IMG/VR virus record: IMGVR_UViG_3300037419_000074
Span: 1 to 34,965 of that record
Strand: one strand, 5' to 3'
Length of the DNA stretch: 34,965 bases
Origin: a virus
Taxonomy: Duplodnaviria; Caudoviricetes
Shown: one piece after another, positions 1 through 34,965 of the stretch
Numbering within the stretch: the first letter of the stretch is position 1
Layout: each line of letters opens with the position of its first letter
Made by a program: the position numbers and the translations under genes
Notes under the pieces: model-generated
Told to the model about the DNA's origin: nothing
Database searches by the model: none
Seen by the model: the letters and a program-made list of their open reading frames with translations, nothing else

Positions 1-356
1 GGATGCGGGTCCTAGGAATCACTCGTAAGTCGACTTATAGGTGGAAGAATAACGAAGAGAAGGAAACCGGGGATAAGCCGGATGTAGAAGCCTTCTTCTA
101 CCGTGACACCGGTTGTTTTGGCGTCCAAGGGCATCCTGAATATGCGAACTGTAATCGGTTCCAGACTTGGGTTCTAGAGATGATTAACGAACTCTTTCTT
201 ATGTCTCCTGACTACGAATGGCAGGGCAGAGAAGAGGGCGGGAAGTATCGAATGAAGAAAGATCTTATCATCGAAAGAGAAGGGATCTATCAAGAATCGG
301 ATGCAAACATGAAGGCTTACATCGAACAGGCTTATTCGAATAGAACGGAGGCTTAA
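1..356 (+). CDS. Class I glutamine amidotransferase-like / peptidase C26 protein, C-terminal part (probably truncated by window edge)
   Basis: FGVQGHPE matches the class I GATase His-Pro-Glu catalytic motif; directly abuts the class II GATase gene. Confidence 0.65.
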   Translation, partial: MRVLGITRKSTYRWKNNEEKETGDKPDVEAFFYRDTGCFGVQGHPEYANCNRFQTWVLEMINELFLMSPDYEWQGREEGGKYRMKKDLIIEREGIYQESDANMKAYIEQAYSNRTEA

Positions 357-1625
357 GTGTGTGGAATTATCGGCATGGCGGGAGACACAAACTACCGCGA
401 TGAGAATACAGTCAAACGACTCCTCGTCCTAGATACGATGCGGGGACAAGATTCGACAGGGCTTGCTGCCGTCAGGAAGTCCGGTAAAGAAGTAACTGTC
501 GCTAAGATGTCATCGCATCCGTTCATTTTATTCGAAATGAAGCGGTTCACCGACGCCCTTAGCTACGGTCAGTGTAAGGCATTCATCGGCCACAACCGAT
601 CAGCGACATCGGGTGATGCCAGAAAGGAAACTAACGCCCATCCATTCCAGTACGGCCATATCACTGGTGTCCATAACGGAACACTAGCGGATGGTGACAA
701 GGAGATTTTAGAAAGGAAGCTTGGTGAGAAGTTTGACGTAGACTCCCAGGCTCTCTTCGCAGCATTCGCTAAGTTCGGAGCCAAGGAAGTAATTCCGTTG
801 TTGACTAGAGGCAAGGATTACGTCCGAGGGGCTTGGAGTCTTGTGTGGTGGGACACGGAGGCGAATACTCTAAACTTCCTCCGAAATGAACATCGTCCGA
901 TGTGGTACTGTTACACCGAAGACTGTAAGCAACTTTGGTGGGCTAGTGAATTCTGGATGCTCGATGCCGCTCTAAATCATACCCAAATCGGGAGTTATAA
1001 GTTCTTCCTTCATCCAAGTAAGGACAATCCGGAGAAGAAGTTCAAGTTCCGACAGACACCTACTGATATGTGGTTGTCTATTGACGTCGACAAACTGGCA
1101 AAGGGCGGAAAAGAGCCTCCAAAATTCACTGCGATTCCGTTGGCGGGAAAGGAGCCTAAGGCGAAGGAGCCGTATGACCCTTTTCCCCATTCACATCAGC
1201 ATGGGAGCTCATGTGGTCAGAGTTCCGGGGGAAACGTCATGAGGGAGAGATTGGAAGCCCTGAGAGCTGCAGCGAAGACGAAGTCTGGACAGACGACGAA
1301 ATCAACGACCTCTTCGACCAAGGACCGGCGTTCTGTTGAGCCCGGCGTAGTTCATCTAATCGGCGACACCGAAAGCCCTTACGCCAACTACATAAGTGAC
1401 TTCGAGTTCGCTCGTGTCGGTCACGATCACAGAAACGGCGAGCCGGTATGCAACTGGTGTCGTCGGACGGTTCCATACGGAATGGCAGGAATTACGGTAT
1501 TCTTTCGTGATAACGTCTTGTTATGTACTCGTTGTTCAGGACACGATGAAGTCTCTATTCTTTCAGATATTGCACCACCATCGAGATTTCTTATCACCAA
1601 AGCAATGATGACGGAGATTAGATAG
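357..1625 (+). CDS. Class II (Ntn) glutamine amidotransferase with C-terminal Cys-rich extension
   Basis: N-terminal MCGIIG nucleophile Cys, RGQDSTG, GHNRSAT, NAHPF, HNGTL and DS motifs; GGAGG RBS before GTG; C-terminal CNWC...CTRC. Confidence 0.9.
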   Translation: MCGIIGMAGDTNYRDENTVKRLLVLDTMRGQDSTGLAAVRKSGKEVTVAKMSSHPFILFEMKRFTDALSYGQCKAFIGHNRSATSGDARKETNAHPFQYGHITGVHNGTLADGDKEILERKLGEKFDVDSQALFAAFAKFGAKEVIPLLTRGKDYVRGAWSLVWWDTEANTLNFLRNEHRPMWYCYTEDCKQLWWASEFWMLDAALNHTQIGSYKFFLHPSKDNPEKKFKFRQTPTDMWLSIDVDKLAKGGKEPPKFTAIPLAGKEPKAKEPYDPFPHSHQHGSSCGQSSGGNVMRERLEALRAAAKTKSGQTTKSTTSSTKDRRSVEPGVVHLIGDTESPYANYISDFEFARVGHDHRNGEPVCNWCRRTVPYGMAGITVFFRDNVLLCTRCSGHDEVSILSDIAPPSRFLITKAMMTEIR

Positions 1626-2590
1626 TGCCTACTTTTGATGATTTTCCCCTCCCGCCGGGAGCATTTGCAGTCAACACTCCCCACGGAGTTAAGATTGCGA
1701 AGAAGTTCGGTAAAAGAATCCAAATACCAGAGGATGGAGAAATGCCAGCTATTCAAGCCCGGAACGGATTTACGTTCGGTGCCGATCCGGAATGTTTCGT
1801 GTTCGACGGAAACGGTAAGCCAGTGGCTCCGACTATGATTCCGGGTTCAAAGCAAGAACCTCATAGGGTTCCCGGCGGGGCAGTTCAGCGTGACGGCATG
1901 GCTGCGGAGTTTAACGTCGACAAAGCCCATGACTTCGCTACTTGGAATCGGAATTTCGAGCTAGTTATCACGGCTCTGAAGGGATTCTTGCCGAAAGACT
2001 ACGAACTTCGCTTCATTCCTTCTGTCGAATTCGATGAAGAGACGTTCTCAGATGCACCGGATGAGTATAAAATTCTAGGTTGCGATCCAGATTGGAATGC
2101 TTGGGACGGAGATTTAAATCCTCCTCCTAACTGCGCAGATCGCCCATTCCTGCGGACTGCATCGGGACACATCCACATCGGATGGGGTAACGACTACTCT
2201 ATGGATGATATGTTCCATCAACAGAACTGCTTCGACCTAGTTAAGCAGCTCGATTGGTGGTTGGCGGGATGGAGTCTTAAGCTCGATCCAGATACAACCA
2301 GACGGTTGCTGTACGGACAAGCTGGCGCCTGTCGCATTAAGCCCTATGGCGTCGAATACCGGACGCTCAGCAACTTCTGGGTCACGAGCAGAGAACGGCG
2401 ACTGACTGTATGGAACAGGATGCAACGGGCAATTATAGGGATGTCGGAAGGAGGCTTGTTCGAGAAAGCCCCGGCGGGGTATAACGACAAACTTCGTGAG
2501 GCCATTAATACCGGGAAGATGGACGAGGCGTTCAGAAAAGCCTGTCGATATCCACTTCAGGTAGAACAATCAGCTTACGCTAGCTTCTAA
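1625..2590 (+). CDS. phiEco32-like COOH-NH2 ligase (type 2)
   Basis: FGADPE, DGMAAEFN, GCDPD, GHIHIG, KPYGVEYRTLSNFW motifs typical of this phage ligase family. Confidence 0.88.
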   Translation: MPTFDDFPLPPGAFAVNTPHGVKIAKKFGKRIQIPEDGEMPAIQARNGFTFGADPECFVFDGNGKPVAPTMIPGSKQEPHRVPGGAVQRDGMAAEFNVDKAHDFATWNRNFELVITALKGFLPKDYELRFIPSVEFDEETFSDAPDEYKILGCDPDWNAWDGDLNPPPNCADRPFLRTASGHIHIGWGNDYSMDDMFHQQNCFDLVKQLDWWLAGWSLKLDPDTTRRLLYGQAGACRIKPYGVEYRTLSNFWVTSRERRLTVWNRMQRAIIGMSEGGLFEKAPAGYNDKLREAINTGKMDEAFRKACRYPLQVEQSAYASF

Positions 2591-2607
2591 GGCCAGAGGA
2601 GGAGAAA

Positions 2608-3414
2608 GTGAAGCATCCTAATTTCTTTGAGACACCGGCTGAGGCTCAGATGCGGCTGGTTAACACCGTCATTTACTACCACGGACCCGGAGAAGAAGGC
2701 CCTTACTTCGTCTTTGCCGCCACGGATCATAAAGACGGTAAGTTCAGAATCTATATGAAGCGGTTGGGGCAGAAATACCTTATCGAGGGGCTTCATAGCT
2801 CCCACATCCCTAGCAACCACATAGGCCGTAGTGACCCGTCATTAGCCGGGGCTATGGACAAGTTCATGACGCAGTATCCATCGATGAATATCGTCAGGAA
2901 GCAGATGGACTCTCCTCACTTCAACAACTTCCGTCCATTTCCGTTAGGGATGATGAACCAAGTCAGTCGAGACAAAGACGGAAGGGGTGTGGACTGTCGT
3001 TGCCTGTATCTAGAGCGGCAACCTAACAGGAAGACAGAGCAGGGACTGATTACCTCGATGGTATATGTCTCGCCTGTCACTGCAGCTATGAAGCGTAGTC
3101 CATCTCAAGCAGGCTATGCCTTCGATATGTGGGCTCCTGAGTTTCTAGATTGTGTCGAAGGGAATTATCCGAATCCTGACGTCTGTCTATCGAAGCTCCG
3201 TGATCCTAAGATCGACAACGAAGCCGTGGCGTTTTCGAGATACTTCGCCTTCGTAAGAGGGCCAATCGACATGATCTTCCTTAGTTATAAGGGCGAGATT
3301 GTCGGAATGCTTGATAACAATAACCTGTCACAAGTCACAATCGGACGAGAACATAGGTATACAAGAGAAGCCGTAAGTGATTTGCGTATCTTTGAAGCCG
3401 TGAAAGGAAGATAA
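2608..3414 (+). CDS. Hypothetical protein within the amidoligase cluster
   Basis: 268-aa ORF, strong GAGGAG RBS before GTG, abuts the next gene; no motif recognised. Confidence 0.75.
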   Translation: MKHPNFFETPAEAQMRLVNTVIYYHGPGEEGPYFVFAATDHKDGKFRIYMKRLGQKYLIEGLHSSHIPSNHIGRSDPSLAGAMDKFMTQYPSMNIVRKQMDSPHFNNFRPFPLGMMNQVSRDKDGRGVDCRCLYLERQPNRKTEQGLITSMVYVSPVTAAMKRSPSQAGYAFDMWAPEFLDCVEGNYPNPDVCLSKLRDPKIDNEAVAFSRYFAFVRGPIDMIFLSYKGEIVGMLDNNNLSQVTIGREHRYTREAVSDLRIFEAVKGR

Positions 3415-4575
3415 GTGCTCAAATCCAATAAGAATACGAATAAGAAGGAGCCGGACGTATTCATCAAGCGTCCAGAGGTTACGCCCGGATTAACTCTCGC
3501 TATGGCGATAGGGCTGGATAAGAAGAAGCTCAGGGAGGGTGAAGTCGGTATTGAAATCGAGGTAGAAGGCAAGCGACTGCCGGGGCTGAATGGCGGGCTT
3601 GTGCCTCCTCCGTGGAAGTATCACGCAGATCACAGTCTCCGTGGCGACGAGACAGGGGAGTATGTCCTAGACGCGCCTGTCATGTTCTCTGAGGTACCGC
3701 AGGCTCTTGAGACTCTGTGGAATGCATTCGAAACGTCTAAAACCGTATTCAATGACAGCAATAGGACTTCAGTGCACATCCACCTAAACTGCCAGAGGTT
3801 TCATATCAACAGGCTGGCTGGCTTTGCGGCTCTGCATTTCGCGTTAGAAGAAGTTCTGACGGAGTTCTGCGGGGAGCATCGTGTAGGTAATCTCTTCTGT
3901 CTCCGAGGCAAGGATGCCGAAGCTATTGTGACTTGGCTTAAGAAGTTTATCCAGTATGACGGTGAATACGAGCTACCGGATGGGCTTCACTACGCGGGAT
4001 TTAATGCCTCGGCTCTTCAGAAGTTCGGTAGCATCGAAATCAGGACACTGAGGGGGGTGTCGAATCCTAACATCATCCAAGACTGGGTGGCTATCTACGA
4101 GCGTCTGTATAAGTTCTCAGGAGATTTTAAGGACCCATCAGAGCTAGTGGGATTGTTCTCAATGGACGGGCCTACTGCCTTCTTTAATACCGTACTAGGA
4201 GACAAGGCAGACATCCTCCGTAACGGTTGTGGGATGACCGGAGAGCAGATTGCTGACAGTCTCTACGCCGGTATACGCAGGGCTCAGGATATCGCTTATT
4301 GTCGAGACTGGTCTGAGTTCAGGGCAATCGACGTCTCTGATAACCCGTTCGGGATGCCTAAGAATAGGTTGATTAAGAAGGTGATGCAGGCGGCGGGTAT
4401 TTCTGAAGTATATGCAGAACCTGTAGTAGCATTGCAACCCGAATATGATGAAGAGGAGATGCCTCCATATAATGATTCAGTTCACTTACAGCAAATGTGG
4501 CAACAGGTGAGTCAAATGTACTCTGGTACAAGCGTAAACCCGGCACCAACTCCGGATAACGGTTGGGATCTGTAG
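3415..4575 (+). CDS. Putative amidoligase enzyme (Amidoligase_2-like COOH-NH2 ligase)
   Basis: VGIEIEVE, DHSLRG..GEYV, RTSVHIH, KFGSIEIR motifs; acidic low-complexity C-terminus. Confidence 0.82.
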   Translation: MLKSNKNTNKKEPDVFIKRPEVTPGLTLAMAIGLDKKKLREGEVGIEIEVEGKRLPGLNGGLVPPPWKYHADHSLRGDETGEYVLDAPVMFSEVPQALETLWNAFETSKTVFNDSNRTSVHIHLNCQRFHINRLAGFAALHFALEEVLTEFCGEHRVGNLFCLRGKDAEAIVTWLKKFIQYDGEYELPDGLHYAGFNASALQKFGSIEIRTLRGVSNPNIIQDWVAIYERLYKFSGDFKDPSELVGLFSMDGPTAFFNTVLGDKADILRNGCGMTGEQIADSLYAGIRRAQDIAYCRDWSEFRAIDVSDNPFGMPKNRLIKKVMQAAGISEVYAEPVVALQPEYDEEEMPPYNDSVHLQQMWQQVSQMYSGTSVNPAPTPDNGWDL

Positions 4576-4585
4576 AAAGGAAAGA

Positions 4586-5521
4586 GTGATGAAGAAGTTC
4601 TATATCTATGCATATTCGATGGGGTCTAAGGGAGCCAATCTCCTGAAGGAAGAACTCAGCTGTCAGCTGATTAAGCGAGAAGGCAGTCAATTTTCTCCAT
4701 CACCAGACAAGATTGTCATCAACTGGGGAGCTTCAGATTGTCCCGCGAGCTATAACGCGATTAATAAAAACGTAAAGGGGGCTTTGAATAAGGGAACTTT
4801 CTTCGACCGGTTGAAAGGAACCGGCTGCGTTCCTAAGTTCGCTACGAGTAAGCTCGAAGCAGCGGCGACCCTTAAGTTTCCGATATTCTGTCGCACTAAG
4901 CTGGAAGGCAAGGACGGAGAAGGCATCAAGATCGCCGAGACGTGGAATGATTTAGTCGAGGCTAAGCTTTATACCCAGTTTGTTGACAAAACAAGTGAGT
5001 ATCGCATTCACGTAGGTCGAGGAGCCACTGGCTATGAAGTCATCGGCGCCCAGAAGAAGATCAAGAAGTCTGTTCCTGACGGGGAGAATATTCCTGCAGA
5101 CGCCCGTATCTGGGGCGGTGACGTCTATGGCCTCGTCTGGACGGCGAATGGACAGCCGGTTCTGATTCCTGATCCAGTTAAGGCAGTAGTCAAGAAGGCG
5201 TTCGAAAAGTTCCCTGAGCTAACCTTCGCTGCCTTCGATTGCATCTTCAACAACTCCACCGGCGAGGCTTATGTCCTCGAAGCCAATACGGCACCGATGG
5301 GAACTCCGGAGACAATGAAGCGTTATGCCAAGTTCTTCAAGTCCCTCCACCCAGATGTCGGAGTCGAAACTCCTGCTGCAACGCCTGCAAGCCCGGCGCC
5401 AGCAGCGGCTAGCCCGGTTACAAACACAATTAGTCCAACACCTTCTCTCCCAGTAATCACTGTTGAGCAGGTGAAGGCGGCGCAGGTGGTTATTAATGCA
5501 TATATTGCCCAACACAGCTAG
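4586..5521 (+). CDS. ATP-grasp ligase (phiEco32-like)
   Basis: INWG, EYRIHV, AFDCIF and VLEANTAP ATP-grasp motifs; Pro/Ala-rich C-terminal linker. Confidence 0.85.
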   Translation: MMKKFYIYAYSMGSKGANLLKEELSCQLIKREGSQFSPSPDKIVINWGASDCPASYNAINKNVKGALNKGTFFDRLKGTGCVPKFATSKLEAAATLKFPIFCRTKLEGKDGEGIKIAETWNDLVEAKLYTQFVDKTSEYRIHVGRGATGYEVIGAQKKIKKSVPDGENIPADARIWGGDVYGLVWTANGQPVLIPDPVKAVVKKAFEKFPELTFAAFDCIFNNSTGEAYVLEANTAPMGTPETMKRYAKFFKSLHPDVGVETPAATPASPAPAAASPVTNTISPTPSLPVITVEQVKAAQVVINAYIAQHS

Positions 5522-5577
5522 AGCAGAGTTTCAGGCCGTGTTGAGGATGGCCTTCGGATATCAACCTATGGAGATTT

Positions 5578-5811
5578 ATGATGCTTTACCAGCTACTAGC
5601 TCCGAGGCTAGTGAAGCCGGAGTTTCAGTTAAAACCAGAAGTCGAGTCTTGCCCTTGTCGGGTGTGCAGATCGGACATGGCATACATCGTGCCTTGCGAA
5701 TCGCCGGTCGAAATAGTTCCGGTGTACGTGATCGATGCCCCGGAAACTAAACAAGAAGCTCCGAAGACAGCTCAAAAGACTCGAAAGAGCAATCAAGGAA
5801 GGAAAATTTGA
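5578..5811 (+). CDS. Hypothetical protein (CxCxxC)
   Basis: GGAG RBS upstream; overlaps start of next ORF. Confidence 0.55.
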   Translation: MMLYQLLAPRLVKPEFQLKPEVESCPCRVCRSDMAYIVPCESPVEIVPVYVIDAPETKQEAPKTAQKTRKSNQGRKI

Positions 5812-6149
5812 TGTACAAAGTCGGTGATATAGTCTATAATAAGTCGGGGCATGAGGTCCGTATCATCAGCACCGATGCTGCTTTTCAGCAGACTCTTTCT
5901 TCAAAGATATGTAATATAATTGCAGTGGTAAAGATGCCGAGCCCGGCTGGTACGACACAGTGTATTTATTACTTCGATGAACAAGGGCGTTTCGCCGGAA
6001 ATGGCCATATTCAATACGATCTTCTACCAAACGAGCCGACTAAAGAAGAAGAATCTTTGATTATGGATATTTTGTCCATGCGAGATTCTTGTGAACGCGA
6101 TACAGAAGAAAAGTTGCTTAAGATCATTCGTCAACTACGGAGGAAGTAA
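5808..6149 (+). CDS. Hypothetical protein
   Basis: AAGGAAGG RBS; YKVGDIV beta-rich N-terminus common in small phage proteins. Confidence 0.7.
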   Translation: MMYKVGDIVYNKSGHEVRIISTDAAFQQTLSSKICNIIAVVKMPSPAGTTQCIYYFDEQGRFAGNGHIQYDLLPNEPTKEEESLIMDILSMRDSCERDTEEKLLKIIRQLRRK

Positions 6150-6295
6150 TGGGTCACAAGGCTTCTCCTAGAAGGACAGGGAAGATGAGGAAACAGGTCA
6201 TTCCTTGGTCGTTTAAGACGATTCTTAAGGTTCCTAAGAAAGCGAAGGGAAGCCAGAAGCAAGAAGTCGTCGTCCACACTCCTCCGACATGGTGA
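6149..6295 (+). CDS. Small basic hypothetical protein (48 aa, not in ORF track)
   Basis: TAATG coupling with previous gene and GGAGG RBS; MGHKASPRRTGK...HTPPTW. Confidence 0.55.
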   Translation: MGHKASPRRTGKMRKQVIPWSFKTILKVPKKAKGSQKQEVVVHTPPTW

Positions 6296-6298
6296 TAT

Positions 6299-6496
6299 AT
6301 GAAGTGCCCAGTTTGCCAAAATGAGATGGCCTTTTGCTCACAAATAGGTGAGTACTGTATGACTAGCTCGTGTCCTGTCTTGGATGATGCCGATCTCTGG
6401 TATAAAAACTCCGAAGGAGAGTGGCAAAAACAGAAGTGGGTGGCAACCAAGACCAAAAGAGGTTACCGACTCACCTTAACTCCTAAGGAAACTTGA
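6299..6496 (+). CDS. Small Cys-rich (Zn-finger-like) protein
   Basis: MKCPVC...C.....C....C; fits tiling of + strand ORFs. Confidence 0.6.
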   Translation: MKCPVCQNEMAFCSQIGEYCMTSSCPVLDDADLWYKNSEGEWQKQKWVATKTKRGYRLTLTPKET

Positions 6497-6498
6497 TT

Positions 6499-6633
6499 AT
6501 GAAAGAAGAAAGACTGTCACTACATAAGTTCAAGATGCTTGAGCGAAGAGATCGTCAGTTAGCTCGCAGACCTGATCGAGATGCTCGGTTGGTGTATTTC
6601 TCCAAGAACTCACTGCCTGAGTACCGTAAGTGA
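6499..6633 (+). CDS. Small basic hypothetical protein (44 aa, not in ORF track)
   Basis: AAGGA RBS; MKEERLSLHKFK...PEYRK; starts just after previous stop. Confidence 0.5.
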   Translation: MKEERLSLHKFKMLERRDRQLARRPDRDARLVYFSKNSLPEYRK

Positions 6634-6782
6634 CATGTACTCACACCAAGAAACCGCCTATTCAAAAGCTCCACTGTTACATATGTGGGAGTTGTCGCAA
6701 AGTTCTACATAGAGAAGAAGCTGCCTATATACTGGCTTCATTCGAGCTCTTTCCTGACGGCCCTGCTGTCGACCTTCAATAA
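6630..6782 (+). CDS. Small Cys-rich hypothetical protein (50 aa, not in ORF track)
   Basis: GTGA overlap with previous stop; contains HCYICGSC. Confidence 0.4.
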   Translation: MTCTHTKKPPIQKLHCYICGSCRKVLHREEAAYILASFELFPDGPAVDLQ

Positions 6783-6851
6783 AAATTAGTAACTAGTAAT
6801 CCGGGCGGGATGCGTACGAAGGCCCGCCATAGCGCTATAAGGAGTATCGAG

Positions 6852-7076
6852 ATGCGTTGCGATATCTGTGATCGGGTTATCAACGAACCGAAGTATAACC
6901 CTGACCATAAATCCTATGAGCCATGCGATACCTGTATGGACGTCATAGAAGACACTCTCGCCGGGTTTACAGACAAGCCTGCCGCAGGAGAGGGTGAAAT
7001 CTCCCTAGACCCTCTGTGGGATGAGGTATTTCCCACAATGTACGATCCATTTGGAGACGGCGGTACAGAGGTTTAA
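6852..7076 (+). CDS. Zn-finger-like hypothetical protein
   Basis: AAGGAG RBS favours ATG 6852 over 6810; CDIC...CDTC and acidic C-terminus. Confidence 0.65.
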   Translation: MRCDICDRVINEPKYNPDHKSYEPCDTCMDVIEDTLAGFTDKPAAGEGEISLDPLWDEVFPTMYDPFGDGGTEV

Positions 7077-7085
7077 AAATAATAC

Positions 7086-7113
7086 TTGACAAATCCGTCA
7101 ACCATGGTATAAT
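7086..7113 (+). promoter_or_regulatory. Sigma70-type promoter upstream of HNH/primase-helicase
   Basis: TTGACA (7086-7091), 16-nt spacer, TGn extension, TATAAT (7108-7113); AT-rich upstream tract. Confidence 0.85.
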
Positions 7114-7134
7114 ATCATTAATGATTGCCACCCG

Positions 7135-7539
7135 GTGATTATACCCTCCCTCACTGACACAGGATGTATGGACATTAAGGAGCGCTGGCGCGCGTACAAT
7201 CAAAAGTATCACGCCAAACAAACCGTAGAAAACGCTAAAGATTATCGATCTAGGAAGATATTTAATCAGCGTAAAATCGATGCAAGAAAGGCTGGCGTTC
7301 CTTTTGAAATCACCTTAAAATATATCCAAGAATTGCCAGCAGAGATTTGTCCTATTTTCAAAATTCCTCTTGTTTGGGGAGGAAAGTCACACAATACCGC
7401 ATCTTTAGACAGAATAATCCCTGCCAAAGGATACGTAGAAGGAAATGTTCATTGGATTAGTTTACGTGCCAATCTCCTGAAAAGGGACAGCACAAAGGAA
7501 GAGAATGCAAAATTATACGAATGGTTCCAAACCATCTAA
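7135..7539 (+). CDS. HNH-like endonuclease (possible free-standing homing endonuclease)
   Basis: CPIF and ASLDRIIPAKGYVEGNVHWIS..AN..K beta-beta-alpha-metal pattern; looks AT-richer than flanks; start uncertain (GTG 7135 or ATG 7168). Confidence 0.75.
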   Translation: MIIPSLTDTGCMDIKERWRAYNQKYHAKQTVENAKDYRSRKIFNQRKIDARKAGVPFEITLKYIQELPAEICPIFKIPLVWGGKSHNTASLDRIIPAKGYVEGNVHWISLRANLLKRDSTKEENAKLYEWFQTI

Positions 7540-9187
7540 GTTCATTGGTCATGAAAAATGTAACGAATGCGGGTCATCGGATGGGCTAGCGGTCTACGAT
7601 GATGGGCATTCGTTTTGTTTTGTATGCCAAAAACTTGATAATAAGAGGCAAACACAATTGTCCGAACAAGGATTGAGAAATACTAATTTAACTCCCATCA
7701 CCGATGTCTTCCGAGGAATTCCTAAGCGGGGTTTGAAGGAAGAGAGCATCAAGAAATACCTCATTGACGTCTGTATGGATAAGACCATCGACGTCGCCAG
7801 ACGTTACCCGTATTTCAAGAACGGGCTACACGTCGCCAATAAGATCAGAAAGAGGACGGAGAAAGGCTTCTACTGGGAAGCCGGAGATAAAAATGATATC
7901 AATACAGCCGAGCTATTCGGGCAACACTTATTTCCTGCCGGATGCGCAAGAGAAATCACAGTCGTCGAAGGCGAAGATGATGCCCCCTCCGCGTGGCAGC
8001 TTCTGGGTTCTCGTTATCCTGTCGTGTCTGTTAAGTCTGCAGGTAGTGCAGTACAGGACTGTAAACAGAGTTATGAGTACCTTAACTCATTCGACCATGT
8101 AGTCCTTTGTTTCGACAAAGATGAACCAAAGACGAGGCCAGATGGAACAGTTTTCTTTCCCGGACAAGAAGCAGCTAAGAAAGTTGCGGAACTCTTTGCT
8201 CCGGGTAAGGTACGAATTCTTGAGCTTCAGCACGGCAAAGACGCGAATGACTATCTTCAGAAGGAAGTCGATCCAAAGGTCTTCATCAACGAATGGTATC
8301 GTGCCCCGAAGTTCAAGCCAGACGGACTGATCTCTGGAACTGATATGTGGGACAGGATCATTAACCGTCCTACTCACTTCCAGACCGCCTATCCGTTCAC
8401 TGGCGTCAATCAGATGACATACGGAATTCGGTTGTCTGAATTCGTTGTCATCAATGCCCCCACTGGCGTCGGTAAGACGTCATTCTTGAAGGAGGTTGAG
8501 TATGCAGTTCTTACCAACCCTGAAGTACGTGAAAAGGGCTACGGGGTCGGGTTTCTTCACCTTGAGGAACTGGACTCTGACTTGGCCCTCGGGCTCATGT
8601 CTATCCATGCGAATAAACGCTTCGGCTTACCTGACACTAATGCATCCGAAGACGAACTGCGAAAGGCTTTCAGCGAGGTCATTGATACGCCGAGAGTTGT
8701 CATTTACGATCACTTCGGCAGCAATGAAATCGATGCGATTGTCGCTAAAGTTCGACACATGGCGGCCCTCGGTTGTAAGTACATAGTTCTCGATCACTTG
8801 AGTATCGTAGTTTCTGACCAGTCTGGTGACGAAAGGAAACAGCTCGATGAAATCTCCACTAAGCTTAAAACCCTTTGTATGGAAGCCAACATCACACTTA
8901 TCGCTGTCATACATCAAAACCGGCAGGGACAGATTCGTGGGACTGCGGGTGTCGAGCAACTGGCGAATATTGTTATACGTCTGGAACGCGACCTCGTGTC
9001 CCCTGACGCGTGGCGTAGAAATGTCACTAAGGTATGGGTCGAGAAGAATAGGTTTTGTGGTCGAACGGGTCCGGCTGCGTGGTTGTTCTTCGACGACGCG
9101 ACAGGCAGGATGATGGAACTAGACGAAGTAGCAATTACTAAATACGAAGAAGGATTGAGCATTAATGACTCCGACCTCCCATTCTAA
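7505..9187 (+). CDS. T7 gp4-like DNA primase-helicase
   Basis: N-terminal Zn ribbon (CNECGSSD...CFVC), TOPRIM VVEGEDD/FDKD/KDAND, Walker A PTGVGKT, VLDHLS, KNRFCG; acidic tail DSDLPF. Confidence 0.95.
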   Translation: MQNYTNGSKPSKFIGHEKCNECGSSDGLAVYDDGHSFCFVCQKLDNKRQTQLSEQGLRNTNLTPITDVFRGIPKRGLKEESIKKYLIDVCMDKTIDVARRYPYFKNGLHVANKIRKRTEKGFYWEAGDKNDINTAELFGQHLFPAGCAREITVVEGEDDAPSAWQLLGSRYPVVSVKSAGSAVQDCKQSYEYLNSFDHVVLCFDKDEPKTRPDGTVFFPGQEAAKKVAELFAPGKVRILELQHGKDANDYLQKEVDPKVFINEWYRAPKFKPDGLISGTDMWDRIINRPTHFQTAYPFTGVNQMTYGIRLSEFVVINAPTGVGKTSFLKEVEYAVLTNPEVREKGYGVGFLHLEELDSDLALGLMSIHANKRFGLPDTNASEDELRKAFSEVIDTPRVVIYDHFGSNEIDAIVAKVRHMAALGCKYIVLDHLSIVVSDQSGDERKQLDEISTKLKTLCMEANITLIAVIHQNRQGQIRGTAGVEQLANIVIRLERDLVSPDAWRRNVTKVWVEKNRFCGRTGPAAWLFFDDATGRMMELDEVAITKYEEGLSINDSDLPF

Positions 9188-9359
9188 AGCAATGGCGGTT
9201 ATCGACGAAGCTAGAGGTAAGATACTAGCCAGTCGTAGACACTTTCCGAAAACAAGTCTCCATTACAAAGATTGTTCGTACGTTTTAAGAGTTCTGAATG
9301 GATTGAAAAAGGAATTCACCGATTTACTTGACACCGACCAACCGCCACTTTGCTTGTGA
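9165..9359 (+). CDS. Hypothetical protein
   Basis: 64-aa ORF filling the gap between helicase and polymerase with short overlaps. Confidence 0.5.
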   Translation: MTPTSHSKAMAVIDEARGKILASRRHFPKTSLHYKDCSYVLRVLNGLKKEFTDLLDTDQPPLCL

Positions 9360-11223
9360 CATCGAAGCAGACAATCTGCTCGATGAAGCCACTAGGATTT
9401 GGTGTGTCTGTGTCGAAAACTGTGTGACAGGAGAGAAGAGGAGTTTCATTGATGCCCAAGCGTTTAAAGACTTTCTTGAAGAACATCCTGATTATCTCCT
9501 TGTTGGGCATAATTTTATTGCTTATGATCTTGTTATGCTTAACCGCTATTTTGGAACCCGTATTCCGGTTTCTCGTGTGGTTGACACTTTTGTTCTAAGT
9601 CAACTCTACAATCCCAACTATTCCGGCGGCCACAGCTTGGAAGCTTGGGGCATCCGACTAAGACACCCAAAGACAGAACACAAGGATTTTTCATGTCTTA
9701 CTCCCGAAATGTTAGAATACTGCGCCAACGATACGGCGCTTACGGCAATCCTCTTCAGAAAGCTTACGGAGCGTATGAGGCAGTATGCCTTTACGGAAGC
9801 TGGCGCAGAAATAGAGCATCTCGCATGGAACGTGATTCAGAACAAACAAAGACGAAACGGATTTCCGTTCAATAAAAAGAAGGCAGAAGAACTATATGTA
9901 ACCCTCCGTAAGAGAGAGGAAGAACTAAAGAATGACATCTACAAACTCTGGCCCCCTCAGTTGCTCCCAGTTAGAGAATATTCAAAGGGTCGTAAGCGCG
10001 ATGGTAGCCTCAGTGCTAACTATATCAGACATAAGGGACAATACCCTAAGCTCGAATGGATTGACGGCCAGAGATATCGAGCGTATGATTTCGTCGAGTT
10101 TAACCTTGGAAGCCCGAGCCAAAGAATTGAGAAGCTTCTTGAGCTAGGCTGGAAGCCAAGTCAGTTTACTAAGAAGACAGACAAAGGCGGTGGCGGCAAT
10201 CCTAAGGTCGACGAAGACAGTCTCGTAGCTTTCGCAGAGACTAGTGGTAGAGAAGAAGTCGTCAAACTGGCTAAATGGATCGTCGTCAACAGCAGAGCTA
10301 ACATGCTCTATAACGTCAAGAAAGACGGCAAAGAAGGCGGATGGTTGACCGCCTATAACGACAAGACGGACTGCCTACATGGTCGACTTTTTATTGCTTC
10401 TACATTACGTTATAAACACTCCGATCCTAACTCCGCTAACATCCCGGCTGTCCGGACTGACAAAGAAGGGAATATAAAATATGGCGAAGAAGGTAACTAC
10501 ACCTACGAAGCCAGAGACCTCTTTACTTCAGGAGGCGAAGGATGGTCTCTCGTCGGCATTGACGGAACTGGAATACAAAATCGCTGCCTTATCCACAACC
10601 TCATTAAAACCGTCGGAGCAGAGACGGTTGCTCCGTTTACTGAACTCTCACTTAGGGGAGATATCCACAAGCATAACATTGATGTGCTTGGGCTTGCCAA
10701 CAAGGCTGCTGCCAAGAAGTTCTATTACACCCTGATGATGGGCGGCGGTGGCGAGAGACTTGCTGCCGATCAGTTACAATTCGGTACAGTAATGACGGCT
10801 GCAGAAGGTGCCGCTAAGAAGGCTAAGCTCGTCAAAAGCATCCCTGGTTTCTTTACTCTAATAAAGGCTCTTCAGCGTGAACTGGATGAAACTGGCAGGA
10901 TACGTCTTTGTGATGGGACTCCTATCCTTGTTCCTAGTCCCCACATGGTTATTCCCTACCTTCTCCAAGGAGACGAAAGCAGGTTGATGAAGAAGGCGAT
11001 GATACTTGTTGATGAACAGGTCCGTCGTCACCGACTGTCAGAGTTTGTAAAAAAGGTTGCCGACATTCATGACGAACACCAGTATCGTGTTAAGAATGAA
11101 TACGTCAAGAAGTTTATAGAGCTAGCCATTCCTTGTTTTGCTAAGGCGGGTGAGTTCTTTAACTACCTAATTCCCATCGAAGCAGAGGCTAAAGTAGGTG
11201 ATACTTGGGCATTAACCCACTAG
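9328..11223 (+). CDS. Family A DNA polymerase with 3'-5' exonuclease (T7 gp5-like)
   Basis: Exo motifs CDIEAD, GHNFIAYD, YCAND; motif A GIDGTGIQNR, motif B KAAAKKFYYTLMMG, motif C IHDE. Confidence 0.95.
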   Translation: MTPTNRHFACDIEADNLLDEATRIWCVCVENCVTGEKRSFIDAQAFKDFLEEHPDYLLVGHNFIAYDLVMLNRYFGTRIPVSRVVDTFVLSQLYNPNYSGGHSLEAWGIRLRHPKTEHKDFSCLTPEMLEYCANDTALTAILFRKLTERMRQYAFTEAGAEIEHLAWNVIQNKQRRNGFPFNKKKAEELYVTLRKREEELKNDIYKLWPPQLLPVREYSKGRKRDGSLSANYIRHKGQYPKLEWIDGQRYRAYDFVEFNLGSPSQRIEKLLELGWKPSQFTKKTDKGGGGNPKVDEDSLVAFAETSGREEVVKLAKWIVVNSRANMLYNVKKDGKEGGWLTAYNDKTDCLHGRLFIASTLRYKHSDPNSANIPAVRTDKEGNIKYGEEGNYTYEARDLFTSGGEGWSLVGIDGTGIQNRCLIHNLIKTVGAETVAPFTELSLRGDIHKHNIDVLGLANKAAAKKFYYTLMMGGGGERLAADQLQFGTVMTAAEGAAKKAKLVKSIPGFFTLIKALQRELDETGRIRLCDGTPILVPSPHMVIPYLLQGDESRLMKKAMILVDEQVRRHRLSEFVKKVADIHDEHQYRVKNEYVKKFIELAIPCFAKAGEFFNYLIPIEAEAKVGDTWALTH

Positions 11224-11235
11224 TTAAAATAGTTG

Positions 11236-11264
11236 TTGACAAGTGCGTAAATAGTTGATATAAT
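11236..11264 (+). promoter_or_regulatory. Sigma70-type promoter upstream of SSB
   Basis: TTGACA (11236-11241), 17-nt spacer, TGn extension, TATAAT (11259-11264), intergenic. Confidence 0.88.
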
Positions 11265-11296
11265 AGGATATAGAGAGAAAGAAAGGTTGTTTAAAG

Positions 11297-11866
11297 TTGA
11301 GTAAAGACAAGTTTATAGTACTACGTGGTGAGCTATATTACGCCCGGTTGACCGGTGCTGCTCACCCCCACAACGGGCTTCCTAAGTACGACAAGGGACC
11401 TTACTGGTCAGTTGATCTAGTTCCTGACAGCAAGTCTTTGAAGCTTATGGAGTCCTTTGGGATCACTGAGAAGCTGAAGAAGGATAAGAAAGATAAAGAT
11501 CATCACGACGGCAAGCAGTTCCTCGGTCTCCGTCACCTTCTAAGACGTAAGGACGGGACAGAGAATAAGCCCATCCCTGTCAAGGACATTGAAGGCAATC
11601 TCTGGGACCCCGATGTCAATATCGGCAACTGCTCGATTGGTGACGTCAAGATCAAGGTTGTCGACTACGGAGTCGGCTCTGATAAAGGTACTTACATCCA
11701 AGCTCTAAGGGTTCTGAAGCATGTCCCGTATGAGAAGGACGACTTCGAGCCGTTGAGTGAGGATGACGAGTTCTTTGCCGGTGCTGCAGACGAAGCAGAA
11801 GTCATTGCCAGCACAGGCGCTGCTAATGCTTTTGATGCCGACATGGATGATGATATTCCGTTCTAA
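11297..11866 (+). CDS. Single-stranded DNA-binding protein (gp2.5-like)
   Basis: Follows polymerase; IGNCS.G.V pattern; acidic tail ending DDDIPF; TTG start after GAAAGG. Confidence 0.8.
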   Translation: MSKDKFIVLRGELYYARLTGAAHPHNGLPKYDKGPYWSVDLVPDSKSLKLMESFGITEKLKKDKKDKDHHDGKQFLGLRHLLRRKDGTENKPIPVKDIEGNLWDPDVNIGNCSIGDVKIKVVDYGVGSDKGTYIQALRVLKHVPYEKDDFEPLSEDDEFFAGAADEAEVIASTGAANAFDADMDDDIPF

Positions 11867-11875
11867 GGAGAGATT

Positions 11876-12130
11876 ATGTTTAAGTTTCTAAAGAATGTAT
11901 TTACTGCCGACGAGCGTCCGCTTCAGCTGGAAACAACTGAGCAGGAGCCGGGCAGGTTTATTAACGAAGGCTTCGGCGGATTTGTTTCCGCTGACGGCAC
12001 TGCTACGATTCGTCAGATGAAGAATGGCAGGTTCCGTCTTCTCGTTAACCAGAACGAAGTCGTTGCAACATACGCCCGTCGTCGCGATGCAATCCGTGGG
12101 GCTGCCCGTCGTGGTCTCACAGTCGTTTAA
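11876..12130 (+). CDS. Hypothetical protein
   Basis: AAGGAG RBS; basic C-terminus YARRRDAIRGAARRG. Confidence 0.7.
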   Translation: MFKFLKNVFTADERPLQLETTEQEPGRFINEGFGGFVSADGTATIRQMKNGRFRLLVNQNEVVATYARRRDAIRGAARRGLTVV

Positions 12131-12404
12131 AGACAAAGTAGAAGAAAAAGCTCTTTCGCTAATCATCCGTGCACTGATCCGTATTGAAAGGAAATTGAAT
12201 TTAATGGCTAATGATTTCTCACAGTTGACTGCAGTTATTGACAACGTTGTAGCAGAGATTGCTGAAGTAGTCGCAATCCTACAGAATCCGGCTGTCGACA
12301 ACAACGATCAGGCGATTATTGACGCCTTGGTTGCGAAGCTCAATCCGGCTGCTTCGAGTCTTGGTAGCGTCTTGCCTGCTCCGGCTCCGGCACCGACTGC
12401 TTAA
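12111..12404 (+). CDS. Hypothetical coiled-coil protein (start GTG 12111 or ATG 12204)
   Basis: Heptad-like MANDFSQLTAVIDNVVAEI..., PAPAPAP tail, TAATG coupling to next gene; start uncertain. Confidence 0.6.
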   Translation: MVSQSFKDKVEEKALSLIIRALIRIERKLNLMANDFSQLTAVIDNVVAEIAEVVAILQNPAVDNNDQAIIDALVAKLNPAASSLGSVLPAPAPAPTA

Positions 12405-13273
12405 TGAGTTCTTCTTCAGATACGCCTTCTCGTGATCCCGCCTCTCTTCCGCAGGATATCTATAACATCCTGAGCGACACCACCGATCATGAAGTATCTG
12501 AGGAGAATGTGGAGTGGGCGGGGGAGTTGTTCAAAGATCTTCTCCGCTCACGCCTCAAGAAACAGAAACCTTCTGGTCTTCGGTTCTCAAATCTAGGCAA
12601 GAAAGATCGCCAGATTTGGTACAAGGTCAACGAGCCTGAGAAGGCCGAGAAGCTACGCCCTCAAACAAGCTTCAAGTTCCTATACGGAGATATGATTGAG
12701 GTTCTTCTATTATTCCTAGCCAAGGAGGCAGGACATGAAGTCACCCACCTGCAACACGAAGTCGAAGTCGATGGAGTATCAGGTCACACTGACGCTGTTA
12801 TTGACGGCATCCCTGTGGACTGCAAATCTGCTTCTCCCTATGGTTACCAAAAGTTCGCAGACGGAGGCTTTGTCTTCGACGATCCCTTCGGCTATGTCAA
12901 ACAGCTATCCGGCTATGCCAACGCACTTGGGGTTACAGACAGAGCAGGATTTCTTGTCGCAGACAAAGTCCACGGAGACATCTGCTTCGCCGAAATTGAT
13001 GAATACACAATCAGAGGAAACAAGCCCGAGCCTAGAATTGCAGCTCTGCGTACCGTTATCGACCAACCCGAGCCCCCCGGACGATGCTACCCCGACAGAC
13101 CCTCTGGAAAATCTGGAAATCGCGAGCTTGGTCTGAACTGTTCTTACTGCGAATTCAAGGATCACTGTTGGGCTGACAGTAACGGAGGAAAAGGACTTAG
13201 GAAGTTCTACTACGCCAACGGGCCTAAGTATCTTACGCGAGTAGTTAAGGAGCCTAACGTCAGTGAAGCCTGA
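12404..13273 (+). CDS. PD-(D/E)XK / Cas4-like exonuclease
   Basis: LRFSNLG, GHTDAVIDG, VDCKSAS, QLSGY and C-terminal CSYC.....C. Confidence 0.85.
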   Translation: MSSSSDTPSRDPASLPQDIYNILSDTTDHEVSEENVEWAGELFKDLLRSRLKKQKPSGLRFSNLGKKDRQIWYKVNEPEKAEKLRPQTSFKFLYGDMIEVLLLFLAKEAGHEVTHLQHEVEVDGVSGHTDAVIDGIPVDCKSASPYGYQKFADGGFVFDDPFGYVKQLSGYANALGVTDRAGFLVADKVHGDICFAEIDEYTIRGNKPEPRIAALRTVIDQPEPPGRCYPDRPSGKSGNRELGLNCSYCEFKDHCWADSNGGKGLRKFYYANGPKYLTRVVKEPNVSEA

Positions 13274-13490
13274 AATTGATATTTATAAACAAGATAATCA
13301 ACTCTTTGTCAATGTCACAATAGGTGATGATACGTTTGGAACTAGCGCCAGCGACGATGTTCCGGTACAGATGTATGTAAATCTACTAATGGACAGAATT
13401 GCAAAGAATAAGCTAGGCATCACTAGCCACGATATTTCTATGGCAATAGCAGATTATTTATGGGCTGATAGCATTGCCAAAGACGCCTAG
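13263..13490 (+). CDS. Hypothetical protein
   Basis: AAGGAG RBS before GTG; tiles between the nucleases. Confidence 0.6.
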   Translation: MKPEIDIYKQDNQLFVNVTIGDDTFGTSASDDVPVQMYVNLLMDRIAKNKLGITSHDISMAIADYLWADSIAKDA

Positions 13491-13863
13491 GCAATATCAT
13501 CTAGCCCATAAGTACGGAATTACTGAAGAGATCTATGACAAGCTCCTTGAGAAGCAAGAAGGCTGCTGCGCGGTTTGCAAAAAGCACGAGTCTTCGTTCG
13601 AAGTCCGCTTGGCGGTTGATCATAATCATCGAACAGGTGAAATCAGAGGATTACTCTGTCGATACTGTAATCACCGACTGGTGGGGCGCCATACCGATGC
13701 GGACTTACTTCAATCCGTATCAGAGTATTTAAGACAAACTACGGGGCTCTTCGTCCCCAAGAAGAGAAGGCGGCGAACGCCTCGAAAGGTTAAAGAAGCT
13801 GACAAAGGTAAAACTGCCAGACCAAAAGTTACTCGTCCTAGACATAGAATGGTGCCCGACTAA
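13474..13863 (+). CDS. Endonuclease VII-like protein
   Basis: KYGIT, QEGCCAVC, LAVDHNHRTGEIRGLLCRYCN signature. Confidence 0.9.
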   Translation: MPKTPRQYHLAHKYGITEEIYDKLLEKQEGCCAVCKKHESSFEVRLAVDHNHRTGEIRGLLCRYCNHRLVGRHTDADLLQSVSEYLRQTTGLFVPKKRRRRTPRKVKEADKGKTARPKVTRPRHRMVPD

Positions 13864-14530
13864 GGCTTACGTATGGGGCCCATTTAAGCAGTATATTTCT
13901 GATCCTCAGATCATTGAATTCGGCGGTCTATTGTGTGTCGGAGCGAAGTGGGTAGGAGGTAAGGAAACATTCTTGTTCTCTGAATGGGAACACGGTCATA
14001 AGGGAATGATCGAAAAGACGTACGAGTTAATGAATGAAGCTGACGTCATAATTGGCTTCAATTCCGATAAGTTCGATATCCCTAAATTGTTAGGCGAAGG
14101 ATTGCTACACGGCATCCCACCAGTGGCTCCTACGACTTCAATCGATCTTTATAAAGGAATTAAGAAGTTCGGGTACTTTAGAAGTTCGCTCGGACATATC
14201 GCCCCATTTCTCGGCATCGGTCGGAAGATGGAACACGAAGGCTTCTCACTGTGGATAAAAGTAATCAATGGAGACGAAAAAGCTCAGCGAAGAATGGCAA
14301 GATATTGCAGCCAAGACGTTAGACTTACTGAGCGACTATATCTCAAAATACGACCATATCTCAGAAGTCATCCTTACCTGGGTGAGGCCCGATCAGGAAA
14401 CTGCCCCGCCTGCGGAGGCAATCATTCTCACAGTCGAGGAACAGTCAGAACTCGTTTCTTCGAGAAACAGCGGTTGGTCTGTCAAAATTGTGGGCATTGG
14501 TACTATGGACAACAAAGTAAAATCGGATGA
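13799..14530 (+). CDS. RNase H-like (DEDD/DnaQ-like) exonuclease with C-terminal Zn ribbon; probable CTG start
   Basis: In-frame LVLDIE motif lies upstream of the tracked TTG at 13931; GFNSDKFD, YCSQDV, CPACG...CQNCG. Confidence 0.8.
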   Translation: MTKVKLPDQKLLVLDIEWCPTKAYVWGPFKQYISDPQIIEFGGLLCVGAKWVGGKETFLFSEWEHGHKGMIEKTYELMNEADVIIGFNSDKFDIPKLLGEGLLHGIPPVAPTTSIDLYKGIKKFGYFRSSLGHIAPFLGIGRKMEHEGFSLWIKVINGDEKAQRRMARYCSQDVRLTERLYLKIRPYLRSHPYLGEARSGNCPACGGNHSHSRGTVRTRFFEKQRLVCQNCGHWYYGQQSKIG

Positions 14531-14955
14531 ACAAATGGGATTTGCGGTTCCTAAAAGCCGCCGAAGAAGTCGCGACGTGGAGCAAGGACCCGTCAACTAA
14601 AGTCGGCTGTGTCATTGTCGATCCCGAACTTCAACGAAGAGTAGGAGAAGGGTTTAATGGCTTCCCTAGGTTTATGTCTGACGATCCTGTTCTTTATTCT
14701 AATCGCGACGTCAAGTATTCGCGTACGCTCCACGCGGAACTGAACGCAGTATTGTTTTCTAAGAAGACGGAAGGTTGTACAGCTTATGTCACTCACCCCT
14801 GCTGTACTAACTGTGCACTCATACTCATCCAAGCAGGGATTAATCGCGTTGTCTGTATGCGACCGAGTAGTGATCTGCTTTCCAGATGGGACGACAGTAT
14901 CACACGAGGTAAAAGCTTCTTCGACGAAGCAGAAGTAGAGTACGAGTTAGTTTAA
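14527..14955 (+). CDS. dCMP deaminase
   Basis: SKDPSTKVG, GFNG, HAELNA and PCCTNC Zn-binding motifs. Confidence 0.92.
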   Translation: MNKWDLRFLKAAEEVATWSKDPSTKVGCVIVDPELQRRVGEGFNGFPRFMSDDPVLYSNRDVKYSRTLHAELNAVLFSKKTEGCTAYVTHPCCTNCALILIQAGINRVVCMRPSSDLLSRWDDSITRGKSFFDEAEVEYELV

Positions 14956-15152
14956 TGTATATGCCTGAGTATTACGAAGAGTTAGATAAAGAAAATCTTA
15001 ACAAGATTGCCGACTATTTCGAGGCTTGGGAGCTAGTCTACTATCTGCGTGACCATATAAGCACACGAGATATCGTAGACAGCTTTCCCGACGACATTGA
15101 AGACACACTAGAAGACCTCCTCGAATTCATCGGTGCAAAGGAGAGAAAGTGA
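14955..15152 (+). CDS. Acidic hypothetical protein
   Basis: TAATG coupling upstream, GTGA coupling downstream. Confidence 0.65.
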   Translation: MYMPEYYEELDKENLNKIADYFEAWELVYYLRDHISTRDIVDSFPDDIEDTLEDLLEFIGAKERK

Positions 15153-15511
15153 GTAGTGTATATATCGCTGGTCCTATGTCTGGCATTCCTGACTTCAATT
15201 TCCCTGCTTTCCACAGGGCCGAAGACTGGCTCAGGAGGTTCGAAGGATTCGAAGTAGTCTATAACCCCGCTAAGAAAGAGATAGAGAAGACACTAAGTCC
15301 CGAGGCATTTGCTACCGGTGATGTAAACAAAACGATTGAAGACGGATTCGACATGCGAGAGTGTTATCTTTGGGACATCGAACACGTCATCAAGGCCGAT
15401 GCAATCTATATGCTAGAAGGATGGGAGAAAGGTGCAGGAGCGCGTGGAGAACACGCAGTAGCCTGTGTCATGAAGCGTCACTATCCTGAATACAGGATCA
15501 TGTATGAGTAA
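15149..15511 (+). CDS. DUF4406-like nucleoside 2-deoxyribosyltransferase-fold protein
   Basis: VYIAGPMSG.PDFNFPAF, NPA, DAIYML.GWE...GA..E pattern. Confidence 0.8.
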   Translation: MSSVYIAGPMSGIPDFNFPAFHRAEDWLRRFEGFEVVYNPAKKEIEKTLSPEAFATGDVNKTIEDGFDMRECYLWDIEHVIKADAIYMLEGWEKGAGARGEHAVACVMKRHYPEYRIMYE

Positions 15512-16019
15512 TGTCTTATACCTCATAGGAAGTCTTAGGAATAAACGAATACCTGAGCTAGCCAAGAAAATCAGAAAGGACAATCCTGATGTCGAAGTCT
15601 TTGACGACTGGTACTCGGCGGGGCCGGAAGCAGACGACTACTGGAAAGCCCACCAAAGGCTCAAAGGACTCAGCTATCGAGAAGCTCTGGCTGGACATGC
15701 CGCTAAGAATGTCTTTGCTTTTGACAAGCGACATCTCGACAGGTCTACTCATGCGATCCTCGTTCTCCCCGCAGGGCGGTCTGGACATATGGAAATCATG
15801 TATGCGGCTTATGGGGTAGGAGCCAAGACTGCGATCCTCCTAGACGAAACAGATGATCGTTGGGACGTGATGTATCAGTTCATTCCCACAGTACTGCATA
15901 ACGATAAGGAAATACAAGAATGGCTCAAGCCATCGAAGACACGCTCAAGGAGCGGGGAGCTAATTATGGTTCCTTCAGGTCACACGCCCGAATCAGTCAG
16001 AACATCGTTCGTGCAATGA
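15504..16019 (+). CDS. Nucleoside 2-deoxyribosyltransferase / nucleotide N-hydrolase-like protein
   Basis: LYLIGS, VFDDW, D...LD, LVLPAGRSGHME pattern with candidate catalytic Glu. Confidence 0.65.
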   Translation: MSNVLYLIGSLRNKRIPELAKKIRKDNPDVEVFDDWYSAGPEADDYWKAHQRLKGLSYREALAGHAAKNVFAFDKRHLDRSTHAILVLPAGRSGHMEIMYAAYGVGAKTAILLDETDDRWDVMYQFIPTVLHNDKEIQEWLKPSKTRSRSGELIMVPSGHTPESVRTSFVQ

Positions 16020-16192
16020 TCGACTCTCCTAATTGGGAGAAGCTAGACGACGACATGCGAGAAGCCTTCCATATCATCGCTAATAAAATGGGTAGGATTC
16101 TAAACGGTGATCCTAGCTTCCATGATAGTTGGCATGACATTGTAGGATACGCGAAGTTAGTGGCCGACCGCCTTCTAGGCGATGAGAAGTGA
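15920..16192 (+). CDS. DUF6378-like small helical protein
   Basis: TLKERGANYG, K..RIL.GD, DSWHDIVGYA pattern; AAGGA RBS. Confidence 0.7.
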   Translation: MAQAIEDTLKERGANYGSFRSHARISQNIVRAMIDSPNWEKLDDDMREAFHIIANKMGRILNGDPSFHDSWHDIVGYAKLVADRLLGDEK

Positions 16193-16479
16193 TTGAAGCA
16201 AATGAGATGACCGAGTACGAAGGCGAAGAAGAGGAGATTGAAGAAGAGGAAGGCGAACTCTTCTATGAAATTTACGTCGAAACCGCAACCAATCTAATCC
16301 ACGAAGTCCAGTTATTTGATGATTTCGTACTCGTCAGACCCGCTTCACCTAACCTCTACCTAGCTATTCGCAAACTGCCTATCCTAGAGTTCTCTAAAGA
16401 GTTCCATGAATACCTCGGAGACTGTCAGGCGGTACGTGATTACTTAAAGAATAGCTTGGCAGATATCGTAATAGAATAA
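16189..16479 (+). CDS. Hypothetical protein with Glu-rich N-terminus
   Basis: GTGA coupling with previous gene; EEEEIEEEEGE tract. Confidence 0.65.
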   Translation: MIEANEMTEYEGEEEEIEEEEGELFYEIYVETATNLIHEVQLFDDFVLVRPASPNLYLAIRKLPILEFSKEFHEYLGDCQAVRDYLKNSLADIVIE

Positions 16480-16598
16480 AGTTTGGGCAGTCTTTGACTG
16501 GGTAACACGTATAGCCGATTGTGTAGACGTGGAAAGATGGTTGACCCGCGCCGTATTAAAGGCGGGCACTGAGCAATCCCCAAAGTCCTTGAGGCGTT

Positions 16599-16754
16599 AT
16601 GAATATCCACTACTACGACGACAAAGAGCGTCGAAAGATGCGGCGAGTTACTAAGAAAAAGCATGAGAGGAAAGATATTGAGCGAGAGCAGAGAAACAGT
16701 CGTAGGAAAGATCACAGGAGATCAAAACCGTCTTCAGTACGACGACAAGGATAG
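16599..16754 (+). CDS. Arg/Lys-rich 51-aa peptide (not in ORF track)
   Basis: GAGG before ATG 16599; MNIHYYDDKERRKMRRVTKKKHERK...; overlaps next ORF. Confidence 0.4.
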   Translation: MNIHYYDDKERRKMRRVTKKKHERKDIEREQRNSRRKDHRRSKPSSVRRQG

Positions 16755-17037
16755 CGACCGACTAGAAGCGGCTGTAGGAGAACTGACTGAGGCGGCAGTT
16801 AACTTCATCGGGTCAGTTGGTGAATACGATCAAGAAACTAAAACACCGGTCGATGACACAAGTGCTACTAGGATGCGAGCGGCTCGGCAGAAAGTAGTCG
16901 AGACCTATGCCACCCTACAGGTAGCTCTTAATCGAATCGGATACGTCTTCAGGATTGATGGCGATGAAGCCTTTAGTAAGATGGTTGATTTCATCTCAGG
17001 TCCAGAAGATGCAACTCTAGTCTTATCCGGCCTATAG
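16678..17037 (+). CDS. MazG/NTP-pyrophosphohydrolase-like protein, apparently degenerate
   Basis: Helical pattern LEAAVGELTEAA...VVETYATLQVAL...FRIDGDEAF resembles phage MazG-like proteins; TTG 16678 has GAGG RBS (track start 16663). Confidence 0.55.
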   Translation: MSESRETVVGKITGDQNRLQYDDKDSDRLEAAVGELTEAAVNFIGSVGEYDQETKTPVDDTSATRMRAARQKVVETYATLQVALNRIGYVFRIDGDEAFSKMVDFISGPEDATLVLSGL

Positions 17038-17057
17038 ACCTTCGCCAGATACGACAA

Positions 17058-17096
17058 AGGGCTCGCCAGCTTAATTGCCAGCGAGCCCTCGTTTTT
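17058..17096. terminator. Probable bidirectional intrinsic terminator at the arm junction
   Basis: AGGGCTCGC (17058-17066) / GCGAGCCCT (17081-17089) inverted repeat; TTTTT follows on +; stem extends to 13 bp by G-U pairs on the - strand RNA. Confidence 0.8.
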
Positions 17097-17112
17097 GCCT
17101 AAGGTAGGCTAG

Positions 17113-17430
17113 TTAATTACTGTGGTCGTTGTTCCATCCGTTGACGTGTCCGAATTCATGGCACATGAGATGGGCATAGGAGTTTTTGTCGTTAGCCTCA
17201 GGGAATGAACAAGGATTGGGGGCGAGAATTGTAGGAACTCCATTCTTTTCATACTCACAGGCTAAGATAATCCAGCCCTTTTGAGCAACACCGCAAGCCT
17301 GCTTTGAATTAGGATTCGTCACTGTCACTACTATTGTAGGAACGGCGTTACCTTGATACTTAGGAGGAGGTAAGTCGTTATTATAGGGTGCGGCGCTAAG
17401 TATTGCAAAAAGACCTAGGAGAATTTTCAT
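17113..17430 (-). CDS. Small exported protein with HExxH motif (minimal zincin-like)
   Basis: Signal-like MKILLGLFAILSA, four Cys, AHLMCHEFGH near C-terminus; weak RBS. Confidence 0.6.
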   Translation of the reverse strand: MKILLGLFAILSAAPYNNDLPPPKYQGNAVPTIVVTVTNPNSKQACGVAQKGWIILACEYEKNGVPTILAPNPCSFPEANDKNSYAHLMCHEFGHVNGWNNDHSN

Positions 17431-17758
17431 GATAGGGTTACCAAATCCTTACGTACTCGTTGCAGGAGGGGCTGGTGTACTCGCCATTGCTGCAACTATT
17501 TTTATCCAGAGTTCACAAATCCACAGTTGGCATCAAGCCTACCTGAAGGACGAGAATACAATCGCGGTGCAACATCAACAGATTATAGACATGACTAAGG
17601 CTCAGAACGATCAACAGTTGAAGTCTGAAGACAATGTCACTCGCGTAGTCCAGCTTCCGTCGCAGTCAGCCCCGATCATTAAGATCATCAACAACACTCC
17701 CGATGGGGACGGCTGTGTCGCTCCTAATGATCCCGAGGAGGTTAAGAATGCGTTCTAG
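17429..17758 (+). CDS. Putative inner-membrane spanin (Rz-like)
   Basis: AGGAG RBS; single N-terminal TM segment, Gln-rich coiled coil, C-terminal Cys; overlaps a lipoprotein gene. Confidence 0.72.
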   Translation: MIGLPNPYVLVAGGAGVLAIAATIFIQSSQIHSWHQAYLKDENTIAVQHQQIIDMTKAQNDQQLKSEDNVTRVVQLPSQSAPIIKIINNTPDGDGCVAPNDPEEVKNAF

Positions 17759-18020
17759 TCTCAGTATATTCCTTATCCCGCTGGCTTTAGGAGCTTGCGG
17801 AATGATGCCGAGAGTCGAGACAAGAATCCAGCAGGTGCATTGCCTGACGCCGGAGCAGTACCTGAAGCTGGTGCAGGCAGCGCCGGAGAAGATTGGACAG
17901 CACCTTGATCCTGATCTGAGGAAGCAGAATAAGGAGCTGAAGGTTCAGAACGTCCTTGTTCGTCAGTATGCGGATGGTCTTCTTCAAGTCCTTGGCGGCT
18001 GTACAGGTCGCGCTCCTTAG
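17748..18020 (+). CDS. Putative outer-membrane spanin lipoprotein (Rz1-like)
   Basis: GAGGAGG RBS before ATG 17748; MRSSLSIFLIPLALGAC lipobox; two further Cys; 11-nt overlap with i-spanin. Confidence 0.75.
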   Translation: MRSSLSIFLIPLALGACGMMPRVETRIQQVHCLTPEQYLKLVQAAPEKIGQHLDPDLRKQNKELKVQNVLVRQYADGLLQVLGGCTGRAP

Positions 18021-18414
18021 CCCTACGGGTCACTAATCCCGGCACGATCTTGCCGTTGTCGTACTTCCACTTAGGAAACTCGGCAGCGGCTTTTTCGTAT
18101 TCACGAGCTTTGTGATATCTTAGTAGCGAGGAATGCAAGAATTGAGTAGGTCCGATGTTAAATACAAAGTCAACCAGCGCGTCAAATTGCCCTTGGGTGC
18201 AGGGAAGGGCGTAACTATTCACGATCCCTGCGGCGTAATCCATGTCGTGTTTAAGGAGAGCTTCGGCAGTCTCACGACTTATGACTTGGTTTTCCACCAC
18301 CCCGCCAGTGTGTCCGTAACCTATAGTGAGAACACCACCCGTATCTCGGTATGCCCTAAGTCGAAGTCCTTCTGAATCCTCAGTTAGCTTAAGACCCTCG
18401 TCACTAATGTTCAT
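17773..18414 (-). CDS. Endolysin, GH24 lysozyme with ~75-aa C-terminal extension
   Basis: EGLRLRAYRDTGGVLTIGYGHT (E-x8-D-x5-T triad), FDALVDFVFNIG, GLVTRRAKE. Confidence 0.93.
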   Translation of the reverse strand: MNISDEGLKLTEDSEGLRLRAYRDTGGVLTIGYGHTGGVVENQVISRETAEALLKHDMDYAAGIVNSYALPCTQGQFDALVDFVFNIGPTQFLHSSLLRYHKAREYEKAAAEFPKWKYDNGKIVPGLVTRRAKERDLYSRQGLEEDHPHTDEQGRSEPSAPYSASSDQDQGAVQSSPALPAPASGTAPASGNAPAGFLSRLSASFRKLLKPAG

Positions 18415-18572
18415 TACTTCTTAGGCGTATAGTCGGGGGTCAGGATGGCGATGGCGCCACAGATAAACGAACCTATGATTAGCTTAGGATAATAGGCAGC
18501 AGCTGCTACGAATACTCCCGCCAGACCAGCCCAGGTGCTAGCTTCTTTGGCTCTACCGATTAGATAATTCAT
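18414..18572 (-). CDS. Putative holin (52 aa, not in ORF track)
   Basis: MNYLIGRAKEASTWAGLAGVFVAAAAYYPKLIIGSFICGAIAILTPDYTPKK: two hydrophobic segments, basic C-terminus, TAATG-coupled to endolysin. Confidence 0.72.
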   Translation of the reverse strand: MNYLIGRAKEASTWAGLAGVFVAAAAYYPKLIIGSFICGAIAILTPDYTPKK

Positions 18573-18793
18573 TTCACTATTCCTAAGTAATGAAACAATT
18601 GAGCGACTGCTCCTATGATCCCTGTCCCGACTAAAGCTGCAGCAAGCCAGAAAGCCCCTGCTCCTTTGTAACGAAGGGCTAGTAGTTCATCTAGCTTCCG
18701 CTCCATGCTATCGACTTTATCACGGAGTTCGTTTACTTGCTCTTCCACGCGAGCTAACCTTTCCCCCTGAAGGGCGCTATAATGCATACTCAT
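18569..18793 (-). CDS. Coiled-coil plus C-terminal TM protein (lysis-associated, XhlA-like architecture)
   Basis: RLARVEEQVNELRDKV coiled coil then FWLAAALVGTGIIGAVAQLF TM; ATGA overlaps on both sides. Confidence 0.65.
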   Translation of the reverse strand: MSMHYSALQGERLARVEEQVNELRDKVDSMERKLDELLALRYKGAGAFWLAAALVGTGIIGAVAQLFHYLGIVK

Positions 18794-21700
18794 TTGAACT
18801 CCTTCGGGAACTGAGTGCCGAACTGCTTTCCGAACTCATTCTTAAACGGGTCTTTGAAGCCAAAGTTTGATTTATCCTTTGCAGGATTAGGCTGATAGGT
18901 ATTGACACCGACGCCTAGGATGGTAGGAGCAGCGACAGCAGCGGCACCAACGCCTCCATATTCTTGGTAGGCATTCCAGATGTCCTCAGAGGCCATGGGC
19001 AAGAAGAGGTCTTTTAGAGTCCCTGTGACTGTCATAGGACGACCTAGAAAGTCTTTCTTCCCGTCCATGTAGTTAACCAACGCGGCAGGGACAGGAGCTA
19101 GTTTAGAACGAGCAAATCTTCCAGTCTCAGATAAATAGGTCGGGTCGTAAGGTCCGGCCTTTTCTGCATTAATTTCCTTGACGTTCCCACTCTGGCTCTT
19201 CTTCATTCCAGTAGCTAGTTCTAGCCCGAAGCGGATGTACTGCTGGAAGCCACCTAGGACGTCGACTCTGGTGTCACCGAAGACGGCCTTACCGAAGTCT
19301 GGTCCGGGATGACGCCAGTCTGTATCGACCTTAGCTCCTGCGGCCTTTAGGAGTCCCAGAGACATCGCAGCGATACCTGTAAAAGACAGAAGACTCTTCA
19401 TCGCCTGAACCCTAACAAACGGATCGAGCTTGACGTAGAAGTAGGGATTCAATAAGTTGACACGGGAAGCGATAAGTCTAGGCGAGAAGAAGCCGCCTCC
19501 TAGTAGCGGAGTAGCTGCGTTGCCTAGAGCACCTAGATCACCGCGTCCTGTAGCGGAGTTGATGAAACGAGCTGCATCTCTGCCTTTAAACGGAATATTC
19601 CCTTTCTCAGCCAACTGAGCATAGTTCTTATAGGTGTCGAAACGGAGCTTGTTAAGATAACCAGTGTAAGCCCTTTCTGACATCTTAACCCCCGGAACCT
19701 TCCCGGCAAGACGAGACATAAATGCCTCTTCCCTGTCCTGCAAGATACCGTGAGTGTCAGTCAGTGCCAACCCATCATCCGTCGCTTGGTGATACAGTGG
19801 ATCAAGACGCATATTACGCATCTCTTGCTCGAAGAATTCTTTGTTCTTGAACATCTTCACCATCTCAGGAATGTTCTTCCAGAAGGCCTTACTGCCAACC
19901 ATGAATACGCCCTGACGAAATGGTGCCGAGAGGTCGAAAGAAGACCGCATAGTCCTTGCGAAGTTAGCGACGTCGGCTACTTTCATAGCTCCTTCAGGAA
20001 GATGCAGAGAGCCTTCTTCGTTCTTAGCTAACTCTAGCCAGATATTTCCTTTCGTCGGAAGGGCCTTTTGAAGCAGACGGGCTTCGCTTTCGGTAGGAAT
20101 CTCACCGTAGTCAGCCCCTAATAGCTTCTTGAGAGCCACGCGAGCATTTATTGTCTCATAGTAAGGAAGGGACGAGTCGTTGATTATCCTATGCATCTGA
20201 TCGATTTCAGGCTGTGTGAACAGATGCCTAATGGACTCAATCTTAGGACGTCCTATCGAACCCTTCAGTGCCGACAATTCTTTCAGCAACCCGGCTTCGC
20301 TGCTGTCTTCGGATCTAATACGGTAACCAGCGGCTGCACGACGAGCTCTTTCCCTAGTAAGCATATCAGCAGCTTCCTGACGCATCGGAGCGACTTGCTT
20401 CAAGGCACTATGGAGTTTGTTTAGGACTCCTCGTTTGTTGGTATTGACTTCAATGCTTCTAATGTCGTCTTCAGCCCCATGTCCTTCGGGAGACTTAGTA
20501 GGAGGCCTACGATTAATACCCTCTGGAGGACGAGTACCAAAAGTTCCTGAAGATGCAGGAGGATTTTGATCTCGTTCTACAGGCTCTATGGCCCTGTCGG
20601 CACCTTCTTTTACGAGACGTGCTCGGTCGGCAGGAGACAACTGCTTCCATTCTGCATCAGTGTAGCCAACTGCCGGACGACCCGGAATAGGTTCAGCGGG
20701 TTCGTTGACATTAGCAGCACCATTCTCGGCAGGATAGCCGGTGTACTTCTCATGAGAACTGTCCTGACCCACCTTCCGATACAGTTCGTCCAGACGATCC
20801 GCATAACTCTGAAGACGCTCTAGACTGCCATTGGTCATTCCCTTGTCACGAAGATCCTGCATCAAGGTATCAAGATCAAGTCCCTGCCTAGCATCAGCTA
20901 TGTCCTGAGGCGTCAATCCGTTAGGATTGCCAGCTGAGACTTCGTCTTCAAGACCAGAGATATAGTCATGGACGTCTCTATGAGCCTTATTGAAATCAGG
21001 CTCAGGAAATGGAACTACGTTATCTGTTTCGGTTAGCGGCTGAGAGCCGTCAGCAGCCCACTTATTACCCTCTATGTCTGTTTGATAATACTCCGGTTCA
21101 TTATTAAATAGCGTCGGATCAGTCCAGTCAGGCTCTTTACCCTGCTTATCAAGAGCGGCAAGCATCTCCTGATCTTGCATGATATTCGCGATGTTCTGAG
21201 GCTCAATCGGAGGTACGGCGCCATTAGTAGGCAGACCGTCGGGACCAGCAGGACCAGTGTACTTGCCACCGACTAGTTCTGACATATTCTTCAGGACATA
21301 GTTCTGAGTCTCAGGAGGAGTATGAGCAAGCCAGTTGTCTCCATGAGCCTTGATAGCAGTGTCAACTCTTCCTTCACCCCAGTTGTATGCACCCCAGGCT
21401 TTACCGAAATCATGATCGTACTTGTTAAGCAACGACGCGAATAGCTGCTTGCCAACACGGACGTCATCGGCAGCTGTTCCGTTACTAGGACGAATACCAT
21501 GGCCGGGATCTTTGGCGGTATCAGGCATCACCTGCATCAGCCCACGAGCACCCTTCGGGGAGACAGCAGCGGGATCGAACCCCGACTCAGTTCCCATCGT
21601 GATCTGGATAGCCCTGTCAAAGTCCGGGTTAGCTGCTCCTGCACGGATAGCCCTACCGGCTCGGATAGATGCAATACCACGAGGAGCGAAAGGAGCCACT

Positions 21701-22173
21701 CCCCCGATCACCTGACCGGCTAGGTCTCCTAGATCACTTCCAGTAATGTCTCTGCCGATTTGTCCGCCTAGGCCAGAGCTGGCACCAGATAGAGCCCCTA
21801 TTCCTCCAAATGGCAGTCCAGAGACGCCTCCTTCTACGGCTCTACCGGCGTAAATATCGCCTTTATCTTGAGGTTCTGGTTGAGGAATTTGCTGCCGAAT
21901 CTTGTTAGTCAAGGGCGTCTTTTGGTTAGTAATTGCTCCTACTATGTCAGACAAGTCAGCGGGCATCGTTCTAGTAACGAGGGGATTATTGAGTGTTCCC
22001 TCTACCATTCCTGCTACATTAGCAGCTCCTTGCTCGGCAGCAGAGGAGATATAGTCAGCTGTCTGACCCCAATCACGATTAGTAATGGTGTCAATGAATT
22101 GTCGCCACGGTGATTTGGCCGGAGCCTGAGCCGGTTTACCGCCTTGTTCGTATTCGTCCCACCAATTAGCCAT
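18790..22173 (-). CDS. Large internal virion/ejection protein with lytic transglycosylase (SLT) domain
   Basis: TESGFDPAAVSPKGARGLMQVMPDT, AYNWGEG, ETQNYV SLT motifs; 1127 aa; last of three ejection-type genes. Confidence 0.85.
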   Translation of the reverse strand: MANWWDEYEQGGKPAQAPAKSPWRQFIDTITNRDWGQTADYISSAAEQGAANVAGMVEGTLNNPLVTRTMPADLSDIVGAITNQKTPLTNKIRQQIPQPEPQDKGDIYAGRAVEGGVSGLPFGGIGALSGASSGLGGQIGRDITGSDLGDLAGQVIGGVAPFAPRGIASIRAGRAIRAGAANPDFDRAIQITMGTESGFDPAAVSPKGARGLMQVMPDTAKDPGHGIRPSNGTAADDVRVGKQLFASLLNKYDHDFGKAWGAYNWGEGRVDTAIKAHGDNWLAHTPPETQNYVLKNMSELVGGKYTGPAGPDGLPTNGAVPPIEPQNIANIMQDQEMLAALDKQGKEPDWTDPTLFNNEPEYYQTDIEGNKWAADGSQPLTETDNVVPFPEPDFNKAHRDVHDYISGLEDEVSAGNPNGLTPQDIADARQGLDLDTLMQDLRDKGMTNGSLERLQSYADRLDELYRKVGQDSSHEKYTGYPAENGAANVNEPAEPIPGRPAVGYTDAEWKQLSPADRARLVKEGADRAIEPVERDQNPPASSGTFGTRPPEGINRRPPTKSPEGHGAEDDIRSIEVNTNKRGVLNKLHSALKQVAPMRQEAADMLTRERARRAAAGYRIRSEDSSEAGLLKELSALKGSIGRPKIESIRHLFTQPEIDQMHRIINDSSLPYYETINARVALKKLLGADYGEIPTESEARLLQKALPTKGNIWLELAKNEEGSLHLPEGAMKVADVANFARTMRSSFDLSAPFRQGVFMVGSKAFWKNIPEMVKMFKNKEFFEQEMRNMRLDPLYHQATDDGLALTDTHGILQDREEAFMSRLAGKVPGVKMSERAYTGYLNKLRFDTYKNYAQLAEKGNIPFKGRDAARFINSATGRGDLGALGNAATPLLGGGFFSPRLIASRVNLLNPYFYVKLDPFVRVQAMKSLLSFTGIAAMSLGLLKAAGAKVDTDWRHPGPDFGKAVFGDTRVDVLGGFQQYIRFGLELATGMKKSQSGNVKEINAEKAGPYDPTYLSETGRFARSKLAPVPAALVNYMDGKKDFLGRPMTVTGTLKDLFLPMASEDIWNAYQEYGGVGAAAVAAPTILGVGVNTYQPNPAKDKSNFGFKDPFKNEFGKQFGTQFPKEFK

Positions 22174-22179
22174 ATATGA

Positions 22180-23151
22180 CTACTTAATCCTCTGCCATTG
22201 TCCCGGAGCAATCTTCTGCCAAATCTGGTTACCAATACGTCCAGTTACACCTGAAGGAGAAAGTTCCATCTCTCCGTTAGGAGTCTGAACAATCTTTGTC
22301 TTAGGATGAAGTTGGTTGAATCGATCTTGATAAGCTTGGCGGCTAGCTGCAGCACGAGCATTGGCGTCATTAAGTTGCTGCTGTCGAAGGCCTAGCACCT
22401 GTTGACGATATTTCATCAATTCCTGCTGCTGCTGTTCACGAAGACTCAGGCTCTTGTCCTGACGGGCATTCTTGCCCTCTTCCTTCATGACATCACCGGG
22501 CTTGATGGCTCCCATCGTAATTGCTGAAATCTGTGCAGGATCATATTCGTCAGGAAGCTGTAGCTCAGCCGGATCCATATTCCAGACGTTACGGACATAG
22601 TTCTCTACCTGTTTCTTCATTGCAGGGTATGTCTGTGCATTGCTGGCCTGAAGCATTGCTCCTACACGGTTATAGATCAAATCCTTCTTAGCTGAATCTC
22701 TGATTGCTTTTGATTCATTAGTTGCAGCAGAGTTCTGATACTGTTGGTAGAGCTTAATGGCGTTCAGTTCCTGACCTGGAATCTGAGCCAACCGACTGAT
22801 AGCCCTAAGAGGATCAGATGCGAAGTCTCCAATGGCTTCGTGAATATTCTGCTCATTGACTCTCTGAGTAAAAGCCGGAGCCATTCCTCGGCTCTGAAGA
22901 AAAGCGTCAGCTAGTTTGCCAAGAATGGTTGCTTCATGCGGATGCCACGAGTCAGAAACAGGCGCCTGAATAGGTGTCGGACGAGAAGGGGCGTCGGAGT
23001 TGGCGTCATAAGGAGTCCCAGTCTGAGGAACACTTTGACCTGGTAGAGAGATACCGAGCATTCCCAGGAGGCTCGGATCACCCACTCCATTAATAGGGCT
23101 GACAGTCTGAGGGCTTACGACAGAGTTTAGTGAATTAGCTACGTCGCCCAT
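22180..23151 (-). CDS. Putative ejection (DNA transfer) protein
   Basis: Gln/Ala-rich helical protein between gp7-like and large internal protein genes; positional call. Confidence 0.6.
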   Translation of the reverse strand: MGDVANSLNSVVSPQTVSPINGVGDPSLLGMLGISLPGQSVPQTGTPYDANSDAPSRPTPIQAPVSDSWHPHEATILGKLADAFLQSRGMAPAFTQRVNEQNIHEAIGDFASDPLRAISRLAQIPGQELNAIKLYQQYQNSAATNESKAIRDSAKKDLIYNRVGAMLQASNAQTYPAMKKQVENYVRNVWNMDPAELQLPDEYDPAQISAITMGAIKPGDVMKEEGKNARQDKSLSLREQQQQELMKYRQQVLGLRQQQLNDANARAAASRQAYQDRFNQLHPKTKIVQTPNGEMELSPSGVTGRIGNQIWQKIAPGQWQRIK

Positions 23152-23152
23152 G

Positions 23153-23791
23153 TTAGCCTCCGACGATATCGAAGATGTTAGAAGTATCGGTCATTAGGGA
23201 GTTCGACGTATCTCCTCCGCCTCCGAAGATGCTGCCTAGTCCGCTTCCTAAGGCGCTGCCAGCTGCTCCTCCTGCTGGACCACCGACAGCAGTTCCGGCA
23301 ACTGTCAGGAGTGTCGGAAGAATACCTTGCTTGCCAGGTTTGGCGCCTGAGGATTTAGAAGTCCCGTACCTACCTGCATCAGACACCAGAGCACCTGAAG
23401 CGAGTCCGAGGTTGCCTAGAGTTCCTAGGTTCTTGATGTAATCGTTTAGGTAAGTGCTTCCCAATCCCTGTCCGTACTTAGTCAACTCTTTCAGAGTATC
23501 ACCAGACTGAAGTAATCCTTTGGCAGCCTGATTGCTATTTACCTGATTGTTACCTTGATCTCTAAGGAACTGCATACCGGCAGAGTTGGCAAAGTTATTC
23601 AGAGCATCAGTCTGACCAGCGGTGCCCCCAACTCCCAACAGGCTGGCTAGCATGTTTCCAGCTCCGGAAGTAAATCCGAAGTTCGGAGAGAAGGCCGAGT
23701 TTATCGAGTCATAGGCGTGATTGCCAGTGACAGAGCTAGACTGTTCTGGGGTCGGCTTCTTGCCGAACAGAAGGCTGCCGACTTTACCCAT
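23153..23791 (-). CDS. P22 gp7-like ejection (DNA transfer) protein
   Basis: Gly/Ser-rich; QF..DQG.......AAKGLLQSG.TLK.L..YGQ pattern; follows GNAT-like gene. Confidence 0.7.
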   Translation of the reverse strand: MGKVGSLLFGKKPTPEQSSSVTGNHAYDSINSAFSPNFGFTSGAGNMLASLLGVGGTAGQTDALNNFANSAGMQFLRDQGNNQVNSNQAAKGLLQSGDTLKELTKYGQGLGSTYLNDYIKNLGTLGNLGLASGALVSDAGRYGTSKSSGAKPGKQGILPTLLTVAGTAVGGPAGGAAGSALGSGLGSIFGGGGDTSNSLMTDTSNIFDIVGG

Positions 23792-24188
23792 TATATTCGT
23801 CCTTTGTCATAATTAGTAATTCACAATCTCCATTGGAGAACGAAAGAATTCCGTATGGCCGAAGGCCCACTTGTTTTGCCAACCATCTGGCGGCTTTGTT
23901 ATCGACAGGAGTCAGTCCACGAATTGTTTGACAATCAGTGTTCTCGAACATCCAGCCAATCATCTCCCTAGCGAGGTTAATAGCCTTACGGCCTCTAGAG
24001 ATATAGAACCAATGAACTGTATAGACACCTGGATATTCATAGGTAGCTAGTCCGACGTCATCGTCACTAGTGAGCATGTAGTTACTATCATTATCAAGCC
24101 ATTCTTCCCAGTTAAAGTCTTGGTTGACAGAAACCAACTCTCCTGCTTCTCTGAGAAGAGAAAGATCGTGAGAACGACTAACTGTCAT
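23784..24188 (-). CDS. GNAT-fold protein (P22 gp14-like position)
   Basis: [31 protein letters not shown]-like pattern; start ATG 24188 chosen over track GTG 24221. Confidence 0.7.
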
Positions 24189-24993
24189 CGGCGGCATTAA
24201 TCGTGACGTTAACTCTGACACCTATTAGTTTAGCAGTAGCGTTAAGTGTATCTGAGGCGTTAGCGGCGTCACGATAGAAGTTGAAGTAAACTACGTCATT
24301 ATTGGCAGGAGAGCCTGCGATAGTAAGGGCTGAAGTAAAGGAAGTCTCGTGTTGATCGTTGGTGGCGATTAGAGTATCAGTGACCGTCTGGGCGGTGCCA
24401 AATGCGGCATCGATTGCATCACCGTCAGAGATAGCAACTGCCTTTACCCCCCACACTATATCTCCACTGCCGCTAGTAGCAGTCCAGATGAATTGGACAG
24501 TGACGGTTCCTTCATTCCAACTCTTCGGCATCGGTACTGCAATCTGAGCCGACTGTAATGTGCTCTGGTCGTAGTCTAGTGTATTAAGCATCACCTTATT
24601 GGTCGTAGTCTCTAGGAGAGTAGCGACTGCACCGTTGGTGGTATTGGGTGTCAAAGCCCCGGCGATGATAGGAATGGAATAGACTCCACCTATTACAGCC
24701 GCGATAGTAGGATTTCCTGCCACTCCACTGCCATTTGTGACAGTAATGCCCGTACCGGCAGTAATGGTTCTTTCTGCGTAACTTGCGGCACCAGTTCTTG
24801 CAATAAGCCCGGTTCCAGTTTGAGCAGCCAATGCTGTCAAATCGTCATCGGAATCTTGTTTACCATCATTCAGAGACGTCGTGTTGCCGAATAGCTGTTG
24901 GAAGTAACGAATGAACTCAGGAGTCGGCCTTCCTTCGCTATCTACGATAGGAACTTGCCACTGTAGGGGACCGATCTGGGTCAAAATGCTCAT
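24178..24993 (-). CDS. Tail protein (gp26 position; needle/fibre-like)
   Basis: N-terminal [16 protein letters not shown] pattern typical downstream of gp10-like genes; [20 protein letters not shown] fibre motif; beta-rich C-domain. Confidence 0.65.
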
Positions 24994-25721
24994 CGTAGAT
25001 CAGCTCCGGAGATACGGACACAGGCTCCTTCGTCAGTGATTTCAAAAATCCTACCAGGCTGCACCATCAAGCCAAGTGACCGGTATTCGATTACTTGGTC
25101 GTAGTTACCGGGATCGATCTCTACGGTACCTTGATTAACCCAAGTCTTACCGAAATCATCGCTGGTATTAAGAGTAAGTGTCGCTCCACTAAGGACAGGT
25201 TCACCTAGGCTTAGAGTCAGTTGTACTGCATTGCAAGGAAGGACGTCCCGACCTCGTAGTGAGATACCGCCAGTAACTTTTCTGATGAAGGAAGAAGTAC
25301 CAGTGGTGTCGTTGTCGTCTACACCGGCAGTGGGATCGAGCATCCACAGAGTCCCTGAACGGTCATCGCCAGCTACGACGTCGGAACCGAAGTCTCTGTC
25401 AGTAGTCGTGGCACCGATGCCAACCCAGTTATTTCCTATATGTGCTCTCCAACGCTCTTCATCAGGACTTGCCCAATGATGCCACTGACCCGTAGTTAGG
25501 TCATAGACAAGAGTTTCCGAGGCTCCTAGGCGGATGACATAGAAGTCATGTCCATCCATACTAAATCCCCAGACTCGAACGATGGGATCGTTTTCACTAC
25601 CTGCCCCTGTGGTCGGAGGAGTATCAGTAAGAATAGCAAATGCCGTTACCTTACTGACAATAGCTCCGCCAGGAGGGGCAATAACAGCAAAGGCTGTTAC
25701 TTTTGATACAGTAGCGGTCAT
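24990..25721 (-). CDS. P22 gp10-like tail hub/stabilisation protein, C-terminal part
   Basis: [32 protein letters not shown]....RIFEI motifs of the gp10 C-terminal half. Confidence 0.75.
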
Positions 25722-26749
25722 TATATACTCTTTACGCCAACCTCGATTGCATCAACTTGGGCGTTATCCCAGACAGCGCTAGTCGAGGGATCGGTTTCCC
25801 ATATATTACCTACGGCTGTGTAGCCAAGATCAAGTGTCTTAGTCCCGGAGACGTAGTTAGCTCCGGTGGCACGAATAGCCATATCGATATTAGCTACGCC
25901 AGATCCGTCATTCTTACCACGGGCGTATACACCGATTGCTTTAACGAAATATCCACTAGGAAGTGAAGGACCGCTGGTTGTGTAAGTCTCTACTTGACTT
26001 GCTGTGTTAGAAGTAATGGTATCAGAGTCGTTGAAGACGGTTTCATCGATATCAGTATAACTACCCGTCCAAGCCGTATTAGTGGCAGAGTTACCTGCAG
26101 GATAGCGAGTAAGGAGTCGCCAACCGATAGTCGGGACGGTGGCAATAATGACTTCCGAGAAGTTGATCTGGAAGCCGAAGCCCCCGGCATGACCACCGAG
26201 AGGACGAAACTGAGATATTTGAGGAATACCGGAGAGGTTGATCCCAGTAGGATTGGCAGTAGCGGAAGTCAGAATTCTAGTTCCACCGCTATAGACTTCG
26301 ATCAAACCAGCAGTAGAATTGCAGATGATACGGAAGTCAAAGGTGACACCGATGGCGGTGGCAGTCATATCGCAATCTACTTCAGTTCCAATGGCAGTCC
26401 ATGTCGTACCATCAGAACTATACTCTACATTAATTTTCTCGATACCAGTGGCTGATCGGTGAACTAATCGAACAACTTTCGTGCCTGCTGCATTTAGCCA
26501 ATATAGTGGGTACGTCGTAAGGTCCGCACCAGCACTGCCGTTGCAGAACAGTTTCATGTGTGTCCAGCAAGTAGTTAGGTTGCCGAAGTTAGGAGTATCG
26601 ACCCATAGGTCAGCAGAACTGGTTCCATTGACCTGGATAGAGCAACGAGAGTAGGCTGTGTCGTAATAGCCAGCGGCTGTAGTCTCCGTGGGCCCTGAGC
26701 CCGAGGGAGTGAAGCAAGATATTTCGCCACCGGCAAAAACAATAGTCAA
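25721..26749 (-). CDS. Beta-rich virion protein inserted between gp10-like halves (candidate receptor-binding/lectin-like)
   Basis: 342 aa, Thr/Gly/Ser-rich, ends WETDPST...W....VDAIEVG; TTG start 2 nt after upstream stop. Confidence 0.6.
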   Translation of the reverse strand: MTIVFAGGEISCFTPSGSGPTETTAAGYYDTAYSRCSIQVNGTSSADLWVDTPNFGNLTTCWTHMKLFCNGSAGADLTTYPLYWLNAAGTKVVRLVHRSATGIEKINVEYSSDGTTWTAIGTEVDCDMTATAIGVTFDFRIICNSTAGLIEVYSGGTRILTSATANPTGINLSGIPQISQFRPLGGHAGGFGFQINFSEVIIATVPTIGWRLLTRYPAGNSATNTAWTGSYTDIDETVFNDSDTITSNTASQVETYTTSGPSLPSGYFVKAIGVYARGKNDGSGVANIDMAIRATGANYVSGTKTLDLGYTAVGNIWETDPSTSAVWDNAQVDAIEVGVKSI

Positions 26750-26751
26750 TG

Positions 26752-27597
26752 TTAACCCTTTCTTTGAAGGTTGATTGCTTCACGAATTCTTTGAGCAATG
26801 CCGGGAGTAGAGACGACTTCAGGAGCGGCGCCGATCCGATAGACAGTTCCATCTGTTCCGATCGCCATCACTGAGTCTTTGATCTGAATACCAGTTCCAG
26901 CCCAGATGCCTTTGTCGAATAGACGGCCTTGCTGTCGAATGAAAGGAGCATCTCCGTTACCAGACGGATACCAAACTTCAGTAGTCGATGGACCTAGAAG
27001 CCAAAACTGATCGCCTACGACTAGGACATTGAAGACAGTATCAGGAGAGCGTTCAGCAGTAGCGAAGTCTAGGGCGTTAATGATAGTAGCAGCAGGTTGT
27101 ATCCAGTAGAACCTGCCGTTTTTAATCGTATCCGTTCCCGGAGCTACGACGCAAATACAATATCCGGCAATGACCCCGACAGATACGATACCGTCACCGT
27201 CAGGAACGACTATAGTATTCAGCGACACGCCGTCGTAATATTGAAGATCAGTTCCATTGGCTATGAACAGATACTGATAAGTAGCAGCCATGCTGACGAA
27301 GCTAGTTCCTGTCACAGAACCTATAGAAGTAACTGTCTCATCTGTATCAATACGGTAAAGTGTCTCACCAGAGACGACAAACAGAGCTTCGCTGAAAGCT
27401 CCCGGACAGCTATATACGGCCCGAATGGGGCCGACTCCGACAGTCAACCACTTACGAAGAGCAGGACGACAGAGAAGCGCTACTTGGTTCTGTAGATTAG
27501 TCGGGTCCTGTTCAAAGTACCTGTTATAGACATTGATGTCTGGAACACTAGCTACTGAACGAGAGCTATCTGTAGTACCTAAAGGTATCGCGGTCAT
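26752..27597 (-). CDS. P22 gp10-like tail hub/stabilisation protein, N-terminal part
   Basis: N.YFE..P, L..RPAL, GPIR, FATAERSPD, LLGPSTTEVWY..G...PF.R motifs. Confidence 0.8.
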   Translation of the reverse strand: MTAIPLGTTDSSRSVASVPDINVYNRYFEQDPTNLQNQVALLCRPALRKWLTVGVGPIRAVYSCPGAFSEALFVVSGETLYRIDTDETVTSIGSVTGTSFVSMAATYQYLFIANGTDLQYYDGVSLNTIVVPDGDGIVSVGVIAGYCICVVAPGTDTIKNGRFYWIQPAATIINALDFATAERSPDTVFNVLVVGDQFWLLGPSTTEVWYPSGNGDAPFIRQQGRLFDKGIWAGTGIQIKDSVMAIGTDGTVYRIGAAPEVVSTPGIAQRIREAINLQRKG

Positions 27598-28307
27598 GGA
27601 CGTCCTGTCGAGAAGTCTGAGTCACCGAAGAAATAGAAGTTGCTTAGCAACCGGACAATTGGGACGTCAGACTCCACTTTCTTAGTAGCCCAGAAGCGGG
27701 CATTAATCTGGGCTTTAGCTCTCTTAAGTGCAGCAAGACTCTCAGGAGGCATCCGGACGCCGTGGCGAGGGCTTAGGCGAACAGCTAGCATCAAAGCGAA
27801 GTAGTCATCGAACTCCTCTGGAAACGGCATGTCATCGCCAGTGGCTAGTGAGTTAACTCTAACCCAGTTACCGTCGTCGGCGTAATAGATCCATTGTCCT
27901 ACGAAGCTATTGGTATTAATTACTTCTGTGAAATCGAATTCAATGCTCTTGCCGTTGGCATCAATAGTCAATGGATAAGTCGCTAGATTGTTAGCTACAT
28001 CGACTATTGCAAATCTCTCTCCATTCTGTGGATAAGGATTTAGTTTAATTGTCGTAGCGGCAGATAGGTTAAGAACCAATCGAGAATTCTGAGGGACGAA
28101 GTTAGAGATTAGTGTCGATTGGTCGTTAGTGCCACCAATAGCTATATCAGTAAGGGCATCACCGACTTCGAATCCCACGGCAGATAGGACGATGGTATTA
28201 AGAAGCGGCAGAGCTTCATCGACTTCTGTAGTAGTAGGAACGGCTCCCTTAGAGATTAGATTATTCTCTCGGTAAGCGCGAGTAATGATGTCATTAACGA
28301 GAGTCAT
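27594..28307 (-). CDS. P22 gp4-like head-to-tail adaptor
   Basis: DIITRAYRE..., EAL..LN N-terminus and LAVRLSP.HG C-terminus; directly upstream of gp10-like gene. Confidence 0.7.
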   Translation of the reverse strand: MTLVNDIITRAYRENNLISKGAVPTTTEVDEALPLLNTIVLSAVGFEVGDALTDIAIGGTNDQSTLISNFVPQNSRLVLNLSAATTIKLNPYPQNGERFAIVDVANNLATYPLTIDANGKSIEFDFTEVINTNSFVGQWIYYADDGNWVRVNSLATGDDMPFPEEFDDYFALMLAVRLSPRHGVRMPPESLAALKRAKAQINARFWATKKVESDVPIVRLLSNFYFFGDSDFSTGRP

Positions 28308-28316
28308 CTAAAGTCC

Positions 28317-29354
28317 TTATTGGATGTAGAGGTAGACGCCTGCATAGCGAGTCGACGTACCCCCCGGAGTACCGAAAGAAGCAGGAGGTCCTGAGGTATA
28401 TGTTCTTGATACCCATTTTGTATTAGCAGTTTTACTTGCTAGCCGTGAGGCATTGTCTGTAAGGACGCCTATCCAGTAAGTTGTATTGGCATTCAGATTA
28501 ACGCCTGAAAACGTACTTGTAAGAATTTGATTAGCTGAAGCCACGGTTACTTCGGAACCCGTCCCGACAAGTGTGCCCGGAGCCCCCGAACTGTCTGTAT
28601 AGATGATAGCCTTCATCTTGCCACCAACTGTGATAGTAGGAGACAGACGAATGCTGAGAGACGTGGCTGAGTACGTGCCCCCACCGGCAGGAGTAGTGAC
28701 CGAAATGACGTCCATTTCGTTGGCACCAAGGAAATAATCTGTATTATACAGAGGATCTTGATCCCAAAATCCGAGGACGCCGCGCTGAGCAGTTACGTTT
28801 AAAGCTACGGCGTAGGCATTACCCGGAACAGTAAATGCACCAGCAGTAGCCGGTGGTCCGGAGGCGTAAGTGGCACTAAACCAACCCATAGTTCCTTGGC
28901 TGTAGCCAGAGTTATTAGACTCTCTTAGATTAAGAGTACCTGTGACCAAAAAGCCGAACCAATACTTTGTTCCGGCAGTCAAGGTTTGCTGCGAACCAAA
29001 GGAGTAATTAAGGTCCCCTGTCTCCGTACCCACAGCAGTCTGTTCCGTTCCAGAAGCAATTAGAGAACCCGGAGCATTTGAACCATTATCGGCATATAGA
29101 ACCGGAGTCCATTTAGTTCCGGCAGAAATTGCAGAATTGACTCCGATGTTATAAGTCGTGAACTTAACATCGGCATCTAGGCGGTTCGTCATCAATTGAA
29201 CATATGCCCGATTTCCAGCCATTCCGTTAAACGGCGATCCACCGTAAGAATACGGAGTACCTAGAATTCCCGCAGTAGTTAAAGAGCCTCCCGGCGTTCC
29301 GAAGCCGTGGCTTCCTCGGTTAAGTAGCATCGTTCGACTCCAAAGCGGATACAT
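28317..29354 (-). CDS. Virion surface protein with two tandem beta-sandwich-like repeats
   Basis: Duplicated Y.D...APG.L...G.E...L...T.YW.G...TY.SGPPA unit. Confidence 0.65.
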   Translation of the reverse strand: MYPLWSRTMLLNRGSHGFGTPGGSLTTAGILGTPYSYGGSPFNGMAGNRAYVQLMTNRLDADVKFTTYNIGVNSAISAGTKWTPVLYADNGSNAPGSLIASGTEQTAVGTETGDLNYSFGSQQTLTAGTKYWFGFLVTGTLNLRESNNSGYSQGTMGWFSATYASGPPATAGAFTVPGNAYAVALNVTAQRGVLGFWDQDPLYNTDYFLGANEMDVISVTTPAGGGTYSATSLSIRLSPTITVGGKMKAIIYTDSSGAPGTLVGTGSEVTVASANQILTSTFSGVNLNANTTYWIGVLTDNASRLASKTANTKWVSRTYTSGPPASFGTPGGTSTRYAGVYLYIQ

Positions 29355-29357
29355 GCA

Positions 29358-29618
29358 TTAAACAGCGAAAGTACCGGCAGCACCGCCACCTAGGACGACA
29401 TATGCTCCGTCCTGACAGTAGAAAGGAAGAGGATAGTAAGTTGCAGCAACTGCAGTAAACTGCGATACGATATCAGCTCCACCGGACGTTTCACCGACCG
29501 TGATTTGAACCGTACCACCAGTGGTGCAGAAGAAGCCGCCAATAGACCGACCACGCTCCTGCAACATCCCTGATGCGGTCATCCGCTTCGGCTTCCAAAC
29601 TTCACGAACATCAGACAT
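29358..29618 (-). CDS. Small virion-module protein
   Basis: AAGGA RBS; Gly-rich beta pattern; in structural operon. Confidence 0.65.
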   Translation of the reverse strand: MSDVREVWKPKRMTASGMLQERGRSIGGFFCTTGGTVQITVGETSGGADIVSQFTAVAATYYPLPFYCQDGAYVVLGGGAAGTFAV

Positions 29619-29627
29619 ATTTATTCC

Positions 29628-30080
29628 TTAAGAATTCGGAGCTTTGATGATGGCAAACTTGATAACAATTGCCTCAGCAAGAGCACCCGCTGTGTTATTG
29701 CGAATAGCAACTGTCGCCGTACCGGCACCCGTCGCACAGGCGTTGACAGTATAGGCACCTAGGGTACCGCCTGAGTGATGAGTCGCAGCAATCATATCAG
29801 TAGCAGTGATCTTGCTGTCATTGAGCGTAAAGCTTACGATAGTAGCCGCTGCAAGAGAGGCGTTATTTAGTGTAATCTCACCCGTCGCTGTATTAAGCGT
29901 CACTGCAGTTGCTTTACTGGTAGCCTGTGTGACAGCACCACCTGAACCGGGTTTGTAACCGACGCCATGAAGGGCACCGATATCATCTACCAACTGACTG
30001 AGAGGGAAGGTGCTAATAGAAGCGCCCGCACCACCAGCATTACGCACAACTTCGATTGTATAATCAGAATAGTTGGCCAT
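29628..30080 (-). CDS. Putative head decoration/fibre protein
   Basis: GGAVTQATSKATAVTLN...GEITL motif; immediately downstream of coat gene. Confidence 0.65.
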   Translation of the reverse strand: MANYSDYTIEVVRNAGGAGASISTFPLSQLVDDIGALHGVGYKPGSGGAVTQATSKATAVTLNTATGEITLNNASLAAATIVSFTLNDSKITATDMIAATHHSGGTLGAYTVNACATGAGTATVAIRNNTAGALAEAIVIKFAIIKAPNS

Positions 30081-30100
30081 TTATTATCCTATAGGTAATA

Positions 30101-30126
30101 GGAGGCGGAACCGAAGCCCCGCCTCC
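30101..30126 (-). terminator. C(UUCG)G hairpin after coat gene (leaky terminator or mRNA stabiliser)
   Basis: Minus strand GGAGGCGGGG-C-TTCG-G-TTCCGCCTCC followed only by TATT. Confidence 0.75.
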
Positions 30127-30136
30127 AAAGTAGTTA

Positions 30137-31450
30137 TTAAGAACCGTTCAGACGAACAGCGTTCCGACGTTCTTGGACGTTCGCAGTAATAGCGACGTCA
30201 AAGCGGACGCGGTGGTCGCCCGTAGAGAAGGTCGAGTCCTTCCACATACGGACGCTCAACGGAACCTTCGTCAACGAAACACGGCTGGCCTGGCCCGTAG
30301 CGGGCATGATGAGGTCGACAGTGTTACAGATGATTGCGTTCTTGTTAAGCATCACACGCGGCTTGTACGCAGTCGAAGCAGTGCCTCGCCACGTAATAGC
30401 GGCGTTATCTGCCGGAGCAGCCGAGACAGTTGCATGTGCACGGTTAGCAGCAGCGTCACCCGTAATCGAGCTACCATCGTCGATGATGATAGCCGGGAAG
30501 ATGCGCATGTTGGCAATCGCGCCACCGCCGTCTGCCGTATAGTCACCTACGACGCGGAACTGCTGCAGGTGCGATTGCGCCTGATGCAGCCTGTTGTCAT
30601 AGGCGTTTACGCCAGCAATCGTAAAGATTTCGCCATCCTTGACGGTATGACCGGCGGTTAGCGTGTCGATGTTAATGGTCTGCGTCATATACTGACCATT
30701 GGTCGTCGAGATACAGACGTCCTTGTAGTTGACGTTCTGCGACGCACCGTTAATCAAAGCAGCACCCGAAGCGGCACGAGTGCCGGGGGTGAGGTTCGAC
30801 AACTGCTGCGTGTACATCGTCGGGATGCCGTTAACCGAACCGGTGAAACCGTTACGGAACGTACTCGTCGACAACTGATCGGTGGCGGTGAAGCCTACGA
30901 CAGTCGTACCAAGGGCCTGAAGATCGTCATACGTAAGCACCATACGGAGGTCGGAGTCATCGACACCTTCCTTCTTAAAGCGCGTATACGCAGTTGCGAC
31001 GTCAGCGAAGGTGGCGACGTTGTTACCAACGGTACCGACTTCGTTATTAGCAGCAAGCTGCGCTTTCTTCAGGATGACACCATCGATGGTCTCAGCAAGC
31101 TTTACGGCAGCGCGCTTCAGAGCCTCCGAGCGACGGGCATCGCCCATGTCACGGATTGCAGTGAAGTCGCTCCAACCCATGCTGACGCCAAAGACGTCCT
31201 TGACGGTGAAGGTCTCGGAACCGAACACCGAGTTCTGGACGCCGGACGAAAGATCCTGAACGCCAGATGTGCTCTGAGTAACGACGTACGACGGGCCGGT
31301 CTGCTGACTGACCTGAAGCTGATTCCGGTCATTCATTTCGCCAGAGAACTGGTTCCACGTCGCGATGTCGGCTGCGACAAGGTTATTTTGGAAGTAAGCC
31401 GCGAAGGCATTAAGTACCAGCCTAGACTGGTCAACAGTATTTGTAGGCAT
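30137..31450 (-). CDS. Major capsid protein (P22 coat protein-like)
   Basis: 437 aa after scaffold; GAAL.NGASQ, GEIFTIAGVNA, LQQFRV, IFPAII, APADNAAIT, RFDV patterns of P22-type coats; hairpin downstream. Confidence 0.88.
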   Translation of the reverse strand: MPTNTVDQSRLVLNAFAAYFQNNLVAADIATWNQFSGEMNDRNQLQVSQQTGPSYVVTQSTSGVQDLSSGVQNSVFGSETFTVKDVFGVSMGWSDFTAIRDMGDARRSEALKRAAVKLAETIDGVILKKAQLAANNEVGTVGNNVATFADVATAYTRFKKEGVDDSDLRMVLTYDDLQALGTTVVGFTATDQLSTSTFRNGFTGSVNGIPTMYTQQLSNLTPGTRAASGAALINGASQNVNYKDVCISTTNGQYMTQTINIDTLTAGHTVKDGEIFTIAGVNAYDNRLHQAQSHLQQFRVVGDYTADGGGAIANMRIFPAIIIDDGSSITGDAAANRAHATVSAAPADNAAITWRGTASTAYKPRVMLNKNAIICNTVDLIMPATGQASRVSLTKVPLSVRMWKDSTFSTGDHRVRFDVAITANVQERRNAVRLNGS

Positions 31451-31505
31451 TAGCTACAATATTCCTTTCAGATTCGTTAAGCCTTCGCTAGACTCTTAAG
31501 ATTAA

Positions 31506-32516
31506 TTACTTAAAGAAGTCTCGTTCGAAGGCAGCCAAGTCTTCGGTATCCCCCCTGACAGTGAAGTGTCCTCCCTTTCCACGCGACTGTGTAGGCGGGG
31601 GAGTTGGGGCATTAGATACCTTCTTGTTGCTTTTTACCTCTCGCTCCGGCTGTCGTTCAAACTTAGCCTGAAGACGACCGATAGCTAGAGTTGCAGCAAG
31701 AGGACCAGATGCAACGATTTTCTGGGCCTCATCGATATTTTGAGAGAGGTAGTACATAATCTCAGGACCGTTATCACATTGCATAACCGTGGTGGCTAGA
31801 TAGTCACCGTATTGGGCGTCGACCCCAACAAAAGCAGATGCCAGTCCTTGAACCTTCTCGGCAAAGTCAGGAAGGTCTTCTACGACTTTCTCGACTCTTT
31901 CATTCCAAGAACGCTGAAGTTCATTTCTCTGCTGTGCGACAGCTTTTTCTTGCTCTTCCCTCTGCATCTGTTCCTTGGCAGCCTTAGTCTCTTGCTCAAT
32001 CGTGAACTTAGTTAAATCACGAATGAAGAGAGGATCGAATTCGCCTAGTGGATAGACTGGTTCACCTTTGTCATTAACTGCGTCTGGCTTAGGGGCTTCG
32101 GGAGGAAGCTGGTTTGCAATAGTATCAACAGTCTTTGGACTGTCTGCCTCTTTAGAAGCCTTCAGGGCATTGAGTTCCGCCATGAGAGCATCACGCTCTC
32201 TTTGGGCAACTCTAGCCTCAGCTACTAGCTTCTCAATTCTTTCCTGAGTTCGATTCTTTTTACCTTTGGCTTTAGGCTCGGGAGTTTCGTCTTCGGAGTC
32301 TTCGTCCTCAGAACCCTCACCCTCGTCTTCATTACCATTAGTATCTTCCTCGTCCTCGGTTGCGACGGAATTGTCGTCGTTCTCGTCGACTTCTTCTGCT
32401 TCTTCTTCTGCTTTCTCAGGTTCCTTAGTAGAAGTCCTTTCGAATAGAAGATCTTCGAAGTTCTTGAAGTCATCCATATCGACAAGATTACTGTTGTCGT
32501 CAGTGGCATTAGCCAT
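31506..32516 (-). CDS. Scaffolding protein
   Basis: Acidic N-terminus, QERIEKL coiled coil, GPEIMYYL and VSNAP.P C-terminal pattern; between portal and coat. Confidence 0.8.
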   Translation of the reverse strand: MANATDDNSNLVDMDDFKNFEDLLFERTSTKEPEKAEEEAEEVDENDDNSVATEDEEDTNGNEDEGEGSEDEDSEDETPEPKAKGKKNRTQERIEKLVAEARVAQRERDALMAELNALKASKEADSPKTVDTIANQLPPEAPKPDAVNDKGEPVYPLGEFDPLFIRDLTKFTIEQETKAAKEQMQREEQEKAVAQQRNELQRSWNERVEKVVEDLPDFAEKVQGLASAFVGVDAQYGDYLATTVMQCDNGPEIMYYLSQNIDEAQKIVASGPLAATLAIGRLQAKFERQPEREVKSNKKVSNAPTPPPTQSRGKGGHFTVRGDTEDLAAFERDFFK

Positions 32517-32565
32517 ACTTGCGTCCTTTCGGGCGTCCCAGTTGCGGAGTATTCAGTCAGTTGGG

Positions 32566-34761
32566 TTAAGGTTGACTGTCCGTTGAATCCTCTGCGTCAG
32601 ACTGTGCTTCAGCCTGTTCGGATTGAAAGTCTTGGTCAGCAGCTTGTTGCTCGGCGGCATGGCCGTGCTCTTGCTGCTGCATAGTGATGTCTTTGGCGTG
32701 TCCGACTAGCTCCATTGCCATGTCGGCTTCACGCTCTAGACGCTGTAGGTTAAGGGCCTCATCGTCCTTTAGAATAGCGGCATAGGCGGTTAGACGATCT
32801 GTCTCGGCTTTATAAGCCTCTAGCTTAAGCTTCTCAGACTGATCTATGTTCTTGATCTTAAGTATCTGATTTTCTTGCTCAAGCTGTTGTAACTTCTGCA
32901 TCGCCTGCTGAGCAGCTTCTTGTATCTGAGCCTGCTGCTGAGCCATCGCCTGCATGTCAGGTGCCTGCTGCCCCATCTCAGCCTTCTCCTTATCGGACAG
33001 AAGCTGAGGCGGAATGGTTCTTAACAAGCGGTCAGAGAGTTCTTCTGCCCCCGGCCAATCCTGAGCCTTGACAACTAGATCGCCAGCGATTTGCATAATC
33101 TCGGGATAGACCTGAACAGCCTGCATCATGGCATCAGCGGCTTCAAGACGACGAGTGGTGTAAGAAGGACCAGACGTCATTGCGACGTCGTAGTTACCGA
33201 CAGCTAGGTTAGGGCTATTGGGGTCCATAGGATCATTAATCGCTACGAATTTAGTAGCCTCGTCCTCACCGATGATACGGATGACACGAGTACCGTCATA
33301 AATCTGGCTAACAAGCTGGTTCATGACGTCACCGGCTTCTAGGATGGCGGCATTGCCGTTGTCATAATACGTGAGAGAGGCGACGTCGCCTTCGCGTTGC
33401 CGCGCCATAATAGCCCGACCCGAAGTCTCATTAGACTTAATACCCAAAGATGCATCGTGGATACCCGTGACATCTTTCATATCCTGTGCATTAAGGGCCG
33501 CTTCTTGAAGAATTGCGGCCTGGATTTCAGGCGGATTCAGTCGCTGAGGCGGTTCAGTGGCGTCGTCGTTATAAATAAGGAGAGGATCGCGGGTAAGGTG
33601 AGCCTTACGGAAGGCCTCTTCGCGGCCCTCGACGGCACTCTCAGGAGCAATCCACTGAGCTTTAGGTGCGTAGCCTAGCTGCTCTGCAGCAACAGACCGC
33701 CAGAAGTTTCTGAGACGGACGTTATCCTTCATGAAGCGAACTAGGCCGTAGCGGACTCTGCGGTCGCCTACAGTTACGACACGACCCGACATCCTGATGA
33801 TGGGAAGCCGGGATAGTTTCCATTCAAATGGACCAGCGAGGATTTTATAGCCTGTGACGATATGCATCTGGGCATAGCGACACGGAGCCAACCTGGTCTT
33901 TACAGGATTACCATGCTTGGCAAAGAGCTCTTCCATCTTGTCACCTTCGATGACATGGATGGAGCCGTCCTTAAACATCCCGAGCAACCGTTTGCGCTCG
34001 ATCATCCGCCAGTGTTCAGTGACCTTTACAGAATTGGTATCTAGCCAGCCACGGCCGTATAGGTCTTTGTAATACTTGTTATTTAAATCTGACGGAGGGA
34101 CGTTTTTCCAGCGACGCTCGAACTCTTTCTTAGGAATCATGTCGTCGACGAAGCAGTGATTGGCATCACGACCTGTCGGATCAATTGACAACCTGTCCCA
34201 GACAATCGAAAGGGCGTCGTCTACGGGTTGTAGGACAATCTCTTGATCGAATACATCTTCTGATGTATACTGGACTCCTACGCGGAAACCACCATCACCG
34301 CACTGAACCATGCTTTCAAATGCGCTGTCATATACTCGGTCTGCACGACTCTTGGTTTCGATTGAACGGATTAGGTCAGAACGGACGTCAGCGACTTCTT
34401 TATCACCATTCTCTGCAGGAAGGACCTTTACGGCATTCCGGTTCTCACGCCAGTCACCAACTAACTGTGCGGTGAACTGAGGGATGGTGTTGATGATAAG
34501 GTTAGGAAGACCCTGACGCTGAGCCAGAACCTCTGGGTCCCACTGCTCACCGGCTACGAAACGCTTGTCATCCATAGCAGCTCGACGATTCTCGTCATCT
34601 GCCATGAGATCCATCTCGTAGGTTTCGCGAAGATCTGCTAGGTATTCTTCTAGATCTTTAAAACCCTCGGGGACATAGGTCTCTGGAACGGTCTCAGGGC
34701 TCTCCTCAGAGAGGACAAGTTTGTCCAGCTCTTTGGTATCGCCGTTTTCGTCTTTCTTCAT
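32566..34761 (-). CDS. Portal protein (P22-like)
   Basis: D..F..GEQW, P.L.IN, GLVRFMKD, SNETSGRAI.ARQ.EG, G.YDV....GPSYTTRR motifs, Gln-rich barrel tail; TGATG coupling favours ATG 34761. Confidence 0.92.
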   Translation of the reverse strand: MKKDENGDTKELDKLVLSEESPETVPETYVPEGFKDLEEYLADLRETYEMDLMADDENRRAAMDDKRFVAGEQWDPEVLAQRQGLPNLIINTIPQFTAQLVGDWRENRNAVKVLPAENGDKEVADVRSDLIRSIETKSRADRVYDSAFESMVQCGDGGFRVGVQYTSEDVFDQEIVLQPVDDALSIVWDRLSIDPTGRDANHCFVDDMIPKKEFERRWKNVPPSDLNNKYYKDLYGRGWLDTNSVKVTEHWRMIERKRLLGMFKDGSIHVIEGDKMEELFAKHGNPVKTRLAPCRYAQMHIVTGYKILAGPFEWKLSRLPIIRMSGRVVTVGDRRVRYGLVRFMKDNVRLRNFWRSVAAEQLGYAPKAQWIAPESAVEGREEAFRKAHLTRDPLLIYNDDATEPPQRLNPPEIQAAILQEAALNAQDMKDVTGIHDASLGIKSNETSGRAIMARQREGDVASLTYYDNGNAAILEAGDVMNQLVSQIYDGTRVIRIIGEDEATKFVAINDPMDPNSPNLAVGNYDVAMTSGPSYTTRRLEAADAMMQAVQVYPEIMQIAGDLVVKAQDWPGAEELSDRLLRTIPPQLLSDKEKAEMGQQAPDMQAMAQQQAQIQEAAQQAMQKLQQLEQENQILKIKNIDQSEKLKLEAYKAETDRLTAYAAILKDDEALNLQRLEREADMAMELVGHAKDITMQQQEHGHAAEQQAADQDFQSEQAEAQSDAEDSTDSQP

Positions 34762-34965
34762 CAACCTACCATCCAAGAAGTATCTTCGCCTAACGGCTTA
34801 TCTGATTTAAGTGTCGTAGTGATTACGTTGCTCTCTTCTTCGTTACGTTTTCGTCTAGCTGTAATACGCTGGAATAGATCCGAAAGCCCCCACACAAGGG
34901 CGTCCACCCTGTCAGGAGAATTCCCTGAAGAACGATCGGCATCTCTTGTGAAGAGACACATTTGG
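34761..34965 (-). CDS. terL: Terminase large subunit, C-terminal end (truncated by window)
   Basis: SPDRVDALVWGLSDLF nuclease-domain motif directly upstream of portal. Confidence 0.85.
   Translation of the reverse strand, partial: QMCLFTRDADRSSGNSPDRVDALVWGLSDLFQRITARRKRNEEESNVITTTLKSDKPLGEDTSWMVG

Follow-up and report, generated by a model that had tools for sequence, protein, structure and literature searches.

Overlapped two-component spanins are known from the P2 LysB/LysC class (Kongari et al. 2018, PMC6139136) and from phiCbK (PMC3556154), and in the spanin architectures described so far the only overlap is that of the i-spanin gene with the o-spanin gene, on one strand. Spanins can also be detached from the lysis cassette, as are pseT.3/pseT.2 of T4 (PMC6139136). 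For embedded or overlapped spanins, the original prediction knew of same-strand architectures only; spanins on another strand do have a precedent, as entries in the Kongari 2018 supplement (PMC6139136) already note spanins of phiEa104 and rv5 that lie on the other strand than holin and endolysin, far from the cassette.

The locus described here lies in a 34,965-nt stretch of DNA from a soil phage, the whole of which we call the window. It resembles the P2 LysB/LysC class in that a gene with an N-terminal transmembrane (TM) segment precedes a lipoprotein gene whose start, in the +1 frame, lies within it and whose end lies past it, as well as in its periplasmic cysteines and helical o-spanin, but it has no significant sequence or fold match to the described family. 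It differs further in that the pair faces the holin and endolysin genes, with 91% of the o-spanin gene covered by the opposite-strand endolysin gene. As in T4, phiEa104 and rv5, the spanins are not co-transcribed with holin and endolysin; whereas they are distant in those phages, here they are adjacent and convergent, and have 248 nt of coding DNA in common with the endolysin. We found no report in the literature of a spanin gene overlapping an endolysin gene antisense, an architecture that the spanin catalogue gains with this locus. Spanin genes placed in this way would be missed by cassette-based annotation, or deleted as shadow ORFs. The best explanation, which we consider fairly probable, is an inverted spanin pair at the junction of the two genome arms together with an endolysin read-through tail that is kept by selection.

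Layout of the lysis locus

Recomputation of the reading frames of the i-spanin, o-spanin, endolysin and holin candidates returned the predicted coordinates in every case. The + strand carries an i-spanin candidate of 109 aa (17429..17758) and an o-spanin candidate lipoprotein of 90 aa (17748..18020), both with the strong ribosome-binding sites that had been claimed for them (AGGAG and GAGGAGG, respectively, 5′ of the ATG). The − strand carries a holin candidate of 52 aa (18414..18572), the stop codon of which has one base in common with the start codon of a 213-aa endolysin (17773-18414). Downstream of the endolysin, the same strand encodes a small secreted-type HExxH protein of 105 aa (17113..17430), whose start codon overlaps that of the i-spanin head to head, and a candidate bidirectional terminator hairpin (17058..17097) lies between the HExxH gene and the last left-arm gene, which ends at 17037. 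The likely spanin pair has an inverted position where the two genome arms of this podophage converge.

The predicted GH24 identity of the endolysin agrees with a Pfam PF00959 match over residues 13-134 (E 2.3e-39). Glu15, Asp24 and Thr30, which fit the motif spacing of the Glu-Asp-Thr triad of GH24 lysozymes, are invariant in 8/8 sequences. The lysozyme domain occupies codons 1-139 (17998..18414, − strand) and is followed by a tail made up of a linker (residues 140-196; 17827..17997, − strand), antisense to the periplasmic domain of the o-spanin, and a C-terminal cationic amphipathic segment with a net charge of +4 (residues 197-213 plus stop; 17773..17826, − strand). As originally stated, 248 of the 273 o-spanin nucleotides are antisense to the endolysin gene, and the o-spanin TAG (18018-18020) sits opposite endolysin codons 132-133, the A and K of RRAKE. 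The lysozyme domain itself is overlapped in only about 8 codons (132-139), the remainder of the overlap falling in the post-domain tail. Both spanins had been placed within the endolysin gene, which is correct for the o-spanin, whereas the i-spanin stops 14 nt before reaching it. It is likely that a single stretch of DNA here encodes two lysis proteins, read from opposite strands.

Identity of the spanin pair

The two + strand ORFs are very likely an overlapped i-/o-spanin pair. A hydropathy scan bore out the N-terminal TM segment of the i-spanin, which is the only one in the protein (Kyte-Doolittle 19-mer peak 2.23 at residue 8), and the predicted lipobox of the o-spanin, LALGA-C17, can be read directly from the sequence. 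The o-spanin gene overlaps the last 11 nt of the i-spanin gene in the +1 frame and continues past its stop codon, an arrangement also seen in relatives. In an alignment of 8 i-spanin sequences (45-55% identity to the window), the frame and the N-terminal TM segment are kept and Cys96, in the periplasmic part, is invariant, as are Cys17, Cys32 and Cys85 of the o-spanin in 30/30 aligned members. Periplasmic cysteines, of which at least one occurs in 507/528 known pairs, are therefore found in both proteins (Cys96 in the i-spanin, Cys32 and Cys85 in the o-spanin). The o-spanin, which belongs to a family of 49 representatives at E ≤ 0.001, has a predicted structure of mean pLDDT 84 with a predicted long C-terminal helix (residues 57-86).

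Genomic context points the same way. Among 13 distant o-spanin loci, 8 have a same-strand endolysin upstream of a gene with an N-terminal TM segment and the homolog that follows it; in 2 others the cassette neighbours are on the same strand, and 3 came without context. A same-strand endolysin upstream of the o-spanin homolog is also present in L049 and L054, and the i-spanin of the window is weakly similar to i-spanins of same-strand cassettes (L049, 32%, E 1e-11).

Neither candidate of the window has a match in Pfam or PHROG. Matches of the o-spanin family to Rz-like PHROGs are weak (14/30 members, best E 0.0034), the best Foldseek match of the o-spanin is an annotated o-spanin at E 0.45, and the annotated phages contained no match to the o-spanin of the window or to P0014. 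The predicted complex of i-spanin (26-109) and o-spanin (17-90) scored 0.02 and was counted neither for nor against the assignment. With spanin-family matches that are not significant, the pair might instead be another envelope module, for example a superinfection-exclusion or moron lipoprotein plus a membrane partner; the Cor lipoprotein PHROG is weakly matched by 7/30 members (best E 0.0045), and lambda bor, an antisense lipoprotein moron adjoining the lysis genes, provides a precedent. This is nevertheless quite improbable given that homologs in 8 of the 13 distant loci sit in same-strand lysis cassettes after an N-terminal-TM gene, that the overlap is in the +1 frame and both proteins have periplasmic cysteines, and that a second copy of the lipoprotein is absent from the record, albeit a record that is only 73% complete.

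Several other matches were set aside. Six viral-contig loci retrieved with the i-spanin query (L010-L015) match in the N-terminus only (28%) and encode a different, embedded spanin pair. Single short matches at L027 (metagenome scan) and L073 (genome scan) were taken as spurious, L027 alone having been inspected.

Conservation of the antisense layout

Orientation in relatives had been proposed as a check on the two-strand layout, and the layout proved real: both spanin genes are on one strand in 11/11 loci found with the o-spanin alignment. In 10 of these the full endolysin is on the opposite strand with its tail frame open, and in the eleventh the endolysin is cut by the contig end, with the tail still visible. 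Since the layout is kept in 11 loci, assembly error is excluded, and an assembly inversion is effectively refuted by the relatives. The contigs of 4 DNA runs cover the region in pieces, none spanning 17430-18064, which would accommodate an inversion, or frames open by chance; against this, both frames are unbroken through the spanin-endolysin junction, a strand-changing joint is absent from the comparison of these contigs, and the same layout recurs in 11 other contigs with endolysins about 57-63% identical to that of the window, so that we give an artefact virtually no chance. Inverted repeats flanking the spanin pair were sought and none was convincing; a recombinase-type invertible switch is therefore not supported.

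Relative age of the o-spanin and the endolysin tail

The original prediction had the spanin placed inside the endolysin. Substitutions argue for the reverse, namely that the endolysin was likely extended over an older o-spanin. In a 61-codon core of the overlap, differences pile up at o-spanin third positions (0.38 versus 0.17 and 0.13), and the same DNA yields 81% identity for the o-spanin versus 54% for the tail. As far as can be judged from this pattern, the o-spanin is the dominant, older frame of the overlap. The o-spanin has a wide family in ordinary same-strand cassettes, and we therefore take it to be an old gene; used as a query, the tail recovered only itself among 707 candidates. 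It is likely that the endolysin acquired its ~74-residue tail by reading through into sequence antisense to the o-spanin gene.

The relatives suggest a ladder from same-strand genes, through an inverted pair with a short overlap, to the long tail. In L049 the endolysin (about 140 aa), i-spanin, o-spanin and HExxH genes are all on the same strand; in L041/L042, where the endolysin is short, the pair is inverted and the overlap measures 27 nt; the long endolysin tail is found in the window and L016-L026. The o-spanin tree, which is built on 69 columns only, with an unsettled bootstrap and a midpoint root, splits antisense from same-strand loci (support 95/97); a further branch (88/93) sets the long-tail loci apart, L041 lying just outside it and L049 outside both. 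The endolysin tree does not show the ladder: the window pairs with L041 (92/93) and L049 falls among the long-tail rows, and the one-clade test is no more than not rejected (p-AU 0.197). Reversal or recombination could therefore account for L049 or L041.

Overprinted genes such as lambda Rz/Rz1 and phiX174 D/E likewise draw two proteins from a single DNA segment, with disorder-promoting residues abundant in the more recent frame, as do, in the available text of PMC8850804, Pseudomonas antisense ORFs. In contrast to these, it is an already existing enzyme that the new frame lengthens here, on the strand opposite another gene of its pathway, and relatives still preserve intermediates. The locus likely also offers a compact, testable example of protein sequence born from an antisense strand, with states before, between and after.

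Probable selection on the endolysin tail

The tail frame contains 0 stops in 553 codons from 8 lineages, versus 30 in 709 codons from 11 same-strand homologs, which form a natural control set for an antisense origin. These same-strand relatives are tailless, none of the 11 having an open tail frame, and that of L041 has 4 stops in 67 codons. Left out of the counts were the near-identical L018, L021 and L026, the truncated L024 and L042, which is the same as L041; the stop count also omits L037, L038 and L040, with L036, which lacks context, tallied separately. L034 and L035, in whose retrieved DNA there was no endolysin match, were assigned to the same-strand group on the basis of their holin/HExxH/i-spanin neighbours. 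When the o-spanin is recoded synonymously, the probability of an open tail is 0.003-0.084 per lineage (0.08 for the window alone). A joint stop-avoidance probability of 2e-7 was computed and set aside: sites and lineages are not independent, and as the lineages have ancestry in common the per-lineage probabilities are not simply to be multiplied. Dipeptides prone to creating stops (e.g. Val-Lys, Val-Met, Ile-Thr) have a G- or A-ending codon in every listed case.

The linker (140-196) is open in 8/8 lineages, has a net charge of −6, consists to 67% of P/A/S/G/Q and is predicted to be disordered. AlphaFold gives a pLDDT below 50 over endolysin residues 142-213, the terminal helix not being modelled. 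The terminal segment is antisense to the signal peptide, lipobox and first mature residues of the o-spanin. Its hydrophobic moment in the window is 0.67 versus a recoding null of 0.25 (p 0.0002); in 7 relatives p ranges from 0.02 to 0.39, the moment of the L019 tail end not being above the null (p 0.39), and p is below 0.05 in 5/8 lineages overall. Although the signal peptide has undergone indels, the tail ends have converged to a cationic amphipathic segment. From these sequence properties, the acidic flexible linker and the cationic amphipathic end appear to be kept by selection.

Alternatively, the tail could be a tolerated by-product, an ancestor having lost the endolysin stop and the extension persisting with no function of its own. 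Poor conservation of the linker (54%, much of it imposed by the o-spanin), predicted disorder and the fact that L041 and L051 do without the tail would fit such an origin. The lack of stops compared with homologs that have no antisense gene, the stop-avoiding codons at every listed risky dipeptide and the convergence of the tail ends despite the indels make it improbable.

For a selected tail, the most likely job would be that of a membrane tether of the lysozyme, with the terminal helix on a long leash; we give this somewhat under half of the weight among tail functions, and a clearly smaller share to the second choice, help in breaching the outer membrane. Membrane-active endolysins with cationic amphipathic C-terminal helices have been described (PMC6139136; PMC11929351). 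In LysTS3/LysTS6, going by the available text of PMC11929351, and in phiKMV-like enzymes, as cited in PMC6139136, a lysozyme is likewise followed by a cationic amphipathic C-terminus. Unlike in LysTS3/LysTS6 as that text presents them, the segment here is borne on a 57-residue acidic linker, is antisense to a lipoprotein signal and lipobox, and has an apparent read-through origin. If the tail helix is membrane-active, this would be one route by which such endolysin helices originate.

Candidate terminators and proposed convergent transcription

A hairpin on the + strand (18052..18095; arms 18052-18061 and 18081-18090, then a T5 tract) lies 31 nt past the o-spanin stop, in endolysin codons about 106-122. 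Synonymous diversity in this region is 0.17 versus 0.57-0.65 upstream, the fold is about −25 kcal/mol versus −9 for the null and stronger on the + than on the − strand, and it is the sole segment of its kind along the lysozyme domain. It recurs in 10/10 endolysins with antisense spanins (z −4.0 to −5.7), including that of L051, which carries unrelated spanins of the embedded type, and is absent from L049 (z +1.6) and 10 more distant endolysins; L050 keeps it though its spanins are same-strand. The stem is 97% paired in 9 distinct sequences, with no compensatory changes. It is long and interrupted, and was missed by a consensus terminator scan; the U-tract, T5 in the window, is merely UUUGUCG in most relatives. 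The hairpin is a candidate terminator of the spanin/left-arm transcript.

A mirror hairpin on the − strand is found in the i-spanin 3′ region of 5/6 lineages that lack the HExxH gene (p ≤ 0.022); two of its pairs are changed on both sides, and its covariation score was reached by 3/500 shuffles. In the window, the hairpin at 17058-17097 has z −4.4 on the − strand and −2.6 on the + strand, and may stop left-arm transcription ahead of the spanins. A sigma-70 scan returned 5 sites versus 3.6 expected, none of them on the + strand upstream of the i-spanin within the HExxH gene. A search for RNA runs containing the stretch returned none. The strand-specific hairpins imply two convergent transcripts with overlapping 3′ ends. 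They agree with the predicted split of lysis between two convergent transcripts. The evolutionary polarity differs from the one first proposed, the o-spanin likely being the older gene.

With an inverted pair and a selected tail, which we favour, lysis would follow the ordinary three steps: the holin opens the inner membrane, the lysozyme clears the peptidoglycan and the i-/o-spanin fuses the membranes. The spanins would be made off the end of the left-arm transcript, which would halt at the 18052-18095 hairpin. The holin-endolysin transcript would continue through the antisense strand of the spanins, to end in the i-spanin gene in HExxH-less relatives or past the HExxH gene in the window.

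The overlap could also set the timing of lysis, with spanins made earlier from the left arm and with transcript pairing or collision restraining the lysozyme until late transcription wins. The two 3′ ends, as bounded by the hairpins, have about 390 nt in common in L016-type phages (i-spanin +262 to +652), and as much as about 1 kb in the window; the stop codon of the upstream left-arm gene and the i-spanin start overlap in L016, L017, L019 and L025; and in L051 the same inverted slot is filled by an unrelated embedded spanin pair. In LUZ7 and LIT1, the available text of bioRxiv 10.1101/2022.03.18.484859 likewise describes convergent early/middle and late transcription, overlapping RNAs and bidirectional terminators, and suggests silencing by middle transcripts antisense to late cassettes; compared with that account, both overlapping RNAs would here be coding lysis mRNAs, and the candidate terminators are within coding sequence. 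We consider such timing possible but doubtful. At the + strand hairpin the + transcript would stop without reaching most of the lysozyme domain or the start sites of holin and endolysin, an arrangement more suggestive of protection than of silencing, the same-strand relatives L049 and L050 belong to the same group, and the hairpin upstream of the spanins in the window may separate them from the left arm. Also rather unlikely, in our estimate, is a lysis switch built from the overlap, in which the pair was flipped onto the replication arm and a three-layer locus then evolved, with mutual in-codon terminators, a functional membrane-binding module derived from the antisense of a lipoprotein signal peptide, an overlap that times lysis, and relatives that record each step. 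Should the embedded hairpins act as terminators, they would be a case of regulatory signals placed in the synonymous sites of an essential enzyme, and would allow a direct test of timing of phage lysis by convergent overlap.

Holin candidate, HExxH gene and relatives

The ORF predicted to encode the holin is present and has two weakly hydrophobic segments (hydropathy about 1.6), but family support is absent: Pfam and PHROG gave no holin family match, the best hit being a PHROG of unknown function (E 0.0027). Some relatives carry other small membrane proteins in its place, and a homolog adjoins the endolysin in L051 and L055. Among annotated phages the best matches are 47% for the endolysin and 36% or lower for the portal, and with matches at this level neither a cultured relative nor a host was found. 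The PDB contained no match to the HExxH alignment, whose Pfam matches were single and weak; HExxH homologs occur in the lysis cassettes of L023, L028, L031, L034, L035, L041, L049 and L050.

Anatomy and genome setting of the lysis locus

The window record (34,965 bases, 73% complete) carries replication and nucleotide-metabolism genes on the + strand up to ~17 kb and, beyond ~17 kb on the − strand, virion genes encoding a P22-like portal, capsid, head closure and a lytic internal protein. The lysis locus lies where these two arms meet. Sequencing runs with window DNA, five of the 11 being possible sources of the record, carry soil or rhizosphere metagenome labels, and searches of annotated-phage and protein matches found no cultured relative. 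Clustered glutamine amidotransferase, COOH-NH2 ligase, amidoligase and ATP-grasp genes (357-5521, +) presumably resemble those of phiEco32/LUZ24-like podophages.

All four ORFs, both ribosome-binding sites and the 248-nt antisense overlap of the original prediction were recovered. The + strand encodes an i-spanin candidate (17429-17758, 109 aa) and an o-spanin candidate lipoprotein (17748-18020, 90 aa); the − strand encodes a GH24 endolysin (17773-18414, 213 aa) and a 52-aa holin candidate (18414-18572), so called only from size, position and weak hydrophobicity. The spanin pair had been placed inside the endolysin gene, which holds for the o-spanin (248 nt antisense) but not for the i-spanin, whose gene ends 14 nt short of it. 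The o-spanin stop does fall within conserved endolysin codons, at 132-133. Because the lysozyme match, spanning residues 13-134, stops at residue 134, ~74 of the 82 overlapped codons encode a tail past the enzyme domain. Given the TM anchor, lipobox, +1 overlap, periplasmic cysteines, predicted-helical o-spanin and cassette position in relatives, the + strand pair fits the anatomy of overlapped two-component spanins; its likeness to described spanin families is only suggestive. Directly upstream of the holin candidate, a 74-aa ORF (18569-18793, −) with a coiled-coil-like N-terminal part, a C-terminal TM segment and a weak XhlA-like Pfam match (E 0.006) could be another gene of holin type or one for lysis control.

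The antisense overlap is conserved and doubly coding

The doubly coding antisense overlap of the two lysis genes is real and conserved. A single o-spanin query retrieved 9 loci and an alignment query 11, on contigs many of which may derive from few datasets. The two spanin genes share one strand in all 11, and a full endolysin (212-217 aa) lies on the opposite strand in the same phase in 10; in the remaining locus a contig end interrupts the endolysin, with the open tail visible. The seven lineages kept have endolysins 57-63% identical to that of the window. The surrounding genes vary, with ribonucleotide reductase upstream and different holins, and since neighbours differ among relatives the layout is neither an assembly error, such as the inversion considered in the original prediction, nor a single clonal genome.

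We counted stops in the endolysin-phase antisense frame from the lipobox cysteine to the last cysteine of the o-spanin. There were none in 553 codons from eight long-tail lineages (the window among them), 4 in 67 codons at L041, a relative with a short endolysin, and 30 in 709 codons from 11 same-strand homologs, where the frame is never open. Opposite the i-spanin, this phase carries 11 stops in 109 codons, and opposite 16 other genes of the window the rate is 0.073 per codon. After synonymous recoding of the o-spanin, the tail stayed open with P 0.003-0.084 across lineages (0.084 for the window alone); in the reverse recoding, the o-spanin frame was open in 1-9% of recodings, at ~38% identity. 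Since recoding seldom leaves either frame open, neither is the shadow of the other.

Residues 140-196 have a charge of −6 and are 67% P/A/S/G/Q, and residues 197-213 have a charge of +4. The hydrophobic moment of this terminal segment exceeds the recoding null in the window (p 0.0002), with p<0.05 in five of eight lineages (L019, p 0.39). AlphaFold predicted no helix in residues 142-213 (pLDDT under 50). Judged by sequence, the tail appears to be under selection. Read-through likely provided the lysozyme with a leash and a membrane-seeking end; we infer that the tail would tether the lysozyme to a membrane or, as our second choice, help with the outer membrane.

Hairpins and transcription of the two strands

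Endolysin codons 106-122 show a synonymous diversity of 0.17 versus 0.57-0.65 upstream, and their + strand folds at ~-25 kcal/mol versus ~-9 for the recoding null, with a weaker fold on the − strand; this is the sole such stretch along the lysozyme domain. In the window DNA, the + strand stem (18052-18090, then five T) lies 31 nt past the o-spanin stop. Among 22 endolysins compared, the hairpin is found in all 10 with antisense spanins (including L051) and in L050, where spanins and endolysin share a strand, and is missing from L049 and the other 10. Its pairing is 97%, with no compensatory changes. Five of six lineages without a downstream HExxH gene (all but L022) carry a mirror − strand hairpin within the i-spanin 3′ end. 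Two of its pairs are altered on both sides, and its covariation score is reached in 3/500 shuffles, a control blind to relatedness. Where the HExxH gene lies downstream (window and L023), the mirror site folds weakly (p 0.03 and 0.05), and the window has a strong hairpin past that gene (17058-17097). The embedded hairpins are probable terminators. Taken together, the hairpins point indirectly to transcription of both strands, each transcript likely ending inside or beyond the other's genes.

Spanins build up harmlessly until peptidoglycan is removed (PMC6139136); therefore co-transcription with holin and endolysin is not forced, and the left arm can serve the pair. At L016, L017, L019 and L025, the preceding left-arm gene ends in a stop that the i-spanin start overlaps. 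In the window, + transcription would either read through the 17058 hairpin or begin within the antisense of the HExxH gene; a sigma-70 scan (5 sites versus 3.6 expected) placed none on the + strand of that gene ahead of the i-spanin. On the − strand, the HExxH gene contains a leftward sigma-70-like site (10/12; 17380-17409) that points away from the i-spanin start, in a count within chance. The original prediction also proposed that the antisense overlap could regulate lysis timing, which is possible and has a precedent in the antisense silencing suggested for LUZ7/LIT1 (bioRxiv 10.1101/2022.03.18.484859), but the + hairpin would leave the start sites and the bulk of the enzyme domain untouched.

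Origin of the overlap

Over a 61-codon ungapped core, mean pairwise differences at o-spanin codon positions 1, 2 and 3 are 0.17, 0.13 and 0.38, the third position being the endolysin second position in the overlap phase; the same DNA yields 81% identity for the lipoprotein versus 54% for the tail. A profile search gathered 49 o-spanin representatives, with Cys17 (lipobox), Cys32 and Cys85 unchanged in all 30 aligned sequences, and a tail query of 707 candidates matched the window's own protein alone. Of 13 distant o-spanin homologs fetched, eight come after an endolysin on their own strand, two sit among cassette genes of that strand with no endolysin match, and three are without context; an antisense endolysin accompanies none of them. 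These patterns point to the o-spanin as the likely older of the two frames. ORFs that we take from their motifs to be HNH-like endonucleases separate the i- and o-spanin genes at L030 (3424-4035) and L033 (3424-4050) and adjoin the o-spanin at L036 (1216-1680).

An endolysin search returned 17 loci, of which 11 were examined, the other six being already known contigs. At L049, a tailless endolysin (67% identity), i-spanin (32%), o-spanin (49%) and HExxH gene follow one another on a single strand, which is the window order with the spanin pair flipped. At L041 and L042 the pair is inverted, with a tail-to-tail overlap of 27 nt and an endolysin comprising the domain plus only a few residues. An unrelated embedded pair of lambda-like layout occupies the same inverted slot at L051 (2895-3443, −), where it runs 32 nt into the endolysin 3′ end, and no pair was detected in 2.5 kb downstream of the close endolysin relative at L052 (2498-4136). 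The o-spanin tree (69 columns, unsettled bootstrap, midpoint root) splits antisense from same-strand loci (support 95/97) and places the long-tail group (88/93) innermost, with L041 one step out and L049 a step further. The endolysin tree disagrees, pairing the window with L041 and placing L049 among long-tail rows; a one-clade topology is only 'not rejected' (p-AU 0.197). The failure of this tree to reproduce the nesting leaves room for L041 or L049 being a reversal or recombinant. Weighing the intermediates and o-spanin nesting against it, we consider the origin of the overlap traceable through relatives, with inversion likely first and read-through second.

Relation to known architectures

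Spanin pairs are classed as embedded, overlapped or separated (Kongari 2018, PMC6139136). The original prediction knew of same-strand arrangements only; the main text of that source does not use the words 'strand', 'opposite' or 'orientation', and its supplement, which does not use 'antisense', records distant, other-strand spanins for phiEa104 and rv5. Those lie far away; the window's pair adjoins the endolysin gene on the opposite strand, and the o-spanin gene overlaps it. At the level of titles and abstract openings, in a largely open-access literature that also took in PMC5648845, PMC12596118, PMC3556154, PMC8227390, PMC11929351 and the LUZ7/LIT1 preprint, we found no description of an o-spanin antisense to an endolysin. 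The antisense o-spanin/endolysin overlap adds to the variants of spanins and lysis cassettes.

Neighbouring cassette genes

A small secreted-type protein recurs beside the spanins in lysis cassettes (window 17113-17430, −; L023, L028, L031, L034, L035, L041, L049, L050 and L053), with invariant Cys-Gly, Cys and HExxH..GW. It has no PDB match and only weak, zincin-like Pfam matches; it could represent a lysis-associated metalloprotein that has so far escaped recognition. Its gene overlaps the i-spanin gene head to head at the start codons in the window (17428-17431), L023 (3670) and L041 (3487-3542), sharing two bases in the first two, and therefore each ribosome-binding site lies inside the other gene's antisense coding strand. 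In a similar position, mostly where the HExxH gene is missing, L029, L030, L032, L038, L051, L052, L054 and L055 encode, in or beside the cassette, a ~200-aa signal-bearing protein which, by its motifs, we take to resemble a trypsin-type protease.
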